Shown: positions 1 to 64,000 of the stretch, in pieces | How the letters are laid out: every line of letters begins with the position of its first letter | Numbering within the stretch: the stretch's first letter is position 1 | NCBI GenBank assembly: GCA_000165345.1 | Contig: CM000430.1 | Location: forward strand, 96,001-160,000 | Length of the DNA stretch: 64,000 nucleotides | Direction of reading: 5' to 3' | Translations under genes and position numbers: made by a program | Notes under the pieces: generated by a model | Told to the model about the DNA's origin: nothing | Database searches by the model: none | What the model saw: only the letters and a program-made list of their open reading frames with translations

Positions 1-2
1 CT

Positions 3-221
3 CCGAGTTATAAGCCTAAAACAATTGATTTTTCTTCCTTTGATGGCACTCGTCCAAAACCAAAAAGTTCCTTACCTCGCAATATTCAAAGTGTAAATCA
101 TCATCTCTTGAGTTCACCTCCTCTTCCAAAGAAACCCCCTGTTGGAGATCCTTATAACCCAGAACGTTCTGCTGCCCTACTTTCCCGCAAACTCAAAGGA
201 GTTTATAACTCAAAACAATAA
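3..221 (+). CDS. 3' end of a gene that begins upstream of the window; Pro/Ser/Lys-rich C-terminus, product unknown
   Basis: Frame 3 is open from the window edge and stops at TAA 219..221 (…PLPKKPPVGDPYNPERSAALLSRKLKGVYNSKQ*). No start codon lies inside the window, so it is absent from the ORF track. The composition is unlike the flanking AT-rich non-coding DNA. Confidence 0.3.
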   Translation, partial: PSYKPKTIDFSSFDGTRPKPKSSLPRNIQSVNHHLLSSPPLPKKPPVGDPYNPERSAALLSRKLKGVYNSKQ

Positions 222-618
222 ATTGCTATTGTTCGCATTAAATCATATTTTAACCCACTGATATTGCCATGTAAGTTTTGTAAGAGATAATTGAAACTAG
301 ACTATGCATAAAAATTACTACGAAATCCTTACAATATGTTAATTACTACCTAACAAATGCTCCGACAAAGCCGCTCTTGGTCCTAAATTTTAATGTTTTT
401 GAGCTCAGTTATCTAAAACTAGTTTTATATGATAATTGAGTATATTGTAATGACTTGTGTTTTAAAATTGAATGATTAGTTACTTTAATTCTATTCTTTG
501 AATGATCAAATATTTTTTTTTTAAAACGTCTTAAGAACCGCCTAATTATGATTGAGACAGTTTTCTTCCTTGCTGATCATATGAATGTCAGTTTTTACAT
601 AAATTTTATTTTTTAATA

Positions 619-1167
619 ATGAATACAGTAAAGTTAAATTTTATTCCTCTAGTATTATGTTTGGCTTTTTTGTCAAATTTCCTTGGAATCCATGATCAAA
701 TTTTGAGTTTAAATACCCATGTTGATCATTCTCTTATTAAATTAAGTTCTCCGAGAAGATTTTTAAGAAGATTATGTTGTTGTTGTTCTTCTTCTTGTTC
801 TTCTGATGATAGTTGCTGCTCAAGTAGTTCTAATCGCGGATCTATAGAAATTGGAAACCCGACTCAACCTAAACATGTTTGGTCTGTAACTGGTTATTAC
901 GGAGGATTTGGTGAAGAAATGCCAACAGAACCACCTAGAACACAAGAGGGCGATGGAGGTAATGAGCAATCAGAGGAATCAGAAAAGAAATCTTCTTGTT
1001 GTTCTAGTAGCAGTTGCAAATCCAAAAAGTTGAAATTAAATAATGGTGATAGCAATGGTGATAGCAATAATGATGGCAATAGTGGTGGTAATGGTGGTAG
1101 AGGCGGCCCTCCGAATCCATATGCTGGATATACTGGCAGTTCGAACCCCACATTTACTACGGATTGA
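619..1167 (+). CDS. Hypothetical secreted Cys/Ser-rich protein (N-terminal signal peptide)
   Basis: ATG-initiated 182-aa ORF. It has a hydrophobic N-terminus (FIPLVLCLAFLSNFLG), CCCCSSSC / CCSSSSC clusters, and Gly/Asn/Asp-rich repeats (NGDSNGDSNNDGNSGGNGG). Confidence 0.45.
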   Translation: MNTVKLNFIPLVLCLAFLSNFLGIHDQILSLNTHVDHSLIKLSSPRRFLRRLCCCCSSSCSSDDSCCSSSSNRGSIEIGNPTQPKHVWSVTGYYGGFGEEMPTEPPRTQEGDGGNEQSEESEKKSSCCSSSSCKSKKLKLNNGDSNGDSNNDGNSGGNGGRGGPPNPYAGYTGSSNPTFTTD

Positions 1168-1964
1168 AAACTGAATCCCGTGCAGCTCTACCGATTTTTT
1201 GAACAGAACAAATCGATTGTCTTATTCCACTAAAGTATAATTTATCTCTGGAATAATATTCAAATCGAATTGTTCCTTTTTCTTAATTTCTTCTGCAAAG
1301 GAATTATTTTGTTATGTATGTAATATTGTAAATTATCATTTTCTGAATGAAAAAATTATAATTTGAGTTTGAAAACAAAAAATATAATATTTGAGTTAGA
1401 TAAATTATTAAATTTTTATAATTACATAAAATTTTCTTTTTTCTATTTCTTGATATATTTACACATATTTAATTTGTTTCCAATCTTAAATCGAAGGCTA
1501 CAATTGTCCATTCGAAGGAGAATATTGCAGCTTAACTTTGAATTTTTTTTTTCAATTTTTTAAGTATTATTTCAATTATTATGAGAAACAATCTTTAGAT
1601 AATAAAATTAAATTCAAGAACGAATGAAAATTGTTGTGTAGAATTTTTACTTAAAAATACGATTTTAACAAGTTAATTAAAAAATTAACCTTTATGTTTT
1701 TCAATGAAGTTAAGTACTAAATCTAATATAAATCTAGTATTTATCATTTTTTTAATTTTCTTCATGAAATAATAATATATTAAATTGCAATTAATAATAA
1801 GTTATACACAGTTATTCAATTATTTTCTATGGTAATTATTTCTTTCTTTTTATTAGTAATATTCTTCTGTACAAGTTTTGATTTTCAAATTATTAATGAT
1901 TTATATCTCATTAATATTATTATTAATTAAATATTATTAATCATAATTTCAACGTTTATTTTAT

Positions 1965-4900
1965 TTGNNAGGGTNAGCGAGTTNCGTTATTCGTTTNNNN
2001 NNNNNNNNNNNNNNNNNNNNNNNNNNNNNNNNNNNNNNNNNNNNNNNNNNNNNNNNNNNNNNNNNNNNNNNNNNNNNNNNNNNNNNNNNNNNNNNNATTT
2101 CATTCCAAAAATTATATCAATGGAAATTATATATTAATCATAAATATCTTCAAATTCAACAATTTCTCAATTCTAATATATGTAGAAATATTATTATAGA
2201 ATTAAGAAATTTATCAAAAGAAACAAAATTTACTATACAAATTTCTGATTTATTATATCGTAATTTTATTATGAGAAGAATATTAAATGGAATAATATAT
2301 TGGAAATTTCAAAGTCAATATCAAAAAGAATGTAGAAATAAATATCAATTACTTGAAAATTATATTAATAAAAAATTAATTAATAAAATATTTATTAATT
2401 GGAAAAAAGAATGTCAAGATTATATTATTTATTATAAATTTATTAAAAGTATACAATTACCAATCAAAAAAAGAGTTTTTATTATTTTTAAAGGTAATTA
2501 TATATTCAATAAATATAATTATAATTGTATTCGAATATTTTTTATATCATGGAATTCTTTAACAAATAAAAAAAGAATATTAAAAGAAAAATGTCAAAAT
2601 TTCTATCAATTTTATATTTTAAAAAGATTAATAGAAAGAGTATTTAAACAATGGAGAATAAAATATTATCAGAAATTGAATATATATCAATTTTATGATA
2701 ATATTATTATTAAAAAACCTATGAAAACAATTTTTTATTATTGGAATAATAAAACAATTCAAAGATTAAAAAATGAAAAAGAATTAACAACCAAAATAAT
2801 TAATAGAGAAAAAAAGGATTATTTAAGAATGATGATAATTATTTATAAAATGAATAAAATTTATTATCAAATCAATTTTGGAATTATTAAAAGAATATTT
2901 AATATATGGAAGAAATTATATATGATTGAAAAATTTCATAGAATGAAATTATTAAAACAATATATAATATATTGGAGACATTATTCAATAAAAAGAATAA
3001 TATATAGAGATAAGATTAATATATTTATACAAGAAAGATCAAAAAGATTAATAGAAGAATATTATATAAGAATGATTATATTATATAGAAAAAGAATACA
3101 AATAAAAGAAAAATATGAATATATAAGAAATAGAATAAGAAATAGAAATTTATTAAAAATTATTCAAATATGGAAACAAAGATTTAATAATAGAATAAAG
3201 AAAAAGAATGATTATCAATATTTATTAATAATACATAATAATTATATATTAAAGATGTCAATTCGAATTTGGAAGGAGAGAATGTTAAAAGAGGAAAGAT
3301 ATAGATTAATAATCAATCAAGAAGAAATGAAAAGAATATATAATTTAAAGAGTAGAATATTAAATTATTGGAGAAAAATTTGGAAACCACATCATTATAT
3401 AAAAGTATCAAATGAATTAATAAAGATATTGAATAGAATAATAATACATAATTCATTTCATAAATTATTAAGAATAACATTTTATTCATATAAATATAAT
3501 AAAGATGAGGATAAGAATTGGATTAATATGATAAGAATGAATAATAATATAATAATAAATAAAAGAATTGGATATAGTTATTATATGGAATGTAGATGTA
3601 CTAGTAATGAATTAATAAGAGGATGTTTATTATTAAAAGATAATAATTTATGGATAATGAATATATTATCAAAAATACAAGAAATAAGAAATAATACAAT
3701 ATATGATATGTTATTAAGAATGAGAGAATATATAAGAATAAGAAAGAATTATGAGAAAGGTATAAATGATTTGGAGAAGAATTTAAGAAGAATAATATTA
3801 TCAAGAGTTTGGATAGAGATGATTAATAATATAGAAAGAATATGGATGATAGGAAGATTAATAATAATAATAAGAAATAGAAGAGAGGAGAGAATAAAGA
3901 GACAAGTATTAGTAAGATGGGTGAATAAATATAATGAGAATTATAGGAATAAATGTATAATAGAATATATGAGAAGAATATATGGTAATACAATAAAGAT
4001 TAAATGTTATTTAATTTGGTCAATAAAATTTGAGATAATAAAAAAGAAGAAGAGATTAAAAGAAAGATATGAGAAATATTTAAGAGTTTATATAATAGAA
4101 TATACAATAAGAAGAATGAATGAATATTATTTATATAATAAATGGTTAATATGGTGTAAGAAAGCTTATGATAGAATAGAATGGGTACATGATTTTAGAT
4201 TAAAATCGATATTATTTATAAATTGGAGAAGATATTCAAAAAAGCAGAAAATATTAAGGGATGAATTATATATATTATATAATAAAGTAAAGATAAGAAA
4301 GAAAGGATATATATTAATAGAATGGGTGAATAGGATAAGAATATTATTAAGAATGAGAAATGATGCTGAGAATTATTATTTGAATAATATAATATATAGA
4401 AGAAGATTTAAAGATTGTTTTAATATATGGAGAGGATTATCATTAAGATTAAGAAATCAAAAGAAGAAGATAATGGATTATTTGGAGAATAAGAATAAGA
4501 ATTTGAAGATTACATGTTTTAAACTTTGGAGATTTTTTATTTATTATAGAAAGACAAGGAATTCAAGATTTGAGAAGATAACAAATATAATAAGATTGAA
4601 TCATTTAAATATGATGGTTTATAGAATATTTTATTCATGGAAATTAAAGATGATAGAATTAAGATCTTTAAAGAATTCAATATTTTCATTTTGGAATTCT
4701 GGTATGGGTTTGGAGATGGAGGAGAGTGGATTGGGAGTGGAGGATGGTGAGAGGGGAGGAAGAAGAGGGAGAGGAGTTGGAGGAGAAGGAAGGGTTGGAG
4801 GAAGAGGAAGGGGAGGGATGGGAGGAGAAATGGAAAGGGGAGGGATGGGAGGAGAAATGGAAAGGGGAGAAATGGTAAGAGGAGAAATGGTAAGAGGAGA

Positions 4901-6350
4901 AATGATAAGAGGAGAAATAGAAAGAAGAAGCGAAATAAAAGAAAGAAGAGAGATGAACGAGCTCATTTCTCCATCAACTTTTAATTCTCCTTCTCAATAC
5001 TCTTTGGAGTTTTCAGTGGATTCACCTTCATTTAAGTTAAAAGAGGAGGAGGATGGTGTAGGGGAGGAAGATTTAGATAATGGAGAGAAAAGAAGAAAAG
5101 GAAAGGGGGAGAAAAAAGATGTTGAGAGAAAGGATTATGGATTCATGAGTATATTTTCATCAAGTGGAAATTCTTCATTAGAGTTAGTATCTCAAAGGTT
5201 GGAATCAACACGTCAAGATGATTTGAGAGGTGTAGTTAAAGAAAGAGAAATTCAAGGTCAAGCAAGGAATAATTATGGGAATTCATCTCCATCATCTACT
5301 CGTGAATATGTTAATAGGTTACTTTCCTCTTCTTCTTCTTCTTCTTCTTTGTCTGCTTTATCCGATATTTCAGAAAAAGTTTCAATAAAAGACTCTCCAT
5401 ATACTAATTCCAAGACAAAAAGATCTCATAATTCTTATTCAAAAGCTAGAAGATCATTTTCTCCTTTCCTTCAATATTCTGTGTCTTCTTCTTCTTCCTC
5501 TTTACAGTCACTATCATATTCAGATGGTGACTTGGAGATTGATGAACTACATTCTGCAACAAAGTTAAAGATAAATAGAACTCGTAAGGATCAAAATTCG
5601 TTAGACTGGAATTCACCTTCATTATCTCCACAACAACCACCATCTTCATTATCTCTTCCTCCTCCACCATCTTCATTATCTCCTCCTCCACAAGTGACTT
5701 CATCATCTCTACAACCTTCATTATCTTCTTCACCGCCTCCAATATCTCGACAATCTCTATCTTTACCACAACAGCAATCTAATCCATCTTCACCTTCACT
5801 TCCACATCTATCTTTACCTCCTCCTCCTCCTCCACAATATTCGAGTTATAAATCTTCAAATTCAAGTAATAATGATTCAATGATAATAAATCGATCAAAT
5901 TTATCTTCAAAGTTACCTCTTCCATTTCCAATTCCTATTCAACAACAGCCACAATTACAAATGGTAAATCAGGATGTGAAACAATTGTATGATTCAAATT
6001 TCACTTCTTCTTCTTCTTCTTCTTCCTCTTATTTTTCCTCTGCTTTTTCACCCTCTTCTTACTCAAAGAAAATTACTGAAGATCCAAATTTATTATTAGT
6101 AAAACTTGATACTGATACAAATCAAACAATTAAAGATCTTCCTCAAGATCCTTATCATATCTCAAGTTCTAGTCCAATCTTTAAAACAATCAAGACTGAT
6201 TTAAACAATATTCCTAATCAAAACTTTAAAGATGACCAACAAATTGAGTCCAATATAAACATAAAACCCACTCATTCTCAAAACAATAATATATTCACTT
6301 CTTCTATTTCTTCCTCTTCATCCTCATCTTTCCCTTCTCAGTCTTCATAA
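1965..6350 (+). CDS. Giant Sfi1-like centrin-binding-repeat protein, 5' end lost in the assembly gap; C-terminal half is Gly/Glu/Arg and Ser/Pro low-complexity
   Basis: The 4.4 kb ORF runs through the N run; the track start is a TTG, so the real start is unknown. The N-terminal ~900 aa carry over 20 copies of a roughly 30-35-aa repeat, each ending in [FIL]xxW[KR] (FINWKKE, FISWNSL, FKQWRIK, FYYWNNK, FNIWKKL, IIYWRHY, IQIWKQR, IRIWKER, LNYWRKI …). This matches the Sfi1 repeat consensus as I remember it. The family call is from memory, not a search. Confidence 0.5.
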   Translation: MXGXASXVIRXXXXXXXXXXXXXXXXXXXXXXXXXXXXXXXXXXISFQKLYQWKLYINHKYLQIQQFLNSNICRNIIIELRNLSKETKFTIQISDLLYRNFIMRRILNGIIYWKFQSQYQKECRNKYQLLENYINKKLINKIFINWKKECQDYIIYYKFIKSIQLPIKKRVFIIFKGNYIFNKYNYNCIRIFFISWNSLTNKKRILKEKCQNFYQFYILKRLIERVFKQWRIKYYQKLNIYQFYDNIIIKKPMKTIFYYWNNKTIQRLKNEKELTTKIINREKKDYLRMMIIIYKMNKIYYQINFGIIKRIFNIWKKLYMIEKFHRMKLLKQYIIYWRHYSIKRIIYRDKINIFIQERSKRLIEEYYIRMIILYRKRIQIKEKYEYIRNRIRNRNLLKIIQIWKQRFNNRIKKKNDYQYLLIIHNNYILKMSIRIWKERMLKEERYRLIINQEEMKRIYNLKSRILNYWRKIWKPHHYIKVSNELIKILNRIIIHNSFHKLLRITFYSYKYNKDEDKNWINMIRMNNNIIINKRIGYSYYMECRCTSNELIRGCLLLKDNNLWIMNILSKIQEIRNNTIYDMLLRMREYIRIRKNYEKGINDLEKNLRRIILSRVWIEMINNIERIWMIGRLIIIIRNRREERIKRQVLVRWVNKYNENYRNKCIIEYMRRIYGNTIKIKCYLIWSIKFEIIKKKKRLKERYEKYLRVYIIEYTIRRMNEYYLYNKWLIWCKKAYDRIEWVHDFRLKSILFINWRRYSKKQKILRDELYILYNKVKIRKKGYILIEWVNRIRILLRMRNDAENYYLNNIIYRRRFKDCFNIWRGLSLRLRNQKKKIMDYLENKNKNLKITCFKLWRFFIYYRKTRNSRFEKITNIIRLNHLNMMVYRIFYSWKLKMIELRSLKNSIFSFWNSGMGLEMEESGLGVEDGERGGRRGRGVGGEGRVGGRGRGGMGGEMERGGMGGEMERGEMVRGEMVRGEMIRGEIERRSEIKERREMNELISPSTFNSPSQYSLEFSVDSPSFKLKEEEDGVGEEDLDNGEKRRKGKGEKKDVERKDYGFMSIFSSSGNSSLELVSQRLESTRQDDLRGVVKEREIQGQARNNYGNSSPSSTREYVNRLLSSSSSSSSLSALSDISEKVSIKDSPYTNSKTKRSHNSYSKARRSFSPFLQYSVSSSSSSLQSLSYSDGDLEIDELHSATKLKINRTRKDQNSLDWNSPSLSPQQPPSSLSLPPPPSSLSPPPQVTSSSLQPSLSSSPPPISRQSLSLPQQQSNPSSPSLPHLSLPPPPPPQYSSYKSSNSSNNDSMIINRSNLSSKLPLPFPIPIQQQPQLQMVNQDVKQLYDSNFTSSSSSSSSYFSSAFSPSSYSKKITEDPNLLLVKLDTDTNQTIKDLPQDPYHISSSSPIFKTIKTDLNNIPNQNFKDDQQIESNINIKPTHSQNNNIFTSSISSSSSSSFPSQSS
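1997..2096. other. Assembly gap (run of N, with further ambiguous bases at 1969-1984)
   Basis: An explicit N run is present in the sequence. It removes the 5' end and promoter of the downstream gene. Confidence 0.95.
4700..4930 (+). repeat. In-frame purine-only (GA-rich) tandem repeats (two ~33-nt units, then four 15-nt GGAGAAATGGTAAGA units) encoding GGEMERG / GEMVRGEM
   Basis: Direct repeats are visible in the sequence. There is strong strand asymmetry (purines on the coding strand). Confidence 0.8.
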
Positions 6351-6600
6351 TGACACCACTTATTACAAATATCGCTATTTACTCAACTCAATGTCACCAA
6401 AGGGACAACACTCTTAAAACTACCATAACGAAGCCATTCTTAACACCACCATAAAGACACTACTCTTAACACAACTCATAACATTACTATTAAAATCACT
6501 CCCAACTCTACTTCTACTCTATTACTATTCTCAGTTTTATACCCCAAAGCTAATTTCCTTTAGTCCCACTACCACTACCAAGAATTCCCGCCCATTTCTA

Positions 6601-6653
6601 TGCATGCATGGATTTTACAACTTACGTGTCAATTGACACGTAATTTGCATGCA
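6601..6653. promoter_or_regulatory. Motif cluster: TGCATGCATG, 18-nt perfect palindrome ACGTGTCAATTGACACGT (6624..6641), ACGTAAT, TGCATGCA
   Basis: Read directly from the sequence. TGCATGCA is one of the over-represented upstream motifs of Cryptosporidium genes (established knowledge). The cluster lies between the end of the Sfi1-like gene and the 3' end of the porin gene. Confidence 0.4.
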
Positions 6654-6734
6654 AAAATTATTAATTTATATTGAAAGAGAAGGAGAAAGGGAGGAAAAAA
6701 AGAGAGGAGGGAACAGAAAAAGACATAGTAGGAC

Positions 6735-6893
6735 AAGACAAAGTAAAGCGAGACAAAGCAAAGCAAGACGACAAAGCAAAGCAAGAAGACAAAGCAAAGC
6801 AAGACAAGGTAAAACTAGGCCAAGTTTATTTTAATTTTATCCGTATGCAATTATTATTACTGCTATTACTATTACTATTATTATTACTATTTT
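6735..6893 (+). repeat. Intergenic low-complexity repeats: (ACAAAGCAAAGCAAGA)n purine tract followed by (TTA/TAT)n
   Basis: Direct repeats are visible. The two track ORFs here (6649..6834, 6671..6895) are repeat artefacts. Confidence 0.7.
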
Positions 6894-6999
6894 GAAATTT
6901 TTAAATAATAGAGTAATACATATTGGGAGGTGAAATATTATAATTCTATTTATTTTATTCTCTTCTCTGAATGTAATATTCGTTTACTTGATTCTTAAT

Positions 7000-8415
7000 T
7001 CAAGCACTCATATCTAAAATAAATCCATACTTGACAGAATCAGGATCATTTAGTTTTCGAGGATCAATTTGAGCTCCAAATGTTGCTGAGATATTTTTTG
7101 TAAAATTATGAGTCAAAGAATATGCCATTTTTAAATTATTCATTACTTTAAATCTTAAATCAGTACTCTTCATATTATTAGTCATAGATCCAAAGGAAAT
7201 CTTACCTCCTATTGTATATTGAACTTTATCTGAAAATTTTGTTAAATAATTTTCATAATAAGTTTTTGATACTTTATTTTTGGTGATTAATCCTAATCCA
7301 TTATCTTCAATTTGTTGAATATTATCTTCATTATTATTTCCATTATTATTTTCAGTATTATAAGATATCATTAAGCCTAAAGTTAAATAATTTCTAACTA
7401 AATTGTTTAATATTAATCCTCCTGTAAATCCAGATAACTTATTATTTTGATGATTTGTATTAGTTTGTAATGATAAAACATAATTTGGTGTTAAAATAGA
7501 AATTGGACTTAATGTTGATGATCCTCCTATTCCTTCATATAAATCATTATTATCATTAGTATTATTATTATTACAAATCATACTATTCTTAAAACGTGAT
7601 CCAAAATTTTCTTTCTTATGTATTAAACCTTGATAATTAAATTGTTCATATCCTTGAGATCTTTCATTAATTGTATCTTTACAAGATCTCATAAATAAAG
7701 GTCCTTTAAGCATTAATCCCAACATTAATTTTAATGAATTCTTATTATTATTATTATGGGGTAAATTTATATTTGATGAAGATATCATTGATCCAAGACT
7801 TAAACTATTAATACAAGAAAATGGTCTTAAAGTTATTGTATTACTTAACATCATACCAATACTATCTTTATTTTCTTTATTAGATTTATTCAAACATCCT
7901 AATGTTTTTATTGTAGGAGATATTCTAAATCTTGATTGAATATATTCACCTTGAATATCTCCTCCAATTTCTAAACAACCTGATCCATTATTAGTATTAT
8001 TATATGATCCCAATGAATTTGTTAATTTTGGAAACCTTTCATATTTTGATGTTAAACTTATACCATAATATGGTTTTGTTTTTACTTCCATTATAGAAAT
8101 CCCATTCATATCCATTTTTGTTTCCATTTGTGATGAACATATATTCCATTTTAATGTTGAATTTCCATCCAATGAGAATATTTGTTTACTATTATTATTA
8201 CTATTATTTTCTCCACAACATCCATTTCCATCATTACAACATTTTGACTTATTTCCATTTTTTCCTCCATTAGAAGGTGTTGAAATATTATAACTAAATG
8301 AAGGATTCTTGCAAATACTTGTGAGATTTAACTCTAATAATTTATCTTTTTCTGTTGGATACTTGGACTTAAATAATCCAATTACTTCCTTATTAAAATC
8401 ACCAACTAGTACCAT
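7000..8415 (-). CDS. Eukaryotic beta-barrel porin (VDAC / Porin_3 family-like) with Asn-rich insertions
   Basis: ATG start at 8415. The N-terminus MVLVGDFNKEVIGLFKSKY resembles the VDAC N-helix (…YADLGKSARDVFTKGY). The C-terminus KVMNNLKMAYSLTHNFTKNISATFGAQIDPRKLNDPDSVKYGFILDMSA aligns by eye with human VDAC1 [48 protein letters not shown]. Alternating hydrophobic beta-strand patterning runs throughout. Family assignment is from memory, not a search. Confidence 0.5.
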   Translation of the reverse strand: MVLVGDFNKEVIGLFKSKYPTEKDKLLELNLTSICKNPSFSYNISTPSNGGKNGNKSKCCNDGNGCCGENNSNNNSKQIFSLDGNSTLKWNICSSQMETKMDMNGISIMEVKTKPYYGISLTSKYERFPKLTNSLGSYNNTNNGSGCLEIGGDIQGEYIQSRFRISPTIKTLGCLNKSNKENKDSIGMMLSNTITLRPFSCINSLSLGSMISSSNINLPHNNNNKNSLKLMLGLMLKGPLFMRSCKDTINERSQGYEQFNYQGLIHKKENFGSRFKNSMICNNNNTNDNNDLYEGIGGSSTLSPISILTPNYVLSLQTNTNHQNNKLSGFTGGLILNNLVRNYLTLGLMISYNTENNNGNNNEDNIQQIEDNGLGLITKNKVSKTYYENYLTKFSDKVQYTIGGKISFGSMTNNMKSTDLRFKVMNNLKMAYSLTHNFTKNISATFGAQIDPRKLNDPDSVKYGFILDMSA

Positions 8416-8866
8416 TTTTTTTAATGTGTTTTCTTTTATTTTATATAATTTAAATTGTAAATCTTATTATTAATACTAAATTACTTATTATTAATATTAT
8501 TCTTTTCAATTTATTATTTTATATTAAAATACAAACTGATATATATAATATTATTAAATGTATATTATATTTTTTTCTGTGTTTAAATAAATAATCCCTA
8601 ATTCAATCAAATTTATATTTAACCTTTAAAATTCATTCAATTAATTACTCCCTCTTTATCCAAACAACCAAAAAACTAACCAACAAATCCCCCCCCCCTC
8701 CCACTCCCCCACAAAAAATAAACTATTATTAAAATTATTGAAATTATTAAAAAAAAAAATTATTAAATAGAAAATATCATATTTACTCTATTAAATATAT
8801 ATATATATATCTATATATATTTATTTAATCATTATTCCATATTTTCTATATTAATATTTGTTATTT

Positions 8867-10003
8867 TTACTTTGATAATGTATTTGTTACAATATCTTCA
8901 ATTGTACTAAATACCTGCTTAATCATTTTACCTCCATTTTGATTACTCTTTTTATTATCATTTTTTTTATTATTTTCATCAACATCATCCTCCTTTTCTA
9001 AATCCTTTACTTCATCATTATTATTATTAGACTTCTTCTTTAATCCATCAAAAACATCATTAACCTTCTCTTCAACTCTTTCTAATAAACCCTTCTTTGC
9101 TAATACTCTCAAATTGGATGTATTATTATAATATACAATTTCTGGTGTTTTGATTGGTGATGCTGTATCATTATACCTTTTACCATCACTACTTATACTT
9201 GTTTCATTATATAATGGATTATTCTTAATATTTTTATCACGATTATTATCTTCATTTTCATCATCATCTTCTTCTTCATCCCTATCTTGTACTATAATTC
9301 TCTCATTACCACTCAAACCAGCTCTATTAAAACCTGTTAATGTTGGAAACCTTTGTAAATAATCACTTTCCCTATTCAATAAATTATTAACAGGATTGTT
9401 TCCTGATGAAGAAGTTTGATTTCTTTGCATTAAAGATTCATTAGAATTCTGTAAATCATTATTTTGATTTCCATTAGATAATATTCCATCTTGTAAATCA
9501 TTAATAAATCCAGGTGTCATATTTTCCATAGGAATCATTACATCCATCTTTCTTTCATTTGATTCAGATTCATTACCTAAATATCTAAAATATGGTCCAG
9601 GTAATGGAGCATATGGTAATGGTGAAACATATCCAACTGGTCGTGTAAATACTCCTCCTGGTCTAGAGGTTGTTCTTGTGTATGAATATGAATAATTATA
9701 TGGATATCCTGGCACTCCTGCATATGGATATTGATATGAATATGTATATGGATATTGATATGAATAAGTATATGAATATGGGTATTGATATTGATATGGA
9801 TATGAGTAATACACAGGTTGTTCTACAAAATATGGACGATCCACAAATACTGTTTGATCTCCTACATAGCCTCCTCTTCTATGTCCAAGTGATCTTACTT
9901 CAGTAGTAGAATTCTTTTCTTGTTTTTGAGACTTAACTACATTTCCCAAGCATGCCAATATTAATATTATAACTGTTGTATTTTTTAATGTAAACTTGAC
10001 CAT
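8867..10003 (-). CDS. Secreted tyrosine-rich repeat protein (YPYSYTYSYQ-type repeats), followed by Asn/Asp/Glu-rich tail
   Basis: ATG start at 10003. Signal-peptide-like N-terminus (TTVIILILACLGNVVKS). Residues ~60-110 are almost entirely Y/P/S/T/Q (YYSYPYQYQYPYSYTYSYQYPYTYSYQYPYAGVPGYPYNYSYSY). Confidence 0.5.
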   Translation of the reverse strand: MVKFTLKNTTVIILILACLGNVVKSQKQEKNSTTEVRSLGHRRGGYVGDQTVFVDRPYFVEQPVYYSYPYQYQYPYSYTYSYQYPYTYSYQYPYAGVPGYPYNYSYSYTRTTSRPGGVFTRPVGYVSPLPYAPLPGPYFRYLGNESESNERKMDVMIPMENMTPGFINDLQDGILSNGNQNNDLQNSNESLMQRNQTSSSGNNPVNNLLNRESDYLQRFPTLTGFNRAGLSGNERIIVQDRDEEEDDDENEDNNRDKNIKNNPLYNETSISSDGKRYNDTASPIKTPEIVYYNNTSNLRVLAKKGLLERVEEKVNDVFDGLKKKSNNNNDEVKDLEKEDDVDENNKKNDNKKSNQNGGKMIKQVFSTIEDIVTNTLSK

Positions 10004-10488
10004 CTTTAATACTTGAAAAAAATTGGATATAAATATTGAAAAAAAAATTTCTAAATCTTCTTTATTTAATGTTTAAAAAAAATTGATTTATTTATATTAG
10101 TATTTATTTTATAGCTTCAATTGTCTTTATACCTTCTTCAGTCAATATTGAAACTATAAATATTATCACGATGATAAATAGTATTAATAATATTTTTATT
10201 GATTATTACTTGCAATAAAATATATATATATATATTATCAACTATATTTAATACAATAATTAAAAGTTATTATTATTCTCTTGAACAACCTTCAATTATT
10301 GTTATATATCTGAAAATTGAATTATATTTAAAATAAAAATAAAAATATTTTTATTAAAAATAAAATTCAAATTAATATACAAAAAATAAAAAAAGTAAAT
10401 TTTGTTATCTATTGTCCTCCTCATTATCTTTGGAAATTATTGATTCTTTTTATTACACGAATTTATTGTCCACATTAATATTATGATT

Positions 10489-10514
10489 ATTGCATGCATG
10501 CAATTTTACACGTG
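10489..10514. promoter_or_regulatory. 16-nt perfect palindrome ATTGCATGCATGCAAT plus CACGTG box, upstream of the Tyr-rich protein gene
   Basis: Read from the sequence. It lies ~490 nt upstream of the ATG at 10003 on the minus strand. Confidence 0.4.
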
Positions 10515-10721
10515 TTGTATAAATCTTAATACCGGTATCAAATTAATGATGATATATATACGTAATAAATTACTTAATAATAAAATAATTCGTAATTATT
10601 ACGAATTAATTATTTATTAAAATTATTAATTATTACGTAATTATTATGTAATATATGTATATATATATTTTTTAATAATTAATATTAAAGGAAAAAAATA
10701 TTAAAATAATATTTAAAGGGC

Positions 10722-12149
10722 TTAACTAAATTTAATAGTAGAAAACTCTTTCTCAAAGCTATCAAATCTTTTTATAGCTTTTGATCTATTCAAATTTACA
10801 ATATCCATTGGATTATCATTTGAATATTCAACAAATCCACTCAAACCAGTAATATTCTCAAAATCTGTAAACTTTAAAACAGTATCTAAAAATTCACTCT
10901 CTGATTTAAGTAATTCATTTATAAAAGAAGGTATTGAATATCCAACTTTTGAACCTAATTTGCTTATTAATGGTATAATGTTTTCCTCACAACCTATTAA
11001 TTTATTTATAAAATCTTCAGGATCATTGATTATTCTCATCATCTGAAAATGATGTAAAATCTTATCTTTTTTTTCTTTTGATGCTAACTTTATATTAAAT
11101 ACTACACTTTCCTCTAATATATTGACTAAGTCATACCAGAAATCTTGCTCTTCCATCGGATCATTAAAAACCAATACTATTACTGTATTTTCATCAAAAT
11201 TTAATCCATTCTTTCCATCAATATTTTGAATAAATTTCATGATTTCCCTGCTTGGACGACCTACTTCCATATATTCAATATTATTTATCTTTATCATTAT
11301 ATTATATATCTCAATATGTTTCAAATATACTTGATGGGATATTATCATCTTATATTTAACATTTGCAATACTATTATTCTCTTTTTTAAGTCCTGCATTT
11401 ATTCTCATTTTTTCTTCTTCCCTTTTTTCTTTCTCTCTTTTGCTATTATATATATATTTTTTATAACTCACTATTCTTCCTTCCTCATAACAATCAAATA
11501 ACCAATCTAAATTTACTATTGTTTGGATATTATTTTTTTCTTTAACTTTATCAATAATTTCTCCTTCAAATTCTTCATTATTACAAATAAGTGCCAACTT
11601 TGTAACACTTGCTTTTAGTGGAACTTTGACCAAGTCATTATCATCATTACTTTCATTTTCATTTTTATTGTCATCATCAAATATTACTCTTGCTCCCATT
11701 TGCGTTTCTACAAATGAAACTAAAATACCAATATCATCCTTCTTACGTATATATTTTGGGCTCTTTTCTCTATTATTAAATCCTCCTATTGTTTTACTAT
11801 AACCTATAATATAAATCTGAAACCCTTTCAAAATATTATATTTAAAATTGCCATTTGGTCTAAAAAAAGGATGCCATTCTAATGAATAATTCCATTCGTC
11901 ATTCACTGATAACCATATCCAAAATGGAGTTCTTAATTTCTGATAATCTATACTTGTATGCCTATATCTATATCCTTTTGAATAATTACATATTAAATAA
12001 TCAACATCATCATCCATAATCTCACTATTTAATTCCAAAACTGTTCCCCCATTATTCTCAATATATTTTTTCCTTATCAGATTATTTTCATCATTTTCTT
12101 CAAATCCACTCAGTAGAAACCTCTTATTATTCCATATTTCTGAATTCAT
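10722..12149 (-). CDS. BRCT-domain-containing protein (N-terminal BRCT fold), function unknown
   Basis: ATG start at 12149. The N-terminus KRFLLSGFEENDENNLIRKKYIENNGGTV…VDYLICNYSKGYRY…IWLSVNDEW has BRCT-like spacing (F-x-SGF … GG … hL(I/V)C … W). The remainder has no motif I recognise. Confidence 0.45.
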   Translation of the reverse strand: MNSEIWNNKRFLLSGFEENDENNLIRKKYIENNGGTVLELNSEIMDDDVDYLICNYSKGYRYRHTSIDYQKLRTPFWIWLSVNDEWNYSLEWHPFFRPNGNFKYNILKGFQIYIIGYSKTIGGFNNREKSPKYIRKKDDIGILVSFVETQMGARVIFDDDNKNENESNDDNDLVKVPLKASVTKLALICNNEEFEGEIIDKVKEKNNIQTIVNLDWLFDCYEEGRIVSYKKYIYNSKREKEKREEEKMRINAGLKKENNSIANVKYKMIISHQVYLKHIEIYNIMIKINNIEYMEVGRPSREIMKFIQNIDGKNGLNFDENTVIVLVFNDPMEEQDFWYDLVNILEESVVFNIKLASKEKKDKILHHFQMMRIINDPEDFINKLIGCEENIIPLISKLGSKVGYSIPSFINELLKSESEFLDTVLKFTDFENITGLSGFVEYSNDNPMDIVNLNRSKAIKRFDSFEKEFSTIKFS

Positions 12150-12450
12150 TTTATTATTAATATAAAAATTATTTGTTATTACTCACGCAATAAACAAAAT
12201 AAAAACTTTTTATATCTGAAATATAATCATTTATTATCTGAATATAAATTCGCTAATTTAAATGCATACAATACTGCAAAAAAAATTGAACTCATTTACT
12301 TTCTTATTTATTATTAGAACTTTAAATACAATAAATGTACGTAATTCTTGATTTTTTATTCTCAAACTTATAATATTCTTGGCAGTAAACTAATAGTTAT
12401 TTTTATTATTATATTGTTATTTCCCAATATTACCAATTACATTATTTTTA

Positions 12451-12484
12451 TTTGGGCGCCAATGATTTGTGTGTGTGGGGCGAG
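12451..12484. promoter_or_regulatory. E2F-like TTTGGGCGCCAATG plus GT-rich/GGGGCG box upstream of the BRCT gene
   Basis: Sequence motif. It lies ~300 nt upstream of the ATG at 12149 on the minus strand, and immediately 3' of the HOP2 stop codon. Confidence 0.4.
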
Positions 12485-12515
12485 TTATTATTAATAATGG
12501 TTATATAATGATTAC

Positions 12516-13879
12516 TTAAACCATCTCAATTCCTATTTCTTCCATCAAATCTGAAGCCTAAAAATTAATTACATATTTATAATGATTTTATTCAAGTAAA
12601 ATTATTGATCATAATCCACTTGAATTAAAAACAACTTACCTTCCTTTCCATAGATTCTGAAAAAGTGTCCACTGCAGATTTACATGCAGATTTGAGCTTC
12701 TTTAACTTTGCCTGAAATTCAATAAATGATAAATTTTAAAATTAATATTAAAAAAATAACTTACCTGCTTTTTTAACAAGCTATTCTTTAACTCTTTTAA
12801 TTCATTAACTGGAATAATCTCACAATCGTCATCTAACATTTTTTCCTTTCTTGAAATCTCCTCTTTAAGTGATTTATTCTTTAAAATGCAAATAAAAATA
12901 ATTAAAGATAACATTTTAGAAAAGAATTAATGCGTTATAATATTTTATATATCAAATTTTTAAATTTATATTATAAACTTACCTTAAGATTTTCTTGCAT
13001 TATTTTCTCTTCTAATTCGTCAATAGTTAATGGAACACTTATATTTCTTGTTTCTTGTTTAAGTTGTTTAAGCCTCACTTCCAAATCATTCAATTCTGAC
13101 TCGCAAACAGAAATACTTTTATCCAAAGCTTCCATTTCATCCTTGTTTAATTCTTTACAGTCACTTTGGTCTACTAAATATACTTTTTGTTTTCCATACT
13201 CCTTGCATATAAACTTCCCCTCGACAGCAAGACGTTCCATTTCATCAGTTACTTGCTTCTTTGAGTATACATTATGCAAATTATCAACCACATTTTGTAC
13301 TGAATATGGACGATTCTGCTCTTTCATATAGTTAAATATTGCCTCTCCTGCATCTCCTGCTGCTGATCCTCCCCCTGAATTTGCAACATTCCTCTTTGTC
13401 AAATTCTTTGGAGCAGACAGTTTCTTTTTCTTTGCCGGCTTTGTACTTTTATCTTCATCATCAGATTCTAATTCATCTTCCACTGAACTTTCTTTAGATG
13501 ATTGTTTTTTTGGTTTTGCAGGTTTTGAGTTAATAGACTCCCCCCCTTTTTTCTTTGTTGTACTTTTTTTGCCTTTTTTACCCTTTTCAAATTCTTCTTC
13601 TTCTAAATCCAAGTCATTTTCATCATCTTCATCATCACTATCTTCGTCTCCTTCATCTATAAAATCCATTTCCTCATCAAAATCACTCTCAAAATCATCC
13701 AATTCATCATCTTCATCATCAAAATCTGTGTATTTTACAACTTTTCTAGAATTTCTTGATGGTCTAACTTGAGATTTACTTTCCATATTATCATCTTCCA
13801 TTTTACTCTGTTGTGTTTCATCCAATCCTGTTCCTTCTTCTTCCATATTATTACCTTCTTCTTTGCTTCTTTTTACCAT
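12516..13879 (-). CDS. HOP2: HOP2/TBPIP meiotic homologous-pairing protein, four exons: complement(join(12516..12557,12640..12711,12765..12878,12983..13879))
   Basis: Exon 1 (the track ORF 12971..13879) ends …QENLK directly before GTAAGT. The winged-helix block EAIFNYMKEQNRPYSVQNVVDNLHNVYSKKQVTDEMERLAVEGKFICKEYGKQKVYLVDQ matches the human HOP2 N-terminus (ILRYLQEQNRPYSAQDVFGNLQ…GKIKEKTYGKQKIYFADQ). Three further exons are each bounded by GTAAGT donors and Py-rich…AG acceptors, with introns of 104, 53 and 82 nt. Exon 2 (K-rich coiled coil) was checked base by base and agrees with the track ORF 12702..12914 translation. The last exon ends ASDLMEEIGIEMV*, matching the HOP2 C-terminus (…FFEEVGIETDED). 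There is a long acidic/basic N-terminal extension before the winged helix. Confidence 0.65.
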
Positions 13880-14328
13880 TTTTTCTTGAATTTTTTTATT
13901 TTAATAAACAACTTATTATCTTAATTTAAATTTACTTTTAAATTTATAAATTCATTCATTCACCCTCATTTTAAATTTTTTTTATAATTTATTCCAACTT
14001 TATTTCATATTATTTATTAACTAATCTGCACTGATGCCTCTTACGTGTTAATTTTTGCCCCTCTTGCAATTCCACATGCAAATTTGCATGCAGGTAAAAT
14101 AAAATCATATACCGGTAATTTTGCGGATATATGGATAAATAAATTTAAAAATATTTTGGTAAAATTAAATGAATTATTAAACTGAAAAAACCTTATTAAA
14201 AATTTATAATAAAAGCTAAACTAGAAGAAATAATCAAATCTAAATATATTAAACAAATAGAATGCTTTTTATATAGATTAGTTTCACTCTTTAAGAAACT
14301 GTCTATAAAGAAATTCAATTGTTCATAC

Positions 14329-15255
14329 TTAAGATTTAACTTTGTTTTTACCAGAAACATTTAATCCAATAATAGTCTTGAAAGAATCATAAACCCACCA
14401 TTGCATCCCTGTTAATGTACCAATCATAATAATTCTTGTGCCCAAACCTGCTGTACACAAGTTCTTTATACCGATTTCTCTAGTCATAGATAATACGTTA
14501 ATTCTTTTGGAGCTATTATATGCAGCTTTTCCAAGCTGAGAAATTATAGTATCAGCTGGGTGTGATACAATAGCGCATATAATTCCAGATAAATAGCCTG
14601 ATAAAAATGTTATACCAAGCCTTGATTTCTTACTATATGATTCTTTAGGTTTAGTAAAGACTTTATCATAAAACATTTGATTAATTCTCTCAAAAAAATA
14701 GAATTTTGCCATTGTATAAGGAATTTGACGATACCATAAAGGCTTAATACTTCCAAAAGGAAATTTTGTTTCTGATCTATATTTATACATATTACTAGCT
14801 GATTTTAGAAAAGAGTTTGGTAATAAATCTGGCCTTGTACAAGTTTGCATTTTTATTTTTATCATTTCCATTGGACATAATGCTATGTCTGCAAAAAATT
14901 CTGCTGTTGCTGATGCTCCAAGCCAAATCAATCCTTTATGAGATTCTTTATTTGTTGTTAGAATCTTGCTAGAATATAAATCTTTAAAGTATTCATACAA
15001 GCCATATTTTAACGCACCTTGTGCTGAATAACCAATTAAAGTTGGTGCCCATCCTAATCTCAGTGCCTTTACTCCTTCAAATCTTATTATTTTAGATAAA
15101 GTTGGAACTAAGCTCCTAAATTTATCTGGGTAAACTTGTATTCTGCATTTAGCTACATCTATTGGAACAATTGCGGTGTGGGTTAGACCACAACTTAATG
15201 CTCCACCTAATGCACAGTTTAAGTAATAGTTTACATTTCTTTTCTTTTCTTTCAT
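14329..15255 (-). CDS. Mitochondrial carrier family protein, phosphate-carrier (PiC/Mir1)-like
   Basis: The track ORF starts at a GTG (15264); the first ATG is 15255..15253 (MKEKKRNVNYYLNCALGGALSCGLTHTAIVPIDVAKCRIQV, compare yeast Mir1 …[28 protein letters not shown]). Three Px[DE]xx[KR] carrier signatures are present (PIDVAKCRIQ, PMEMIKIKMQ, PADTIISQLGK). There are six TM-like helices. Confidence 0.7.
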   Translation of the reverse strand: MKEKKRNVNYYLNCALGGALSCGLTHTAIVPIDVAKCRIQVYPDKFRSLVPTLSKIIRFEGVKALRLGWAPTLIGYSAQGALKYGLYEYFKDLYSSKILTTNKESHKGLIWLGASATAEFFADIALCPMEMIKIKMQTCTRPDLLPNSFLKSASNMYKYRSETKFPFGSIKPLWYRQIPYTMAKFYFFERINQMFYDKVFTKPKESYSKKSRLGITFLSGYLSGIICAIVSHPADTIISQLGKAAYNSSKRINVLSMTREIGIKNLCTAGLGTRIIMIGTLTGMQWWVYDSFKTIIGLNVSGKNKVKS

Positions 15256-15740
15256 AAGTAACACTGAATTTTGAAATTTACTCCTCTTTAATAATTTTGT
15301 TTTTTCATTTCAATATATATTATTACTTATTTTACTAATAGGCAATATTCTTTCAAAATTTTACTTTTAATATAATACTACACCTTTTCTTCTTCTAATA
15401 TTAATTATATTAAGATTATATATGTATATATTTATTTAAATATACACATATATCATATCATATCATATATATATATATATATATATATGATATGATATAT
15501 ATATAAATAGATATAATATAAACCTCTGCAGCTATATATGCATGTATTCTTTTAAACCTCTATAATAGTAATTTTTGAATCTAATTATATCGCAAATATT
15601 AAAGCCAACCTGTTTTGCAATCCAATCAATTATTTTTTTTTTTACTACATCACGAAAACATTTTTTACTTTTTCCTTAGTATTTATTATATAATCAATTT
15701 TTCATTTTTATAGTTTTTTTTTCTAGTAATACAATGAGGC

Positions 15741-15830
15741 GCCAACTTCCGATACCCTACCATTTTGCCGCTCATGTGTGGCGGCATGGCTAATGCTGAT
15801 TTTGGGGGGTATGGGGGGCTTACCTTGAGA
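15741..15830. promoter_or_regulatory. GC-rich island with GGCGCCAAC / TTTTGCCGC / TGGCGGC E2F-like boxes in the head-to-head spacer between the phosphate-carrier and proteasome beta-3 genes
   Basis: Read from the sequence. It is flanked by long (AT)n tracts at 15455..15500 and 16035..16060. Confidence 0.4.
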
Positions 15831-16035
15831 AATAGCTGAATTTTTTTTGTGTTAATATATAATTTTTAAAAAGAAATTCTGGAAAACATAAAAAAGAGGG
15901 AAAGTTGGATTAAAAAAATTGTTTACAATCTTTAATACGATTGAATTTGCAATAGTATAGCACAGTAAATATTAAATTGGATTGTATTAAAGAATTTTAG
16001 GATATTTATATATTAATATATAAATACAGATTCTC

Positions 16036-16067
<32 letters not shown>

Positions 16068-16298
16068 TTAAAATCTTTAATAAAGTAAAAGAACAAGGCA
16101 ATTAGATTTATTTTGAAATATATCAAGTGTGTATACAAGTTTGAATATATTATTCAGCTAATACTTTTCTCAATATATACAAATTAAATCTCAGTAAGAC
16201 AATAAACAATAACACTACATTGTATAGATCCTGTGGATTTAGTACTGCTTACGATAAAACTAAGTTTTTTCAGTGAGAAATATACTAGATAATCAAAA

Positions 16299-16981
16299 AT
16301 GGTAAGTTATCTACAGATCAAAATTTTCTAAAAAAATGATTAACGCTTTTCCATTAAAATATTTAGTCTATTATGACTTATAATGGTGGTGCCATTTTGG
16401 CAATGAAGGGAAAAGAGTGTGTTGCATTTGCAACAGATATGAGACTTGGATCTAATGGATACAGAACTATAAGTACTGATTTTGATAAAGTTATTAGACC
16501 AAGCTCAAAAACATTGATGGGATTTTCAGGTTTAGCTACTGATATTCACACTCTAACAAACTTAATCAAATTTAAAACAAACTTGTATCATTTAAGGGAA
16601 GAAAGAGAAATTGGTGTTAAAGCACTTAGCCATATGACAGCTTCAATATTATATAGTAAACGTTTCAGTCCATATTTTGTGGAACCAATTGTAGCAGGTC
16701 TTGATAATAATAATGTGCCTTTTATTGCTGGGTATGATCTTATTGGATGCTTATCAGTATGTAGCGAATTTGCAATTTCCGGAACCGCTGATAATCAACT
16801 TTTTGGTATCTGTGAATCATACTATAGACCTGATTTAGAACCTGATGAACTTATGGAAATCGTCTCACAATGTATGCTTTCCGGTATAGATAGAGATGCA
16901 TTTTCTGGATGGGGTTGCAAAGTTTATCTACTTACTCCTGAAAAGCTCGTCACCAAAACTTTAAAATCAAGAATGGATTAA
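16299..16981 (+). CDS. PSMB3: Proteasome subunit beta type-3, two exons: join(16299..16301,16367..16981), 65-nt intron
   Basis: The track ORF (16373..16981) begins MTYNGGAILAMKGKECVAFATD… The open frame continues 6 nt upstream to S-I, preceded by TTTAG. An ATG at 16299 is immediately followed by GTAAGTT. Splicing ATG|GTAAGT…ATTTAG|TCT ATT ATG ACT gives MSIMTYNGGAILAMKGKECVAF, which matches the human PSMB3 N-terminus [22 protein letters not shown]. The C-terminus (…TKTLKSRMD) also matches (…TRTLKARMD). Confidence 0.8.
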
Positions 16982-17484
16982 TTTCCTATTTCTTGATCCA
17001 CTTAATTGCTACTTTAATAATCAATTTTGTATTGATAATTAAATCCTTTTAATGGTTTTTACTTATCTACTTTAGTCTTCATTATTATTATTATTATCAT
17101 TTTTATTTTTATTACAACACTTCCATAGTAAGAAATTGAAGTAAACCAAGGTTAAATCTAGAGGATTAAGTCTAATCAACCATAATTGTTGAAATAAATT
17201 GAGAAATTTCTAGTAGAAGATAATAGGTTAAACAAAATGGGTATTTTGGTGTTACATCAAAAGCCCGCCATCACTTAAGTAAATCAGTTTCTATGCTATT
17301 GATATATTAATTTGTTTTACCTATAAAACTTGCCAATCTGTGCAAAAAAGTTTAAATATTAGCATTTATTTAAAGTAAATCTTTCCCATTACACTGTTTT
17401 ATCCTAGAACTACACTCTTTAATATCATTAGTCTAAAAACTTTAAAGAAAAAAATTTATAAACTAATATATTGTTGATTTGTTC

Positions 17485-17535
17485 ATGCATGCAAACTAAT
17501 GAAATTAGAACGATGACGTAATGGGCGCCAAAATT
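17485..17535. promoter_or_regulatory. CATGCATGCA … TGACGTAATGGGCGCCAAAATT promoter-type motif pair in a 3'-3' convergent spacer
   Basis: Sequence motifs. Both flanking genes (16299..16981 + and 17982..19700 -) end here, so no annotated gene is available to use the motifs. Confidence 0.35.
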
Positions 17536-17981
17536 CCAATTCGAGATTTTAAAATCTACATTAGATGTAATATTTATAGAATTTTTTTTTCTATAGTTGT
17601 TTTATATTTCATGATACACATACATACACACTGTAATTTTTTCTTTTTGAATTTTTCTCCAACTTATGGTATATTATTGATTAGACCTCACCCGGTCTCA
17701 CTCAATGTTCGAATAATCTCGGGAATAAATTAAATTTTCATTCCGGACTAAATTGAATTAAAATATAGAAATATGTTAGATTTACTAAAAGATATATCTA
17801 AAAAGATTAGATAGATTTAAAAAAAAAGATAAGGTGAGATTAATTTGTGATTCTTTTTTTTAAAATAATATTTATTGAAAACTAATTATTCTTGTAAATA
17901 TTTTTCATTACAACTTATAATGATCAAATAATATATTGCGCAAACAGTTCCCGCATTTTAGTCAAATGTGATATTTGGAAC

Positions 17982-19700
17982 TTAGGTAGCAAGCATTGCT
18001 TTATTTTCGGGAATATTTTCAGAATCTTTGGTTGGTATTGTGAGATTATAAATCTGATAAATTTCTCTGGAATCAATAATTGCCACAGCAGCAAGAGTAC
18101 AGATTGTAGCTACCCCACAAGTAAGCATTAATTTCCAGTAAAGTTTATAAACAATAGAATTATATTCTCTATTTTCATACTTTGCGAGCCTGATAATAGA
18201 ATCAATAACTATAATCAAGAATGATTGAATAACAAGAATCCCAAATTTCCACCCTCCTTGATAAGGTTGAAGAGCTTCTTTACTAGGCCAATAAATAAGC
18301 ATAATTCCATAAATTGAAATAGTTAAAGAAATTATTAGAATTATATTATAAAGAAAGGCCTTAGATGGATGAATAACATTTAGTACCGAAACAAAAATAT
18401 TGATTGGAAGAAGTTGTATCATTAATATATAGCTTACAATGACAATTTTTGGTTGAAAATAAGTTTCTGTACTGGTTGGAATCATAAATGGAGGAACCTT
18501 CCAAACCTGATAAGGGCCTGTTCTCCTTATAGCTGTAACAATTTGTTCTGATCCTCCAAAGTATTCAACAAAAAGATCCCAAAGCCATATATAGCATATA
18601 CTTTGATAAGTAGATTGTATTACATTAAACATTCCATATCCAATTGGAGCAATACACGAGAGGAATTGCATAAGTACAGTAATTGGGAAACTCAAAAATA
18701 TATATAAATATAGACTCACAATTTTTACAGGAAAGACAGTATTTGTAATATTTCTGACCTGTTCTCCACCTTTTCTAAGCTTGCGATATTTTCGAATAGA
18801 AAATCCAATAACCATAATTAAGCTAATAGTAATAAAAATCAGTGCAACTTTAACTTCTTGAAGTCCGTCTTTATTAAATGCTGTTTTAATATCCGGAAAT
18901 TTAGAGTCCAACTCTGATTCTATTAGAGAAAACTTTGTATTTTCTACTGATCTTCTTGAATCTAAGTTAGATCCTATTCCATTTAATTCCACTTGGCTTG
19001 ATACTTGTCCAACTTTACCAACCTGAATTTTTTGTGGAGATATCTTTTGACTATTAGATTTTTGTGAATCCATTTGGGTTTGGGATGGTTTTGAAGAAGG
19101 TGTTGATGAAGATGGCTGAGATGAAGAATTCCGAGGTGGAGGAGCTGGTTGGGATGGAGACTGCTGTGGAGGAGACTGTTTTGGGGGAGACTGCTGCGAA
19201 GAGGACTGCTGCGAAGAGGACTGCTGCGAAGAGGATTGCTGAGGTGGAGGAGCTGGTTGGGATGAAGACTGCTTAGGTGGGGACTGCTGAGAAGAAGGCA
19301 TTGATGGAGCACTGGATGTCTGGCTCTGAGTGTTCCCTCCTTCTTTCGGCACTGAAGGAACTTGTATAACTTCTTTCGAATTTGGAGTTCCAGATCGTTC
19401 GTTTACACTAACTGAAACTATTGGAATATTAATTGGTGCGCTATCCTTGGATAAACCTGGCCCTAGTGTAGGAACTGGAGCAGGAGTAGGTTTAGGTGCA
19501 GGAGTAGGTGCAGGAGCAGGAATGGGTGCAGGAGCAGGAGTAGGCGCAGGCGTAGGAGCAGGAGTAGGCGCAGGAGTAGGCGCAGGAGTAGGCGCAGGAG
19601 TAGGCGCAGGAGCAGGAGCAGGAGCAGCCTGATTTGCGCTCGTGTTTGGAGCGGTGAGAGTTTGAGATGCGTCACTCTTATTGGGAGCCTCTCTAACCAT
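17982..19700 (-). CDS. Membrane protein: N-terminal Pro/Ala/Thr and Ser/Gln repeat region followed by a multi-pass transmembrane C-terminal domain
   Basis: ATG start at 19700. (PAPT)n is encoded by perfect 12-nt tandem repeats GCAGGAGTAGGC (~19478..19630 on the plus strand). (SSQQS)n is encoded by a 15-nt repeat (19187..19236). The C-terminal 280 aa contain at least six hydrophobic helices (…IFITISLIMVIGF…, …YILMIQLLPINIFVSVL…, …ILIISLTISIYGIMLIYW…). Confidence 0.5.
   Translation of the reverse strand: MVREAPNKSDASQTLTAPNTSANQAAPAPAPAPTPAPTPAPTPAPTPAPTPAPTPAPAPIPAPAPTPAPKPTPAPVPTLGPGLSKDSAPINIPIVSVSVNERSGTPNSKEVIQVPSVPKEGGNTQSQTSSAPSMPSSQQSPPKQSSSQPAPPPQQSSSQQSSSQQSSSQQSPPKQSPPQQSPSQPAPPPRNSSSQPSSSTPSSKPSQTQMDSQKSNSQKISPQKIQVGKVGQVSSQVELNGIGSNLDSRRSVENTKFSLIESELDSKFPDIKTAFNKDGLQEVKVALIFITISLIMVIGFSIRKYRKLRKGGEQVRNITNTVFPVKIVSLYLYIFLSFPITVLMQFLSCIAPIGYGMFNVIQSTYQSICYIWLWDLFVEYFGGSEQIVTAIRRTGPYQVWKVPPFMIPTSTETYFQPKIVIVSYILMIQLLPINIFVSVLNVIHPSKAFLYNIILIISLTISIYGIMLIYWPSKEALQPYQGGWKFGILVIQSFLIIVIDSIIRLAKYENREYNSIVYKLYWKLMLTCGVATICTLAAVAIIDSREIYQIYNLTIPTKDSENIPENKAMLAT
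19478..19630 (-). repeat. Perfect in-frame 12-nt tandem repeat array (GCAGGAGTAGGC)n encoding (APTP)n
   Basis: Direct repeats are visible. This is a candidate length-polymorphic minisatellite. Confidence 0.8.
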
Positions 19701-20382
19701 TTAAGTTTGAGTTTGCTAAAATTTTACTGATAGAAAACCGGCACCACTGAGAATCAACTTCTTAAATTGAGGTTAATAAGCTTGTAGAGATTTTTGTCCT
19801 TCATATACCAACTTGATGATTCCACAATTTATACCAAGTTTATTGTTTGATTTTGTAACTTGTTTAAATTAATAGTTAAAAGGTTTTGTTACAAAAAATT
19901 AAGATATACACGTAATGCAAACTAATGATTTAATTACATGTAATTAAAGTGTCATAAATTAACCAAAAAATACACCTAAAATCACCAATTGACGTTGATC
20001 TCAATTTTAACCCAATAACAAGGTAATATTTATGTAATGAAATATTTTATAAACTCTTCTTAAATTGCTTTTTTTAGAATTTCATACATATAGAGGTGAC
20101 AATAACTATAATTTAAGTGTAATTATTTTTCTGCACCCTAATTTAATATAAATTGTGTGTACCCTATAATATAACTAAGATAAATTATCAATTATTAATT
20201 TACCAGAATGAAATAAAAACACATTATCCATATTTAATTTCTAATCAAAACAATTTGAGCCATAAAGACTCAATTGAAAGGAAAAACTAAATTTATAATT
20301 TTTTTTTTTAAATCAATATTCCTGTTTTCAAAGCTGTTGGAATTACTAGTTACTTCTATTTTTATATTAGTTACACACAAAT

Positions 20383-20433
20383 TACCGCCAAATAAATTCC
20401 CAATTATATAGATATTTGTTTTGCCGCCAAATG
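20383..20433. promoter_or_regulatory. Two E2F-like boxes (TACCGCCAAAT, TTGCCGCCAAATGG) in the head-to-head spacer upstream of the MPDU1-like gene
   Basis: Sequence motifs. They lie ~350 nt upstream of the ATG at 20778. Confidence 0.4.
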
Positions 20434-20777
20434 GAACATTATGTTACCCACATTAAAAAAAAAAAGTAAAATCAAATATATTGTTACATGTACTAACTGA
20501 GAAATAATTTTTTTCTAATATATATATATATATTGTATATATATATGTATATATAAAGAAAGTGAATAATAAGCTATTGACGAAGTCTAACATAAAATTA
20601 ATTGTTTGAATTTACTTTATATTTAAAAACTCTTGAAACAAGATTGAGAATTTAAACAATACATCTCTTCTTGGATTTTAATAACTGAATTATTGTATTT
20701 TAGGTATAAAAGGTACCTTAAAACTATCGAATTTAAGGCATTAATTGATAGAGTTTTTTTCTTTGAGAAATAAAAAA

Positions 20778-21479
20778 ATGAATGCATTGGAGTTAATATC
20801 CATTGATTTATTTTTTCAGTTAATCAGTTATTTAATCATTGCAGGCTCTTGTATAGTAAAAATACCGCAAATTATTAAAATATTAAACTCAAGAAGCACA
20901 CAGGGAATTAGTAGCTTTAGCATATATGTTGAGATCCTCTCATCTTGTATATACTCATTTTCAAATTGGAGATTCAATGTTCCATGGTTACTTTGGGCTG
21001 ATAGTGCATTTATAGGTATTCAAAATGCATTTATTCTCATACTATGTGTGGTATATTCACAAAATAAGAAGAAGTTTCCAATTAACCAAATCTTTTATAT
21101 TACATCCATCTCTTTATTAATTGCAGCCCTTTATCAAGATATTATTCCTGTTCAAGTTTTAAGATACCTTTCCATTTCACCTCTTATATTTGTTGTTCTC
21201 TCAAGAGTTCCTCAAATAGTTAAGTGTTATATTGAAAGCAGTACTGGTCAGCTTTCATTTATTTCATTCTTCCTCCTTACTGGAGGCTCCTGGTCAAGAG
21301 TTGCCACTGTTTTATTTAGTGAATCTAAATCAAACACAATTTTACTACTGACTAATGTAATTTCTGCCCTCCTTAACACCGTTCCTTTAATGCAGATTGT
21401 TATTTTTAAGTATTGCTCAAGTATCTCAGAGAAAAATGGAATCGAACAAAAAAGACATAGTAAGAGAAAGGTAGAATGA
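20778..21479 (+). CDS. MPDU1: MPDU1 (mannose-P-dolichol utilisation defect 1 / Lec35)-like PQ-loop protein
   Basis: The track ORF starts at TTG 20745; the first ATG is 20778. CIVKIPQIIKILNSRSTQGISSFSIYVEILSSCIYSFSNWRFNVPWLLWADSAFIGIQNAFILILCVVY aligns with human MPDU1 [69 protein letters not shown]. The second PQ loop SRVPQIVKCYIESSTGQLSFISFFLLTGGSWSRV aligns with [34 protein letters not shown]. Confidence 0.8.
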   Translation: MNALELISIDLFFQLISYLIIAGSCIVKIPQIIKILNSRSTQGISSFSIYVEILSSCIYSFSNWRFNVPWLLWADSAFIGIQNAFILILCVVYSQNKKKFPINQIFYITSISLLIAALYQDIIPVQVLRYLSISPLIFVVLSRVPQIVKCYIESSTGQLSFISFFLLTGGSWSRVATVLFSESKSNTILLLTNVISALLNTVPLMQIVIFKYCSSISEKNGIEQKRHSKRKVE

Positions 21480-21570
21480 TCTGATTTATATTAAATCTTA
21501 TTTAAATATTTGTCTTCAATTTTTTTCTAATCGTAATATCAAGAATATTTGCTTTATTATCGTGCTTATT

Positions 21571-21595
21571 ACATGCATGTTTTGGCGCCAAATGT
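21571..21595. promoter_or_regulatory. ACATGCATG + perfect palindrome TTTGGCGCCAAA (E2F-like) upstream of the MON2-like gene
   Basis: Sequence motif. A second copy, TTGGCGCCAAATTT, lies at 21926..21939. Both are within 500 nt of the ATG at 22078. Confidence 0.45.
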
Positions 21596-22077
21596 ATTTT
21601 TAAATATTATATTTGATAATATATGGGGAATGCCAGCCTAATAAAAAAAACTGATTTATTGAATCAATGAAAGATAGCTGTTGAACAAACTAATTTTATA
21701 ACCGTCAACACTTTTAAATATACTTTAGTTACTGATAAAAAAAAAATTAGTTTGGTGAGATTTACTCATGAACATTTTGTAAAATGTCTTTGTTCCTTGA
21801 ACTCTTTATAAATCATAAGAAATGGTTTGACTTTATTTAAACTTTAAATTCTCATCTGAATATTTCAACTGTCTATGATATCACATCTATCTAATCAATT
21901 AATATTTCCAATACTGAAAAAAATGTTGGCGCCAAATTTCCAATAAATATTTAGAAGATTACGGAAACAAAACAAAAGCAAATCAAAAACAGAATTATTG
22001 CTGTAATTTAATGGTATGATACAATTAAAAGAGTTCTAACTGCTTCTGGAGTTGAATTATAATAGGAGGAGGCTGTG

Positions 22078-25000
22078 ATGTATAGCTTGGAAGCAGACCT
22101 AAAGAACAAAAGTGGGCTAATCAAAAAAAACATGGGAAAAGAAGGTCAATTTGAAGCGAAATTAAGGCCTAGCTGCCCAAATATAGAAGATGAATTAAGA
22201 GCAATTTGTATACCATGCAAGAACAGTAGTCTTAATTATATTAAGGTAATGTGTGAAAAGGCCTTGCTAAGTTTTAGACATTATAGAGATGTAGTATATA
22301 AGACGGATTATGATGAGAATGGTGAAAGATTTAAACAATTTCCTGTTACTGATATATGTTCAGTTTGTAGAGAGGCCATAATAGCATCAACAAAGAACTC
22401 AGATTCAATTCAATTATCAATATTAGGTATGAACTGTATACAACAAATACTAATACCAGGGTTACTAGATACTTCTCACAAAATAACATTATTAGCAGTG
22501 CTTAACGAAGTCACAATTAAAGTTTCTACAACTATTAAAATTAAATCTAAGCAAACTTCAAGTAATTACCATAGTAATCACTCAAGTTCAAACAATGATA
22601 AAGAACAAGTACTGCTCAAAGTTATACAAACTGTACTATTATTTCTGTCTCCAGAAATACTTGAATTTAATGAAGCTATGATCACACTAATTGTTAGCAT
22701 AGTTTCGACTCTATTTAACTTATCAGGCTACTATCAATTAATTCAGATGTCACAACTTGCACTCAGACAGTTAGTAAATATTTCATTAGATTATATTGAT
22801 TCAAACACAGCTATCGAAGAAGATAATAGGGAAGTTTTAGAAGTTGTTCCTCTCTTATTAATTAAAGATATATCAGTAATGATAGATAAGAATATTGTAG
22901 AAAATGTCAAATTAGTTTCAAATAATAAAAGTTCAAAAGATAATTTAACACCACTTTCCTTATTAAAAGGAGGGATAACTATTCCATCGGAAATATGTTT
23001 GGACTTATGGTATGAAATTCTTGATAAGAATATATCTAATAGAAGATCCTTATTGGAAAACAATGAAGACTTAAGAAGCCTAATTCATAATGTACTATTT
23101 CCAACTTTAACAAAATGTATACAAAATGCATGTTCAGATTTAAATCCAAAAATGTCTCAAAATATCCACGAATTTGTTATGTTTGCAAGATTTATTAGAC
23201 TGTTTATAAGGATTTTAGAATTTAACTCGAGTAAGAAACTACAAGGTCCGTTTATTAAGGATTGTATTTGTAATTCCCTAATGAGCTTCATTCAAGCAAT
23301 TTCTGATGGAAATTACTCAAATATTCCAAGCTGGTCACTGCAATGCATTCTTGAAATGTTGAGTGAATTGGTTCAAAACTCAGATATATTGATTATAATT
23401 GGAAATTATAATGTAAAAGTACAAAATAAAAAGAAGGAAGCAGATGAAGAACCAAAAATGACTAACATCCTAGAACTTATTATTTCAACAATCAATCAAA
23501 TTCTAGTTTCTTTAAATGATCAACTTGATATTCTTCATTCAGCTGAAAACACTTTAAATTTATCGGTACCGTCATTTCTAAATGAGAAGATTTCTCTTCC
23601 TTCAATTCTTTTACCTCAACATAACAATACCAGAATTGAATGTGGTTACTTCATTATTAGTTCGTCTAAAAAAGCCTCCGAAAAAAGCATGAGACTAATT
23701 GATATTATTATGGAAGATGATCGTATTTATCATATTTCAAAATATAATTTTGGCGGGAACCTGGCAAATTTGGGGGGCGGCGCACATTTGCATGCAGGCA
23801 ATATGCAAAGTTTGTCAAATTTATCATCAGTTGTATTAATATCTCTAAAACCAATAGAAATATCGCTTCTAGTTTTTGATATTATTTTGAACATTTCAAC
23901 ATGCTTAAATAAAATTTATATGAACCAAATAAATGGTGATAGAGAAAAAACGATAGAATTTGAGAAATTAGTCTTCAATATTTGGGATCAATTTTATATA
24001 TTAATAAAGCAATGCATGGATTACTACCTTTTGAGATATTATGTATATAGAATTATTACTTTCCTATTTATGATCTCAAATTTACCAGAATTTAAAGGGA
24101 AATTGAGCAATATTTTGGAGTTAATTTTTGAAGCATTACAGAAATATTATAAGAATAATCAAATTTTAGAATCTAGAATTCTCAGTGATACAATTATGTT
24201 GGAAAAATTATTCTCAATTTATAAATGTTTTCTATCTATTTCGTATCAATTCAGCGAATGTTTGGATGAAGTTTCTTGGCAATTGTTATTTAGATATATG
24301 GAGTATATAGATCGTATATTGGACATAGGTCTGGGGCCAATGGTAAAATCTAGTGAAATAAAATCTAAATCTACGATAGATGTTGGAGATATAGAAGAAC
24401 TTGATCAAAGCTTATTGAGCCTGAAATCTGAACATTATTCATCAATTGAAAATGGGGAGTCTACTGAGATGAACAATATAAAGGATAAAGACGAAAAGGT
24501 ACGAGACGGACAAATAATTAAAACTCTTATGGCAGAATCAACTATTTTAAGAGCATCTCATCAAGTATTTCTAAAAGATCATATCAAGAATATTTCAGAA
24601 AATACTATGAATTGTGTGATTAAAGGTATTTACAAAGAACTAAGTTATAACATGTACAAAGAAAACCTGGATATTCAAGTTTTTGACTATATGCTTAAAC
24701 AATTGAGCTCTATTATTCAATCAATATACGATAAAATGAGCTATAATCTGTTCATTCCAATATGGAATGACAAAATTATTCCTCTTTTATTGGAAACTAT
24801 CAAGCAAAACAATTATTGTCACACCGGTATTGCATGCGCGCAAAACCAAGATACATGCGATTTGCAAAATTGCATGCACACTAACAATGATTATCCACAT
24901 AAAAAAAATAATGACGTGGAGCTAAATAAAAATAAGAAAATAATCAGAAATAATGTTGAAAATGTTGAAATGTTTAATAGTGTAATGAATTTTTTATCAT

Positions 25001-28000
25001 CAACAATAACAACCATTTTTCAATATGTAGATGAAGATAATTCAATATTGATGGAGAATAATGTTCAGACAAGCCTTTTGAATCCTTATTTAATCTTGAC
25101 TGGTTCATTTCCAATATATAATACTTTGTTATTGCGCTCATTATATTCCATTATGTGTTCAACAATACCAAAACTTGACGACTCTACATGGATATTAATT
25201 AATGTATTGATTAACAATATAATTCAAGAAAGATATTGTAGATATATCAAATACCTCAAGTATGAAAATTCTGAAAGTAATGAAAATATTTTTATTAATG
25301 GTTCATTATCGTTTTTGGAATCATCAACTACTGAAGGTTTAAATTGTGAAAACAATCAAATTGATAGTATAAATATTGATACAGATAATGATATTGAATT
25401 GCTTCAAGCACTATTTTCATTGATAGAGTATATTAGTAATGAATCAGAAATACGTTTTTTAGGAAATACAAATAAGATATCGTCATCTTGGAATCTACTG
25501 ATTGAATCTATTGCCGTATTTGGTCGCATAAATATTTCCATAGAAAACATGGCATTTCAAGCTGTGAGTTTACTTTGGAAATTAACAGATTTAATTGGAG
25601 CATCTCTCTCTAAAAATTCTCAGGAAGATATTGGAAATGAATCAGAAAAGGAATCTAATCAAATTTTGGTCTTTGACCAAAGAAATGTTAAGATTAATAT
25701 GAATAAGGTTAACAAAGTTTATTATTCTGATTATACTAGCATTGATATTATATGGTTGAATATTATACTTCAGTTGGAGGACTTATGTAAGGATCCACGT
25801 CAAGAAATAAGGAATTGTTCACTTAGAAGCTTATTTTCTGCATTAACAACGCATTGTAAATACATTAAGAATCAGCTACTGAAATCAATTATTGTAAGGA
25901 TACTTGAGAACGTTTTAACAGTTAGTATTGAACAGTACAACAACTCGTACAAAGAAACCAATTTTGAGAATTTACAAAGCTTTGATTCTATTTCAAAAGA
26001 TAACTGTGAAAATAAAGAAACTGCATCATTATCTTTATTAACGAAGGATTCTGTTTATTTAAATTACAATTCAATGAATTCATCTTTGGAGTTTGAAAAG
26101 ACTATTCCAGTTCCGCAAAATTATGACTCTAATTTGAATAAGGTTTGTAAAAAAGATGATTTACCGTCGTTATCTACGAGTTTTATAAGAAATTCTCAAC
26201 AAAATCAGCTTTGGGAAGGAACACTAGCTATTTCTATTGATGGAGCTTTAAGAGTAATTAAGGAATTATCCCAGAACAATGCACTGAGTGCACAAGAATC
26301 TCAGAATATATGCTATGAGTGTACAATGTTTCTATACAAAATTATATCTTCTTTGCTATCTTTTAACAATCAAGTCTATGAAAATTCTCTTGGTTTTGAA
26401 AAACATCACTCTATTATATATACAAAAGATATACAAATCACCTCAATTAAAACTTTGTATGAATTACTTGTTATTTCTATGAAAATTGGTAATAAACAAC
26501 TATGGAATTCAGGTTTTAATATTTACAAAGAAATTATTGATCGGATTATTATACAAAGTACTGAAACTTTGAAAAAATTACAAAGAGCTGAAGAATTTAT
26601 TCATAATCCAACTCGCGAGACCTGCAAAGATGATTCAATTTATAAGTTATATAATAGCTATGTTCAAAAGTTAATCAAGTTCTATTTATCTGATAAGTTA
26701 GCAGAATCTTTACTTCAGTCAGTTGTTGACTTACTTATTTTAATCAAAAATGAAGAAAATATGTCAAAATATATCATTTTTGATGAATCTTTTACTCAAT
26801 TGACAATATTATTGGATTTAATTATTTCAATCATTACTTCTACTGATACTTTTATACATCATACAGTACCATTATCCAATTTAAACTATCCAGAATTACC
26901 AGATAACTTTCAAAATAAATTTGATGAAATCACTACAAAGCAATTCATTCATCAAAGAAATAAACAAGGATTATTTCGTAATTTTTGCGAGTATTATAAA
27001 AATCAATATGAAAAAAATAATGATCATGATCAAAGCTTATCTCTAAAACCATTATTATGCTATCCTATATGGGGCAGAGACAAGGAAGATTCTACTTCAT
27101 TGCTTTTTACTCCAAAATTTGTTAACTTTGAAAAAGATCATCAAGAAGCTGCTATTGTTAATTCATGTAAAGATTCTAATCATCATGGAAGAAGTCTAAA
27201 TCGCCTGATATATATTGATTGTTATAACAACAGTGATTTTATACATAGCAATTGTTTTAAAAAAGTTGGAGATATTTCACTTTTGAAAGTATTCTATCAG
27301 AAAAGAAATAATCAATCAGATTATCAACTTGAAGAGTCTCGAGATTATAATATGGTTTATTTACTTAGAAATATTAATAATTTCGATATGTTTAGACCTG
27401 AAGCTAATTATTGTTATTATTTAGAATCCAAACAAAGTGGCTACAAAGCTATTAATCATACAATCAATCCAGAAAAAAGTCATGATACTGGTACCAAATC
27501 ATACTTATGTTCTATCAAAAATAACAATGATTATCTTTCATCCTCTATTAATGGTGAAATTAGATTTATAACAACCATACAAAATATTGGAATGGAGGCA
27601 TTACAATTTTATATGATGAGCTTATTATCATTTGATAAAGTTGATATTAGTAATTTGAAAGAAATCTCTCATCAAAATTTTTTAATACCATTAGTAATTA
27701 AAAAGCTTTTGGATACTTTGGTTATACATAGGGATTTATTTCTTGATACTAATAAAATTGGAATTTCTAGTAAAATCATATCATTACTGGTTGGATTTAA
27801 TCGAAATATTATTTTAAAAAATATGGAAATTCTTCAGTTATTAAATATTAATCAAATTCATTCAATAATTCAAATGATTATAATTTTACCATATATTTTT
27901 GAAAAGTTATTATTAATTATAGAATTAGATCAAGAAAGAATATATGGAATTTGGATGGTAGCAAAAGAAGCTATATTAGTTATTATACATGATTGGATAT

Positions 28001-29094
28001 CATTTATAAGGTTCTTAAAGATCGAATTTGAAAAAATTGATAAAAATTATTCGAATTCTATTAAAAATGATTTAAATCAAATTATTTTGGACAATATTTG
28101 GCCATTATTTATTGATATTATTGCAAATATGATCAAGGAAGAACATGGATTTGGACTTAAAGTTGTTTCAACTAATATATTCAACAAAAATTCACAAAAA
28201 ATTAATAATTATATTGAAAACTATTATTTATATTTTGATATACTATTAGTTAATATTGCTATGGATTTTATTTTTAAATTAAATGAATTTAATAGAAAAG
28301 ATGATATGATTGAAGATCTAGAGATTCTTGAATTACCTTATCAATATTACAAAACTATTATAAGTTATTTTGACGATTTTATTAATGATAATAAATTTAA
28401 AGATGGATTTGAATTAAGAAATAAATGTTATTTAGAAGAATATAAGAGTTTTAATAGTGCAGAAAATACTAATTTTGGAGTATTCAATAGAAATGGTAGT
28501 AATAATAATATGACACAAAATAATCATCAAACTTTGAATATTAATTATCAAACATTGAAGATATATATAATCGAAAAATTATTTGTTTTGTACGATCAGT
28601 TGAATATTAAATTAAGTACAATAAATAGAATGATATTAAAATTAACAATAGAACAAGATGAAAATCAATTGAATCTAGTGAGTTTAAAAGTCAAGGATTT
28701 GATTATTTGTATTGAAGAATTGGGAGACATATTAAATAGAATGACAAGTAATATGTTTAAAAGTTTTTCTATGGAAGATTTACAAAGTGGATTAAGGCCA
28801 ATGCCACATTTAAAAATTGAAGAAATGCAATCTTTATTAGTTATGATTGAGAAACATTATAAAGCATTGAGAAGATTTGAAGAAGAGAATATGGATGAAA
28901 CTAATGAGATACAAATTGAGATTTTGAAGATGAGAAAGAGATGTTTTGGGAATTATATAGAAAATGTATTACCAGAATTAATAGAATGTGTAACATGTAA
29001 AGATCAAAGTATTCGTCAAAGATTGAAGATTATTTTATCTATTTTATCAAAGGATATATCAAAAGATTATAAATCATTATTAGTCCCATATTAA
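22078..29094 (+). CDS. MON2: MON2-like (Sec7/BIG-related, GEF-less) Golgi/endosome scaffold protein, ~2338 aa
   Basis: The track ORF begins at GTG 22075; ATG is at 22078. An alternative start is the Met of NMGKEG 18 codons on. N-terminus IEDELRAICIPCKNS matches human MON2 MQSDLRALSLECKKK. The mid-region CKDPRQEIRNCSLRSLFSALTTHCKYI matches [27 protein letters not shown]. The C-terminus LPELIECVTCKDQSIRQRLKIIL matches [23 protein letters not shown]. The alignments are from memory, not a search. Confidence 0.55.
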   Translation: MYSLEADLKNKSGLIKKNMGKEGQFEAKLRPSCPNIEDELRAICIPCKNSSLNYIKVMCEKALLSFRHYRDVVYKTDYDENGERFKQFPVTDICSVCREAIIASTKNSDSIQLSILGMNCIQQILIPGLLDTSHKITLLAVLNEVTIKVSTTIKIKSKQTSSNYHSNHSSSNNDKEQVLLKVIQTVLLFLSPEILEFNEAMITLIVSIVSTLFNLSGYYQLIQMSQLALRQLVNISLDYIDSNTAIEEDNREVLEVVPLLLIKDISVMIDKNIVENVKLVSNNKSSKDNLTPLSLLKGGITIPSEICLDLWYEILDKNISNRRSLLENNEDLRSLIHNVLFPTLTKCIQNACSDLNPKMSQNIHEFVMFARFIRLFIRILEFNSSKKLQGPFIKDCICNSLMSFIQAISDGNYSNIPSWSLQCILEMLSELVQNSDILIIIGNYNVKVQNKKKEADEEPKMTNILELIISTINQILVSLNDQLDILHSAENTLNLSVPSFLNEKISLPSILLPQHNNTRIECGYFIISSSKKASEKSMRLIDIIMEDDRIYHISKYNFGGNLANLGGGAHLHAGNMQSLSNLSSVVLISLKPIEISLLVFDIILNISTCLNKIYMNQINGDREKTIEFEKLVFNIWDQFYILIKQCMDYYLLRYYVYRIITFLFMISNLPEFKGKLSNILELIFEALQKYYKNNQILESRILSDTIMLEKLFSIYKCFLSISYQFSECLDEVSWQLLFRYMEYIDRILDIGLGPMVKSSEIKSKSTIDVGDIEELDQSLLSLKSEHYSSIENGESTEMNNIKDKDEKVRDGQIIKTLMAESTILRASHQVFLKDHIKNISENTMNCVIKGIYKELSYNMYKENLDIQVFDYMLKQLSSIIQSIYDKMSYNLFIPIWNDKIIPLLLETIKQNNYCHTGIACAQNQDTCDLQNCMHTNNDYPHKKNNDVELNKNKKIIRNNVENVEMFNSVMNFLSSTITTIFQYVDEDNSILMENNVQTSLLNPYLILTGSFPIYNTLLLRSLYSIMCSTIPKLDDSTWILINVLINNIIQERYCRYIKYLKYENSESNENIFINGSLSFLESSTTEGLNCENNQIDSINIDTDNDIELLQALFSLIEYISNESEIRFLGNTNKISSSWNLLIESIAVFGRINISIENMAFQAVSLLWKLTDLIGASLSKNSQEDIGNESEKESNQILVFDQRNVKINMNKVNKVYYSDYTSIDIIWLNIILQLEDLCKDPRQEIRNCSLRSLFSALTTHCKYIKNQLLKSIIVRILENVLTVSIEQYNNSYKETNFENLQSFDSISKDNCENKETASLSLLTKDSVYLNYNSMNSSLEFEKTIPVPQNYDSNLNKVCKKDDLPSLSTSFIRNSQQNQLWEGTLAISIDGALRVIKELSQNNALSAQESQNICYECTMFLYKIISSLLSFNNQVYENSLGFEKHHSIIYTKDIQITSIKTLYELLVISMKIGNKQLWNSGFNIYKEIIDRIIIQSTETLKKLQRAEEFIHNPTRETCKDDSIYKLYNSYVQKLIKFYLSDKLAESLLQSVVDLLILIKNEENMSKYIIFDESFTQLTILLDLIISIITSTDTFIHHTVPLSNLNYPELPDNFQNKFDEITTKQFIHQRNKQGLFRNFCEYYKNQYEKNNDHDQSLSLKPLLCYPIWGRDKEDSTSLLFTPKFVNFEKDHQEAAIVNSCKDSNHHGRSLNRLIYIDCYNNSDFIHSNCFKKVGDISLLKVFYQKRNNQSDYQLEESRDYNMVYLLRNINNFDMFRPEANYCYYLESKQSGYKAINHTINPEKSHDTGTKSYLCSIKNNNDYLSSSINGEIRFITTIQNIGMEALQFYMMSLLSFDKVDISNLKEISHQNFLIPLVIKKLLDTLVIHRDLFLDTNKIGISSKIISLLVGFNRNIILKNMEILQLLNINQIHSIIQMIIILPYIFEKLLLIIELDQERIYGIWMVAKEAILVIIHDWISFIRFLKIEFEKIDKNYSNSIKNDLNQIILDNIWPLFIDIIANMIKEEHGFGLKVVSTNIFNKNSQKINNYIENYYLYFDILLVNIAMDFIFKLNEFNRKDDMIEDLEILELPYQYYKTIISYFDDFINDNKFKDGFELRNKCYLEEYKSFNSAENTNFGVFNRNGSNNNMTQNNHQTLNINYQTLKIYIIEKLFVLYDQLNIKLSTINRMILKLTIEQDENQLNLVSLKVKDLIICIEELGDILNRMTSNMFKSFSMEDLQSGLRPMPHLKIEEMQSLLVMIEKHYKALRRFEEENMDETNEIQIEILKMRKRCFGNYIENVLPELIECVTCKDQSIRQRLKIILSILSKDISKDYKSLLVPY

Positions 29095-29309
29095 AGATAA
29101 ATGATGAAGAAAATACATTAATTTGGTTGATTTTCAGATTCTTCTTTTTTCCTTTTTCTGGATTGATATTAATAATATGTTAAATAAATTTCTCATTAAA
29201 GAAAGAAAAAAAAAGTATTATAATGTTATTAACTTACCTTTCAATCCTTTTCTTCTCAATCATTCTTTTTTCTTAATAATGGAATTCAAATATTAATTAA
29301 CTTAAGGAA

Positions 29310-29954
29310 TTAAAAGGAAAAAAACGTACCCAACTCAGAAGGAAATAAATAATGTCTTATTTTCCCTTTAACATTGGATATATCAATATTATGATTATTG
29401 TTATTATTATTATTATTACTATTACTATCATCTTGAATAATATACTTGGCTCCTTTCTTTGAGGATTCAGTAAATTTGGCCCAAATAGCAAAATGATGAA
29501 ATACTATTGATCCAGCAATAGCAACATTTAATGATGCTGTTCCATTTCCATAAAGAGGAATATGAATTAAATAATCACAAAGTTTAATATATTTTTGACT
29601 AAGTCCAGTACCTTCATTACCAAGTAGAAAAGCCGTCGATCTTTTAAAAGGATGAGGATATATAGGCCTGGATTCATCACTTATTTCAATTCCAACAAGA
29701 TCCATTTCTTTTTCTTTAATAATATCAACAACTTGATCAATGTTTTCATACTGTGTTAAACTCAAATGTGGAAGAGTTCCTTTATTTCCAAAAGTCATCA
29801 ATTTCTTTTCTCCTACTACGAGTACTTCAGAGACTCCAAATCCGCATGCACTTCTAAGTAATGTTCCAAAGTTTTGTCTTTTAGAAATATTGGATAAAAC
29901 TAGATAAAATTCTGGGAGATCCTTAGGATCTTTATTTATTTTAATATCATCCAT
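29310..29954 (-). CDS. SpoU/TrmH-class (SPOUT) RNA 2'-O-ribose methyltransferase
   Basis: ATG start at 29954. Motif 1 is YLVLSNISKRQNFGTLLRSACGFG (N-x-G-x-x-x-R-s-A). Motif 2 is LLGNEGTGLS. Motif 3 is IPLYGNGTASLNVAIAGSIVFH. These are the three canonical SpoU methylase blocks. Confidence 0.6.
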   Translation of the reverse strand: MDDIKINKDPKDLPEFYLVLSNISKRQNFGTLLRSACGFGVSEVLVVGEKKLMTFGNKGTLPHLSLTQYENIDQVVDIIKEKEMDLVGIEISDESRPIYPHPFKRSTAFLLGNEGTGLSQKYIKLCDYLIHIPLYGNGTASLNVAIAGSIVFHHFAIWAKFTESSKKGAKYIIQDDSNSNNNNNNNNHNIDISNVKGKIRHYLFPSELGTFFSF

Positions 29955-30247
29955 TATAATATTAAATTTATTAATATTGGCAAAGACTTCTTTTTCTTTT
30001 TTTTTTTCCTCTCTCCCCTCTTGACTAACTCTAAATAAATATAATTATTCCTTAAGAAGCTTAACAGTCGTCGCTATATATTCCTCTCTTTTTCCAAAAA
30101 TCTTTCTTAATGTTTTATTTGAGCTGATAATATCTAAAAATTCATTAATATTAATGCAATTTTATCATTTATTTCTTTTCAACTTTATTTTCTACATCAA
30201 ATTATTAATATACAATAAATATATATATATATATATTTTTAATATCC

Positions 30248-30284
30248 GGTACCCGTGATGGCGCCGGCGGGTAAATTGGTGGGG
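30248..30284. promoter_or_regulatory. GGTACCCGTGATGGCGCCGGCGGGTAAATTGGTGGGG GC box in the head-to-head spacer between the SpoU gene and the 2231-aa gene
   Basis: This is the only GC-rich segment in a ~900-nt spacer that is otherwise (TA)n-rich. It carries GGCGCC and GGCGGG cores. Confidence 0.4.
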
Positions 30285-30861
30285 TTGACTTTGGAAACAA
30301 AATATTAAAAAGGGATCAAAGGTTTGTAAAATTAAAAAAAATAAAGAGATTTAAAGGAGGAGGAATCAAAGCCAGGAAAAATAATTATATTCAAATTGAT
30401 ATATAAATATATATATATATATATATAAATATATATGTATTTATTTATGTGTTAATATATATATGCATGTATTTTTACGGATGTGGCTATATGAGTTAGT
30501 ATTAAATCGTGGAAAAACACCAAATATTGAAGATAGAAGATAAAACTGAAAAGTAGCTTTATATTAACAGAAACTATATTTATAAAGGACTAAATTATTA
30601 CAAAAATTAACTTTATACTTGTTTTAAGATAGATGTGTTAAAACAAAATCATAAATATTAATATATATATATATATATATATTAATATATATATATATAT
30701 TTACTGTATATATATTAATATTAATATTTAATATTTTAAGCAGAGGAAAAAGAAAAAAAATAGATTATAATAAGGAATTATTAATTACTAATGTGGTAAA
30801 ACAAAACTTTTGATGAAACATTTTTTTTGATTAAAGGCTATTAAAAAAAAAATAATTAAAA

Positions 30862-37557
<6,696 letters not shown>

Positions 37558-38631
37558 AACTCTAGTAGGAGAGAGAGAGGAGAAAGGAAGAGAAAGGGAA
37601 AGAAAAGAAAAGAAAAAAGTAATGAAATTGCAAGTATTTTTGGTATTTGTTATTTTGAATACACAATCTCATATGAATTGCTTGACTTCTCTCTCAACAA
37701 CATATTAATTTCTAGTTTGATTAAGTTTAGACTATGCTAACTCTAAAGTTAAATTCAACTGAAAATATGTATATTTTTTTACGTATATATATTATATATT
37801 AATCCCTTAAATTGATTTATCTTTCTCTCATGGCACTGCATTAGTGTAAATTGCTAATATTTTGCTTTTTTAATTATATGTATTTTCATGAATATGGAAA
37901 TTTAATGTATATCAAGACATACTTCTTGAATACTCTTTTCTCCATATATCATTATTTAAATTTTTTTTTAACTATTACATTTCTAATATATCTCCACGTC
38001 ATCATTTGTATGCAATTAATTTTATTTATTCATACTTTAATTCGAGGACCATGTGTGTGCATAATTTAATAGCCCGCGTACTTTTGTATTAAATTATGTG
38101 CAAATAATATAGGAAAAAAACTATACACGATAAAAAAAAAAAGCATTAATAAGAAAAAGTCTTCTTGACTATTAGGAAGGTTTGTTTAAGATAAAAAGGA
38201 AGAAATAGGAGTTTATCTATCTTTGAAAGTGGAAAATATCAAATTAATTGATAGAAATTTGTAATTAATATTACTAAAAACTACTACTTATATTATTTTT
38301 AGCTTGGTTAGCTATTAAAAAGCTTTTTATTTGCAATAATTTAAGTGAAAAAGTACTTTTCCCTTTTTTTAATTACCAAATTTGTTTCTTAATAAGTTAT
38401 TTGTTTTTATCAAAAGGACGAGATATGAAACCAGAAACTAATATTAAAGAGGTAGGTTTAGATTTATTTTTAATACATTAAATTGGCTATTTATACGTCA
38501 TAAATGTGAATATTTATATACTAATAATTAATTTCCTTATTATTTATTTGAATTCTTGAAAACTTATTGAAAAACAGGAACAGAAACAGAATATAAATGG
38601 TAATAACTCAAATAATAGCGATAATGAATAT

Positions 38632-39912
38632 ATGAAATATGTAGCTTTGTTCTGTTTAATCATTCAAACAGTGGCAGTAATTTTCTTTATGAGGATTTCT
38701 CGTATTAAAAAGTCAGAAAATGATGAATTATATTTTAATTCTTGTGCTGTGGTAATGTCAGAAATCCTCAAGCTTTTAAGTTCATTATTAATAGTATTAT
38801 ATTCTAATAATTTTAATATGGTTGAATTTTACAATACATTGAGATTTGAAGTATTTAACTCATTTAAAACTAATATTCTTGTAGGTGTTCCTGGGCTGCT
38901 CTATGTTGTCCAGAATAACTTACTATTTATTGCATTGTCAAATCTATCAGGAGCAGTATACCATGTTACTTATCAACTTAAGATCCTTGCAACGGCAATA
39001 TTATCAGTTATTATATTGAATAAACAACTTTCAAAAATAAGATGGTTGTCTTTACTTTTACTTACAATTGGAGCAGTACTAGTACAAACAGGAAAATCAT
39101 CGGAGTCAAAAACTCCAAATAACTCAGGTTTAGTTGCTGAAAATACTGACAATTTTTTGGGTCTTTGTTCAGTTTTATTAGCATGCTTTACCAGTGGTTT
39201 GGCAGGAGTTTTTGTTGAGAAACTTTTAAAAGATAGTAAAACCAGTATTTGGGGTAGAAATGTACAGCTTGCTTTGTATGGTATAATTTTTGGATTAATT
39301 GGATGCCTTACAGGAAAAGAAGGATTAGAAATTTCTCAAAAAGGTTTCTTTTTTGGATTCAACACTCTTGTTTGGTTTGTTATTATATTACAAGCTATTG
39401 GAGGAATTATTGTTGCTGCTGTGCTTAAATATGCCGATAACATCCTAAAATGCTTTGGTAATTCGTTTAGTATTATTATGAGCTGTATTCTATCCTGGTA
39501 TCTTGGTGATTATAGCATTACGCTAAATTTCTTTGCTGGTTCAGTTCTTGTAATTTGGTCAATATTTATTTATGGACTTGAAAGAGCTTTTCCTTGCTCT
39601 GAATATCTTCTCAAACTTAAACTAATTTTAAAAAGGAATTCCAGAAACAAAATTATTGCTAAATACAAGAATCTTAGAGAATCTAGCTCGGAAGCTTCTT
39701 TTGACTTTAATGACCAAAACTCTGGAACCAGGAATAATCATCTAAACAGCTTGAATAATCAAAATAAAAATAGCAATATACTGAGCAATAGCAAATTTAA
39801 GAATATCAATAACTTTATCAATCAGCAAAACCAAAATAGAGATAATTATGGCGAAATTGATGATGTTATACCAAAAGGTCTTCAGATGGCAATCATTTCT
39901 TCTGGTGTTTAA
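38632..39912 (+). CDS. Nucleotide-sugar transporter (SLC35A UDP-Gal/UDP-GlcNAc/CMP-Sia family)
   Basis: ATG 38632. The block VPGLLYVVQNNLLFIALSNLSGAVYHVTYQLKILATAILSVIILNKQLSKIRWLSLLLLTIGAVLVQ is the signature core of SLC35A transporters. There are ~10 TM helices and an Asn-rich C-terminal tail. A tentative upstream exon (38424..38450) is described under findings. Confidence 0.7.
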   Translation: MKYVALFCLIIQTVAVIFFMRISRIKKSENDELYFNSCAVVMSEILKLLSSLLIVLYSNNFNMVEFYNTLRFEVFNSFKTNILVGVPGLLYVVQNNLLFIALSNLSGAVYHVTYQLKILATAILSVIILNKQLSKIRWLSLLLLTIGAVLVQTGKSSESKTPNNSGLVAENTDNFLGLCSVLLACFTSGLAGVFVEKLLKDSKTSIWGRNVQLALYGIIFGLIGCLTGKEGLEISQKGFFFGFNTLVWFVIILQAIGGIIVAAVLKYADNILKCFGNSFSIIMSCILSWYLGDYSITLNFFAGSVLVIWSIFIYGLERAFPCSEYLLKLKLILKRNSRNKIIAKYKNLRESSSEASFDFNDQNSGTRNNHLNSLNNQNKNSNILSNSKFKNINNFINQQNQNRDNYGEIDDVIPKGLQMAIISSGV

Positions 39913-40000
39913 ATACTCTTTTAATCTATTTTGAAGAATTATCTTCCCATGTTTAACTAAATTATTACTTCAATTCAACTAAACATATATTTTATACAAC

Positions 40001-40090
40001 CCGCACCAACTCCATGAAATAATTGACTTCGCATGCACCATTGCAATGCATGCTCGAATTTTCGTGGAAGCGGGTCCAATGTGGACAAAT
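40001..40090. promoter_or_regulatory. Inverted-repeat motif cluster (ACCCGC…GCATGCA CCAT TGCAATGCATGC…GCGGGT) in a 3'-3' convergent spacer; a second GC island lies at 40330..40420
   Basis: Read from the sequence. The spacer separates the sugar-transporter 3' end (39912) from the CCT-alpha 3' end (40515). Confidence 0.35.
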
Positions 40091-40514
40091 ATATAATTAA
40101 TATATATAGTTTTACTATTTGCTTTCTTCTTAGTTATAGATTCGTTCTTTTACTAAATTTTCTTCCGAAAGTTTTAGCTGAAAACTGCTAATTAGTATCT
40201 CTAGAATGGCTTTCTATATAAGAACTACTAAAAATAAAAAAAAATAAAAAATTGTTATTCATTATATAAACTTAGTGACTGATATCGTAAATCTAGCTAA
40301 AGTATTTCACTGATAGCTATAAAAAATATATTTGCCGCCTTTTCGGTGTGGGGAGGGAAGTCGTTACATAGAAAAGGTCACCTGGCCCGTTGGGCGGGCT
40401 CTCGAATTAAATAGAGTAAAAGTCAACCAGAACATTTCTTCCCTCTTGAATCCTAATTTACTTGGTTGATATCAAAGAATGAAAAGGAATTAAACTTCAA
40501 ATGATGAAAGTTGT

Positions 40515-42218
40515 TTACTCGTTTCCTTGTTGGTTCTCTACGGGTTTTACTTTAATGTAGTCATCAATACGGAGAAGCGTGATTGCAGCTTCTGTTGCAA
40601 ATCTTAAAGACTTAAGTTTGCTGATAGTTGGTTCCAAAACTCCTGCTTGGACATTATCTCTTACTGTTCCATTAATTAAATCAAGCCCAAAAAATTTGTA
40701 TTTATCTTGATCTTGAGATTTTACTGTTAAATCTGAAGAAGTTGGTTTAGTAGCATAGTTATTGAGTTGTCCTTGTTGGGCGCTTGCATGGTATGCTCTA
40801 AGTCTAGCAACCAAGTCTGTTGCATCTTTAGCGGAATTAATTGCCAAAGTTTTAGGAATAACCAAAAGTGCCTCAGCAAATTCCGCAATTGCAAGCTGTT
40901 CTCTAGACCCAAGAGTGCGAGCAAAGTCTTCTAAGTAAATACTCAAAGCAGCCTCCACTGCTCCTCCTCCTGCAACATATCCATTTGACTCTAAAAGCTT
41001 AGATACGGAACACAAAGCATCATTTAGAGAGCGCTCAAGCTCATCTAATAGAACCTCATTTGCTCCTCTTAATACAATTGAGGCTGCTCTATGAGTCTTG
41101 CAACCAAGGAACATCATATAATCAGTGTCTCCAATACGTTCTTCTCTTACTTCTTGGCATTCTCCAAGATAAGCCGGGTCAAATGATTCCTCTGAATCCT
41201 CTAATTGTGCCATTGTAAGGCAGATTGTCGCTCCTGTTGCCTTGGCAATTCTTCTTAAATCAACCTTCTCTACCCTTCTAACTGCAATACAACCAGCTGA
41301 GACAAAATATTTCATGCATTGATCATCAATACCCCCTGAAGTCAAAACTACATTACAACCTGTAGCCAAAATCTTTTCAATACGTTTGTGAATTACTTCC
41401 TTCTCTTCCAGTCTAATCCTTGCAAGTTCTTTTGGATCTTCCAATTCAACACGAATACCCATTTGCATTCTGTATTGTTTTAAAGGAAAGTCTATACATG
41501 CAATTTTGACATTTTTTACAGACGTTGGCATTCCCTGGCAAGCTCTACCTGTATGGGAGAGAGCATAACCCTCAACCAAAAATGACTCTGATAAACCTTT
41601 ACCATGAGTTTTTAATATGTTCAAAGATTTTACTGGATACTTGACAGCTCCTGTTAAGGGGTCTGTAGCCTTTACTGTCATTATTGAATCTACTACCAAC
41701 TTCCCAAAAAACTCTGAGTCTGCTCCTGCTAGCTTTGATGATAGCACAGTTTTAGCAACATTAAGGCAGCATTCCTCACTAATTGTCTCATTAATAGATA
41801 AAGACCCAGAAATATATCTCACACACTCCTTTAGAGCCAACTTATAACCAGAAATTACATTTGAAGGATGAGACCCATTGCTAACTAAAGATGTACCTCT
41901 CCTTAGTAACTCAGCAGCTAATAAAACTACAGATGTTGTGCCATCCCCCACTTCCTTGTCCTGTAGCTCACTCAAATCTACTAGTACTCGCCCAGCTGGG
42001 TGCTTTACTTCCAATTGGCTTAAAATTGTAGCACCATCATTAGTTACTATTACTTCGCCCACCTCATCAACAAGCATCTTATCCAACCCTTGGGGTCCCA
42101 ATGACGACTTTAATATATTTGCTATCGACATTACTGCTGTCAAATTATTAGACCTCACATCACTCCCATGTTGTCGCTCTCCGTGAATTGATTGATCCTG
42201 AGATGGTTTTGCCAACAT
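40515..42218 (-). CDS. CCT1: T-complex protein 1 (CCT/TRiC chaperonin) subunit alpha
   Basis: ATG at 42218. 567 aa. LGPQGLDKMLVDEVGEVIVTNDGATIL; ISGYKLALKECVRYI (human TCP1 ISGYRLACKEAVRYI); NVKIACIDFPLKQYRMQMGIRVELEDPKELARIRLEEKEVIHKRIEKILATGCNVVLTSGGIDDQCMKYFVSAGCIAVRRV (human NAKIACLDFSLQKTKMKLGVQVVITDPEKLDQIRQRESDITKERIQKILATGANVILTTGGIDDMCLKYFVEAGAMAVRRV); GGGAVEAALSIYLE. Confidence 0.85.
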   Translation of the reverse strand: MLAKPSQDQSIHGERQHGSDVRSNNLTAVMSIANILKSSLGPQGLDKMLVDEVGEVIVTNDGATILSQLEVKHPAGRVLVDLSELQDKEVGDGTTSVVLLAAELLRRGTSLVSNGSHPSNVISGYKLALKECVRYISGSLSINETISEECCLNVAKTVLSSKLAGADSEFFGKLVVDSIMTVKATDPLTGAVKYPVKSLNILKTHGKGLSESFLVEGYALSHTGRACQGMPTSVKNVKIACIDFPLKQYRMQMGIRVELEDPKELARIRLEEKEVIHKRIEKILATGCNVVLTSGGIDDQCMKYFVSAGCIAVRRVEKVDLRRIAKATGATICLTMAQLEDSEESFDPAYLGECQEVREERIGDTDYMMFLGCKTHRAASIVLRGANEVLLDELERSLNDALCSVSKLLESNGYVAGGGAVEAALSIYLEDFARTLGSREQLAIAEFAEALLVIPKTLAINSAKDATDLVARLRAYHASAQQGQLNNYATKPTSSDLTVKSQDQDKYKFFGLDLINGTVRDNVQAGVLEPTISKLKSLRFATEAAITLLRIDDYIKVKPVENQQGNE

Positions 42219-42362
42219 ATTATATATATATGTTTTACTTGACTCCTTTATTTATGTTTTTTTATAAAATATATATATATAAATATTTATTTATGTACAA
42301 TCTTCTCTTTTTCCCTCTTCACTTCCTTCAAGACTTTTTCTTGCACTTTTAAAAGCCCCTTA

Positions 42363-42404
42363 CCGCCCAAACTCAAATACCGGCCTGAGAGACGGCGCCA
42401 AACC
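42363..42404. promoter_or_regulatory. CCGCCCAAA … GACGGCGCCAAACC boxes ~150-190 nt upstream of the CCT-alpha ATG
   Basis: Sequence motif (E2F-like family). It sits correctly for a minus-strand promoter. Confidence 0.45.
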
Positions 42405-43269
42405 TGCCCCAATTAATTAACTGCTTGGCAAAAGTTATTTTTACCAAATTGTTGATGAAAATGTGAATATTTGTTTGATTTACTTTGTGTGGTTATGTGT
42501 GAATTACATTATATTGTAAATTATTGGGTTCTTATTTAGTTTACTTTTACAAATCTTGTGGCCTTTCATACAACTATACTTATACAATATATTTTGTCTC
42601 CGATAGCTAAGATTAGATTCAATGGCACTTATTAGAAATTTTGTCTATTGTAAACGTGTATGCTCACTATTCTAATATTCATTTTTTATTTAACACTTTT
42701 TTTCTCTCTCCAAGCTTAACATGAACTCATTCCTCTATTATTTGAAGAAAAAAAAGAGAACTGTCCCTCGTAACTCTATGCACTTCTACGAATTCTATAG
42801 TTATTCAGAGCCTTCTTTAACTAACAATGACTATCTTTGAACTCACAAATGTAAAAAAATCTCGCATGTTCAAATTCTCCAAACTCTGCTCAGAGAAATC
42901 ACTCAATTCCGCAATATTCAAATTATTCCTAAAAAAAAAAGAAAAACCTAAGATGTACTTATGTTCTACCAATTATCAATCAATTTATTCACAAAAAGAA
43001 AACAAATTTTATATGTTTATTAAAATTTTACTAATTAATATATCGCTAATTTGCATGTTTTTACCGCCAAATAATTGACGAATTTAAAGAATCATCCCTT
43101 GGTAATTGTTATTGCGTGGAGTATAAAAGCCAGAAATTCAAAAACAATCCTTTCATCTTTCGCTCTTTAATTACAATTATAGGCCATTAGAAGACTAAAA
43201 CTATGACTGGTTTCAAATTCAACCAAAACTCGAAATATACACACAATATTTAATAATCTCATCGTAAAG

Positions 43270-44103
43270 TTAATTCTTGAAGATCTTTGTCATCCTCCTG
43301 AGAGCTGAAGAAACCAAATGCACTGGAGTCCTAATTAAATCGCCAATCGCTCCTCCGTTAGTGGTTCCATGATCTGATTCAGCATCATTTGCAGCCATTA
43401 ATGATGAAATTGGTGTTGATGAGTAAGAAAGTCTTGAAGTTCTTGTAGGAGTTCTTAAGCTTGAATCACCTCCATTCTTTGCATCAACTTTCATTGAATT
43501 CTTTCTTGCTGTTAAGGAAGTTGCTGAAGCTGGTAGTTTTTTTAGTTTAGAAGATGATGATGAAGTCTTTGACTTGGGCTTTGTTGCCTTTTCAGTGGAA
43601 GCTGACTTCTTTTCCTTACTATTAGCCTTCGATATCTTGTTTTCCTTTAAATTACTCTCTGGTTTCTTTTTTTTATTTCCGGTTGATATTTCCTTAACAA
43701 TATTGTCCAAAATCTTGTTTTTTGCAACTTCACTCTTTGTGACCTTCTTAGTACTTGATGAGACACCCTTCTTAACTATTTCACTGATAGCTTTGGCTTC
43801 TGATCCCTTTGATTTAATTATCTTGTGATTCAGAATTTCTCCTCCCTTTTTGCTTGTCTTGCTAATTGTCTTCTTAACTACAGGTTTTACGGTTCCCTGC
43901 TCTTTTTTAATAGGATGCGAATTTGAAGCCTTAGTCGTTGCTATTGATGATTTTGACAACGAGCTTTTGCGAGACTTTGAAGATGATAAAGAAGTTGATT
44001 TTGGGGTTTCCTTCTTTACTGAAATCTTACTAGACTTTGAATTACAGCTCTTGGAAGCAGTTTTGCAGATAGACTTCTTTGAATCTGTTGAGCAACCACT
44101 CAT
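43270..44103 (-). CDS. Highly basic Lys/Ser-rich low-complexity protein (possible nuclear/nucleolar protein)
   Basis: ATG at 44103. 277 aa, about 40% K+S, with KK(V/I)TKSE-type repeats. No motif I recognise. The promoter box TTTGCATGCAAA…TTTGGCGCCCGACTGTGGGCGCGC (44695..44737) lies ~600 nt upstream. Confidence 0.45.
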   Translation of the reverse strand: MSGCSTDSKKSICKTASKSCNSKSSKISVKKETPKSTSLSSSKSRKSSLSKSSIATTKASNSHPIKKEQGTVKPVVKKTISKTSKKGGEILNHKIIKSKGSEAKAISEIVKKGVSSSTKKVTKSEVAKNKILDNIVKEISTGNKKKKPESNLKENKISKANSKEKKSASTEKATKPKSKTSSSSSKLKKLPASATSLTARKNSMKVDAKNGGDSSLRTPTRTSRLSYSSTPISSLMAANDAESDHGTTNGGAIGDLIRTPVHLVSSALRRMTKIFKN

Positions 44104-45402
44104 CTAAAATCAAAAAATCATAAATAATATTGTATAAAATCGTTTAATTTCGTATTATTAAAAATAAATATTTTAGTTAATTTGTTATTTAATTATTGAA
44201 TAAATTTATAAAGGCAATAATTCAGAGACTTTCTCAAATTTCTTTATTCAGCTTATCTTTTCCTCCCCTCATTTTTTTGTAGGCTATAATTAGCTTTAAA
44301 AGTCAATTAAATCTGAAGAATTATCACTCATACCATCATGATATAATTTGATGTCAAAATTTTCTAGAAGCATCAACCCCACACCTGTATGTCATAGATA
44401 TTCGCAATTTATTCCCTTCATCTCCCTCCACTCCATCCCTTCTTCTTTGTAACCAAATCATCAAAGTCTCATTATTTGCCTTTCTATTGACTTACCTTTG
44501 ATCCACAAGCTTTTACTGAAGAACTTCCTTTCTTAGTGCAAGCCATTCTTAACTGATAAAAGTTTATCTTTTTTCCTTGTTAATTAAAAATCTATAATTG
44601 GTTTCCCCCAATCCCTTAAATATATTAATACTTGAAATTTAATCGTATTTACTACTTGTTCTGTTTAGTATTCGTGTATTAATTTAAAATTAATTTGCAT
44701 GCAAATAAATACATTTGGCGCCCGACTGTGGGCGCGCATTTTGATCTTCAAGTGGTTAACCACAGTAACATGGCATTAAGTGTATAAATTAAGTTAATAA
44801 GGAAGAATGTGAGCACTAAAAAAAAGATATATTGGGAGAGATGATTTTTTTTTTTTTTTTTAAATCACTCAAGGTCCCAACCCACATTTGAATGTAATAC
44901 AACTCAGTCAAAATAAATCAATAGAGCACTCCTTTCTTTTTTCTTAGATATATTTTTGTGAATTTTTTCATCGACCCTTTGATAGTAAAATTTGTTTCAA
45001 TAACTCTATCATCAAGAGATGTCAACTTTGATCAAATGTAAGATGTAATACAAATGTTTAGTTTTTCGCTATCGTGGCTAATACATAGGAATTGTGAATG
45101 ATAGGCTTTTTAATTAAACGAAAACGTAATATTTAAAACAAGTATAATCAATTTATTAAGAGAGGAACTATTTAAAAGCTGTAACTTTTATCTATTACTA
45201 ACTTGTGGTTGTAGCTTCTTTTGAATAATACCTTCCATCAAAGTTGAAAAATCCAATCATAATTCACTTAAATTAAGCAAAGAAGAAAAGATCTTCGACA
45301 TGTGGAAATATACATATCCGTTACTAATTTAAAGTAAGTGTTTACGCTCGGTGAATTACAAGCTAAACCGGCTGATTATTCCCTACCTCTGATTCATTAC
45401 GC

Positions 45403-45706
45403 TTATCCCATGATCTTTTCCTTAAACTTTCCGAGAATATGAAGTACAATAACTATTGACATGTATGCCAAAGTCATTACGAGAACAGTCATTGGCCCAA
45501 GCTTGAGTCCTGGTGTATCATCAACGTAGTAACTCATCAAATTTTGAGCGAGGTTCTCTCTGCTGCTAGTTACAGAAGATGCCAATGCACGGCGTTGTCT
45601 AATTTATAGAAAGAAAAAAGTGAATAAAGATTCTCACATCCTATTATTTCTTAGCTTACCTCATTGTACTTGATCTTGCAATAGAACCTTTTCCTGCTGC
45701 TCCCAT
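45403..45706 (-). CDS. SEC61B: Sec61 translocon beta subunit, two exons: complement(join(45403..45598,45660..45706)), 61-nt intron
   Basis: The track ORF (45403..45585) starts at TTG; its frame stays open upstream through …IRQRRA. The C-terminus MSYYVDDTPGLKLGPMTVLVMTLAYMSIVIVLHILGKFK matches Sec61β (…[39 protein letters not shown]). Upstream, CCAATATGGGAGCAGCAGGAAAAGGTTCTATTGCAAGATCAAGTACAATGAG|GTAAGC … TTCTTTCTATAAATTAG|A joins in phase 2. The product is an 80-aa protein, MGAAGKGSIARSSTMRQRRALASS…, the right size for Sec61β/Sbh1. Confidence 0.7.
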
Positions 45707-46235
45707 ATTGGATGAGCTTCCTGTTGATTGCGTTGAATTCTTTGTCTAAAAGAATAAGATGATTAATTTAAATATGAACTCTAAATAAGTTTATCATTTC
45801 GAGTTTAATAAACGAAGAGAACCTCCTTTGAAAATAGAATCTCTCCTATATGGAAATAATCCCAGCTAATATACTCGAAAAGATATAAAGATAAATATTC
45901 AAATGACTTACCATCTCTAATTCAATAAAATCTAAACGTTCTTAAAATTCCAAAGAATAAAATATTAGTTTTACTTTCTTTTAATTTTTCTTTTTTTTCC
46001 CCAATTTATTGAGCTTTATCCAGATATGGTAAAATATCTTTTCCCCTCTTATAACTCTATGTTTTTTTATTTTTGTCAATACACTCAAAAATTGAGTGAG
46101 TCTTGCGGTACCTCTTCAATTAATTAATTATTTCTTTATATGAATATACTATATAGTTATTAAGTTACCTTATTTAAATTTTTTTTATTCAAATACCCCC
46201 ACTATTCACTTTCCCGCTACACTTACCCTGAATTT

Positions 46236-46333
46236 ACCGCCAAATTGCAAAACATTAAAATTTCGAAATATCCCATTAATCGAAATAGGAAATAATGACG
46301 ATAAAAATGCAGGCCCCACAGTTTTGGCGGCAC
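46236..46333. promoter_or_regulatory. TTCCCGC, TACCGCCAAATTG and GTTTTGGCGGCAC E2F-like boxes in the head-to-head spacer between the Sec61-beta and Kir-like genes
   Basis: Sequence motifs. They lie 200-300 nt upstream of the Kir ATG (46544) and ~550 nt upstream of the Sec61β ATG. Confidence 0.4.
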
Positions 46334-46543
46334 ATTTTGAGATTCTATTAATGTTAAATTTATAAAGTTAACTAAAAATGGAATCGAAAAAAGAATTGGG
46401 TAAGAAAACAAAATTTTAGAAAAAAAGGAAGAGATGGTCATTCAGCCGTATTCGAATGAGTTTGAAGTACTCCACTTCCCAATTTTTTTAAAGAAAAAAT
46501 CAACTAAATTTGATTATTTTGGTATATATTCCGACAAATAATA

Positions 46544-47749
46544 ATGAACATTGAACTTTCCAAGCCTTTATTAAAAACATACACTCAGGATCAAATGTAT
46601 TACAATAGTAAAAAAAATCAAATAAGTGATACTAGTAGTAATCAAAGCTATGAGAGCCCTGATTTAAGTGACCGAATTGAAACAAAAGCATCCGACTTCA
46701 TTTCATATAGCAACAGAAATCCTCCGAATATACTAATGGAAAATGGAACCTTAAATATAATGCATCACTGGGATAGACTCAGCCAATTCTTTGAATTTTG
46801 TTTACACGACAGATTCCATGTTATGCTTTCAATGAGTTGGGGAAGTCTTATTTTATTTATATTTCTCGTATATATTCTACTTGCAATTATCCTAGCAATA
46901 ATACATTTTATTATTACATTTGGTGATGCTGCTAATTGTATTGGGAGCGATAAATTTGGGAATATAGAATATTTTTTCTTTGCTGTTGAAACTATGTTTA
47001 GTATTGGCTACGGTTCCCCAAGATCACCATGTTGCTTAATTACCAACTACTTTACTTCAATTACGGTTATTAGTGGTTGCATCTTGAATTCAGTTACTGT
47101 TGGAATATTCTTTACAAAATTTTCAGAATCAACTTCTAGAAAATGGTCAATTTGTTTCTCCAAAGAACTTTGTGGAATTGGATTTAAAAGTATAACTCCT
47201 GAAGAAGTACTTGAAGTACCTAATCAATCAAACTTACCACCTATCACTTCATATGCCTTTACTAAGGCAGCTGAAACCACCTGTGAGAATTGTCCATTCA
47301 TTATTTCATTCAGACTTTTTAATATCTCTCAAGAACCATTTTTTTCGCCTGATCTTAAAATTTTCATTCTTATCCACGGTGACAACGGCCCATATATCAC
47401 AGAAATTTCATCATACAAACTTGATGTTCCTCTAGAATTTATGGAAACTCCTATCACTGTTTCGATATACTCAAACCAGCCTGACTCCCCTCTTAAAAAC
47501 TTTACTATTAATCATCTTAGAAATCAAGGGCATCTCATTGAACTCATGATATTGCTACGCTTCTCTGATAACAGAACATCAAAGAATTTGGAGGTCAGGA
47601 AGACCTGGAGACTTAATAATGTCTTCTGGGGATATAAATTTTCTTCTATTATTAAGAAACAAGTTTATCATGGCGGAACTATGTACAAAGTCGGAATTTC
47701 AGATCTCGATAACATTGAGCCTGTTATCTCCGGTACTCCATTTCTCTAA
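46544..47749 (+). CDS. Inward-rectifier potassium channel (Kir/IRK family)-like protein
   Basis: ATG 46544. 401 aa. Slide-helix-like HHWDRLSQFFEFCLHDRFHVMLSMSW. M1 is GSLILFIFLVYILLAIILAIIHFII. The pore helix and filter IEYFFFAVETMFSIGYGSP match KirBac1.1 FTDAFFFSVQTMATIGYGK and Kir2 FLFSIETQTTIGYG. M2 is ITNYFTSITVISGCILNSVTVGIFFTKF, followed by a basic SRKW stretch. A ~210-aa beta-rich cytoplasmic domain follows (ISFRLFNISQEPFFSPDLKIFILIHGDNGPY…). Confidence 0.6.
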   Translation: MNIELSKPLLKTYTQDQMYYNSKKNQISDTSSNQSYESPDLSDRIETKASDFISYSNRNPPNILMENGTLNIMHHWDRLSQFFEFCLHDRFHVMLSMSWGSLILFIFLVYILLAIILAIIHFIITFGDAANCIGSDKFGNIEYFFFAVETMFSIGYGSPRSPCCLITNYFTSITVISGCILNSVTVGIFFTKFSESTSRKWSICFSKELCGIGFKSITPEEVLEVPNQSNLPPITSYAFTKAAETTCENCPFIISFRLFNISQEPFFSPDLKIFILIHGDNGPYITEISSYKLDVPLEFMETPITVSIYSNQPDSPLKNFTINHLRNQGHLIELMILLRFSDNRTSKNLEVRKTWRLNNVFWGYKFSSIIKKQVYHGGTMYKVGISDLDNIEPVISGTPFL

Positions 47750-47853
47750 TTTATAGATCATATTTGCAAATACATAAGTATATAATTTAACTTGACTACC
47801 TTAGCTATTTCTTTTCCTTTCATCGTTTTTTTTATATTCTACAAGCAATGACT

Positions 47854-47893
47854 AATTGGCGCCAAAATCATTTCCATGCAATACTTCCCGCCT
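47854..47893. promoter_or_regulatory. AATTGGCGCCAAAAT (E2F-like palindrome) + CATGCAAT + TTCCCGCC in a 3'-3' convergent spacer; a second box, CACACGTAATATGCATGCAAG, lies at 48126..48146
   Basis: Sequence motifs lying between the Kir 3' end (47749) and the phosphoesterase 3' end (48651). Confidence 0.35.
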
Positions 47894-48650
47894 TGTTTTT
47901 TATTTTAAAAGTTATTCATTGCCTCCAAATTAATTTTGTAACTATTCTTTAGTATCTTTTTTTTAGTAAAAAATATAATCATTGTTATAGTTTTTTTGAA
48001 ATAAAAATCAACATTGTCAACCTAAGTGTTTTCTAGTACTTTTCAAACTTGTACATGTGTTATCCACCACAAGCTACTTCAACCCTTCAATCACTTTACT
48101 CACTATTTTGTGTGGGGGAAAAATGCACACGTAATATGCATGCAAGTTGTAAATAAATAGAGAAAAAAAACTAAAATTGTAGATAAAAATAATTAACTCT
48201 CTTATATTATCACTACAATCTACTGTGCATTATTCACCCCTTCTACATGAAGTATTTAATATACTATTTATAAATCTACATATCCCAAAATGAATAACTC
48301 CAAGAAAGTAATATCCAAAATAAGAAGAGTAAGTGCTTAGTACTTTAAAATGATTACCATTCTTCATCATTTAATTCATTTGCTTGTAACAATAGCCATT
48401 AGCAACTTAATGTATTAATTATTCTTCTTAAAAACTAATAATATTAGCATTCTTCAACTTATGGCACTTTTCCCTGATCTAATTTATGTCTGAATATCAT
48501 TTATACTATATAGTTCATTTTCTATTATCAATATTGATTATATTATTATGCCTCAACATAAACTCTCCTCTCTCTCGCCCCACTCAAAAAAAAAAACTAG
48601 TCTTAATGAAAGATTAAATTCTGACTCGAGATTATCACTTATTCTTCTTT

Positions 48651-49670
48651 TTACTTTTTGTTAATAATCAATGAACCTATACAAGTTGCTAAGATCATTA
48701 ATCCTACAGTTCCAACGATCTTAAGGAAAGCTTCGCGTGATAAATGTTTAGCTCCCTTCTTGAATGTTAATTCAATCATCTCTAAAGCAGGTAATTCATC
48801 GCCAGCAATACCTTGGAATGATAAAGATGGAGATGGTAATTGAGTATTAATTGGTGATAATTCAACTTGATTACCATTTTGAATGATATATGGAACCATC
48901 TTGCTACCATCAACCTTAAATGAGCAATAAGAATCACAGTTCAAGAAAGTAGTACCTTCAATAGTTGAGTTGTATGTACCCCTATTTTGACCACTAATTA
49001 CAAGCTCAACATGAGTATCCAAAATAAGTTGTTGAACCTTCTTTAACGAAGAATCGATTGAATATGAAGAAGCCAAGTATTTGTTTCCAACTACAACAGT
49101 GAAATCATGATGTTTATGACCATAGTGTAAAGTTGCATTCAAATTTTGGAAGGCTTGTTCAGAAACTTTGTGGTCTGGGAAAGAGCTGGAAAGAATAAAA
49201 GTATCAATGAATACAAATAAAACAGTACCATCTCTTCTAGATAACACATTTGAAGTATCAGTATAGTGTGAAACATAATGATAAAAGTAATTTGGGAAAC
49301 TAAATCTTGGGAAAATATCATTATTGCTATCATAAGTTACATTATTTCTCTTCAATAGCAAGTTAGCATTCCCATTATCCCAATCAGCTTGACCCATTGC
49401 TGCGAACAATGGAATCTGGAGAGATTTTTCTGAGTAAATATTCTCAAAACAATGTTTGAAATCAATTCCACCAGGAAAGTTATCTCCAGGACTAACCAAT
49501 AATGAGAATGGAGTCTTCTCTGCTTGGGCTTTTAAAACAGAAGCTACCTTTTTTTGGTTTCCAGAACATCCATAATTTGATAATGATGCAAAATATAATT
49601 CTCCATTAACTCTATTTGAACTAACAAATATACACAAAACGATTCCAAAAACTAGAAGTAATGCTCTCAT
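48651..49670 (-). CDS. Calcineurin-like metallophosphoesterase, purple/tartrate-resistant acid phosphatase (ACP5)-like, with signal peptide and C-terminal hydrophobic anchor; metal-binding motifs partly degenerate
   Basis: ATG 49670. Signal peptide ALLLVFGIVLCIFVSS. LLVSPGDNFPGGID resembles ACP5 VGDNFY. AAMGQADWDN sits where GNHD should be. HYGHKHHDF resembles AGHDHN. The C-terminus IVGTVGLMILATCIGSLIINKK is a TM or GPI-type anchor. Confidence 0.5.
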   Translation of the reverse strand: MRALLLVFGIVLCIFVSSNRVNGELYFASLSNYGCSGNQKKVASVLKAQAEKTPFSLLVSPGDNFPGGIDFKHCFENIYSEKSLQIPLFAAMGQADWDNGNANLLLKRNNVTYDSNNDIFPRFSFPNYFYHYVSHYTDTSNVLSRRDGTVLFVFIDTFILSSSFPDHKVSEQAFQNLNATLHYGHKHHDFTVVVGNKYLASSYSIDSSLKKVQQLILDTHVELVISGQNRGTYNSTIEGTTFLNCDSYCSFKVDGSKMVPYIIQNGNQVELSPINTQLPSPSLSFQGIAGDELPALEMIELTFKKGAKHLSREAFLKIVGTVGLMILATCIGSLIINKK

Positions 49671-50776
49671 CCTTTTATTAAAATATAAACAGTTGCTTTC
49701 ACTTTTTGTAATATTGTTTTATATAAGACTATAATTTTTCTTTTTCGGTAATGTGTTTCTTACTCACAATTTTTAATTAATATTTGGCTATTCAATAACC
49801 CAATAGTGGAATTCTTTAAATTCGATATTTATACTTAATTCCTAATTTTATTATTTAAAAAAAAAAAAAACCTACCTTTTTTACCTTTTCAAAATAATAA
49901 AAATGTCTTTTTTCCTTATAATATGCTTGCTTCCACCTTTTGATTAAGCCTCACACTATTTATAAACCTTGTTCCTCATTACAAAAATCAAATCTGTATG
50001 CAAGCACATCTACATACATTATTGACGACATTACGTCATTACAAATGGATCAAGTCTCCATGTACCCCATTTTACATACATTAACGTTTTGTCCTCACAA
50101 CTTTAAAAATTTAACATATGTCTCGTTTTCTTTTTTTGAATACTGTTAAATATTCGTGTTTTTTTTTTACGATCTCTTTAATTGATTTTTAACAGTTAAA
50201 TCTATTAAGATGAAAATTCTTTCTCATTTTCTTATTTTTCAATATTCCTCATCATTATCCGCATGCACAATTTTTCCCCAATTTGATGCGTGTGCACTGT
50301 GTCTTTTTTGTGAAATTTTATAACACTTAATTTTTGATATCAAGGCTTTTTTTTAATTAATTGAATCAAATATATTCGAATACAATTATCTAAATTCAAG
50401 CAGTATTTGAATCTTCATTTCAAGAATTTTGAATCCATCTTTTTTTTCCTAAAAATATGTGATAATTTGTTTGTCCACATAAGTGGGATATAGAAAAAAA
50501 ATTATGAAAGAGGGGAAAAATGCACGTAGAAAAATTAATAAATAGGAGAAAAAATTATAGCCAAGGGCTTGATTAGTAAAATATATTCATCAACGTAAAT
50601 TCAATATGCCTAATTATTGCATATATGTATAGAAGTAACGTAATTTGTTAATTTTCTTTTGCATCTTTCTCATTGCAATTTTGTAATTTTGAATTAATGA
50701 ATTTGATTTACAAATCATTGTCTTTTTTTTACCCTATTTGTTTTTACTCTTTTATTGATATTAATTAAAAAACCAA

Positions 50777-50831
50777 TTACGTGTTGTTGGCGCCTACTTA
50801 TGTGGGTTAAATTACATGCAATTTATGCAAG
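50777..50831. promoter_or_regulatory. TTACGTGTTGTTGGCGCCTAC … ACATGCAATTTATGCAAG boxes in the head-to-head spacer upstream of the SUN-domain gene; CCGCATGCAC at 50258..50270
   Basis: Sequence motifs. They lie 320-380 nt upstream of the ATG at 51155. Confidence 0.4.
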
Positions 50832-51154
50832 TATGACAGTTGTAAAAGTCATGCAGTATCAAAAGTGTGATTTCTAGAATTTAATAAAGAATAAATCGTT
50901 AAATTATTATTTTGTTAATTGGAAGTAAACTATTGAGATTTTGAAATAATTATAAAAATGAATAAATTGTTAATTTTTCTATGAATATATTTCGGGGAAA
51001 AAATGACTCAAAGATGGTTAAACCTATAAAATAAGAAAATCCTAAATAAATTAAAACCTATTAAATAATTAATATTAAATTTAACGGAAAGTTTTGTTTG
51101 AGTAATGAATTAAAAAGAAACTTACAATACTTATGAAAACGTATTTATGTATGT

Positions 51155-53233
51155 ATGAAGAATAAAAATAATAAAAAAAGAATCCTGGTTGAGAAGGAAA
51201 AAAATTATCATGAGAAGGCAAACTTTGAGATTTGGAAAACAGATGGAATTTATAGAAATGAAAATGATAGAAGTTTTATGTTTGGAAATAGGAAATTGTC
51301 AAATATGAAAAAAATGCAAATCGATTATTACCCCTATAATGAGAAGTCAAAAATTGAGAATGAAATAAGAGGAAATGTTTTAATTAATACTAGAAAAGAT
51401 ACGGAATCAAGAAAAAAAGCCAGTTTAAGAATATGGATATATCGCAAATTAGGGAAAATATTGAATTATATTTTTAAAATTATTAAAACACTCAGTTTAT
51501 TCTTAATAATAGGTACTTTTCTATTTATTATTTGGAACTCAATTAATCATTTTGGACAATATGGAGAAAGTAAGATGATTTCTACTCAATTATTTGATCA
51601 ATTAATAAAAAAGGAAAAGCTTGTAAATTTAATTAAACAAAAAGAAAGTAATGGTTTATTTTCTGCAGATTATTATGATGAGACAGTAAGTTTTGTTGAA
51701 TTCCAGGAAAAATTTGAAGAGATTGAAGATCAAGTTATTGGATTAAATAAAAAAATTGCAATTTTAGCAGAAATTAATGAGTTTTCAAAAATGAATAGAA
51801 GTAATTTAGAACGTGATTTTCGTGAATTAATAAATAACAAGACATTCATCCTTGAAAATGAAATCATTGAATTAAATACAAAGCTTTTAAAAGAAATTAA
51901 ATCTGTTAAAAACGAAAGTTCAACAATATTCAAAAATTTTAATCGTTCGCTGAATGATATTTTAACGAAAGAGAAGAATCAAATTATTTATAAAAATAAT
52001 CATCCAGAGATTGAAAGCCAAATACAATTAATTATTAGAAATCTAACAGAGCACGAGAGATTTTATTTGAAATTGAGAAATGATTTAGAAAATATTTCGG
52101 AAGAAGTTAAGTTAATTGACGAGGCACAAGATGTTTTAAGGAGTTTGATTTGGTCAATGAATAAAAGAAATGAAGAATTATCAACTTTTAATTCAGAAAA
52201 TACAATAGGAAATTCTCAGCTTGAAGCTTTACAAGGTCAAAGCTCAGAAATTGGAGTTTACCTTAAAAAAATACTTGGGACAAAATTGGAAATGCAAGGT
52301 TATAATCAAGTTGACTGGGCACAATCTAGTATGGGAGGAAAAGTATTAAATCCTAAAAGTAATAAATTCTGTGAGGCAAATAAAGATAATAATAATAATA
52401 GTAATTCAATAATCATTAAGAGTTTGAGATACTTTCAAGATCAGCTTTTTAAGTTTTTGATTCAAAAAAACCATAGAACAACAACATTAAAAGTTCCCAT
52501 CTATAATTCTGAGTGTTTTGAGCCCAATCAACTTATCAAATCAAATCAAGAAAAAACTATTGGAAATTGTTTACTTGCTGAAGTTGGTACTAATATTGAT
52601 ATACAATTATCTGTTTTAATTAATGTAACATCAGTGGGAATAGATCATATTTTATTTCCCTTACAATATGATAATGGAGAAACTGTCCCAAGAAAATTTT
52701 CTGTTAAATGTATAAAAGGGAGCTCAATTGAGGAATACGAATATGGTCATTTTATGTATCACTATCCTCAAAATAATCAAGGTCTTGAAATTTTTCAGGT
52801 TAATTCAAATCATTTATGCAACATAATTAGATTTACAATTCACTCAAGTTATGGTGACAAATATTTTTGTTTGTACAAATTGAGAGTATATGGTGAGCAG
52901 GTTAATAATAACATTGAATTTGTTTCTGAGGTTAAAAGAAATTATTTTTTGAAATTATTTTGGAAAATAACCAGAAAAATAACAATTGCTCTTAGAAATG
53001 AAATATCTAATATGAATATTATATTATTAAATTGTTTTAATTATATTAAAGAGAACTTAAAAGTAGAAAATAAAGAAAAAATTGAGTTTGAAGAAGATAA
53101 TAATGATATAATGTTGGATAATGATGTTGAGATTGATGAAGATAAGGATGAATATGTACCAAATTATGGTAATTTTTCAGAAAGTAACAAATTCAAAACA
53201 AAAAATGATAAAAGAAGGAGAGAAATTGAGTAG
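51155..53233 (+). CDS. SUN (Sad1/UNC-84) domain inner-nuclear-membrane protein: single TM, long coiled-coil stalk, C-terminal SUN domain
   Basis: ATG 51155. The TM is LSLFLIIGTFLFIIWNSI. Residues ~150-350 are heptad-rich. In the C-terminal domain, WAQSSMGGKVLNPKS resembles the SUN YALxSxGAxV block. The terminal …HSSYGDKYFCLYKLRVYGE matches the SUN-domain end motif (…TCLYRFRVHGE). Confidence 0.65.
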   Translation: MKNKNNKKRILVEKEKNYHEKANFEIWKTDGIYRNENDRSFMFGNRKLSNMKKMQIDYYPYNEKSKIENEIRGNVLINTRKDTESRKKASLRIWIYRKLGKILNYIFKIIKTLSLFLIIGTFLFIIWNSINHFGQYGESKMISTQLFDQLIKKEKLVNLIKQKESNGLFSADYYDETVSFVEFQEKFEEIEDQVIGLNKKIAILAEINEFSKMNRSNLERDFRELINNKTFILENEIIELNTKLLKEIKSVKNESSTIFKNFNRSLNDILTKEKNQIIYKNNHPEIESQIQLIIRNLTEHERFYLKLRNDLENISEEVKLIDEAQDVLRSLIWSMNKRNEELSTFNSENTIGNSQLEALQGQSSEIGVYLKKILGTKLEMQGYNQVDWAQSSMGGKVLNPKSNKFCEANKDNNNNSNSIIIKSLRYFQDQLFKFLIQKNHRTTTLKVPIYNSECFEPNQLIKSNQEKTIGNCLLAEVGTNIDIQLSVLINVTSVGIDHILFPLQYDNGETVPRKFSVKCIKGSSIEEYEYGHFMYHYPQNNQGLEIFQVNSNHLCNIIRFTIHSSYGDKYFCLYKLRVYGEQVNNNIEFVSEVKRNYFLKLFWKITRKITIALRNEISNMNIILLNCFNYIKENLKVENKEKIEFEEDNNDIMLDNDVEIDEDKDEYVPNYGNFSESNKFKTKNDKRRREIE

Positions 53234-53295
53234 AATTTATTAAAAAAAAAGAAATTCTGAACTTATAATATTTGTTAATAAGTTAAAATATCCTT

Positions 53296-54624
53296 CTAAC
53301 ATAATGAAAATATGGATTTTTGATTTGGTGCACTAATTGAAATATTTTCAATCATTGGGTAAATAATACAGTTATTTTTATTTGGGAGTCTTTCAATATA
53401 TTCACTAATAAAAATAATATCTTGTTTTGAGATTTTAATCATGGAATTTTTCTTTTTAAGATCATTTGCGTTCGAGATTTCAATCTGGGTTGCTAAATCT
53501 GAAGCAGAGTGACTATTTCTAAAGTCCTCAATAAAAGAATTAAATATATTTCCAAAGAAGCTGATAGTAATTCCAAGTATTTGAAGTAAAAAATTTGTTT
53601 GATAGTTATTCCTTCTATCACTAAAGAATTTCAAGAAATGTTTTTTTTGGCTCTTTTTAATATGCTTTTTGGAATATTTATAATATTCTTTAATGCTTTT
53701 AAATTGTTTAAAATTTGGTCCTATAAATTTCATTATACTGGTAATTCTTAGAATATCCTCTAGAAGTAATGCAATAAAGTCTGGCATTGAGTACCAAGGA
53801 GTACTATTTGTATCAATTGCATTATTAATGACAAATAAAAGGGATTGAGCAATCATAATAAGTTTTAAGTGTAATTTATGATCAGATTTACATTTACAAA
53901 AAGCAACTTGTTTATTAACTTTGGAGTTAATCATATGCAATTTCTTAAGACTTCTTTTATTTCCAAAAGCATCAATATTTGTATTTGAGTTCTTCATTTT
54001 GAGAAATGAAATAGGTCTAGCGCTCAAGAATTCAATCTGAGATGCTTCATTTTCAATAAAAGTGGAATGCTCATCTTGTTTATTTTTTGCATCCGAATCT
54101 TTGGTCATTAATCCAAAGTCTTCCAGAGTATTTGTTTTTGCAAATTGACTCTTCTTGATCATTTTTTTACTTAATTTTGGAAGTTTCTTCTTTATTGGTT
54201 TTTGTTGATGGTTTATCAATCTAAAGTAACCATTTGTATCAATTCCCATTAGCTTTATTTCTTCAATTTGAGACATATGATAAGTAAGAATAATTCCAAA
54301 TTCTTCAATATAAAACTTTATAAGCATTTTTCTCAGAATTTTATACAATTTCTTAACTTCTCTATGATTTTGAAGTAGTTCTTTTAATATGTAAACTTTT
54401 GGACCTGGTGAAAATCCATCATTTGCTAATGGAAAATTAACTTTTTCAAGATTATCCACAAAAATGGTATTTTTCAGGCTTCTTGAAATTGTTTCCACTG
54501 AATTCAGCTCAAAATGAGCCATTTTTTCACCATTACATCTTATTATATTAAAGCTTGAAAGTAAATATAAAAAGATTATTATATTAAAAATAATTGTTAA
54601 AGTACTCTTTTCATATTTAACCAT
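53296..54624 (-). CDS. Hypothetical secreted/type-II membrane protein, Lys-rich
   Basis: The track ORF starts at TTG 54693; the first ATG is 54624 (MVKYEKSTLTIIFNIIIFLYLLSSFNIIRCNG, a signal-anchor-like segment). No motif I recognise. Confidence 0.4.
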   Translation of the reverse strand: MVKYEKSTLTIIFNIIIFLYLLSSFNIIRCNGEKMAHFELNSVETISRSLKNTIFVDNLEKVNFPLANDGFSPGPKVYILKELLQNHREVKKLYKILRKMLIKFYIEEFGIILTYHMSQIEEIKLMGIDTNGYFRLINHQQKPIKKKLPKLSKKMIKKSQFAKTNTLEDFGLMTKDSDAKNKQDEHSTFIENEASQIEFLSARPISFLKMKNSNTNIDAFGNKRSLKKLHMINSKVNKQVAFCKCKSDHKLHLKLIMIAQSLLFVINNAIDTNSTPWYSMPDFIALLLEDILRITSIMKFIGPNFKQFKSIKEYYKYSKKHIKKSQKKHFLKFFSDRRNNYQTNFLLQILGITISFFGNIFNSFIEDFRNSHSASDLATQIEISNANDLKKKNSMIKISKQDIIFISEYIERLPNKNNCIIYPMIENISISAPNQKSIFSLC

Positions 54625-54906
54625 CTTAATTAATCCTTTCTGAGTTTTTCCCCAGGTTCTTCCTACTTGAATTTCATTACAGTTTGCATCCAAATTTCTA
54701 TTTTATTTTCAATATATGAATAAATAGATGCCTTTGGATTAATTATTTTTATATAATTATCTTGCCAGAAAAAATGTATTATATCTAATATTATTATAAT
54801 TTTAACAATTTTTATGCTATTTTATTTCCAGATTATTCCTAATAAACACTAATATGGTCCCAAATAAGCATAAATTAATTAATTTAATAAAACAACCAGA
54901 AAAAGA

Positions 54907-54935
54907 ATTGCATGTTTTGGCGGGCGATTTTGGTC
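54907..54935. promoter_or_regulatory. TTGCATGTTTTGGCGGGCGATTTTGGTCC box in the head-to-head spacer between 53296..54624(-) and 55217..56329(+)
   Basis: Sequence motif (E2F-like GGCGGG core plus GCATG). Confidence 0.4.
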
Positions 54936-55216
54936 CACAAATCAGATTATTTAAGGGGTAAAAATAATAATAATAATAATTTGACGGGTGAATGCAAATG
55001 GGATACAGTTAAAAAAAAAAAATGTAAATGCTCGAGAAATCGTTGTGAGGGGAGGGAGGAAAGATGCTGAATAAGGAAAAATAAGAGATAAAAGGCGAAT
55101 ATTAATATTACATATATATACATATATTTATAAATAAGGAAATATAACCAGTGTAAGGGGATATTTGTATATATCAATAATAAGCTTAGAAATCATATTA
55201 TTAAAGAGAAGAAAAA

Positions 55217-56329
55217 ATGAGTGAAAAAAATAGAAATACAGAGGTTATTGGTAAAACTTCAAATTCAACATTATATGAAAAGAGATTAGGATTATATGTA
55301 TTAATGGGTTCTGTATTATATATTTTAGCAATAAAAAATAAGCTTGAAAAAGGTTGGTTAGATACTCCTTATTCATGGATGCTGATACTATTTAGAGCTG
55401 GACCAATAGGAGGAATGATTTTAATGATACCTTATATGATTTCAAATTTAAGGACTCAAATAGAAAATATGTGTGAAACTTTAAGACTTTTTCATATTAA
55501 ATATCAAAAAAAAGAGCCTCTTACAATAGCTTTAGAACTTTTCCCAGATCTAGATAAACAATTCAATATGATGCAAAGTATGAGAAGATATATAGTACTA
55601 GGACTATTTTATTTTTGTATTGGAGAAAGTTTGAGCGAAATTTCTACTCAATATTCCAAAAATTCCAATATTTTTTTTCAAGTAATTCCAATCTCTGCTT
55701 CTTTATCACGTTCTATGGGAACTTACTCTTTTTGTAAATCAATTATATATGACTCAAAAAATACACGTAATCTTGTGCATGTTTTTGGCGCCACAACTGC
55801 ATGTATTTTGACATTTTTTGTATATATATTAGGAATATATATAAGCCATGAATCATTAATTGATGGAGTGAGGATGATATTAAGTCAGAGTTTGGTTGGT
55901 GGGGGGTTGGAAAAGGACTTTTTGAGAATATGTATTTACTTGGAATTATTTGTTCAGAGTATATTATTATCAGAATGTGTAATACGTAGGGGAAAAAATG
56001 AATATGCTTCTTTTGCTTCAAGAATATCTCCTATATTGGGCTCTCTTTTAATGATTATTTCTTTAGTATTAAGATGTTTACATTTGGAAACTAAAATGGT
56101 CCCATATTACATTCCATATTTGGAAATAGGTCCATATGTTTGGGGTTTGTTTATATTTATTCATTGTATAGCTTTTTATATTCGATATGATGATCAAGGC
56201 AATAATAGTAGAGATGAAGAAAATATTGTTTATATGAATAATAAAGTTGGCGAACAGATTAATTCTAAGCAAAATTATAATAATAGAGTTAGTTCTGAAT
56301 CTGTAACTATACAGAAAAAGAATCAATAA
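55217..56329 (+). CDS. Hypothetical multi-pass membrane protein (about 7-8 TM helices)
   Basis: ATG 55217. Hydrophobic helices are LGLYVLMGSVLYILAI, GPIGGMILMIPYMI, YIVLGLFYFCIG, ATTACILTFFVYILGIYI, ICIYLELFVQSILL, ISPILGSLLMIISLVL and VWGLFIFIHCIAFYI. No motif I recognise. Confidence 0.5.
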   Translation: MSEKNRNTEVIGKTSNSTLYEKRLGLYVLMGSVLYILAIKNKLEKGWLDTPYSWMLILFRAGPIGGMILMIPYMISNLRTQIENMCETLRLFHIKYQKKEPLTIALELFPDLDKQFNMMQSMRRYIVLGLFYFCIGESLSEISTQYSKNSNIFFQVIPISASLSRSMGTYSFCKSIIYDSKNTRNLVHVFGATTACILTFFVYILGIYISHESLIDGVRMILSQSLVGGGLEKDFLRICIYLELFVQSILLSECVIRRGKNEYASFASRISPILGSLLMIISLVLRCLHLETKMVPYYIPYLEIGPYVWGLFIFIHCIAFYIRYDDQGNNSRDEENIVYMNNKVGEQINSKQNYNNRVSSESVTIQKKNQ

Positions 56330-56677
56330 ATGATTTCAATAATAAAAAAAGTTAATAAGGTAAAATAGTTATAGTTAAGATTTTTAATATATACTTGAGT
56401 ATTTTATTGTAAAACTTTGTTTTTTTTTAAAAAAAAGTCAATTAAATTTAATTAGTCGAGAATTTTATTCGAAATTTTGTTAAAGTTTAATAAAGAAAAC
56501 ATATAATTGAATGAATGTGTCTATCTATTTTTAAACCAGAATTAAAAAATGTATATTGGATTTTGAGTTAATTAAATACTCTAAATCTACTAAAAAACAA
56601 ACAAAATACATCTTTAATTCTTTTTTTCTATTAATAAATATTTAATATTAAAGGGTATCGAATAAGATCACAGGAAA

Positions 56678-56694
56678 AAGCCCGCCAAAAGAAA
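56678..56694. promoter_or_regulatory. AAGCCCGCCAAAAGAAA E2F-like box ~140 nt upstream of the coiled-coil gene ATG
   Basis: Sequence motif, followed by a purine-rich GA tract. Confidence 0.4.
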
Positions 56695-56833
56695 ATGAAT
56701 TATTTGTGGAAAAAGAAAAAGGAAGAGGAAGAGGGGGAAAAAAAAGAAAGGAAGTTAACAAAATAAAATAAAGGAATAATTTGGGGTGAAAATAGGTTCG
56801 GAGTAGTAGAAAAGGAATACTGGTTGATGGATT

Positions 56834-59800
56834 ATGGACCAAGGAGGTGAATTAGAAACACAGGAAAAGGGAGGAATTTCTTCAGCAAAGGAGTTGTTGG
56901 TAGAGAACAAGGATGATGGAACCATTAATTTAGATACTTCCAACTTATTAGAAGAGAATAAGAAGTTGAAAGATAGAATAAAAGAATTAGAACAGAAACA
57001 TTATGTGGATAATATACAAGATGAGGGACAGGAAGAGAGGAGAAATCAGGTATCGATATTAACAGAGCAATTAGTTCATGAGAGAAATGAAAATGAGAGA
57101 TTACATGAGAATTTGAATGGATTACAGGAGTTATTAGTAAAGAGTAAACAAGAATTATTGGAGTTTCAGCAAAGAGTTTATGATTCAGAGATTATTTCAT
57201 CTAGAAGTCAACATGAAAGTAAGATTTTAGAACAAGAAAAGAATACTTTACAAGAATCTTTGAAGAAATATCAAGAGGAAGCTGGGATTATGGAGTCTAG
57301 GATGAAAGAACTTCATGCTTCTAAGAATAATATTATATTAGAATCAACAAAGAAGATTAGTAGTTTAGAGGTTTCATGTAGAGATTTTGAACATAAGATT
57401 ACTTTAATACAAAAAAGTAGGGATGAATTAGAAATGGAATATTCCAAGACTTGTGATGAACTTAGAAGAGTGAAATCTGAATTAGATTTTGCAAAAGGAC
57501 ATTATGAAGGGAAAATTAAGATAAAAGAAGAAGCAATAAGGCTTAAAGAAGAACAAGTACAGCAAATTCAAAGTCTTTTAGATATGAGTATAAGTACTGC
57601 TCAGAATTTAGAGTCAGAAATGGAGAAACTTCGATCTGGTATGATTGAGGAAGATCGTCATCAGGATGATGAAGCTTTAAGAAGTTCCGTTGAAGGAGGT
57701 TTAAGGGAGAAAACTCAAACAACTACCGGAATAGGTACCAAGCTTGAAAGAAAACAATTTACTGACAAACAAGCTTTAGAAATCCTTATAGGGATTTTTG
57801 GAGAAGAATATATACTAAGTGAGTCACATTCAGGAATTGATAGTCAACTTGTTACTCAAGAAGAAGAAATAGAAACAGGAACAGTAACCAGAAATTCTGG
57901 GGGAAGAAGAATTCTAATTGACCTTTTAACTCAATTAGAAGATTATCAACAAAGTATGGATGATCTAAGACATCAAAATCAAGCTTTAAAAGCAGATTTG
58001 AAGGAATGCCAATACCATCTAAAAGTTACTGTTCCTGATTTTGAATTAACTAGAGAAAAATATGAGTCATTACAAGCTGAAAATAATTTTGCTATTGAAC
58101 AAATACAATCTCTTACTCAAGAAAGACGAACATTAATCCATGAAGTCTCTGAATTAAAAACTTTATGGCAACATGAAACTAAAAAAAGAGAAATCTATGA
58201 AGAACAATGCAAAATAATTACTCAAAACTTTAATAAAATAATCAACAACCTTAATTATCCTGCTAATACTAGTGAAATTGATCCTATTCATGAAAATAGC
58301 GAATTCTATTCATATTCAAATTTGAGACATGATCTTGAAAATAAGGTATCGGATACCTTTAAATCATTTGAGAAAATTGATGATGAAAATTTGAAATATA
58401 ATAAAAATATTGTCGATAAGATATATTCTGATATAGTTGAGCAGAATACTCAATTAAAGATTCAGGTTTCGAGATTGATTGAAGGGATAGAATTGGATAG
58501 TCAGATACAGATAAGAAAGTTGACTTCTGATATTGCTTCATATAAGGATCAATTTGAAAGAATTCATCATGAAAGAGATGAATTAGTTTCTCAATATCAG
58601 GCATTGATAACTAAATTGGAGGATGAAAATGCTAATTTAAAACGTGAAAAGGATTCAATTAGGGAAAGTATTAGTAATGATGATTTACAATATAGAAAAA
58701 GCAAAGATGATCATGATTTTACTCCAATAAATCATGAAAAAGGGATTATATATGATGGAATTACGAATCCAAATATATTTGTTAAACAATTGGGAGAAGT
58801 AACAGAAATGTGTAAAACATTGAGTGAGAAACTTACAAGTGAGATAGAATCTTCTGCTCAGTGTAAGTCTGAGTTGTCACGTTATAAAGCTCAATGTGAA
58901 TATATGGAAAGTATGGGAGAAAGGAATAGAAAGCGTTTGGATGAGTTATTTCAAGAAAGAGATGGACTTTATATGCAAATCAATGATTTAAGAAGACAAC
59001 AAGATAGTAAAGATTTTCAAGTACAAGATCTTAAGGATAGGATTAGTACAAAAGAATCTGAGATTATGGATTTAAAGAGAGAGAATGAGCATCAGAAACA
59101 AAATATATCCAATTTAAATGCTTGTATTTTAGATTTGAGATCTGATATTGAGCAAGGAATAAAACAAAGGAGTCAAGATAATGCATTACAGAGGGATATG
59201 ATTAGTCAATTACAAGGAGAATTGGAAGGTAAATGTGTTGAAATTAATAGTATGAGAAAGAGTCAAGATGCTATTTTACAGAGAGAGTTTGAGGAATCTC
59301 AAAGATTAAGACAACAATTAAGATCAGAGCATGAAAAATACCAGAGTATGGAATCTAAACTTAAAGATTTACAGAATGAGAAAGAGAATCTGGAGAGACT
59401 TTTAGCTCAAATTGAGAAGGATGAAGAAATACAAGAAAAAAAGAGTAGAAAGAGTATATCAGCTTCACCAATTGGAGAATTATTTAATTTATCATTATCT
59501 TCTTCAGAATATCCAGAAAGAAGAATTTCTACAAGAAATAGTATTCATTCATCCAGTGATAATAAAATAGATTTGAATGATTCAGATGAAGGATTTAAAG
59601 ATCATTCAGGTATCGATAATGATGAGGTATCTGAATTACGTGTACAATTAGAAGAAAGTAAGAAATTACAAAATTACTGGAAAGAATTGGTACAATCAGT
59701 AGAGAAACAATTAGAGACAAAGACAAGAGATTTGGATGAATTGAAGATAATAGAGGAGAATTTGAAAGGGGAGTTAGAATCAAGAAGAGAGGAAGCAAAA

Positions 59801-62194
59801 CAAATGGAAGAGGAGAGTCAAAAAGAGCTGACTAGATTGAATGAGAGTATATCAGCAATGACTTTAAGGATATCATCAATAGATGAAGAGATAGCAAAAA
59901 GGGAAGCAGTTTTAAGAGAGAATTTATCACAAGTAACAGAGGAGAATATAATACTTAAGAAAGAGACGGATGAATTAAGGCGTATGGAACAAGATTTAAG
60001 GGGTCAGTACCAAAATATAGTAAGGATGCATAGTTTGGATATAGAGAGACTTCAAAATATGAATAAGCAATGTATGGAATTAAAGGAGGAATTAAGTAAT
60101 TTACAAGATAAATCAAAGAAATCAAATGATGAGAATACAAATTTGGTAATGGAGATGCAGAATGATATAGTTAATTTGAGACGTCAATTAGAATCTTATA
60201 TTAAAAAGTATGAGATAGCAAAGACAGATTATCAGAATTTGAGGGATATGATGAATAAGATTAAGACTGAGAATCAACTTCCAAGTAATTTGGAGAATAT
60301 GTTGGATATGGCAATGGTTTCATCTTCATTAACAGATGGTGTTGATATTATTGAAGGTAACGATAAAGTATCTGATGAGAGAAGATTATCAATACAATCA
60401 TCAGTGAATGGAGTACTTGGAAGTTCAGGAGGAGGTTTAACATCTTCATCTTCATCCTCATCATCAGTAACAGCTTCTTTATTACTGATGAGAAAAGTAC
60501 AGACATTGACAAGTTCTGTGGAAGAGTTGGATGCAAAATTGGATGAGTCAAAGATAGAGATTCAGCGTTTAACATTTGAAAGGAAATCTTTGCGTGAGGA
60601 GAATGAGGTTTTACAGAAAAGATTAAGTGAGGAATTAGAGAGAGCATCTGAATTTGCATCAAAAGCTGAAGCAAATGAGAGTACTTTGATTCGTCTTGGG
60701 GAGTTGGTAACATTAAGAGAATCAAATGATAGATTAAGACGAGAATTAATACAAGCAACAGAGAGACATAGTAATTTGGAGAAGCAATTGGAGCAGGAAT
60801 CAAGACAAAGTGATCCTTTGAGATGTGAGATTTCTAAGCTTGGAGCCCAAGTAGAGAGTTTAAAATCTCTTTGTGAGGAGAAATCAGCATTGAGCAAATC
60901 TTGGGAGGAGCAATATAATCGAGTTTTGTTGAATTATGAAAATATGAATCCAAATGAGATTACTCAGATGAAGGAAGAGATAAGTAAGCTTAAGACTCAG
61001 AATGAGGAGTTACGTGATTCTTTGGGAATGAAGGCCCAGGAGATAGAGAAATTACAGACAGAGAAACAACAAGAACATGTAAGTAATGAAGAGCTTCAGT
61101 TAACTAAACAGCAGATGGAACAGTTGAGGAAGGTTTATATGAGTACTAATCAGAAACTGAAAGAGGAAAGGAATAAGTGCACTCGTTTGGAGAATGACTT
61201 GAAGAGACTCAGTTCCCAAGTTCAGGCTCAAAATCAGAATCAGAGTCAGCCTCAAACTCAACCACAAATCCATATGGGCGGTATGGGTTTAAATTCCAGT
61301 TCAAGTAATTCACAGGATGGTAGCAATAGTAACAATAATAGCAGTAGCACAAGTAGTGGTAATAGCAGTAGTTCTTTGGATTATAAGCCTACTGCTCAGG
61401 AGATTAAGAGCATTTCACAGGCAACAGAAAATTTGGTTGACACAGTTTTGAAGTTAGCAAAACTCTCCATCTTGAGGATCGAGTCTGAAGGAGGAGGAAC
61501 GGGAGCGGGAGGAGGAACGGAAGAAGGAGGAGGTAGTTCGTCATCTTTGGCTGCTACATCCTCAGTGAACTCTATAAATCCTTCCGAAAGTGTTGGTACT
61601 GAAGGTAATTCGGCTGGAGTTACTGGAGATAATGCTGCATTTGGTATTTTTACAACTTCTAATAATACTATTGCTACATTTACAACTACATCTTCCTCTT
61701 TAGTTGATTCTTCTACTACTACTAATAATAATAATAATAACAATAACACAGCGGCTTCAAGTAACAACTTTCCAAGCATTGTAGGCTTTTCAGGAGTATC
61801 AGGGCAAAGCTCAAGTGAAATAACGACAACTTCGGCAATGACCTTGCAGCCTCTTCATTCGCCACCTCTGCTACCACCACCTCCACCTCCACCTCCACCT
61901 CCACCTCCACCACATACACTACCTCATTTGAGTCAATCCCAAAATTCTATCTCAAGTCAAAATTCAATGGAGATACAATCTTATACTTCAGGAAGTGGTT
62001 CTATTCCATGCGAAAATTCTTCTGATTCATCAAAACAACAAAGAATTCAAGATGACTTGGCTGGTATTTCTTCCATTCCTGCACAAAAAAAGAGACCATT
62101 AATGGGGGAAAATACTGAAATAAACGAAACAATAAGTAAAAATGTTCAAGAAAATTCTCAAAATAACACTAATACGAATACACAAATCATATAA
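56834..62194 (+). CDS. Large (1786 aa) coiled-coil protein with Ser/Thr/Asn-rich and poly-Pro C-terminal tail
   Basis: ATG 56834. About 1450 aa are heptad-rich and E/K/L/Q-dominated, with no helix breakers over long stretches. The tail carries SSSSSSSS, NNNNNNNN and PPLLPPPPPPPPPPPPPHTLP. Confidence 0.6.
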   Translation: MDQGGELETQEKGGISSAKELLVENKDDGTINLDTSNLLEENKKLKDRIKELEQKHYVDNIQDEGQEERRNQVSILTEQLVHERNENERLHENLNGLQELLVKSKQELLEFQQRVYDSEIISSRSQHESKILEQEKNTLQESLKKYQEEAGIMESRMKELHASKNNIILESTKKISSLEVSCRDFEHKITLIQKSRDELEMEYSKTCDELRRVKSELDFAKGHYEGKIKIKEEAIRLKEEQVQQIQSLLDMSISTAQNLESEMEKLRSGMIEEDRHQDDEALRSSVEGGLREKTQTTTGIGTKLERKQFTDKQALEILIGIFGEEYILSESHSGIDSQLVTQEEEIETGTVTRNSGGRRILIDLLTQLEDYQQSMDDLRHQNQALKADLKECQYHLKVTVPDFELTREKYESLQAENNFAIEQIQSLTQERRTLIHEVSELKTLWQHETKKREIYEEQCKIITQNFNKIINNLNYPANTSEIDPIHENSEFYSYSNLRHDLENKVSDTFKSFEKIDDENLKYNKNIVDKIYSDIVEQNTQLKIQVSRLIEGIELDSQIQIRKLTSDIASYKDQFERIHHERDELVSQYQALITKLEDENANLKREKDSIRESISNDDLQYRKSKDDHDFTPINHEKGIIYDGITNPNIFVKQLGEVTEMCKTLSEKLTSEIESSAQCKSELSRYKAQCEYMESMGERNRKRLDELFQERDGLYMQINDLRRQQDSKDFQVQDLKDRISTKESEIMDLKRENEHQKQNISNLNACILDLRSDIEQGIKQRSQDNALQRDMISQLQGELEGKCVEINSMRKSQDAILQREFEESQRLRQQLRSEHEKYQSMESKLKDLQNEKENLERLLAQIEKDEEIQEKKSRKSISASPIGELFNLSLSSSEYPERRISTRNSIHSSSDNKIDLNDSDEGFKDHSGIDNDEVSELRVQLEESKKLQNYWKELVQSVEKQLETKTRDLDELKIIEENLKGELESRREEAKQMEEESQKELTRLNESISAMTLRISSIDEEIAKREAVLRENLSQVTEENIILKKETDELRRMEQDLRGQYQNIVRMHSLDIERLQNMNKQCMELKEELSNLQDKSKKSNDENTNLVMEMQNDIVNLRRQLESYIKKYEIAKTDYQNLRDMMNKIKTENQLPSNLENMLDMAMVSSSLTDGVDIIEGNDKVSDERRLSIQSSVNGVLGSSGGGLTSSSSSSSSVTASLLLMRKVQTLTSSVEELDAKLDESKIEIQRLTFERKSLREENEVLQKRLSEELERASEFASKAEANESTLIRLGELVTLRESNDRLRRELIQATERHSNLEKQLEQESRQSDPLRCEISKLGAQVESLKSLCEEKSALSKSWEEQYNRVLLNYENMNPNEITQMKEEISKLKTQNEELRDSLGMKAQEIEKLQTEKQQEHVSNEELQLTKQQMEQLRKVYMSTNQKLKEERNKCTRLENDLKRLSSQVQAQNQNQSQPQTQPQIHMGGMGLNSSSSNSQDGSNSNNNSSSTSSGNSSSSLDYKPTAQEIKSISQATENLVDTVLKLAKLSILRIESEGGGTGAGGGTEEGGGSSSSLAATSSVNSINPSESVGTEGNSAGVTGDNAAFGIFTTSNNTIATFTTTSSSLVDSSTTTNNNNNNNNTAASSNNFPSIVGFSGVSGQSSSEITTTSAMTLQPLHSPPLLPPPPPPPPPPPPPHTLPHLSQSQNSISSQNSMEIQSYTSGSGSIPCENSSDSSKQQRIQDDLAGISSIPAQKKRPLMGENTEINETISKNVQENSQNNTNTNTQII

Positions 62195-63511
62195 ATTAGC
62201 AAACAGTAATAATTCAAACTATCTGAAACAAAATATTGTTTTTCCTCCTTCTCCCTTCCCTCTGTTTCCTTCTTTAAGAAAAAAAAACAATTTTCTACAT
62301 TCACTTTAAAGTAATTTCCTTGACTGATTTTCATTTGTTGAAAAAGCGCTTCCCGCCTTTTGTGTGCATTATTCATAATACAAAATTACTAATAGTAATA
62401 ATAATAATGTTTTCCTTTAATTTACATAATAGGGCAAAACATAGTTGAAATAAAAATAATGTAATACAAATATGTAATATATATATATATATATATATTT
62501 AGCTATATTCTGCGATTTCTTTAATTCAGTCTATTTTATACAAGTTTTACTCTCTTTCTCTTTCTTTTATCAAAAAAAGAAAAAAAAATTCAATTGATAT
62601 AAGTCATATTTAAGACAAAAACTGTTGTTGACTGTATTTAATCCTTTCTTATTTTTTATATTTTTCCCAAAAAAAAACTTCATGTGGAAATTGAAAGATA
62701 TGGGGGTAGTGTAACTTTCATTAATAAATTTAACATAGTAATTATGGATTAATTAAGAAATAATATTAATTACTTAGTAATAATTTAACCAAATTAAATA
62801 AGTAGATATATATTTATGTATTAATATAAATCAATAAATCTAACAATTAAGAATAATTAAGTATTTCTTGATTCATGCCAATATTTGTTTTCATCAATTT
62901 ATATATCACCAGAAATATCTCTTATTTCCTTTTCTTATATATATCATAATAACTTTATATTAACAAAAAAAAAAGAAAAAGAATACATTCACAAATATTT
63001 TCTATTATCATATAACATAAAATATCTGTAACGTTATATTAATATTTGATTTCGAAACCAAAAAAAGACTTGGAGCTTCGAAAATATTTTCCAAAGAAAA
63101 GGAATTAAAAAAAAAAATTAAACAACCTCTATTTTTTGACTCCATTTCATCCCACCATTAGTTAATCAAATTAGGAAAAAACTACACCATTATTTATCCT
63201 GAATTATTCCCTTTTCTCTTCTATTCAAAACCCAAATAAAACAAAGAACAAAAGGAAACAAAAAAAAAAAAAAATACCACGCAATTATAAATTTGGTTGC
63301 ATGCAAAATTATAATATTGACCCCCCTTCCTTTCTTTCTTTTTTCCCGCCTTTCCCCTTTATTTAACTTGAATAATTTAATATTAATTTTCATGTAAATT
63401 AATATTAAAATTAATATTGATATAAGAAAATCACAAAAATTTGATTAATTTAGAATTGCATTCTGTTAAAAAAAATGTTTCCCTTCTTTTTAACAATAAA
63501 AACTACTATTA

Positions 63512-64000
63512 TTAAACACCAAGGCCTCTGAATAAATCAAGTAATTTTGAATCAGAAGAAACAATTTCTTCACTGAAATTATGATTTTTGTTATTTTTAT
63601 TGGAAAAATATTCTTGTAATAATTCACCATTTCCAATTAAATGATCACTTGTAAAAGGATTCCAATTACAAGATGACATCTTTTGTGAATCATTATTATC
63701 ATTAGTATTAGTATTATTGTTATTGTTATTATTATTACTATTGTTATTATTTTTGTTATTACTACTATCATTATTACTATTACCATCATCATTGTTATCG
63801 TCATCTCCTGAAATATTATTAAGTTCTCTATATTTCAAAATTTCATTCTGACCTAGTAATGTTTTTGAATCTAATAGAGATGAATGAGAAGATAATGAAG
63901 TACAAGTTGATGAATTTTTGTTATTAATCCACATATTTCCACGATTAATATCAGTTTCAAGACTTAAACCAAGACCAAAATTAAGATTTACACCAAAATC
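63512..64000 (-). CDS. Hypothetical Asn/Asp-rich protein, possibly 5'-partial (frame stays open to the window edge)
   Basis: The track ORF is 63512..63934. The 66 nt upstream, to position 64000, are in frame without a stop (DFGVNLNFGLGLSLETDINRGN-MW…). The gene may therefore start outside the window. Confidence 0.4.
   Translation of the reverse strand, partial: DFGVNLNFGLGLSLETDINRGNMWINNKNSSTCTSLSSHSSLLDSKTLLGQNEILKYRELNNISGDDDNNDDGNSNNDSSNNKNNNNSNNNNNNNNTNTNDNNDSQKMSSCNWNPFTSDHLIGNGELLQEYFSNKNNKNHNFSEEIVSSDSKLLDLFRGLGV

What the first reader, a model, noticed from the sequence alone, without database searches (positions are those of the whole stretch)
7000..8415. VDAC-like beta-barrel porin with Asn-rich insertions, 6 kb from a mitochondrial phosphate carrier
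Both termini look VDAC-like (N-helix VGDFNKEVIGLFKSKY; C-terminal strands KVMNN…KYGFILDMSA versus VDAC1 KVNNS…[10 protein letters not shown]). The 471-aa length comes from Asn/Ser-rich inserts. Cryptosporidium has a reduced mitochondrion-derived organelle. The full set of its outer- and inner-membrane transporters is of real interest, and VDAC versus Tom40 assignment matters. A PiC-type carrier (14329..15255) is nearby.
Basis: partly seen in the sequence, partly recalled or inferred. Interest (0 to 1): 0.5.

Follow-up and report, generated by a model that had tools for sequence, protein, structure and literature searches.

The report
Unannotated VDAC porin of Cryptosporidium mitosome
This "hypothetical" Cryptosporidium parvum gene encodes the parasite's version of VDAC, the general metabolite pore of the mitochondrial outer membrane, swollen to 471 residues by floppy loop insertions; this fills a gap in the parts list of the parasite's relict mitochondrion but is not a new kind of protein.

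Summary
Window 7000..8415 (minus strand) is an intact 471-codon ORF, identical to C. parvum Q5CU34/EAK88890.1, which is annotated "hypothetical".

- **Pfam:** Porin_3 is the only hit, and it is below threshold (21.9 vs 28.4 bits).
- **Profile comparison:** a Cryptosporidium-only profile aligns end to end with alveolate VDACs (hhalign 99.7%, E 4e-27).
- **HMM scores:** an HMM built only from non-Cryptosporidium alveolate VDACs gives C. parvum 75 bits and the compact 339-341-aa gastric-species orthologs 144-153 bits. Yeast and human VDAC score 21-35 bits, and Tom40s 2-9 bits.
- **Tree:** Cryptosporidium groups with alveolate VDACs in 200/200 bootstraps and with Tom40 in 0/200.
- **Conservation:** the C-terminal beta-signal is present in 14/14 orthologs, and synteny holds across the genus.
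- **Selection:** dN/dS is 0.09 in the core and 0.27 in the insertions.
- **Insertions:** about 176 low-complexity residues sit in loops.
- **Neighbour:** the carrier 6 kb away is the published phosphate carrier Cgd2_520, but three unrelated genes lie in between.

Mitosomal localisation and channel activity are inferred, not shown. This is a new member of a known kind, of modest interest.

The parts
7000..8415 (-). Complete single-exon CDS (471 aa plus stop at 7000-7002) of the Cryptosporidium VDAC ortholog (Q5CU34; probably cgd2_480)
   Evidence: VDAC assignment
8371..8406 (-). N-terminal amphipathic helix (aa 4-15). It starts at the very N-terminus, as in VDAC, with no Tom40-type extension
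   Evidence: AF2 secondary structure; alignment from residue 1 with alveolate VDACs
8275..8343 (-). Strands beta1-beta2 (aa 25-47)
8170..8274 (-). Loop beta2-beta3 insertion (aa 48-82, 35 aa vs 6 in human VDAC1), low pLDDT
8215..8241 (-). CC-x5-CC motif (aa 59-67, CCNDGNGCC) inside the beta2-beta3 insertion. Conserved in the parvum/meleagridis/ubiquitum/canis clade only
8035..8169 (-). Strands beta3-beta6 (aa 83-127)
7981..8034 (-). Loop beta6-beta7 insertion (aa 128-145)
7918..7980 (-). Strands beta7-beta8 (aa 146-166)
7861..7917 (-). Loop beta8-beta9 (aa 167-185, 19 aa vs 5 in human VDAC1)
7699..7860 (-). Strands beta9-beta11 (aa 186-239), including the 11-aa beta10-beta11 loop
7486..7698 (-). 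Largest insertion, loop beta11-beta12 (aa 240-310, 71 aa vs 2 in human VDAC1). Asn-rich, pLDDT 31-48, on the opposite barrel face to the other large loops
7357..7485 (-). Strands beta12-beta14 (aa 311-353)
7225..7356 (-). Loop beta14-beta15 insertion (aa 354-397, 44 aa) with a short predicted helix at aa 386-397. Its start overlaps a 12-bp tandem repeat at 7320-7361
7009..7224 (-). Strands beta15-beta19 (aa 398-469), the best-conserved part and the only stretch matched by Pfam Porin_3
7114..7149 (-). Conserved porin motif KVMNNLKMAYSL (aa 423-434; beta16-beta17), shared with Plasmodium VDAC KISNDTKVALSL and human VDAC1 [12 protein letters not shown]
7009..7032 (-). Mitochondrial beta-signal KYGFILDM (aa 462-469; polar-x-G-x-x-hydrophobic-x-hydrophobic) in the last strand
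   Evidence: 14/14 Cryptosporidium orthologs, same position as in alveolate VDACs
14329..15255 (-). Neighbouring mitochondrial-carrier gene (putative phosphate carrier Cgd2_520). It is context only and not part of a unit with the porin

Best explanation
The gene encodes the Cryptosporidium ortholog of VDAC (mitochondrial porin). The protein is a 19-stranded beta-barrel with an N-terminal helix. It is recognised through its C-terminal beta-signal, inserted by the SAM/Sam50 machinery into the outer membrane of the mitosome, and forms the general diffusion pore there. Through that pore ATP/ADP, phosphate and other small solutes reach the inner-membrane carriers (CpAAC, the phosphate carrier Cgd2_520 and others) that supply Fe-S cluster and ubiquinone metabolism.

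In the intestinal species the barrel core is intact and under strong purifying selection, but seven inter-strand loops have been inflated by about 176 low-complexity residues that evolve fast. The gastric species, which keep a near-conventional mitochondrion, retain a compact 339-341-aa form.

Shown here: homology to VDAC, the 19-strand model, beta-signal conservation, selection and synteny. Inferred: mitosomal outer-membrane location, SAM-dependent insertion and channel function.
For: Sequence searches:
- The exhaustive profile search of 1.84 billion proteins finds, beyond Cryptosporidium orthologs, only 277-310-aa proteins. All pass the Pfam Porin_3 cut-off, and where they carry a name it is VDAC or porin (Plasmodium, Eimeria, Vitrella, Cardiosporidium). 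No Tom40 appears.
- hhalign of the Cryptosporidium-only profile against the alveolate VDAC profile gives 99.7% probability, E 4e-27, 290 columns, full length. The same alveolate set matches opisthokont VDAC at E 2.8e-9 over its full length, but Tom40 only at E 1.6e-4 and partially.
- NJ tree, 200 bootstraps: Cryptosporidium+alveolate VDAC 200, Tom40 apart from the rest 200, Cryptosporidium+Tom40 0.

Structure:
- The AF2 model has pTM 0.64 and core pLDDT 85-93, with a helix plus 19 strands.
- Eighteen of the 19 strands map in order onto human VDAC1 beta1-19.
- Foldseek ranks 1-8 are VDACs, with target-normalised TM 0.73-0.81.

Conservation:
- The beta-signal is present in 14/14 orthologs.
- dN/dS is 0.089 in the core and 0.273 in the insertions. 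Gap columns number 2 in the core and 18 in the insertions.
- Synteny is conserved with C. ryanae and C. muris.

Context from papers:
- C. parvum has mitosomal carriers, including an ADP/ATP carrier and a phosphate carrier (PMC7730227).
- Toxoplasma VDAC is a validated outer-membrane porin (PMC8572010).
Against: - The single-sequence Pfam score is below the gathering cut-off: 21.9 vs 28.4 bits, C-terminal 65 residues only. The gastric ortholog is also sub-threshold, although it aligns full length.
- The Cryptosporidium-only profile finds nothing in PDB. It has no significant hhalign match to opisthokont VDAC or Tom40 directly. The link to canonical VDAC is therefore transitive, through alveolate VDACs.
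- The good AF2 model used an alignment containing true VDACs, so the fold is partly inherited. The Cryptosporidium-only model had pLDDT 37.
- No apicomplexan Tom40 sequence could be obtained for a same-lineage comparison.
- No localisation, expression or electrophysiology data were accessible.
Confidence: 0.82

Rival explanations
1. It descends from VDAC but no longer works mainly as a metabolite pore. In the intestinal species the inflated loops, including the CC-x5-CC motif, would have turned it into a docking or tethering platform (for example mitosome-ER or nuclear-envelope contacts), or the channel would be partly degenerate because metabolite flux into the reduced mitosome is small.
For: - Intestinal orthologs score about half as well as gastric ones against the VDAC HMM (57-87 vs 144-153 bits).
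- Insertions make up 37% of the protein.
- Insertion positions are conserved across species even where composition changes, and dN/dS in the insertions is 0.27 rather than about 1.
- A Cys-pair motif is conserved in one clade.
- Toxoplasma VDAC depletion mainly disturbs mitochondrial/ER morphology and contacts rather than metabolism (PMC8572010).
- The gene is kept even in C. ubiquitum, which lost the whole electron transport chain (PMC5146892).
Against: - The barrel core is under strong purifying selection (dN/dS 0.089, 94% identity to C. meleagridis).
- All 19 strands, the N-helix and the beta-signal are retained.
- Low-complexity Asn/Ser/Gly loops whose composition follows genome GC content are typical neutral expansions in apicomplexan proteins.
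- A pore is still needed for ATP and phosphate to reach the retained inner-membrane carriers (PMC7730227).
Confidence: 0.12
2. It is the Cryptosporidium Tom40, the protein-import pore of the TOM complex, rather than VDAC.
For: - Tom40 and VDAC share the Porin_3 family and the 19-strand fold.
- The beta-signal KYGFILDM resembles the Plasmodium Tom40 signal KFGFMMHI quoted in PMC3045335.
- No apicomplexan Tom40 could be fetched for a direct comparison.
Against: - Every non-Cryptosporidium hit of the exhaustive profile search is a VDAC-type protein and none is a Tom40.
- A Tom40 HMM gives 11 bits or less to any Cryptosporidium ortholog, whereas the alveolate VDAC HMM gives 57-153 bits.
- The tree gives 0/200 bootstraps for Cryptosporidium+Tom40.
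- The protein starts directly with the VDAC-type helix at residue 1. It lacks the N-terminal extension and the NPG[TL]xE motif seen in all four Tom40s examined.
- A separate C. parvum Tom40 is used as a known sequence in PMC4339806.
Confidence: 0.03
3. The resemblance is chance or compositional: an unrelated low-complexity, beta-rich protein, or an Mdm10-like or lineage-specific barrel such as Entamoeba MBOMP30.
Against: - The full-length, colinear profile-profile match has E 4e-27.
- The gastric orthologs, which have only short insertions, align end to end with the VDAC HMM at 144-153 bits, and they are positional orthologs.
- No Mdm10 or other Pfam family is hit at E<=10.
Confidence: 0.01

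Closest known systems
Apicomplexan/chromerid VDACs (Toxoplasma gondii VDAC, characterised in PMC8572010; putative VDACs of Plasmodium, Eimeria, Vitrella and Chromera)
   Same: - It is the closest sequence family: hhalign E 4e-27 over the full length and about 24% identity on shared columns.
- It has the same N-terminal signature MVLxKD..K....L.K.[FY]P..K from residue 1.
- It has the same beta16-17 motif K[VI]xN[ND]...A.SL and the same C-terminal DSxK[YF]Gxx[LI] beta-signal.
   Different: - It is 471 aa rather than 277-310 aa.
- Seven loops are expanded by about 176 low-complexity residues.
- It is much more divergent: 75 bits against the family HMM, and below the Pfam cut-off.
- It resides (inferred) in a genome-less mitosome rather than a respiring mitochondrion.
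Human/mouse VDAC1 (3EMN, 2JK4) and yeast Por1 (9JVQ)
   Same: - It has a 19-strand barrel plus N-terminal helix.
- The strands map one to one.
- The core length is 295 aa, against 283 aa.
   Different: - Structure-based identity is only 13-16%.
- There is no direct significant sequence-profile match.
- It lacks the classical porin signature that human VDAC1 matches, as do all alveolate VDACs.
- It has large loop insertions.
Tom40 (human 7CK6, fly 9ETM, N. crassa 5O8O, C. thermophilum 9I6B)
   Different: - There is no N-terminal extension or NPGxxE motif.
- The Tom40 HMM gives 11 bits or less.
- It never groups with Tom40 in the tree (0/200 bootstraps).
Fungal Mdm10 (7BTX/7BTY)
   Different: There is no sequence match to the Mdm10 family. 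From my own knowledge, Mdm10 belongs to the ERMES/SAM systems, which have not been reported in Apicomplexa.
Entamoeba MBOMP30 (PMC4339806)
   Same: It is a beta-barrel of a mitosome outer membrane, proposed as a route for metabolites.
   Different: MBOMP30 is a lineage-specific barrel in an organism with no detectable VDAC. The Cryptosporidium protein is a true VDAC ortholog.

Membership tests
Eukaryotic porin superfamily (Pfam PF01459 Porin_3: VDAC + Tom40) | Score at or above Pfam's curated gathering cut-off (an operational criterion) | tested here: not met
   C. parvum scores 21.9 bits against a 28.4 cut-off, and only aa 396-460 are matched. Six of 10 orthologs hit weakly. The compact C. 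serpentis ortholog aligns over 5-324 -> 6-264/271 but scores only 21.8 bits. Porin_3 is nevertheless the only family hit at E<=10. The cut-off is a database convention, not a biological property.
Eukaryotic porin superfamily (Pfam PF01459 Porin_3: VDAC + Tom40) | Significant full-length homology to bona fide family members | tested here: met
   hhalign of the Cryptosporidium-only profile against the alveolate VDAC profile gives 99.7%, E 4e-27 and 290 columns. The VDAC-only HMM gives 75 bits, E 1.7e-21. Every non-Cryptosporidium hit of the exhaustive search passes the Porin_3 cut-off.
Eukaryotic porin superfamily (Pfam PF01459 Porin_3: VDAC + Tom40) | 19-stranded beta-barrel with an N-terminal helix | tested here: met
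Eukaryotic porin superfamily (Pfam PF01459 Porin_3: VDAC + Tom40) | C-terminal mitochondrial beta-signal (polar-x-G-x-x-hydrophobic-x-hydrophobic) in the last strand | tested here: met
   KYGFILDM lies at aa 462-469. The motif is present at the same position in 14/14 Cryptosporidium orthologs.
VDAC (mitochondrial porin) as opposed to Tom40 | Closer in sequence to VDACs than to Tom40s | tested here: met
   VDAC HMM 57-153 bits against Tom40 HMM 11 bits or less. The tree gives 200/200 with alveolate VDACs and 0/200 with Tom40. The best non-self hits in 1.84 billion proteins are all VDAC-type. Limitation: only opisthokont Tom40s were available.
VDAC (mitochondrial porin) as opposed to Tom40 | The helix begins at the extreme N-terminus, with no Tom40-type N-terminal extension or NPGxxE motif | tested here: met
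   Residue 1 aligns with residue 1 of the alveolate VDACs. No NPG occurs anywhere in the protein. All four Tom40s carry [LP/LE/LS]NPG[TL]xE ahead of the barrel.
VDAC (mitochondrial porin) as opposed to Tom40 | Classical eukaryotic porin signature (PROSITE-type pattern, recalled from memory) | tested here: not met
   The pattern matches human VDAC1 but none of the 21 bona fide alveolate VDACs and none of the 14 Cryptosporidium proteins. It is therefore uninformative in this lineage. The relaxed core K[VI]xN[ND]....A.SL is shared.
VDAC (mitochondrial porin) as opposed to Tom40 | A separate Tom40 gene exists in the same genome | not tested
   This rests on literature only: PMC4339806 lists Tom40 and Sam50 of C. 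parvum among known sequences. No tool here could fetch the sequence.
VDAC (mitochondrial porin) as opposed to Tom40 | [quoted passage not shown] | not testable with these tools
VDAC (mitochondrial porin) as opposed to Tom40 | Large-conductance, voltage-dependent, weakly anion-selective channel activity | not testable with these tools
   This requires planar-bilayer recording or yeast por1-delta complementation.
Tom40 | Sequence similarity to a Tom40 profile | tested here: not met
   The Tom40 HMM gives C. parvum 3.8 bits, and the best Cryptosporidium score is 11.0 bits, while the Tom40s themselves score 445-518 bits. hhalign probability is 3.6% or lower.
Mdm10 | Match to the Mdm10 family profile | tested here: not met

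The most novel reading that the evidence does not exclude
The conserved-position loop expansions of the intestinal-species VDAC are functional. They include the 71-residue loop on the opposite barrel face and the CC-x5-CC motif on the presumed cytosolic face. On this reading they turn the porin into an organelle-tethering or enzyme-docking platform, or into a lipidated or metal-binding site, that evolved as the mitochondrion shrank to a mitosome. That would be a repurposing of VDAC tied to organelle reduction.
Probability: 0.1. Interest if true: 0.6.

Novelty: new member of a known kind. Interest (0 to 1): 0.35.

Why it matters
The outer-membrane transport repertoire of mitosomes is poorly defined. 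Giardia and Entamoeba have no detectable VDAC, and people have had to invoke Tom40 or lineage-specific barrels for metabolite passage (PMC3044749, PMC4339806, PMC9796589).

Cryptosporidium, by contrast, keeps a true VDAC. This holds in all 14 orthologs examined, including C. ubiquitum, which lost its whole electron transport chain. It gives a concrete route for ATP, phosphate and Fe-S precursors to reach the known inner-membrane carriers. It corrects a "hypothetical protein" annotation across at least a dozen species. It also offers an outer-membrane marker for the mitosome.

The contrast between the compact gastric form and the loop-inflated intestinal form parallels the published progressive reduction of the organelle (PMC5146892). 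That makes the gene a small, tractable case of how constraint on a conserved barrel relaxes. It does not reveal a new mechanism.

Tried and rejected
- **PDB sequence searches.** Single-sequence and Cryptosporidium-only profile searches found nothing useful.
- **Homolog search with the mixed alignment.** Low-complexity words swamped it and it added one sequence. The search with a clean VDAC alignment returned mostly Plasmodium VDACs.
- **First AF2 run (Cryptosporidium-only alignment).** It was too poor to use (pLDDT 37).
- **Direct hhalign to opisthokont references.** The Cryptosporidium profile gave no signal against opisthokont VDAC or Tom40, so that test could not discriminate. Discrimination came from alveolate VDACs and HMM scores instead.
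- **AFDB fold library.** It was unavailable, so I could not look for a separate Cryptosporidium Tom40 by fold.
- **Literature.** All ten searches found no paper naming a Cryptosporidium VDAC, nor the accessions Q5CU34, CMU_009930 or cgd2_480.
- **hyperLOPIT paper.** It is not held. One guessed PMC id was wrong.
- **Classical porin signature.** It proved uninformative for alveolates.
- **Functional gene clustering with the phosphate carrier.** I considered and rejected this. The intervening genes are BRCT, TBPIP/Hop2 and a secreted repeat protein.
- **Mdm10-like identity.** Rejected.
Full report
**Observation.** Window 7000..8415 on the minus strand is an uninterrupted ORF of 471 codons, running from an ATG to a stop. 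No ORF of 60 aa or more lies on the other strand within it. At this window's composition (A+T 72%) a stop-free run of that length has probability 3e-18, or about 4e-13 over all possible starts. The protein is identical to Cryptosporidium parvum Iowa II EAK88890.1 / UniProt Q5CU34 / CPATCC_000904. That record, like every ortholog record found in twelve or more Cryptosporidium species, is annotated "hypothetical" or "uncharacterized". The window is therefore C. parvum chromosome 2. The extra length comes from insertions: about 176 residues have no counterpart in VDAC references (Asn 21%, Ser 11%), leaving a 295-residue core. The carrier at 14329..15255 has three Mito_carr repeats (E 7e-35) and is the published putative phosphate carrier Cgd2_520/Q5CU30.

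**Family.** Pfam gives a single hit, Porin_3 (PF01459). It scores 21.9 bits against a cut-off of 28.4 and covers only residues 396-460. Six of ten orthologs give the same weak hit, and nothing else competes. PDB sequence searches with the protein or with Cryptosporidium-only profiles are empty.

The exhaustive HMM search of 1.84 billion representative proteins with the ortholog profile was informative. Sixteen proteins reach E<=1e-3, and seven of them are Cryptosporidium orthologs. These include a compact 339-341-aa form in the gastric species C. serpentis, C. muris (CMU_009930) and C. andersoni (cand_008370). The other nine are 277-310-aa proteins, and all of them pass the Porin_3 cut-off (36-74 bits). 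Where they carry a name, it is VDAC or porin of Plasmodium, Eimeria, Vitrella or Cardiosporidium. No Tom40 appears. A joint alignment is colinear from residue 1 (MVLxxDxxK....L.K.[FY]P..K) to the last strand (DSxK[YF]Gxx[LI]).

**VDAC or Tom40.** I verified human TOM40 and human VDAC1, recalled from memory, as identical to PDB chains 7ck6_A and 8j0o_K. I took fly, N. crassa and C. thermophilum Tom40 and yeast Por1 from the printed PDB alignments.

- **Profile-profile.** The Cryptosporidium-only profile (13 species) matches the alveolate VDAC profile at 99.7% probability, E 4e-27, over 290 columns and the full length of both. The alveolate set in turn matches opisthokont VDAC full length (96%, E 2.8e-9) but matches Tom40 only partially (51%, E 1.6e-4). 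The Cryptosporidium profile shows no significant direct match to opisthokont VDAC or Tom40, so the link to canonical VDAC runs through the alveolate VDACs.
- **HMM scores.** An HMM built from non-Cryptosporidium alveolate VDACs alone gives the scores below.

| Target | Bits |
|---|---|
| Gastric Cryptosporidium orthologs (one end-to-end domain) | 144-153 |
| C. parvum (E 1.7e-21 at proteome scale, broken into three pieces by the insertions) | 75.0 |
| Other intestinal species | 57-87 |
| Yeast Por1 | 35 |
| Human VDAC1 | 21 |
| Four Tom40s | 2-9 |

 A Tom40 HMM gives no Cryptosporidium protein more than 11 bits.
- **Tree.** A neighbour-joining tree on 271 well-occupied columns, with 200 bootstraps, gives Cryptosporidium+alveolate VDACs 200/200, Tom40 separated from everything else 200/200, and Cryptosporidium+Tom40 0/200.
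- **N-terminus.** The protein starts directly with the helix. It has no N-terminal extension and no NPG[TL]xE motif, which all four Tom40s carry.
- **Literature.** A separate C. parvum Tom40 and Sam50 are treated as known sequences (PMC4339806).

I could not obtain an apicomplexan Tom40 for a same-lineage comparison. That is the main remaining gap.

**Structure.** With only Cryptosporidium sequences AlphaFold was unconfident (pLDDT 37), although it already drew an N-terminal helix and about 18 strands. With 35 sequences, including alveolate VDACs, the model reaches pTM 0.64, with core blocks at pLDDT 85-93. It has a helix at residues 4-15 and exactly 19 strands. Low confidence is confined to residues 50-78, 133-142, 178-181, 243-305 and 358-385, which are nearly all within the insertions.

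- **Strand mapping.** Eighteen of the 19 strands map in order onto beta1-beta19 of human VDAC1; beta9 is gapped in the alignment. The VDAC1 strand boundaries are recalled from memory.
- **Loop lengths.** These are 5, 35, 2, 2, 5, 18, 3, 19, 7, 11, 71, 6, 5, 44, 9, 4, 4, 10, against 4, 6, 4, 2, 6, 6, 2, 5, 3, 7, 2, 3, 3, 6, 3, 3, 2, 9 in human VDAC1.
- **Foldseek.** Eight VDAC structures rank first (target-normalised TM 0.73-0.81), ahead of Tom40 (0.61-0.73) and Mdm10 (0.69).

The fold therefore places the protein firmly in the mitochondrial 19-strand porin superfamily, but fold alone hardly separates VDAC from Tom40. The good model also inherits information from the VDACs in its alignment.

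**Evidence that it is a working gene.**
- The mitochondrial beta-signal (polar-x-G-x-x-hydrophobic-x-hydrophobic) is present as K-Y-G-x-x-Hy-D-Hy, ten residues from the C-terminus, in 14 of 14 orthologs.
- Against C. meleagridis, the barrel core has dN/dS 0.089 (94% amino-acid identity, 2 gap columns). The insertions have dN/dS 0.273 (76% identity, 18 gap columns).
- Gene order is conserved in C. ryanae and in C. muris: proteasome subunit, carrier, TBPIP/Hop2, further genes, this gene, then a large gene on the opposite strand. The compact 341-aa gastric gene is therefore the positional ortholog of the 471-aa gene.

**The insertions.**
- Five of the large ones (beta2-3, beta6-7, beta8-9, beta10-11, beta14-15) lie in even-to-odd loops and so on one face of the barrel. 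The largest, 71 residues in beta11-12, lies on the other face.
- If the VDAC C-terminus faces the intermembrane space, as I recall from the VDAC1 topology literature, the first group is cytosolic. This is inference.
- Insertion positions are shared among intestinal species, but composition follows genome GC content: Asn 12-15% of the protein in parvum-like species and 5-8% in the C. canis lineage, where the loops are Gly/Ser-rich.
- A 12-bp tandem repeat lies at the start of the beta14-15 insertion.
- This is the usual signature of slippage-driven low-complexity expansion.
- Gastric species, which retain a TCA cycle, a near-conventional respiratory chain and a full ATP synthase (PMC5146892), keep a nearly canonical VDAC. 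Intestinal species with reduced mitosomes have the inflated and more divergent form. C. ubiquitum, which lost the whole electron transport chain, still keeps the gene.

**Mechanism (inferred).** The precursor is made in the cytosol, imported through TOM, and recognised through its beta-signal by Sam50. It is inserted as a 19-strand barrel into the mitosomal outer membrane, with the N-terminal helix lining the pore. There it provides non-specific passage for ATP/ADP, phosphate, amino acids and ions. The inner-membrane carriers can then act; eight were found in C. parvum, including the ADP/ATP carrier and Cgd2_520 (PMC7730227). A secondary role in organelle contacts is possible, given the Toxoplasma VDAC phenotype (PMC8572010). 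Localisation and conductance are untested.

**Context and novelty.** Reviews and primary papers state that Giardia and Entamoeba mitosomes lack a detectable VDAC (PMC3044749, PMC4339806, PMC9796589). None of ten full-text searches found a paper naming a Cryptosporidium VDAC or any accession of this gene. The proximity to the phosphate carrier is conserved synteny without evident functional meaning, because three unrelated genes lie between them.

The finding is a previously unannotated, divergent member of a well-known family. It is useful for the mitosome parts list and as a case of relaxed constraint, but it is not mechanistically new. I rate it a new member of a known kind, with interest 0.35. 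The most novel reading not excluded is that the conserved-position loops and the CC-x5-CC motif are functional docking, tethering or modification sites (probability about 0.1).

Noticed in passing
window 1968-2096: A run of 100 N (1997-2096), plus scattered N at 1968-1984, marks an assembly gap. It lies inside the large plus-strand ORF that ends at 6350. The orthologous neighbour in other Cryptosporidium species is a 2080-2304-aa gene on the strand opposite to the porin gene.
   Followed up: partly
window 2000-5000: Composition is extreme in the coding region of that large neighbouring gene. GC is 13-20% and GC skew reaches +0.83. The sequence is a K/I/R/N-rich repetitive stretch followed by G/E/R-rich 15-30-bp tandem repeats at 4750-4950.
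   Followed up: no
window 8215-8241 (aa 59-67 of the porin): A CC-x5-CC motif (CCNDGNGCC) sits in the beta2-beta3 loop insertion. It is conserved, with 3-4 Cys, in C. parvum, C. meleagridis, chipmunk genotype I, C. ubiquitum, C. canis and one unnamed ortholog (P0006). It is absent from C. felis, C. bovis/ryanae and the gastric species. It could be an acylation or metal-binding site.
   Followed up: partly
window 7000-8415 versus orthologs P0005/P0006: Loop insertions keep their positions across species, but their composition tracks genome GC content: Asn-rich in AT-rich species and Gly/Ser-rich in the C. canis lineage.
   Followed up: partly
window 8867-10003 (minus strand): This 378-aa protein has a signal peptide and Tyr/Pro-rich YPYxYSY repeats, encoded by a tandem repeat at 9722-9804. 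It has no Pfam match and is annotated 'putative signal peptide protein' in C. hominis. It lies immediately upstream of the porin gene.
   Followed up: no
window 6737-6805 and 6852-6891: The intergenic region just downstream of the porin stop codon holds an 18-bp tandem repeat (GACAAAGCAAAGCAAGAC, 4 copies) and a TATTAC/TATTAT repeat. These produce spurious short ORFs on the plus strand.
   Followed up: no
L003 (C. muris) 6536-8858 versus window 8867-10003: Between the BRCT-like gene and the porin, C. muris has two small genes (268 and 158 aa) where C. parvum and C. ryanae have one (378 and 348 aa). This is a local difference inside otherwise conserved synteny.
   Followed up: no

Follow-up and report, generated by a model that had tools for sequence, protein, structure and literature searches.

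The closest described systems to the protein considered here are GAM56 and GAM82 of Eimeria, macrogamete glycoproteins that carry a signal peptide, are expressed in the female stage and serve, in wall-forming body II, as precursors from which the inner oocyst wall is made. Their Tyr domain has been defined as Tyr alternating with Ser, Gly or Pro (PMC5718062), and EmGAM56 is described as disordered in the title of the work cited as reference 9 in PMC3760245. When 12 GAM56/82 sequences were compared, an R[NSL][LM]G[KRS][KR] motif flanked this domain on the N-terminal side in all of them and RRL was found in 10. In Toxoplasma gondii, small Tyr-rich oocyst and sporocyst wall proteins (secreted, hypothetical, 5.5-19.5% Tyr) have been described from wall fractions; that set was picked by composition and not by GAM homology, and the Toxoplasma walls autofluoresce, with peroxidase homologues detected (Fritz et al. 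2012). Cryptosporidium oocyst walls have been stated to lack dityrosines (Bushkin 2013, PMC3760245). The COWP1-9 proteins of this genus are built of Cys-rich repeats with disulfide bonding, and COWP8 was recently shown to be dispensable (PMC12548878). The product of cgd2_490 resembles the COWPs in being female-specific, secreted and present in oocysts, whereas the mature C. parvum protein lacks Cys, has no Pfam match and comes out as unstructured in prediction. A COWP-like protein was rejected on the absence of Cys.

Layout and conservation of cgd2_490

In the window (the whole 64-kb stretch of DNA that we analysed), one ORF encodes a 378-aa product that matches exactly C. parvum Iowa II EAK88888.1 (UniProt Q5CU33, CPATCC_000903). 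The gene name cgd2_490 was settled via the neighbouring genes, cgd2_520 (the carrier Q5CU30) and cgd2_500 (a BRCT protein). In our literature search, the protein went unmentioned in main texts under cgd2_490, Q5CU33, CPATCC_000903 or EAK88888. The features of the locus are as follows.

8867..10003, minus strand: cgd2_490 coding sequence, complete, single exon, ATG to stop, 378 aa plus stop (ORF list and sequence)
9929..10003, minus strand: signal peptide, aa 1-25 (MVKFTLKNTTVIILILACLGNVVKS), hydrophobic core aa 9-20, AF2 helix 5-27, kept in 15 orthologues
9881..9895, minus strand: RSLGH, aa 37-41, with basic RR/KR after it, a candidate site for processing at the N-terminal end of the Tyr module
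9680..9832, minus strand: Tyr block, aa 58-108 (statistics, tandem repeat, conservation)
9575..9586, minus strand: RYLG, aa 140-143, bracketing the Tyr module on its C-terminal side, inside a conserved P-x-P-x-P-Y-[FL]-R-Y-L
9134..9568, minus strand: variable acidic Asn/Asp/Glu/Ser-rich middle, aa 146-290 (composition, alignment, AF2 disorder)
9089..9109, minus strand: RVLAKKG, aa 299-305, third RxL-[GA]-basic-basic site, R[VIM]L[AG][KR]K in 13 of 14 full-length orthologues
8876..9094, minus strand: conserved C-terminal region, predicted to form amphipathic helices at aa 304-325 and 357-376 (AF2, pLDDT 50-59)
10467..10502, minus strand: bipartite TGCATGCATGCA-N15-ATGTGGACA, 464-499 nt upstream of the ATG, candidate ApiAP2 (cgd2_3490-type) site plus 'Class II COWP' motif

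The order of domains is thus signal peptide, Tyr block, acidic middle and two C-terminal helices, the signal-peptide cleavage site being predicted by the -3/-1 rule. An earlier note on this DNA had proposed an ORF with a signal peptide at 8867-10003, and both hold at exactly these coordinates, on the minus strand, which it had not given. Its ~60-aa stretch of Y-P/S/T/Q-Y repeats proved right in its spacers but is nearer 50 aa long. What it called an acidic Asn/Asp/Glu-rich tail has the expected composition (pI 4.29, net charge -13.5 for aa 146-290) but lies in the middle of the protein, followed by two conserved, Lys/Glu-rich helices with a Lys/Asp/Asn-rich linker between them. This acidic region is predicted by AF2 to be disordered and holds 6 of the 11 N-x-S/T sequons. 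The AF2 model of the whole protein, built on a 15-sequence alignment, has a mean pLDDT of 42, which again predicts disorder. A Pfam scan returned no family above threshold (noise only, E = 3.9 and 5.8), a PDB sequence search gave no match below E = 0.15, and neither an adhesive domain nor a membrane anchor was found among the sequence features or in the Pfam scan. Two antisense ORFs on the plus strand (9150-9362 and 9670-9906) were dismissed, since they mirror the low complexity of the coding strand.

The 51-aa Tyr block contains 22 Tyr that alternate with P/S/Q/T; it has no Cys, Lys or Asp, a single Glu and rarely Gly. Alternating Tyr run to 15 in succession (aa 66-94), followed by five more (aa 100-108), and the densest 45-aa stretch holds 21 Tyr. 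Shuffling the protein 20,000 times gave no more than 5 alternating Tyr and 14 Tyr per 45 aa, and all other ORFs of at least 150 aa in the window have at most 8 Tyr per 45 aa. Tyr makes up 8.5% of the whole protein and 26% of the module at aa 40-142. At the DNA level the block is a 6-nt/24-nt tandem repeat, and TAT encodes 23 of the 26 Tyr between aa 58 and 141.

Single-copy, syntenic orthologues were present in all 15 genomes or contigs examined, gastric C. andersoni among them. We report the cgd2_490 family as genus-wide, including a syntenic C. andersoni orthologue that sequence searches had missed. This orthologue is only 28% identical overall; it keeps the invariant Tyr positions and also matches the C-terminal helix module, in which KQVFSTIEDIV is nearly invariant across the family. 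The Tyr block is the best-conserved region of the family, which is a new observation: its mean identity (0.62) is the highest of all regions, compared to 0.16 for the indel-rich acidic middle. Within the block, Tyr columns are 88% conserved and the spacers vary among P/S/T/Q. Repeat number differs by two-residue steps among C. parvum, C. hominis and C. tyzzeri, with the register of alternation preserved. The composition of the module is also steady across orthologues (23-27% Tyr, 0 Cys, 0-2 Lys), and the mature protein has no Cys in 13 of 15 species and a single Cys in the other two.

The earlier note had suggested a search for similar Tyr-rich proteins in coccidia. A family profile run against 1.84 billion representatives returned only known Cryptosporidium clusters and linked no Toxoplasma Tyr-rich wall protein to the family. 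This negative result outside Cryptosporidium is weaker than it appears, because the library does not contain the true orthologue from C. andersoni, to which this profile assigns E = 1.6e-11 in a local search. A search with the neighbour cgd2_480 likewise reached no gastric species, while one with the carrier cgd2_520 did.

Motifs that flank the Tyr block

Candidate processing motifs of the GAM type, RSLG(H) and RYL(G), bracket the Tyr block of cgd2_490, an arrangement that is new here. On the N-terminal side, where GAM proteins have R-x-[LM]-G-basic-basic (RSLGKKG or RNLGKRG in GAM82, RNMGKKG in GAM56), cgd2_490 has RSLGHRRG. On the C-terminal side, an aromatic-R-x-L bracket reads WRRL or FYRRL in GAM56/82 ([WFY]RRL) and FRYL or LRYL in the cgd2_490 family, that is, RYL and not RRL. 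RSLGH is unchanged in 15 of 15 species, C. andersoni included; R140, Y141 and L142 are invariant, with RYL in 15 of 15 species. Both flanking motifs occurred together in 0.1% of shuffles. C. andersoni lacks the third site, of the RVLAKKG type, and the Logan P0013 sequence is truncated before that position. From the conservation of the flanking motifs, we infer cleavage at RSLGH and RYL.

A canonical PEXEL (RxLxE/Q/D) or TEXEL (RRLxx) substrate was rejected, as the fifth residue of RSLGH is His and the second is Ser instead of Arg; beginning 12 aa past the predicted signal-peptide cleavage site, RSLGH resembles these motifs without conforming to them. A clade D (PMV/ASP5-type) aspartyl protease exists in Cryptosporidium (PMC8540915).

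The likeness to GAM56/82 extends further. The Tyr block of cgd2_490 fits the published description of the GAM Tyr domain, and in both the domain alternates Tyr with Ser/Pro (EaGAM82 YPYSYSYSYPYTYSYSYPYSYSY, C. parvum YSYPYQYQYPYSYTYSYQYPYTYSYQYPY). The repeat unit varies in copy number in both (SYAYSYP in GAM, YQ/YP units in cgd2_490), as does the C-terminal part in its sequence, and the disorder described for EmGAM56 is predicted for cgd2_490 too. The GAM56/GAM82 comparison had been offered in the earlier note, and the analogy is stronger than that note knew, because GAM-type RxL(G) motifs bracket the Tyr block. It did not extend to detectable homology: when the family profile was compared directly with the 12 GAM sequences, scores stayed at or below 8 bits, against a bias of 18-136 bits. 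The ~230-aa conserved Gln-rich helical N-terminal domain of GAM56/82 has no counterpart in cgd2_490, and the CxxC that follows the GAM Tyr block is missing. Unlike GAM56/82, cgd2_490 has P/S/Q/T spacers with almost no Gly, and the acidic Asn/Asp/Glu region and two C-terminal helices are peculiar to its family. Tyr positions are conserved in the cgd2_490 family, whereas in the GAMs their 'number or position' varies (PMC5718062). The resemblance could be convergence, or a chance likeness of short motifs.

Female transcription and presence in oocysts

Female-stage mRNA and oocyst presence of cgd2_490 are already in published data. Its mRNA is female-specific, at 1.37 log2 in asexual stages, 8.56 in females in vitro and 10.70 in females in vivo, and the profile of COWP9 has a similar shape over the same three samples (2.0, 7.8 and about 9.0 log2; Tandel 2019, PMC6877471). 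Expression confined to asexual stages, which the earlier note had named, together with localisation away from wall-forming bodies or the oocyst wall, as counting against its proposal, was thus not what the data show. In a second table of the same study, one three-replicate group is near zero for cgd2_490 (about 0.3), and this group probably represents sporozoites (PMC6877471). The code of Figure 4b in that paper groups cgd2_490 with oocyst wall proteins (PMC6877471). In sorted females the transcript is more than 100-fold below that of COWP1 or COWP8. On AP2-F ablation the cgd2_490 transcript goes up, not down, which places the gene outside the AP2-F regulon, a regulon that includes the CCp proteins grouped with cgd2_490.

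At the protein level, cgd2_490 belongs to the 85-gene oocyst wall proteome signature 'oocyst_proteomics_20' (proteins with 20 or more unique peptides in the wall proteome of Truong and Ferrari), a 'wall' proteome that includes many non-wall proteins. In TMT data from excysted oocysts, a sample of whole excysted material (walls plus sporozoites), its AveExpr is 21.8, compared to 22.49 for COWP1, 19.87 for COWP8, 19.48 for COWP3 and 18.61 for COWP9 (Bacchetti 2025, PMC12548878). Since the Tyr block sits within one 67-aa tryptic peptide, the 20 or more oocyst peptides come from outside it; therefore, the acidic and C-terminal parts likewise persist in oocysts. These largely published data, on female-specific mRNA, the wall proteome signature, abundance in oocysts and the grouping by Tandel 2019, bear out the description of cgd2_490 as a secreted Tyr-rich candidate wall protein.

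Upstream of the gene, the element made of TGCATGCATGCA and ATGTGGAYA occurs once in the window, where 0.01 and 0 occurrences are expected. It agrees with the cgd2_3490 AP2 site and with the late 'Class II' COWP motif set, both defined in PMC3734150. The bipartite element also precedes, in conserved form, the orthologous genes of C. meleagridis, C. felis and C. ubiquitum (1 mismatch), and C. bovis has the palindrome only. Neither E2F nor GCACAC (Class I COWP) motifs were found upstream of cgd2_490. The conserved element is new here, and it may serve to regulate the gene.

Proposed role and alternatives

We give about an even chance to cgd2_490 being a GAM-like, proteolytically matured precursor of the wall or of wall-forming bodies: secreted, disordered, Cys-free, part of the late female programme and persisting in the oocyst. 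Transcription in females would run via the conserved TGCATGCATGCA/ATGTGGAYA element, and the signal peptide would direct the product to the secretory pathway, with storage probably in wall-forming bodies. Judging by the architecture, cuts at RSLG-H-basic and RYL(G), and possibly also at RVLAKKG, would free a basic Tyr/Pro-rich peptide of ~100 aa without Cys (aa 40-142) from an acidic, fast-evolving carrier, in parallel with the RxL/RRL processing proposed for Eimeria GAM56/GAM82. The Tyr module may then be the working part, an insoluble unit from which the proteinaceous wall of the oocyst or a precursor matrix is built. Having no cysteine, it would be unable to enter the COWP disulfide network and might instead be held by Tyr chemistry, either non-covalent aromatic and hydrogen-bond stacking or non-fluorescent oxidative links. 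Hardening by peroxidase (isodityrosine) occurs in plant extensins and other Tyr-X-Tyr structural proteins, which become insoluble in the extracellular wall. What cgd2_490 has in common with extensins is an extended, secreted polypeptide, basic and rich in Pro, in which Y-x-Y recurs; to our knowledge the two have no phylogenetic link, cgd2_490 has no Ser-Hyp4 repeats, and the comparison is one of analogy only. The dityrosine cross-linking suggested by the earlier note is not supported: the lack of dityrosines stated for Cryptosporidium walls (Bushkin 2013) counts against it at the level of the whole wall, and homology to the GAM proteins was not detected.

It is possible, if rather doubtful, that the protein belongs to the oocyst content and not to the wall, as a component of the matrix or residual body, a sporozoite-tethering glycoprotein or a maternal secretory protein of sporozoites, with an adhesive or self-associating Tyr block. 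The material behind the proteomic data, either excysted oocysts as a whole or crudely prepared walls, is consistent with this, as are the 11 N-glycosylation sequons, the additional 2.1 log2 of expression seen in vivo, a setting that includes fertilised and sporulating stages, and the report of the 'wall' protein COWP6 from sporozoites too. However, the mRNA is strongly induced already in unfertilised females in vitro (8.6 log2), the near-zero group in the second table of Tandel 2019 is probably sporozoites, and the GAM-like bracketed Tyr module together with the late-COWP promoter motifs indicates a wall programme. We consider it unlikely that the protein is instead a scaffold or chaperone of wall-forming bodies, whose disordered Tyr/Pro/Gln module condenses wall cargo or acid-fast lipids by phase separation or in an amyloid-like manner, kept soluble by the acidic region until release and forming no covalent cross-links. 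Its abundance in mature oocysts exceeds what would be expected of a transient packaging factor, even though predicted disorder, a module rich in aromatic residues and poor in charge that adjoins a highly acidic segment, the lack of Cys, dityrosine going unreported in Cryptosporidium, and Tyr positions kept while spacers are free among P/S/T/Q would all suit such a role. This scaffold function overlaps the wall-precursor reading, and the two are hard to tell apart computationally.

A role in fertilisation unrelated to the wall, with the protein on the surface of the female gamete or secreted by it (male attachment, polyspermy block), appears very improbable. A review allows secreted female proteins such a role, and cgd2_490 is both female-specific and secreted, but those genes are described as early female, whereas cgd2_490 rises late and in vivo, its high level persists in shed oocysts, and the protein shows neither adhesive domain nor membrane anchor. 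Finally, the Tyr repeat might have expanded neutrally as low-complexity sequence in an AT-rich genome, without specific function, an explanation that was already disfavoured and to which we give hardly any credence. The 6-nt/24-nt DNA repeat, the prevalence of TAT codons and the two-residue shifts in copy number are what such an expansion would produce; against it, the block is the most conserved part genus-wide while the Asn/Asp-rich region evolves freely, its Tyr positions stay unchanged as far as C. andersoni, and the indels among the three closest relatives keep the alternation in register.

The oocyst wall underlies the chlorine resistance and waterborne spread of Cryptosporidium, and its protein layer is now ascribed almost wholly to the Cys-rich COWPs. 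Being female-specific, Cys-free, near COWP1 in TMT abundance and genus-wide, with a core that tryptic proteomics does not see, cgd2_490, so far unstudied, is an obvious candidate to test for a second structural principle that does not depend on the COWPs. As a wall precursor, it would be the first concrete molecular tie to the Tyr-rich wall precursors of Eimeria, which are transmission-blocking vaccine antigens. We hold it to be a long shot that Cryptosporidium kept, or independently evolved, a coccidian RxL-matured Tyr-rich precursor whose module is load-bearing and covalently hardened via UV-silent isodityrosine, DOPA-quinone or amine-oxidase-type links. If true, the dichotomy between a Tyr-cross-linked Eimeria wall and a Cys/disulfide Cryptosporidium wall would be wrong, and the RxL(G)-bracketed Tyr module would be an ancient apicomplexan oocyst-wall unit, its homology hidden by fast evolution and compositional bias.

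The cgd2_490 locus and its product

A single open reading frame (ORF) at window 8867-10003 encodes a 378-aa protein on the minus strand, a strand that the earlier note did not give; the GC content of the 64-kb window is 28%. The product matches C. parvum Iowa II EAK88888.1 (UniProt Q5CU33, CPATCC_000903) exactly and is annotated as 'Uncharacterized protein'; the neighbouring genes cgd2_500, cgd2_510, cgd2_520 and cgd2_530 set its CryptoDB identifier as cgd2_490, at about 111.1-112.3 kb on chromosome 2 (~992 kb). No main-text mention of cgd2_490 was found among the papers searched.

Genes around cgd2_490 (window positions)
7000-8415, minus strand: cgd2_480, 471 aa, Asn-rich, annotated as uncharacterised
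8867-10003, minus strand: cgd2_490
10722-12149: cgd2_500, 'BRCT domain containing protein', adjoining cgd2_490
12971-13879, minus strand: cgd2_510, TBPIP/Hop2 gene, two genes from cgd2_490
14329-15264: cgd2_520 (Q5CU30), Mito_carr carrier gene, three genes from cgd2_490
cgd2_530: proteasome beta subunit

Two antisense ORFs overlapping cgd2_490 (9150-9362 and 9670-9906, plus strand; 70 and 78 aa) showed no sign of being genes; their Ser/Leu-rich and Met/Asp/Ile-rich sequences mirror the low-complexity coding strand. The neighbour cgd2_480 is fast-evolving (36% identical to C. bovis), and its signal in the oocyst proteome is strong (AveExpr 21.31). Its C-terminus has a weak Porin_3 match below threshold (E = 1.3e-4, 21.9 bits against a cut-off of 28.4). 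The protein is possibly a divergent Tom40/VDAC-type beta-barrel of the mitosome.

Behind a hydrophobic N-terminus (aa 1-25), cgd2_490 carries the tyrosine repeats described in the earlier note, and analysis of the protein bore them out: the Tyr block (aa 58-108) contains 22 Tyr, 15 of them in consecutive alternation (aa 66-94) and 5 more at aa 100-108, with Pro, Ser, Gln and Thr as spacers. Shuffling the protein 20,000 times gave alternations of up to 5 and 45-aa windows with up to 14 Tyr, where the real protein has 21; other ORFs of at least 150 aa in the window have 8 or fewer per 45 aa. The DNA of the block is a 6-nt/24-nt tandem repeat. The Asn/Asp/Glu-rich acidic region of the earlier note was found at aa 146-290 (also Ser-rich; pI 4.3, net charge -13.5), but it is not a tail, as a conserved, Lys/Glu-rich C-terminal part of 88 residues comes after it. 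AlphaFold2 predicted no fold (mean pLDDT 42), with helices only at the signal peptide, 304-325 and 357-376, and Pfam and PDB searches found no relative. Since the Tyr block sits inside a 67-aa tryptic peptide, standard proteomics is blind to it and to any cross-links there.

Conservation across Cryptosporidium and likeness to Eimeria GAM proteins

Sequence searches returned one orthologue each from C. hominis, C. tyzzeri, C. meleagridis, chipmunk genotype I, C. ubiquitum, C. canis, C. felis, C. xiaoi, C. bovis, C. ryanae and three further assemblies, always adjoining the cgd2_480 orthologue by locus tags. Gastric species were absent from the matches, so we reached the C. andersoni locus (L007) by walking in from the conserved carrier gene. 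Gene order is kept there (proteasome, carrier, Hop2, BRCT-position gene, then the orthologue), and L007:14517-15335 encodes 272 aa with a signal peptide, RSLGHGH, VQQPVY, YYPYSYEYHYPYPYPYPYPYPYPYPHAYPYLYPF, PPPPVYLRYL, DLEKEDEE and a C-terminal helix, ILNDVIESIETVVTNVV. With this protein, the family covers both sides of the deepest split in the genus. Outside Cryptosporidium no homologue was found, including in an exhaustive search of a representative protein library; this negative is weakened because the library is incomplete, having failed to return the C. andersoni protein, which the family profile scores locally at E = 1.6e-11. Negatives from this library for poorly sampled eukaryotes are to be read with caution.

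Mean pairwise identity by region of cgd2_490 (spread of seven species)
Signal peptide (1-25): 0.39
N-flank (26-57): 0.54
Tyr block (58-108): 0.62
Region 109-145: 0.48
Acidic middle (146-290): 0.16
C-terminus (291-378): 0.47

Tyr columns of the block are 88% conserved, the only exceptions being indels or V/F/H, and spacer columns 66%; between C. parvum, C. hominis and C. tyzzeri the block differs by YQ steps of two residues, with the register preserved. Residues that never vary among the 15 sequences include R37-S-L-G-H41, E61, P63, eleven block Tyr, P85, P101, P133, P135, Y138 and R140-Y-L142. In every species Tyr makes up 23-27% of the segment from RSL to RYL (77-105 aa), Cys is absent from it, and it holds 0-2 Lys and 3-4 acidic residues; the mature protein lacks Cys in 13 of 15. 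Cgd2_490 is a secreted, Cys-free protein, predicted to be disordered, that occurs genus-wide as a single copy and whose alternating Tyr are conserved in position. The C. felis orthologue (P0009, locus L010) has a 27-aa Gln/Thr/Lys-rich insertion at aa 30-56, VRAQAQTTQIKTQTQPEIKSKEGAQALP, between signal peptide and RSLGH, so the spacing of these two elements is unconstrained.

GAM56 and GAM82, the Tyr-rich oocyst wall precursors of Eimeria macrogametes, consist by consensus of a signal peptide and a Tyr-rich domain of Tyr residues alternating with Ser, Gly or Pro, with conserved RNMG, RxL or RxLG motifs on its N-side and RRL on its C-side, proposed processing sites that delimit small Tyr-rich wall peptides; their SYAYSYP unit is polymorphic in copy number (Wiedmer 2017, PMC5718062). 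In 12 GAM sequences rebuilt from the supplementary alignments of that paper, R[NSL][LM]G[KRS][KR] (RSLGKKG, RNLGKRG, RNMGKKG) occurs in all 12, 3-10 aa ahead of the first Tyr-rich region, and RRL follows within about 15 aa in 10, being absent there, as that paper notes, in EmaxGAM56_2 and EaGAM56_2. The second GAM82 module has the bracket again (PRSL ... FYRRLEVP). All 15 Cryptosporidium proteins have RSLGH[RKG][RH] 11-24 aa ahead of the block and [FL]RYL 14-32 aa past it; 13 of 14 full-length sequences carry R[VIM]L[AG][KR]K as a third site, close to residue 299. Shuffling the remainder of the mature protein around a fixed Tyr block gave both an R.[LM]G no more than 25 aa upstream and an R.L no more than 37 aa downstream in 0.1% of shuffles, a somewhat optimistic figure because the windows were chosen post hoc; the genus-wide invariance of the motifs is the stronger argument. 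Several points speak against homology. The family profile scored the GAMs at no more than 8 bits, with a composition bias of 18-136 bits. Unlike the cgd2_490 family, GAMs have a conserved N-terminal domain of ~230 aa and CxxC, whereas Tyr positions are conserved only in the former. The two are alike in architecture, with RYL in place of RRL on the C-side, but family membership is not demonstrated.

Expression in females and oocysts, and the upstream region

Expression timing and wall proteomics, two of the checks proposed in the earlier note, both favour a wall candidate. Oocysts contain the protein in abundance, and the mRNA of cgd2_490 is specific to females.

mRNA levels, log2: asexual; female in vitro; female in vivo (Tandel 2019, PMC6877471)
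cgd2_490: 1.37; 8.56; 10.70
COWP1: 5.2; 16.1; 15.7
COWP8: 1.35; 14.8; 14.05
COWP9: 2.0; 7.8; about 9.0

In a second table of the supplement of PMC6877471, cgd2_490 is near zero (about 0.3) in one three-replicate group, probably sporozoites. The R code of that study places the gene in the Fig. 4b 'oocyst wall proteins' heat map, with COWP1-9 (Cys-rich oocyst wall proteins) and CCp proteins. The gene also belongs to the 85-gene 'oocyst_proteomics_20' signature, drawn from the oocyst wall proteome of Truong & Ferrari with a minimum of 20 unique peptides, where it is listed with neither a P. berghei nor an E. tenella orthologue. In excysted oocysts (Bacchetti 2025, PMC12548878), the TMT AveExpr of cgd2_490 was 21.8, beside 22.49 for COWP1, 19.87 for COWP8, 19.48 for COWP3 and 18.61 for COWP9, intensities that compare only roughly between proteins, and its level was the same in the COWP8 knockout. 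Upon AP2-F ablation its transcript rose by 1.36 log2 and CCp1-3 fell, which places it outside the AP2-F regulon. Chatterjee 2010 names five 'possible oocyst wall proteins' (POWPs), of which cgd2_490 may be one.

The 718-nt intergenic region upstream (15% GC) contains a bipartite element, a palindrome followed by ATGTGGA[CT]A, and CCAAT at -23. Neither the 12-mer nor the bipartite pattern occurs a second time in the window (expected 0.01 and 0).

Bipartite element upstream of cgd2_490 and its orthologues (nt before ATG)
C. parvum: TGCATGCATGCA at -499, ATGTGGACA at -472 (window 10467-10502)
C. meleagridis: palindrome -476, ATGTGGA[CT]A -449
C. felis: palindrome -375, ATGTGGA[CT]A -350
C. ubiquitum: palindrome -490 (one mismatch), ATGTGGA[CT]A -468
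C. bovis: palindrome -347, ATGTGGA[CT]A absent
C. andersoni: two TGCATG half-sites in a 153-nt spacer, ATGTGGA[CT]A absent

The AP2 domain of cgd2_3490, which peaks at 72 h, binds [T/C]GCATGC[A/G], and late 'Class II' COWPs have AP2_1-like, CCAAT-like and A[T/A]G[T/A]GGA.A motifs (Oberstaller 2013, PMC3734150). It is plausible that cgd2_490 is co-regulated with late wall genes.

Other motifs lie nearby. The meiotic Hop2 gene cgd2_510 is also female-induced (about 0.7, 6.1 and 8.0 log2; Tandel 2019), and the palindrome TGCATGCA lies some 200 nt ahead of it (window 14085); in C. andersoni, too, the palindrome is found where Hop2 starts (L007:11616). Neighbouring female genes may have this AP2 site type in common. 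Two further TGCATGCA palindromes, at window 6601 and 6646, 45 nt apart, are intergenic between a large plus-strand gene ending near 6350 and cgd2_480, and recur in all C. parvum loci (L001:9351 and 9396). A C-rich tract, CCCCCCCCCCTCCCACTCCCCC (plus strand; G-rich on the gene strand; window 8688-8710), lies amid roughly 15% GC intergenic DNA shortly after the cgd2_490 stop and ahead of cgd2_480; its sequence is similar to the G-box (G.GGGG) that the ApiAP2 cgd8_810 binds (Oberstaller 2013).

A candidate precursor for the oocyst wall

We suggest that cgd2_490 encodes a precursor for the wall or the wall-forming bodies. Cleavage of the precursor at its RSLG-basic and RYL(G) sites, perhaps by a clade D aspartyl protease, a type present in the genus, or by a subtilisin-type dibasic protease, would release a basic Tyr/Pro peptide of ~100 aa that would join the wall via tyrosine-based interactions. 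The general idea of the earlier note, a wall candidate, is supported, for the most part through publications in which the gene had been flagged before. The dityrosine cross-linking that it proposed is unsupported, the Cryptosporidium oocyst wall having been reported to lack dityrosines as well as beta-1,3-glucan (Bushkin 2013). New here are the conservation throughout the genus, with an orthologue in C. andersoni as well, the bracketing motifs of GAM type, the module of constant composition that lacks Cys, and the conserved promoter element. Cgd2_490 is a directly testable, COWP-independent candidate component of the Cryptosporidium oocyst wall.

Follow-up and report, generated by a model that had tools for sequence, protein, structure and literature searches.

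Within the 64,000-nt stretch of Cryptosporidium parvum DNA analyzed here (the window), the minus strand carries a 302-aa open reading frame (ORF) with a HOP2-type winged helix, and the question raised by this locus is whether that ORF is the whole gene, as in the 2004 Iowa II model (XP_626288.1), or whether three introns must be removed from a longer gene, as proposed in an earlier note made from the sequence alone. On the basis of sequence anatomy, homology, conservation of gene structure, and existing annotation, all of which were established here, we conclude that the four-exon, three-intron model of C. parvum HOP2 is correct. The locus is very probably the C. parvum ortholog of meiotic HOP2 (TBPIP/PSMC3IP), giving a 374-aa product with a predicted Dmc1-docking module once three short introns are removed. 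This model is already known, and the reading of the raw sequence re-derives the deposited C. parvum HOP2 record.

Gene structure of the HOP2 locus

The gene, for which the identifier cgd2_510 was taken from the supplement of Tandel 2019, has the following features (positions in the window; LZ, leucine zipper).

12516..13879, minus strand: HOP2/TBPIP gene (cgd2_510), start to stop codon; spliced translation of four exons, 374 aa
12983..13879, minus strand: exon 1, 897 nt, aa 1–299; charged N-terminal extension, winged helix, LZ1, and first half of LZ2
13355..13879, minus strand: N-terminal extension, aa 1–175, part of exon 1; 31% D+E, 18% K+R
13172..13354, minus strand: TBPIP/Hop2 winged-helix DNA-binding domain (PF07106), aa 176–236, part of exon 1
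12879..12982, minus strand: intron 1, 104 nt, phase 0, GTAAGT...AAAG, 12% GC; position kept in eight species
12765..12878, minus strand: exon 2, 114 nt, aa 300–337; second half of LZ2, LZ2–LZ3 junction, and start of LZ3
12712..12764, minus strand: intron 2, 53 nt, phase 0, GTAAGT...TCAG, 11% GC; position conserved
12640..12711, minus strand: exon 3, 72 nt, aa 338–361; rest of LZ3
12558..12639, minus strand: intron 3, 82 nt, phase 0, GTAAGT...TTAG, 17% GC
12516..12557, minus strand: exon 4, 42 nt, aa 362–374 and TAA; capping helix ASDLMEEIGIEMV with the conserved HOP2 C-terminal EEIGIE motif

All coordinates that had been proposed for the four exons and for introns of 104, 53, and 82 nt proved correct on the minus strand, and the spliced coding sequence of 1,125 nt translates into 374 aa and a stop codon with no internal stops. 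Removal of the introns leaves one open frame that continues the HOP2 homology, whereas their retention truncates it: introns 1 and 3 contain stops in all three frames, intron 2 shifts the frame, and retention of any single intron shortens the product to 302, 357, or 365 aa. GC content is 11–17% in the introns versus 27–38% in the exons, and these short AT-rich bodies, together with GTAAGT donors in three of three cases, are hallmarks of the U2-type GT-AG introns of Cryptosporidium; GTAAGT is the donor of 84% of Cryptosporidium introns (PMC2483917). The description of the introns as flanked by GTAAGT and a pyrimidine tract with AG holds for the donors and for the terminal AG of all three, but intron 1 ends in AAAG, where A takes the place of a pyrimidine at −3, and AAG is a weaker type of acceptor. 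Enrichment of GTAAGT was considered as evidence and dropped, as the hexamer occurs at chance level in the window (both strands together, 23 sites vs. 21.7 ± 4.6 expected); a cluster of three same-strand copies within 350 nt would arise only ~0.045 times per window by chance, and because the hexamer is unusual in this local clustering only, its count was left unused. What decides for the four-exon model is the restoration of the frame together with homology, not the hexamer count.

If the single 302-aa ORF were the true product, C. parvum would possess an intronless HOP2 truncated at its C-terminus. Such a reading can call on an ORF that is long and uninterrupted, on a model that remained deposited for years, and on the absence of introns from ~90% of C. 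parvum genes (PMC4637869). The ORF had been thought to end exactly at the first splice junction; instead, it runs three codons (VSL) into an intron with the consensus GTAAGT donor and terminates at the TAA at 12973–12971. Missing from it, too, are LZ3 and the capping helix, which are present in all HOP2 homologs and are encoded in frame just downstream in eight species, and the ORF has been superseded by newer evidence-based annotations. We regard an intronless gene as practically untenable.

The statement that these introns are missed by ORF calling is accurate for raw ORF calling and for the Iowa II model only; current C. parvum annotations include them. The window corresponds in reverse-complement orientation to chromosome 2 of C. 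parvum IOWA-ATCC (CP044421.1), with 100% identity over the 21,364 nt checked, and the annotations of four C. parvum assemblies have both the 1,364-nt span and the 374-aa product; in these, the identical protein sequence is deposited (QOY43184.1, WKS76344.1, WRK30837.1, and KAL5369842.1) under the GenBank name "Homologous-pairing protein 2 [C. parvum]." Compared with the annotated HOP2 (QOY43184.1 on CP044421.1), our model is the same protein over the same gene span, with no difference. According to its authors, all introns of the IOWA-ATCC annotation, which contains the 374-aa model, are supported by RNA-seq (PMC8744675); our assignment of junction usage is based on this published statement together with the comparative evidence given later.

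The sizes of the introns are ordinary. Intron 2, at 53 nt, had been placed near the lower limit for splicing, but C. parvum introns have a median length of 61 nt (PMC2483917), the orthologous intron 2 measures 53–69 nt, and the orthologous intron 1 measures 56–57 nt in C. serpentis and C. muris. "Intron-dense" is a fair label for the locus, although four exons fall within the range of 2–10 (mean 2.6) known for intron-containing C. parvum genes (PMC4637869). An opposite-strand ORF at 12930–13331 (133 aa) was set aside as a mechanical ORF that lies antisense to conserved HOP2 coding sequence, and an Rfam search of both strands of 11800–14600 (e value of 1 or less) returned no match to a structured or known RNA.

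Domain architecture of the spliced product

The identification of the gene as HOP2/TBPIP is borne out by a Pfam match, by alignment to Giardia Hop2, and by the identical GenBank sequence. The alignment to PF07106 (TBPIP/Hop2 winged helix) that had been suggested as a check on the spliced 374-aa product covers residues 176–236 and profile positions 1–61 of 62 (e value 1.4e-24; 86.2 bits vs. a cut-off of 22.8). A sequence search matched the mouse Hop2 winged helix 2mh2 (e value 7.8e-12), and Foldseek, in which Hop2 chains of 4y66 (best) and 2mh2 were the top PDB matches, superimposed the winged helix with a TM score of 0.89 and an rmsd of 1.0 Å over 63 columns.

As the earlier note had anticipated, the downstream exons restore the leucine-zipper region and the C-terminal EEIGIE motif: a phmmer search against Giardia Hop2 (4y66_B) aligned residues 176–372, including ...ESM..K.S.LMEEIGIE. 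The AlphaFold model (pLDDT 82.8) contains the winged helix, followed by three consecutive long helices and the capping helix; the leucine-zipper helices are predicted at ~246–281, 286–317, and 323–356 and the capping helix at 362–369, and the 4y66_B alignment spans this whole region. How these helices are arranged relative to each other in the model is uninformative because it is a monomer model with a low pTM (0.36). A profile of the peptide encoded by exons 2–4 aligned by hhalign with a profile of HOP2 tails over 65 columns (probability 98.4%; e value 8.7e-15), the tails being the C-termini of 107 homologs picked solely by their match to exon 1, and the alignments with Hop2 of plants and Giardia include the C-terminal EE(I/L)G(I/L)E motif. 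In hmmscan, PF18517 (LZ3wCH) scored below its gathering threshold (C. parvum, 16.4 bits; C. serpentis, 21.4 bits; threshold, 26.1 bits), with a match at the right place that covers profile positions 3–49 of 55. This sub-threshold score notwithstanding, the LZ3 and capping helix (LZ3wCH) characteristic of the HOP2 family are present.

In Giardia lamblia Hop2 (4y66; Kang et al. 2015, PMC4402518) the winged helix, LZ1, LZ2, LZ3, and capping helix follow one another in the same order. Identity with the Cryptosporidium protein is ~20%, the 175-aa charged extension is an addition in Cryptosporidium, and the Giardia structure is a heterodimer with Mnd1 whereas the Cryptosporidium protein was modeled as a monomer. 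LZ3wCH is necessary and sufficient for binding to the Dmc1 filament (PMC4402518). Exons 2–4 encode the second half of LZ2, LZ3, and the capping helix, including the module that in Giardia binds the Dmc1 filament, so that the 302-aa ORF would lack this module and most of the Mnd1 interface; the unspliced 302-aa form is predicted to be nonfunctional.

Conservation in Cryptosporidium and comparison with other lineages

The four-exon structure and the three phase-0 intron positions are common to eight Cryptosporidium species. Exons 2 and 3 measure 114 nt and 72 nt in all eight, exon 2 being free of indels, and intron lengths vary from 53 to 104 nt (56–104 nt for intron 1, 53–69 nt for intron 2, and 70–104 nt for intron 3). 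Indels are confined to the introns, which have 5–48 gap columns outside C. hominis; the differences between C. parvum and C. hominis in this part of the gene are all intronic, and exon variation is highest at third codon positions.

The 3′ end is cut short or wrongly spliced in the public HOP2 models of the seven other species or genotypes checked, namely C. hominis (301- and 364-aa models), C. tyzzeri, C. felis, C. muris, C. bovis, C. ryanae, and chipmunk genotype I. Those of C. bovis, C. ryanae, and chipmunk genotype I consist of exon 1 only, those of C. muris and C. felis have shifted splice sites, and those of C. hominis 30976 (364 aa) and C. tyzzeri (365 aa) keep intron 3. These last two are curated annotations of sister species, and they raise the possibility that the C. 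parvum gene also has three exons, with a 365-aa protein ending in ...MERKVSCF. In C. hominis, as in chipmunk genotype I, intron 3 indeed has the weaker donor GTAGGT, and the end of the C. tyzzeri model, ...MERKVGCF, implies the same donor there. Exon 4, however, encodes the most conserved C-terminal motif of HOP2, (S/C)D(L/I)xEEIGIE, which follows in frame after an intron of 70–104 nt in eight of eight species, and it aligns to Giardia and plant Hop2. Moreover, intron 3 is spliced in the C. parvum annotations and in the newer C. hominis model KAL3129306.1 (373 aa), which is correct. Budding yeast provides a precedent, as reported through PMC4402518 (citing Chan et al. 2014): the third exon of HOP2 was long missed there, and a protein with the wrong C-terminus is crippled in its activity. 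Retention of intron 3 in the true C. parvum product thus appears very improbable to us.

Outside the genus, cgd2_510 and PBANKA_0605100 of Plasmodium berghei fall into one ortholog group (cgd/PBANKA gene table in the Tandel supplement; PMC6877471). In the HOP2 model annotated for P. berghei, a single intron lies inside the N-terminal extension and the coiled coil is intronless; because its sole intron sits in the extension, the three Cryptosporidium introns are not shared with it, and ancient introns shared with Plasmodium are ruled out for this annotated model. The annotated Acacia pycnantha HOP2 model has introns after aa 9, 18, 107, 131, and 194, two of which have the same phase as Cryptosporidium introns 1 and 3 but are offset from them by 4–5 columns of the alignment; we provisionally count these as unshared.

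The 175-aa charged extension, presumably disordered, had been called unusual for HOP2. This is so in comparison with animal, plant, and fungal HOP2 but not among apicomplexans: the Plasmodium TBPIP/HOP2 proteins (P. berghei SCM19611.1, 677 aa; P. malariae SBT71971.1, 611 aa) also begin with a long charged extension, in their case of 400–475 aa and without the Cryptosporidium motifs, and their winged helix starts near residue 475 in P. berghei and near residue 410 in P. malariae. More than 100 aa precede the winged helix in 41 of the 150 nearest cluster representatives. The Cryptosporidium extension has no Pfam match at an e value of 1 or less. Its motifs RPSRxxRKxxxY (aa 39–50) and APKNLTKRNV (aa 155–164) are found genus-wide in the eight species and are essentially absent from the extensions of homologs outside the genus, where a regular-expression search gave few loose matches.

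Expression, proposed function, and implications

Published expression data agree with the assignment of the gene to sexual stages. Transcripts of cgd2_510 are at background in asexual stages and strong in females, with females reaching a log2 CPM of 6.20 in vitro and 8.07 in vivo, against 0.96 for asexual stages (supplement of PMC6877471); the female level thus exceeds the asexual one by ~5.2 log2 units, with a further increase in vivo (PMC6877471). Upstream of the gene lies one further feature.

14075..14090, no strand assigned: perfect 16-nt palindrome CATGCAAATTTGCATG, ~200 nt upstream of the start codon

This palindrome consists of paired TGCATG(CA) AP2-type motifs, is unique in the window, and was obtained in 0 of 100 shuffles. 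Paired CATGCA/TGCATG elements lie upstream of the HOP2 ortholog in all eight species, and we propose the palindrome as a candidate promoter element.

In budding and fission yeasts, several meiotic genes are regulated by splicing. By analogy, intron retention might keep HOP2 nonfunctional outside the female and zygote, in which case the spliced and retained forms would both be meaningful. A premature stop results whichever intron is retained, a meiotic gene with three introns is unusual where ~10% of C. parvum genes have any, all three fall within the part that encodes the Dmc1-binding module, and their positions are kept genus-wide. The rise from an asexual background by ~5 log2 units in females means, however, that transcription alone explains the stage specificity. 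The donors are of the strongest consensus, and the three putative alternatively spliced genes reported genome-wide (PMC8744675) include none mapped to cgd2_510. Stage-regulated splicing therefore seems unlikely, and we are equally doubtful of the broader proposal that the three introns act as a splicing safety gate, through which functional HOP2 would arise only in the female or zygote after loss of all three, and/or that the extension motifs RPSRxxRKxxxY, FESDF, and APKNLTKRNV form an apicomplexan-specific nuclear or chromatin-targeting module on HOP2.

Under the preferred four-exon model, maturation of the minus-strand transcript would consist of removing three phase-0 GT-AG introns, each short, rich in AT, and with the GTAAGT donor typical of the species. 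The biochemical activity of the product can be proposed from its Hop2 homologs in Giardia, mouse, and yeast: HOP2 would pair with Mnd1 via its zippers, the paired winged helices would bind duplex DNA, and LZ3 with the capping helix would dock on and stabilize the Dmc1/Rad51 filament, which would promote strand invasion into the homolog after fertilization. Mnd1 and Dmc1 are both present in Cryptosporidium (Mnd1 of C. parvum and C. hominis is given in Table 2 of PMC2488364).

With the correct C. parvum model already public, this analysis has no practical value for that species. The faulty ortholog models, on the other hand, are missing some or all of the Dmc1-contacting LZ3/capping-helix module, and proteomes containing them would mislead surveys of the meiotic toolkit, orthology work, and structural modeling; a four-exon template (x/114/72/42–45 nt) corrects all seven faulty sets of ortholog models. 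As far as the yeast case is related in PMC4402518, the two histories are alike in an intron-poor genome, a missed 3′ exon, and a fault in the C-terminal segment needed for stimulation of Dmc1; they differ in that yeast HOP2 has two introns rather than three and that the yeast case is biochemical whereas ours is made by sequence. On that account, the missed 3′ exons of Cryptosporidium repeat the history of yeast HOP2, in which a missed third exon hid the activity of the protein.

The HOP2 gene model and its public counterparts

Joining the C. parvum HOP2 (TBPIP/PSMC3IP homologue, cgd2_510) exons at exactly the junctions proposed in the earlier note, which had predicted four exons and three introns from sequence, gave an open CDS of 1,125 nt that encodes 374 aa with zero internal stops, and retention of any single intron leads to a premature end at 302, 357, or 365 aa. 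The gene has the following parts.

HOP2 exon 1: 13879-12983, minus strand, splicing as proposed
HOP2 exon 2: 12878-12765, minus strand, splicing as proposed
HOP2 exon 3: 12711-12640, minus strand, splicing as proposed
HOP2 exon 4: 12557-12516, minus strand, splicing as proposed
HOP2 introns 1, 2, and 3: 104, 53, and 82 nt, minus strand, each GTAAGT...AG

The window is AT-rich (GC ~27% around the locus), and GC content is 11–17% in the introns versus 27–38% in the exons. Two details of the proposal required adjustment. The 302-aa ORF (13879..12971, minus strand), which was said to end exactly at the exon 1 donor, does cross AAG/GTAAGT, but its stop codon lies three codons (VSL) inside intron 1; and although all three introns end in AG, the intron 1 acceptor is AAAG and not YAG. 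GTAAGT is not enriched in the window (23 sites versus 21.7 ± 4.6 expected), and three such sites within 350 nt on one strand are expected ~0.045 times per window. Frame restoration and homology carry the weight of the gene-model argument. Because GTAAGT opens 84% of Cryptosporidium introns (PMC2483917), three identical donors are ordinary. All three introns lie in the final 20% of the CDS (12516-12982), behind the 897-nt exon 1. Intron-poor genomes are usually described as having a 5' intron bias, and the HOP2 pattern is the opposite.

The window corresponds to C. parvum IOWA-ATCC chromosome 2 (GCA_015245375.1, CP044421.1) in reverse complement, with identity across the 21,364 nt compared. The 374-aa sequence is present in GenBank in four identical copies (QOY43184.1, WKS76344.1, WRK30837.1, and KAL5369842.1) under the names "Homologous-pairing protein 2" or "putative coiled coil protein," and a span of 1,364 nt equal to that in the earlier note is found in all four C. 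parvum assemblies. Thus, the earlier note correctly re-derives a model that was already public. The 302-aa ORF corresponds to the 2004 Iowa II model (EAK88878.1/XP_626288.1, "hypothetical protein"); the IOWA-ATCC annotation, which includes 1,926 gene-model updates, states RNA-seq support for all its introns (PMC8744675), and CryptoDB lists cgd2_510 as "Homologous-pairing protein 2" (PMC6877471 supplement). The feature belongs to a well-known family, and its gene model is annotated already and supported by RNA-seq; our analysis confirms the observation and supports its interpretation.

Family membership and intron conservation

The assignment to the HOP2/TBPIP family held: the PF07106 winged helix matches residues 176-236 with 86.2 bits against a cut-off of 22.8. 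In a PDB sequence search the mouse Hop2 winged helix (2mh2) was matched with an E value of 7.8e-12, and the alignment to Giardia Hop2 (4y66_B) spans residues 176-372, including CKSAVDTFSESMERKASDLMEEIGIE versus CREVIDTLSEGMGVKPSAFMDQLGLE, so that all three splice junctions are crossed by homology. The AlphaFold model of residues 167-374 (pLDDT 82.8) consists of the winged helix, three long helices (~246-281, 286-317, and 323-356), and a short terminal helix (362-369), and its top Foldseek PDB matches are Giardia Hop2 chains and 2mh2. For an independent test of exons 2–4 we searched 1.84 billion cluster representatives using only the exon-1-encoded residues 170-299 as a query, built a profile from what follows the matched segment in 107 of the proteins found, and compared this profile by hhalign with that of the exon 2–4 peptides from eight Cryptosporidium species; the two match over 65 columns with a probability of 98.4% (E value 8.7e-15). 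The Pfam model for the third leucine zipper with capping helix (LZ3wCH, PF18517) is placed correctly but remains below its gathering score of 26.1 bits (16.4 in C. parvum and 21.4 in C. serpentis).

Comparison with the orthologous loci of C. hominis, chipmunk genotype I, C. felis, C. bovis, C. ryanae, C. serpentis, and C. muris revealed three phase-0 introns at identical positions throughout. Exons 2 (114 nt) and 3 (72 nt) have a constant length throughout and are free of indels; exon 4 measures 42–45 nt, being longer by a codon in C. serpentis and C. muris. Intron lengths vary from 53 to 104 nt without a multiple-of-three constraint. Relative to C. parvum, identity in the introns is much lower and, C. 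hominis excepted, they contain 5–48 gap columns. Between C. parvum and C. hominis there are eight differences in the 467 nt of exons 2–4 and introns, every one of them intronic, and codon position 3 is the most variable among the orthologues. Donors are GTAAGT, GTGAGT, or GTAGGT in intestinal species and weaker in gastric species (GTAATA, GTAATT, GTAAAA, and GTAGAA). The HOP2 introns are at least as old as the genus. No exactly shared intron position was found in the annotated HOP2 models of P. berghei, which has a single intron within the N-terminal extension and zero in the coiled coil, or Acacia pycnantha, in which introns lie 4–5 alignment columns off Cryptosporidium introns 1 and 3; given these differing positions, we found no evidence for a shared ancestral origin.

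The suggestion that, at 53 nt, intron 2 approaches the minimum size for splicing was not borne out. The median of 213 C. parvum introns is 61 nt (mean 82 nt; PMC2483917, Table 2), the mean in a later re-annotation is 99 nt (PMC4637869), and far shorter introns are known from other eukaryotes, at ~25 nt in Trichomonas vaginalis (PMC2483917). Describing the locus as intron-dense for this genome is fair, given that ~10.8% of C. parvum genes have any introns, those genes having 2–10 exons with a mean of 2.6 (PMC4637869). The 10 kb to each side contain eight complete genes, counting HOP2 with its three introns. Six of them lack introns, and the remaining one has just one, of 65 nt. The proteasome beta-subunit gene cgd2_530 (plus strand) has an IOWA-ATCC span of 683 nt and a product of 205 aa, which fit an exon 1 consisting of the ATG alone (16299-16301) and, directly after it, a 65-nt GTAAGT...AG intron (together 16299-16366); in another C. 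parvum assembly it is intronless with a 202-aa product, which may start at the next in-frame ATG (~16374).

N-terminal extension and candidate promoter elements

The low-complexity N-terminal extension (13355-13879, aa 1-175) had been considered unusual for HOP2, and the median homologue indeed has ~20 aa before the winged helix; however, this stretch exceeds 100 aa in 41 of the nearest 150 cluster representatives, often with a similarly charged composition, among them TBPIP of P. malariae (611 aa) and P. berghei (677–709 aa). The Cryptosporidium extension is genuinely protein-coding. The initial M(V/G)KR, RPSRxxRKxxxY (aa 39-50), the acidic-aromatic FESDF, and, after a lysine run, APKNLTKRNV (aa 155-164) are kept in all eight species, and no Pfam or family match was found for the extension. 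These motifs may be linear motifs for nuclear localization or for chromatin or partner binding, and a function of the extension in its own right is a residual, speculative idea. An intronless 362-aa HOP2 homologue in Logan assembly ERR14847230 (3001-4089, 33% identity) also begins with an N-terminal extension of its own, K-rich and ~165 aa long, and its C-terminal module is complete; such extensions thus recur beyond Cryptosporidium and Plasmodium.

A perfect 16-nt palindrome, CATGCAAATTTGCATG (14075-14090), is located ~200 nt upstream of the HOP2 ATG; it occurs once in the window and in 0 of 100 shuffled versions. A CATGCA/TGCATG pair, with spacing mostly of ~10 nt, is found 86–345 nt upstream of the orthologue in all eight species and is a candidate conserved AP2-type promoter element of the female-expressed HOP2. 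The octamer TGCATGCA occurs 12 times in the window versus 0.48 expected.

Octamer TGCATGCA sites: 6601, 6646, 10491, 10495, 14085, 17486, 23789, 24871, 33292, 44696, 48137, 63298

Studies of AP2 factors in Apicomplexa and of upstream motifs in Cryptosporidium reportedly discuss this octamer (PMC3734150, PMC4117751). An overlapping pair (10491-10502) is located upstream of a 378-aa gene (8867-10003, minus strand) that should be cgd2_490 by gene numbering; cgd2_490 is likewise strongly up in females (Tandel 2019 table, PMC6877471 supplement). Between the HOP2 stop codon and a 475-aa gene (12149..10722), the AT-rich spacer contains the GC-rich TTGGCGCC (12455-12462, minus strand), which we take to resemble an E2F motif; it is found in the same place in C. 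hominis, and as TGGCGCC in C. felis and chipmunk genotype I, and is probably a promoter element of the downstream 475-aa gene, for whose C. felis orthologue a weak match to BRCT was found.

Expression and the C-terminal module

The proposed meiotic, sexual-stage expression is borne out by published data: HOP2 is listed among meiotic genes with preferential female expression (PMC6877471), and log2 CPM of cgd2_510 is 0.96 in asexual stages, which equals background, 6.20 in females in vitro, and 8.07 in vivo (PMC6877471 supplement). Regulation of HOP2 splicing by stage is a residual, speculative idea. Mnd1, the partner of HOP2, as well as Dmc1, Spo11, and Hop1 have been reported in Cryptosporidium (PMC2488364).

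Compared with the four-exon template, public HOP2 models of C. hominis, C. felis, chipmunk genotype I, C. muris, C. bovis, C. ryanae, and C. tyzzeri are cut off or mis-spliced at the 3' end. Intron 3 is kept in C. hominis 30976 and two further C. hominis models (364 aa) and in C. tyzzeri UGA55 (365 aa), all ending in ...MERKVGCF; its donor, GTAGGT, is read directly in C. hominis and implied by the ending ...VGCF in C. tyzzeri. CUV04406.1 (C. hominis, 301 aa) is exon 1 alone, and for C. bovis, C. ryanae, and chipmunk genotype I the models read through from exon 1 and include none of the later exons. In C. felis (363 aa), the modelled intron 1 acceptor is shifted 15 nt downstream and intron 3 is kept; in C. 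muris CMU_009890 (318 aa), it is the intron 3 donor that is shifted downstream, by 18 nt. The template is matched by C. serpentis (313 aa) and the newer C. hominis KAL3129306.1 (373 aa). A parallel is known from yeast HOP2, in which, as recounted in a passage of PMC4402518, a wrong C-terminal segment in the accepted ORF hid Hop2-Mnd1 activity until a third exon was found.

Giardia Hop2-Mnd1 forms a parallel coiled coil with three leucine zippers (LZ1–LZ3), in which paired winged helices at one end bind dsDNA and LZ3wCH at the opposite end is necessary and sufficient for Dmc1 nucleofilament binding (PMC4402518). On the C. parvum protein, intron 1 splits LZ2 in the middle, intron 2 interrupts LZ3, and intron 3 separates LZ3 from the capping helix, so that exon 4 essentially corresponds to the capping helix. 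By homology, C. parvum HOP2 would have the same biochemical role as in Giardia Hop2-Mnd1, and the 302-aa ORF would retain the DNA-binding domain and LZ1 but be left without the Dmc1-binding module and a large part of the Mnd1 interface.

Follow-up and report, generated by a model that had tools for sequence, protein, structure and literature searches.

The proteasome beta-3 gene and its surroundings

The window, a stretch of 64,000 nt of Cryptosporidium parvum DNA, carries on its forward strand a short gene for proteasome subunit beta-3 (PSMB3/Pup3 orthologue) at 16299-16981. The start codon ATG (16299..16301, +), at which the deposited IOWA-ATCC gene also begins exactly, makes up the entire coding part of exon 1 and is directly followed by GTAAGTTAT (GTAAGTT from 16302). 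A phase-0 spliceosomal intron of 65 nt (16302..16366, +; GTAAGT…TTTAG, the last letters being TATTTAG) was recognized from sequence, homology and conservation. It has GT…AG ends and lies exactly between codons 1 and 2, and is called a start-codon intron here. Exon 2 (16367..16981, +) opens with TCT ATT ATG ACT TAT AAT GGT GGT and contains codons 2-205 and the stop codon, which ends at 16981. The spliced coding sequence of 618 nt is translated into 205 aa with the N-terminus MSIMTYNGGAILAM… / MSIMTYNGGAILAMKGKECVAF… (MSIMTYNGG…). This splice junction from 16301 to 16367 had been proposed in an earlier note on the same DNA, and its sequence and coordinates were found to be exact. An internal ATG (16373..16375, +) is codon 4 (Met4); it opens an uninterrupted 202-aa ORF and, as seen from the sequence and the deposited models, serves as the start of the 202-aa models in many records.

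The GC content of the intron is 21.5%, in comparison to 34% in exon 2, and its length and composition fit the means published for C. parvum introns (84-100 nt and 22% GC; PMC4637869). A TTAAC motif is located 23 nt from the 3' splice site. The acceptor TAG (16364-16366) doubles as an in-frame stop directly 5' of Ser2, so that the S-I codons can be translated only through splicing. Unspliced reading from ATG 16299 stops after 10 codons. The only ATGs within 15900-16373, apart from the one at 16373, are 16060 (not followed by GT), 16299 and the intronic 16336, which opens a 15-codon ORF overlapping ATG 16373; no further ATG followed by GT was found in the 400 nt upstream of ATG 16299. The context of ATG 16299 is AAAATGG in the unspliced and AAAATGT in the spliced form, with A at -3, and that of ATG 16373 is weaker, with T at -3. 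The two starts predict different tryptic N-terminal peptides, (Ac-)SIMTYNGGAILAMK for the 205-aa model and (Ac-)TYNGGAILAMK for the 202-aa start.

The 205-aa product matched the Pfam Proteasome family (Ntn-hydrolase, PF00227) with E = 3.1e-42 (144.8 bits against a cut-off of 22.4), residues 6-188 lying on profile positions 2-187 of 189. It aligned with human PSMB3 over the full length (1-205 to 1-205, E = 7.7e-65). Both proteins start with MSIM(T/S)YNGG, with T in C. parvum and S in the human protein; splicing thus restores the conserved PSMB3 N-terminus, as the earlier note had claimed. The beta-3 chains of human, bovine, mouse, yeast, Plasmodium and Leishmania were matched with E = 1e-65 to 1e-48, and the best paralogue other than beta-3 was beta-1 (E = 8e-23). 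An MSI start was present in 63 of the best 120 homologues. Judged by these alignments, the gene is the C. parvum orthologue of proteasome subunit beta-3. Residues 4, 8 and 9 of the mature archaeal beta chain aligned with C. parvum residues 12, 16 and 17, which puts Gly9 of MSIMTYNGG at the position of the Thr1 nucleophile and indicates that the product is the non-catalytic beta-3 subunit. The N-terminal extension of the beta-3 subunit is not processed. Residues 1-8, including the three residues at issue, are the short unprocessed N-terminal extension typical of non-catalytic beta-3.

Some other features were observed in the vicinity. The divergent intergenic region between a mitochondrial-carrier gene and PSMB3 has a GC-rich patch at about 15736-15830 that holds GGCGCC (aggcgccaac), and a palindromic TTGGCGCCAA is found at about 21925-21945, upstream of a large ORF. 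Both are reminiscent of an E2F-like motif, GGCGCC, that has been reported for promoters of Cryptosporidium. A search for a hidden RNA gene in the GC-rich patch gave no Rfam match at gathering thresholds over the whole window, and ARAGORN found no tRNA genes in the whole window. In a 572-aa ORF on the reverse strand at 17982-19700, a multi-pass hydrophobic region comes after long tracts of Pro/Ala/Thr and Ser/Gln repeats. The product of this ORF is annotated with 572, 564, 557 and 555 aa in different assemblies, which suggests repeat-length polymorphism.

It had also been proposed that the layout of the PSMB3 start may recur elsewhere in the genome. A scan run strictly and with relaxed donors (ATG followed by GTAAGT, GTANGN or GTANNN) covered all 22 ORFs of 150 aa or more in the window. 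None other than PSMB3 had the canonical layout, so within the window this proposal did not hold. A look-alike at 22011-22078 (+), in which ATG/GTATGATAC (donor GTATGA; slashes mark splice borders) and 52 nt precede TAATAG/GAG GAG GCT GTG ATG upstream of a 2,338-aa ORF, was rejected. Its donor is weak. The frame of this ORF opens directly after the acceptor TAG. The exact spliced product of 2,343 aa was found in no database, and the plain ATG 22078, or a position close to it, is the start of all nine cluster members, the curated QOY43179.1 among them; the look-alike is probably due to chance. A site at 44336 (-) was rejected as it adds no residues, and a copy of the 9-mer ATGGTAAGT at 45914 (-) was rejected as it has no ORF downstream.

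Conservation of the intron within Cryptosporidium and its removal in a congener

The same splice model was applied to genomic DNA fetched from nine Cryptosporidium genomes, both intestinal and gastric. The arrangement ATG/GTAAGT…AG/TC, with T, C or A as the next letter, was present in all nine, and the product was exactly 205 aa in each of them. The comparison with orthologues that the earlier note had called for therefore came out in favour of its gene model. The introns measured 48 nt in C. felis, 52 nt in C. ryanae, 63 nt in a bovis-clade species, 64, 64, 65 and 65 nt in the parvum group and C. ubiquitum, 128 nt in C. muris and 133 nt in a C. andersoni-type contig, and these lengths span all three mod-3 classes. 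Reading through the intron is impossible in eight of the nine (stops or frameshift), the bovis-clade species being the only one with an intron that is open in frame. The intron diverges faster than exon 2, with an identity to C. parvum of 0.75 versus 0.91 in C. ubiquitum and 0.43 versus 0.75 in C. muris, and among close relatives indels are confined to the intron. A yTrAy motif was found 17-49 nt from the 3' splice site in seven of the introns and ATAAC in the other two, which is only suggestive of branch-point conservation.

The codon for Ser2 varies synonymously across the nine genomes (TCT, TCC, TCA), and the N-termini are MSIMTYNGG, MSIFSYNGG, MSILSYNGG, MSYFTFNGG and MSYSTFNGG. An ATG at codon 4 is missing in five of the nine (C. 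felis, C. ryanae, the bovis-clade species, C. muris and the C. andersoni-type contig), so that the ATG before the intron is the sole start that preserves the N-terminus there.

Two products that fell in one cluster were found to be identical apart from the N-terminus. One of them (P0136; 205 aa, MSILSYNGG…) is encoded on a 1,044-nt Logan contig, L005 (SRR26126307), and the other (P0137; 226 aa, MVSLSQNFNYFIMLKITFVSPQ-SILSYNGG…) on a 1,603-nt ENA contig, L019. The two contigs are colinear over 1,044 nt with one mismatch, except that 63 nt right after the ATG, GTAAGTTTATCG…TCTCCTCAG (GTAAGT…CTCAG), are missing from L005. On this comparison, L019 and the putative transcript contig L005 are a genomic and spliced pair from one bovis-clade Cryptosporidium. 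No papers were found on SRR26126307 or ERZ11466776. Removal of the intron is thus seen as the loss of exactly 63 nt from the putative transcript of the congener, and for C. parvum it is implied by the evidence-based IOWA-ATCC model.

L005 also includes 197 nt before the ATG that are colinear with L019, which means that exon 1 of the congener consists of 5' UTR plus ATG and is at least 200 nt long, not 3 nt. An exon of a few nucleotides with introns on both sides was not found in the congener, as no upstream intron was indicated. The earlier description of a first exon made of the start codon only is accordingly correct for the coding part (3 nt), but not for the physical exon.

A transcript was also sought for C. 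parvum itself, and all ten contigs retrieved for the 202-aa product contained the intron. Several independent Logan contigs break at a (TA)n run, and the C. parvum contigs therefore look genomic. This (TA)n microsatellite is located at 16040-16062, some 240 nt before the PSMB3 ATG, and apparently breaks the assembly of several independent short-read Logan contigs, which end near it at 324-337 nt upstream of ATG 16373. The spliced junction AAAATG/TCTATTATGACTTATAATGGTGGTGC was also searched for as an exact string in JGI metagenome contigs, with no match.

Deposited gene models of PSMB3

Over 3,683 nt, the window showed no difference from C. parvum IOWA-ATCC CP044421.1 (GCA_015245375.1), which has the reverse orientation. 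The gene lies there on the complement strand at about 873287..873969 (coordinates derived from the listed range), and its span of 683 nt corresponds to 16299..16981. With a product of 205 aa, only the model of ATG plus 65-nt intron is possible for this record. QOY43182.1 (CPATCC_000899) and WRK30839.1 are public records of exactly this 205-aa sequence, and the IOWA-ATCC annotation was based on stranded full-length cDNA, RNA-seq and manual curation (10.1101/2021.01.29.428682). Between the model of the earlier note and CPATCC_000899 / QOY43182.1 there is no difference, both having the same 683-nt span and the same 205-aa product. The proposed gene model, with ATG, a 65-nt intron and TCT, is thus equal to the curated one, is conserved throughout the genus and has its equivalent intron removed in a congener. 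The PSMB3 start-codon intron is at the same time not new, as the reference annotation of this genome already carries the correct model. No papers on the gene were found under XP_626290, EAK88932, CPATCC_0008990 or QOY43182.

Other records are inconsistent. Among the matches listed, the ATG exon was missed in 16 of the 25 Cryptosporidium accessions for this gene, which have models of 202 aa or 194 aa. The 202-aa model from ATG 16373 was used in at least 13 accessions among these matches, belonging to C. hominis, C. tyzzeri, C. canis, the chipmunk genotype, one C. meleagridis and several C. parvum records. Models of 194 aa starting with MAMKGK were listed for C. muris, C. andersoni and C. serpentis. 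In addition to these 16 accessions, the Iowa II record XP_626290.1 is a 204-aa 'partial' protein that begins with SIMT…; the annotators of 2004 evidently saw that the ORF extended to Ser2, found no ATG and left the gene 5'-partial. XP_626290.1 and the 202-aa and 194-aa models share the locus and exon 2 with the PSMB3 gene described here and differ by the omitted ATG exon. The correct MSI start was present in the models of C. ubiquitum, one C. meleagridis, C. ryanae, C. bovis, C. xiaoi and C. felis.

Two statements in the earlier note need to be divided in the light of these records. A start at 16373 does remove residues, M-S-I being lost in the 202-aa models, but the reference IOWA-ATCC model already starts at 16299. 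Start codons set apart by an intron were said to be rarely annotated and easy to miss; they are not rare and form a known peak of intron positions (PMC1626468), but for PSMB3 the number of accessions without the ATG exon bears out that the exon is often missed.

In C. muris RN66 (L003, about 1340-1500), an upstream ATG/GTAAGT is followed after 128 nt by TAG/TCA TAT TTT ACT TTT AAT GGA GGT. The C. andersoni-type contig (L017, upstream of 1501) has the same ATG/GTAAGT…TAG/TCA layout with 133 nt, and the spliced product of both is 205 aa, MSYFTFNGGTVMAMKGK…. The 194-aa models of C. muris, C. andersoni and C. serpentis appear to be 11 residues short and to have lost the residue aligned with Thr1. 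The deposited model of C. felis (L004, 1501-2356) has 249 aa, with unrelated sequence after …DRDAFSGW, and a two-exon model on the same DNA gives a colinear product of 205 aa as in other species. The 3' end of this 249-aa model looks mis-spliced.

A start at the Met equivalent to codon 4 was found in 23 of the best 120 homologues, and many of these (ME/MQ-YNGG) were fungal models of 201-202 aa. As the fungus Rhizophagus shares the start-codon intron, many of the Met4-start models may, from their sequences, be missing the same ATG exon and contain the same error.

The practical value of these observations concerns annotation quality, and PSMB3 is a clear-cut example on which to test how gene finders handle start-codon introns. 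The biological weight is small, the corrected model adding M-S-I to a non-catalytic subunit, in an unprocessed extension outside the core fold. For other Cryptosporidium assemblies, the remaining use is as a note on the consistency of annotation.

Main product in C. parvum and comparison with other start-codon introns

We consider the 205-aa spliced form to be the main product in C. parvum, with a probability of about 0.93. Transcription would start upstream of 16299 in C. parvum, and the first exon would consist of 5' UTR plus AUG. The consensus donor GUAAGU right after the AUG and the acceptor UUUAG at 16366 would be used, with an efficiency that we infer for C. parvum, and with 65 nt taken out the AUG would be joined to UCU AUU AUG ACU…. 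A scanning ribosome would then be expected to start at the first AUG, with its A at -3, and produce the 205-aa MSIMTYNGG….

As codon 4 is an ATG in the parvum/hominis/ubiquitum group, a 202-aa product from an unspliced or 5'-short mRNA is physically possible. The two forms could accordingly coexist, most of the product being the spliced 205-aa form and some of it a 202-aa form started at Met4 through intron retention or leaky scanning. Such a mixture is conceivable only in the parvum/hominis/ubiquitum/canis group, where codon 4 is ATG, and we regard it as unlikely. Met4 is kept as ATG in that group and in many other MSIM… eukaryotes, but protein conservation alone accounts for this, because the human protein, which does not start there, has Met at this position too. 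Alternative splicing has been reported in C. parvum expression data in general; in this analysis no second isoform was seen. The first AUG moreover has the better context (A versus T at -3), and a retained intron would add two upstream AUGs, one of them overlapping the Met4 start.

Less probable still is that the intron is not functional at all, the mRNA being unspliced or starting within or after the putative intron and translation starting at ATG 16373 to give the 202-aa MTYNGG…. An unspliced mRNA from upstream would have two earlier AUGs, at 16299 (10 codons) and at 16336 (15 codons, overlapping 16373). The 202-aa ORF is uninterrupted and underlies the 13 or more deposited accessions among the matches listed, but the intron is part of the model curated for this assembly. 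Between the TAG and ATG 16373, the S-I codons agree with the conserved MSI and show synonymous change across species. In the five congeners without a codon-4 ATG, the next in-frame ATG, which is that of the 194-aa models, drops the residue aligned with Thr1 together with the start of the first strand. All the retrieved C. parvum contigs retain the intron, though they look genomic, and splicing is seen in the congener pair of L005, a putative transcript, and L019.

A chance juxtaposition of donor- and acceptor-like strings upstream of an ordinary ORF has a negligible probability: the 9-mer ATGGTAAGT is alone not significantly enriched (2 copies in the window versus 0.48 expected, with 8 of 100 shuffles reaching 2) and the look-alike at 22011 appears spurious, but the layout is kept in nine genomes with 205 aa in all despite turnover of the intron sequence, piroplasms and a fungus have an intron at the same position, and the nine-genome conservation together with the putative spliced transcript of the congener effectively refutes it. 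The donor, the in-frame acceptor, the restored conserved MSI N-terminus and the conservation in nine congeners are in combination far beyond chance, in agreement with the spliced 205-aa form.

An intron at the same position was found outside the genus in three orthologues. Theileria parva (P0112, L020) has ATG/GTTAGG…TTTTAG/GGT GAT ATA with an intron of 123 nt and the product M/GDITSYNGG, Babesia gibsoni (P0095, L021) has ATG/GTAAGT…ATACAG/AGT GGT GTC with 240 nt and M/SGVESYNGG, and the glomeromycote fungus Rhizophagus irregularis (P0008, L022) has ATG/GTAAAT…TTATAG/TCG ATT ATG GAA TAT AAT GGT with 76 nt and M/SIMEYNGG. As in C. parvum, the GT…AG intron comes directly after the ATG and is followed by codon 2. 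Unlike the C. parvum gene with its 65-nt intron, these three genes also have further introns downstream, and the donors of T. parva (GTTAGG) and R. irregularis (GTAAAT) differ from the GTAAGT of C. parvum. The intron position is thus conserved among the orthologues of nine Cryptosporidium genomes, Theileria, Babesia and Rhizophagus, which, from the sequences compared, indicates a position that is either old and ancestral or repeatedly gained.

It is a possible though unlikely reading that the intron is very old, shared by fungi and apicomplexans, and kept in the intron-poor Cryptosporidium for a function. If this were true, the intron might be required for efficient expression, or it might act as a switch, in which a retained intron puts two upstream AUGs before the main ORF and silences translation of the subunit. 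A more practical corollary would be that the annotations of Cryptosporidium and of many fungi may systematically call too few start-codon introns.

In a survey of vertebrates, arthropods, fungi and plants, start-codon introns stood out as a sharp peak in the distribution of intron positions (Nielsen & Wernersson 2006, BMC Genomics 7:256, PMC1626468). Short conserved proteins are enriched for such introns, and distant species often share their positions (PMC1626468). The PSMB3 intron resembles this class in being a phase-0 GT-AG intron after the ATG, in having a short and highly conserved host protein and in its position being conserved across distant lineages. The survey stressed ribosomal proteins and does not mention proteasome subunits or Cryptosporidium (PMC1626468). 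The C. parvum PSMB3 intron is another member of this known class of start-codon introns, in an intron-poor apicomplexan.

What the first reader, a model, noticed from the sequence alone, without database searches (positions are those of the whole stretch)
16982..17981. Promoter-type motifs in a 3'-3' convergent spacer: candidate antisense/ncRNA promoter (1)
Both neighbours end here, yet the spacer holds CATGCATGCA and TGACGTAATGGGCGCCAAAATT (17485..17535). These are the same elements that sit upstream of most start codons in this window. Either an unannotated small or ncRNA gene lies here (no ORF of at least 60 aa), or these motifs drive antisense transcription into a neighbour's 3' end. Abundant 3'-initiated antisense lncRNAs have been reported for C. 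parvum. A GTTCGAAT T-loop-like string at ~17705 was checked but cannot be folded into a tRNA.
Basis: partly seen in the sequence, partly recalled or inferred. Interest (0 to 1): 0.5.

Follow-up and report, generated by a model that had tools for sequence, protein, structure and literature searches.

The report
Conserved promoter-like module between convergent genes
A roughly 100-base block of known Cryptosporidium promoter motifs sits between two genes that both end there, and it has been kept in six species. It most likely starts an unannotated non-coding RNA, which is an already described kind of feature in this parasite.

Summary
The window is Cryptosporidium parvum chromosome 2. The spacer 16982-17981 lies between the 3' ends of proteasome beta-3 (+) and a 572-aa membrane protein (-).

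Two of them are far above chance: CATGCATGCA has 4 hits against 0.05 expected, and GGCGCCAAA has 8 against 0.03. TGACGT is not enriched.

The motifs belong to a ~100-bp block, 17484-17580: CATGCATGCAA, TGACGTAA, TGGGCGCCAAAATTCCAAT, TTTATAG.
- It is the conservation peak of an otherwise fast-evolving spacer.
- It scores like the E2F sites of real promoters at this locus.
- A profile built without C. canis finds it at the syntenic place in C. canis (E=2e-5), although the rest of that spacer does not align.
- C. felis, C. ryanae and C. muris have short spacers (about 357, 237 and 135 bp) without it.

There is no conserved ORF, no tRNA and no Rfam family.

An adjacent 8-bp hairpin pairs better on the - strand (96% against 88%), where every one-sided change gives G.U. 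This hints at a leftward RNA.

Best reading: an independent E2F/AP2-type promoter, probably bidirectional, that drives non-coding transcription. No transcript data could be reached, so transcription and its direction are inferred. This is a new member of a known kind, of modest interest.

The parts
17484..17580 (.). Conserved cis-regulatory block as a whole, from CATGCATGCAA to TTTATAGA
   Evidence: A profile HMM built from 5 species, without C. canis, matches C. canis L007 7010-7122 over HMM positions 15-113 with E=2.3e-5. It finds nothing in the C. felis, C. ryanae or C. muris loci. The block occurs once in the window.
17484..17494 (.). AP2_1-type palindromic motif CATGCATGCAA (GCATGC core at 17487-17492)
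   Evidence: A CATGCA core is kept in all six long-spacer species. PMC3734150 reports that the AP2 domain of cgd2_3490 binds [T/C]GCATGC[A/G].
17514..17521 (.). CRE-like TGACGTAA
   Evidence: ATGACGT is present in C. parvum, C. hominis, C. ubiquitum and C. canis, and lost in C. meleagridis and chipmunk genotype I. It is not enriched in the window. Its role is doubtful.
17522..17541 (+). E2F/DP-like site followed by a CCAAT-like box: TGGGCGCCAAAATTCCAATT
   Evidence: This is the most conserved 20-nt window of the spacer: 0.85 invariant in 4 species against a spacer mean of 0.40. It lies at the 98.6th percentile of 4072 intergenic windows. It resembles GGCGCCAAATTTCCAAT, which lies 150 nt upstream of the ATG of the gene at 22078 in the same orientation.
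17573..17580 (-). TTTATAGA, which reads TATAAA on the - strand; a TATA-like element
   Evidence: Kept in 5 of 6 species including C. canis. Function is inferred.
17582..17590 (+). T9 run
   Evidence: T-rich tracts lie to the right of the block in all species. Poly-T is a reported motif upstream of lncRNAs and in ATAC peaks.
17427..17467 (-). Inverted repeat or hairpin. The core helix 17427-17434 pairs with 17460-17467; the imperfect arms extend over 17 nt.
   Evidence: On the - strand 96.4% of cells pair, against 87.5% on the + strand. Three pairs carry compensatory changes, all in C. ubiquitum. All five one-sided changes give G.U on the - strand.
17365..17370 (-). AATAAA on the - strand; a possible poly(A) signal for a leftward RNA
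   Evidence: TTTATT is kept at this place in all 5 alignable species. This is weak evidence in AT-rich DNA.
17264..17269 (.). Second E2F-like core, CCCGCC
   Evidence: Present at spacer positions 261-284 in C. parvum, C. hominis, C. meleagridis, C. ubiquitum and chipmunk genotype I.
17948..17954 (.). Third E2F-like site, TTCCCGC, about 30 nt past the stop codon of the 572-aa gene
   Evidence: An E2F-like site lies at the equivalent place in C. hominis and C. meleagridis (TTCCCGCC), C. ubiquitum and C. canis (GGCGCC plus CCCGC), and C. felis (GCGGCGGG).

Best explanation
The middle of this 1-kb convergent spacer holds an independent RNA polymerase II promoter of the E2F/DP plus ApiAP2 type, and selection has maintained it.

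Proposed mechanism:
1. E2F/DP binds TGGGCGCCAAA.
2. An AP2 factor of the cgd2_3490 kind binds CATGCATGCA.
3. Together they hold open a nucleosome-free region of about 100 bp.
4. Non-coding transcription starts from that region, probably in both directions.

The leftward (- strand) product would begin just left of the GCATGC motif and carry the conserved hairpin (17467-17427) near its 5' end. It would either end after the conserved AATAAA (17370-17365), giving an RNA of roughly 110-140 nt, or run on as antisense into the proteasome beta-3 3' end. The rightward (+ strand) product would start after the TTTATAG and T-run (about 17600) and reach the 3' end of the 572-aa gene about 380 nt later, as an antisense lncRNA.

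Shown: the motifs, their enrichment, their conservation, the lack of coding potential and the strand asymmetry of the hairpin. Inferred: factor binding, open chromatin, initiation, and the direction and ends of the transcripts.
For: - Motifs are present and enriched.
- The E2F block is the top conserved window of the spacer, at the 98.6th percentile of all intergenic windows at the locus. E2F sites of the flanking real promoters score the same, 0.80-0.90.
- The spacer as a whole is the least conserved of the five intergenic regions (0.40 against 0.44-0.59). The constraint is therefore on the block, not on the body.
- The block is recovered in C. canis by a profile that never saw it (E=2.3e-5).
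- No frame shows coding-type conservation, and C. parvum differs from C. hominis by a 2-nt indel.
- There is no tRNA and no Rfam family.
- The hairpin pairs better on the - strand, with G.U-only one-sided changes.
- The E2F-CCAAT arrangement matches, in orientation, the promoter of the gene at 22078.
- Literature: E2F and AP2_1 are the top two motifs within 100 bp upstream of 396 C. parvum lncRNAs, and TGGGCGCCAAA is listed verbatim (PMC7840661). E2F is the dominant motif in ATAC peaks, and more than half of regulatory peaks are called bidirectional (bioRxiv 10.1101/2025.01.17.633476).
Against: - No transcript, TSS or chromatin evidence for this locus could be reached.
- Sixteen 13-15-mer probes, covering eight sites in both orientations across the spacer and both gene 3' ends, are absent from the stored ~80% of the Li et al. 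lncRNA FASTA. A positive control was found.
- The direction clues conflict. The hairpin, TATAAA and AATAAA point left; the E2F-CCAAT orientation and the T-runs point right.
- The hairpin evidence is thin. The stem is 8 bp, all compensatory changes come from one species, about 4 independent one-sided events give p of about 0.06, and chipmunk genotype I breaks two pairs.
- Conserved hexamers in 76% A+T DNA are weak evidence.
- The transcript bodies are poorly conserved and show no conserved fold.
Confidence: 0.6

Rival explanations
1. The conserved block is, or directly serves, a small structured ncRNA gene. This would be an intermediate-size ncRNA of the class found by sRNA-seq in C. parvum, with the hairpin as its functional core rather than a by-product of a lncRNA.
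For: - The hairpin pairs at 96% on the - strand with compensatory changes.
- AATAAA lies about 100 nt downstream on the same strand in all 5 alignable species.
- PMC9465071 reports 43 novel intergenic intermediate-size ncRNAs of 45-531 nt, conserved within the genus.
Against: - Rfam finds nothing in C. parvum or C. canis.
- The consensus fold of the 213-nt - strand region is weak, at -12.3 kcal/mol with a positive covariation term.
- Sliding alifold windows show only this one hairpin.
- Outside the block and the hairpin, sequence conservation is at or below the intergenic average.
Confidence: 0.15
2. The block is an E2F-bound element that does not act as a promoter. It could be a boundary or roadblock that separates the two converging transcription units and helps them terminate, or another chromatin or replication element.
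For: - It sits midway between two converging genes.
- All five long convergent spacers of the window carry such motifs, at about 3 times the density of promoter-bearing spacers. The two short ones carry none.
- The flanking sequence is poorly conserved.
Against: - No such function is described for these motifs in Cryptosporidium in the papers read.
- C. felis, C. ryanae and C. muris manage the same convergent pair with spacers of 135-357 bp and no block.
- The same motif pair is documented upstream of lncRNAs.
Confidence: 0.15
3. A small or spliced protein-coding gene has been missed in the spacer, and the block is its promoter.
For: - A 1-kb gene-free gap is long for this genome. The mean intergenic distance is 504 bp (PMC7840661).
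- A 70-aa ATG ORF exists at 17521-17733.
Against: - No gene is called here in any of the species annotations seen.
- tblastn of every stop-to-stop segment of 12 aa or more gives only frame-independent matches broken by stops.
- The 70-aa ORF is frameshifted in C. hominis and stopped in C. meleagridis.
- No start codon is conserved.
Confidence: 0.03
4. The motifs are chance or neutral sequence with no function.
For: - The motifs are short.
- TGACGT is not enriched.
- The spacer as a whole evolves fast.
Against: - Enrichment is 80- to 250-fold over shuffles.
- The block is a conservation peak equal to real promoter sites.
- It is recovered in C. canis at E=2.3e-5, in the same order and orientation.
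Confidence: 0.03

Closest known systems
Upstream regions of C. parvum lncRNAs (Li et al. 2021, PMC7840661)
   Same: - The same two motifs, E2F/DP1 and ApiAP2_1 (BGCATGCAH), lie within 100 bp of lncRNA starts.
- TGGGCGCCAAA is listed verbatim for two lncRNAs.
- lncRNAs are biased to the 3' ends of genes.
- lincRNAs are AT-rich.
   Different: - 309 of their 363 antisense RNAs lie head-to-head with a neighbouring mRNA, so they could share its promoter. Here both neighbours point inward, so the promoter would stand alone.
- E2F and AP2_1 occurred together at only 17 of their 396 lncRNAs.
- No lncRNA from this locus is in the stored part of their catalogue.
E2F-type mRNA promoters of C. parvum (Oberstaller et al. 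2013, PMC3734150; ATAC-seq peaks in Xiao et al. 2025)
   Same: - The E2F-like motif DTTGSCGCCH is present.
- Conservation equals that of the E2F sites upstream of the flanking genes.
- The E2F-CCAAT arrangement is nearly identical to the one 150 nt upstream of the ATG at 22078.
   Different: - No protein-coding gene lies downstream on either strand.
- Chromatin state is unknown.
Intermediate-size ncRNAs of C. parvum (Li et al. 2022, PMC9465071)
   Same: - Intergenic location.
- Conserved within the genus only.
- A size range of 70-200 nt would fit a leftward RNA running from about 17475 to about 17345.
   Different: - Only one short hairpin is supported here.
- No sRNA-seq evidence could be reached, because the paper's tables are not held.

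Membership tests
C. parvum E2F/ApiAP2-type Pol II promoter | E2F/DP-like motif ([C/G]GCGC[G/C], extended form DTTGSCGCCH) | tested here: met
   TGGGCGCCAAA lies at 17522-17532. The identical 11-mer is listed as a motif1 instance in Table S3 of PMC7840661.
C. parvum E2F/ApiAP2-type Pol II promoter | AP2_1 motif BGCATGCAH | tested here: met
   TCATGCATGCAA lies at 17483-17494.
C. parvum E2F/ApiAP2-type Pol II promoter | Purifying selection on the motifs comparable to that on known promoters | tested here: met
   The block scores 0.85 invariance, against 0.80-0.90 for E2F windows of the flanking real promoters. It is the top window of its spacer and is found in C. canis by a profile built without it.
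C. parvum E2F/ApiAP2-type Pol II promoter | A mapped transcription start within about 100 bp | not testable with these tools
   No RNA-seq, Iso-seq or CAGE data are reachable. Logan contigs L016-L021 are genomic: they retain the intron and end at repeats.
C. parvum E2F/ApiAP2-type Pol II promoter | Open chromatin (an ATAC-seq peak) | not testable with these tools
   The supplements of the ATAC-seq paper are not held.
C. parvum lncRNA (antisense or lincRNA) | No significant coding capacity | tested here: met
   No conserved ORF in any of six frames. The 70-aa ORF is broken in sister species.
C. parvum lncRNA (antisense or lincRNA) | A transcript longer than 200 nt detected, or listed in the published catalogue | tested here: inconclusive
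   Sixteen probes are absent from the stored ~80% of the 396-lncRNA FASTA, while the positive control was found. The 766-lncRNA CpBGF annotation could not be inspected.
tRNA or other Pol III gene | A cloverleaf with A and B boxes | tested here: not met
   ARAGORN finds no gene. GTTCGAAT at 17707-17714 is not conserved in C. ubiquitum or chipmunk genotype I.
Any Rfam family (snRNA, snoRNA, RNase P/MRP, SRP and others) | A covariance-model match at or near the gathering score | tested here: not met
   No match at gathering threshold. The best E-value hits are chance level: SAM-II at 15 bits (E=9) in C. parvum, and nothing above 20 bits in the C. canis spacer.
Protein-coding gene | An ORF whose frame and residues are kept across species | tested here: not met

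The most novel reading that the evidence does not exclude
The extra ~600-850 bp of spacer, with its promoter block, may be a lineage-specific gain. It would have arisen after C. felis split off, in the clade from C. canis to C. parvum and C. hominis. It would have created a new stand-alone non-coding transcription unit between two converging housekeeping genes. Its leftward product would be a small hairpin-bearing RNA kept for its structure. More broadly, stand-alone E2F/AP2 promoters would be what makes long convergent spacers long in this compact genome.
Probability: 0.2. Interest if true: 0.45.

Novelty: new member of a known kind. Interest (0 to 1): 0.3.

Why it matters
If transcription is confirmed, this is a clean example of a stand-alone non-coding promoter in C. 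parvum. It cannot be explained as the back side of a neighbouring mRNA promoter, which is the explanation offered for most antisense RNAs in this parasite.

It also gives a practical rule for annotation. In this window, long convergent spacers are about three times richer in E2F and GCATGC motifs than promoter-bearing spacers. They are therefore good places to look for missing ncRNA genes.

It does not change what is already known about how Cryptosporidium regulates genes.

Tried and rejected
- Rfam at gathering and E-value thresholds, on C. parvum and C. canis: only chance hits.
- ARAGORN: no tRNA.
- A coding gene: tblastn of all stop-to-stop segments against seven orthologous spacers showed no frame-specific conservation.
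- Transcript evidence from Logan assemblies: contigs L016-L021 are collinear with the genome. They keep the 65-nt intron of the proteasome gene and end at a (TA)n run and at a coding tandem repeat, so they are genomic DNA.
- Mapping gene identifiers: I first assumed that NCBI tag CPATCC_000899 equals CryptoDB CPATCC_0008990, and concluded that a nearby lncRNA (Cp_lnc_341) lay two genes away. This was wrong, because Cp_lnc_341 has no BLAST match anywhere in the window. I replaced it with sequence-probe searches of the catalogue.
- Strict local alignment of the C. parvum spacer against the C. canis spacer finds nothing significant. Only the profile search does.
- Base-composition skew as a direction clue: there is none in the AT-rich species. 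A mirrored skew appears only in C. canis.
- Sliding consensus folding: apart from the hairpin, no window stands out. The large z-scores come from shuffles that fold to about zero energy.
- Supplements of the sRNA, T2T and ATAC papers are not held.

Full report
**Identity of the window.** The ORF at 16373-16981 is 100% identical to C. parvum Iowa II proteasome beta-3 on a 985,969-bp contig, chromosome 2. The true start is an ATG at 16299, followed directly by a 65-nt intron. The - strand ORF at 17982-19700 encodes a 572-aa membrane protein with low-complexity repeats. Gene order is the same in nine Cryptosporidium species: mitochondrial carrier, proteasome beta-3, membrane protein, PQ-loop protein, a large protein.

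**Observation.** The quoted strings are at the quoted places.
- CATGCATGCA has 4 hits in the window against 0.05 expected. GGCGCCAAA has 8 against 0.03.
- TGACGT has 10 hits, half of them in coding sequence, so it is not a promoter-type motif here.
- E2F-like cores occur in about 10 of 15 promoter-bearing spacers. GCATGC occurs in only 4.
There is a 70-aa ATG ORF at 17521-17733. It is frameshifted in C. hominis and stopped in C. meleagridis.

**Comparative anatomy.** The spacer length differs sharply between species.

| Species | Spacer length (bp) |
|---|---|
| C. parvum | 1000 |
| C. hominis | 997 |
| C. meleagridis | 986 |
| chipmunk genotype I | 959 |
| C. ubiquitum | 955 |
| C. canis | 886 |
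| C. felis | about 357 (after correcting an over-extended gene model) |
| C. ryanae | 237 |
| C. muris | 135 |

No annotation places a gene in the spacer. Overall it is the least conserved of the five intergenic regions at the locus: 0.40 of positions are invariant in four species, against 0.44-0.59 elsewhere.

Within it, the window TGGGCGCCAAAATTCCAATT (17522-17541) is the peak at 0.85. That is the 98.6th percentile of 4072 intergenic 20-nt windows. E2F-containing windows of the real promoters on either side score 0.80-0.90.

The alignment shows an ordered block, CATGCA ... ATGACGT ... GGCG(C/G)C ... AATTCCAA ... TTTTAAA ... CTAGA ... CTTTATAG. A profile built from the five AT-rich species alone finds the C. 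canis copy at the syntenic position and in the same orientation (E=2.3e-5). The C. canis spacer is 44% G+C and otherwise does not align. The profile finds nothing in the 12.6-kb loci of C. felis, C. ryanae or C. muris. Identity of the neighbouring mitochondrial-carrier protein puts C. canis slightly closer to C. parvum (0.74) than C. felis is (0.71). That fits a single gain after C. felis split off, but one protein is a weak basis.

Two further E2F-like sites are kept at fixed places. CCCGCC lies at 17264. TTCCCGC lies at 17948, about 30 nt from the stop codon of the 572-aa gene; that site has an equivalent even in C. felis.

**What it is not.**
- No tRNA.
- No Rfam family in C. parvum or C. 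canis.
- No conserved ORF in any frame.
- No conserved fold to the right of the block.

**Hairpin.** Just left of the GCATGC motif lies an inverted repeat in which 17427-17434 pairs with 17460-17467.
- Read on the + strand, 87.5% of cells pair.
- Read on the - strand, 96.4% pair. All five one-sided changes are G.U there, whereas they are C.A mismatches on the + strand.
- Three pairs carry double changes, all in C. ubiquitum. Between 5 and 9 of 500 shuffles reach the observed values.
- About four independent one-sided events all favour the - strand, which gives p of about 0.06.
- C. canis has a different 7-bp inverted repeat at a similar place. That could be chance.

This is modest evidence for an RNA read leftward through 17467-17427.

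**Direction.**
- Clues for the - strand: the hairpin; TATAAA on the - strand (17578-17573), kept in 5 of 6 species; and AATAAA on the - strand (17370-17365), kept in 5 of 5.
- Clues for the + strand: GGCGCCAAAATTCCAAT closely matches GGCGCCAAATTTCCAAT, which lies 150 nt upstream of the ATG at 22078 and points at that gene. T-runs also follow the block on the + strand.
- C. canis shows mirrored GC and AT skew about the block. The AT-rich species show none.

I read this as a bidirectional promoter, but direction remains inferred.

**Literature.**
- Oberstaller et al. 2013 define E2F-like (DTTGSCGCCH) and AP2_1 (GCATGCA, bound by the AP2 domain of cgd2_3490) as the leading upstream motifs.
- Li et al. 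2021 find the same two motifs within 100 bp upstream of 396 lncRNAs. These lncRNAs are biased to gene 3' ends, and 309 of the 363 antisense RNAs lie head-to-head with a neighbouring mRNA. Their motif table lists TGGGCGCCAAA.
- Xiao et al. 2025 find E2F to be the dominant motif of ATAC peaks, with more than half of regulatory peaks bidirectional.
- The 2025 CpBGF annotation has 766 lncRNAs and covers 88.6% of the genome. This locus may therefore already be annotated, but I could not check.
- Sequence probes from the spacer and from both gene 3' ends are absent from the stored ~80% of the Li et al. lncRNA FASTA. A control probe was found.

**Verdict.**
The E2F-like block and the ordered block around it are under selection, in the manner of a promoter.
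- The non-coding reading holds. Transcription itself is unproven.
- The kind of feature is already described for C. parvum. What is less usual is that the promoter stands alone between two converging genes, and that it appears to be specific to one clade.
- Confidence that the block is a functional cis-element is about 0.85. Confidence that it works as a promoter of non-coding RNA is about 0.6.

Noticed in passing
window 6351-6999, 39913-40514, 47750-48650, 62195-63511: Including the spacer under study, every long (600 bp or more) convergent spacer in the window carries GCATGC together with E2F-like cores. One example is TTGGCGCCAAAA at 47856, TTCCCGCC at 47887 and GCATGCA at 48138. The two short convergent spacers (62 and 215 bp) carry none. 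Motif density is 3.2 per kb, against 1.1 per kb in promoter-bearing spacers (p=0.004). My gene list used ORFs of 100 aa or more, so small or spliced genes could sit in some of these spacers.
   Followed up: partly
window 21569-21592: A composite CATGCATG plus TTTTGGCGCCAAA lies about 100 nt past the stop of the PQ-loop gene and about 500 nt before the next ATG. It is conserved (0.80). A second E2F-CCAAT site at 21926 is nearer to that gene. The first may serve an antisense RNA of the PQ-loop gene.
   Followed up: no
window 16299-16372: The proteasome beta-3 gene starts at the ATG at 16299, followed at once by a 65-nt intron (GTAAGT...TTTAG). The 202-aa ORF from 16373 therefore lacks the first three residues, MSI.
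   Followed up: yes
L002 6661-6856 (C. felis): The C. felis proteasome beta-3 gene model (249 aa) runs past the conserved ...KARMD stop at about 6661. The true spacer is therefore about 357 bp, not 165 bp.
   Followed up: yes
window 19150-19300 and 18800-19650: The 572-aa gene holds coding tandem repeats (for example GGACTGCTGCGAAGA three times, and PAPT and SSSQQ runs). Product length varies among isolates and close species from 555 to 572 aa.
   Followed up: no
window 16037-16062: A (TA)n microsatellite lies in the proteasome / mitochondrial-carrier divergent spacer. Short-read assemblies break there.
   Followed up: no
L007 6610-7495 (C. canis): The C. canis spacer shows mirrored strand skew about the block. 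The left half has GC skew -0.15 and AT skew +0.28. The right half has GC skew +0.38 and AT skew -0.21. The pattern resembles the divergent promoter region upstream in the same locus. C. canis also has TTGTCCACATG (- strand, L007 6964-6974), which is motif5 of Li et al.
   Followed up: partly
window 17320-17329: CCTATAAAAC, a TATA-like string on the + strand, lies about 55 nt downstream of the CCCGCC site at 17264. It sits inside a conserved patch (17312-17331, 0.75 invariant). It could mark another start site.
   Followed up: no
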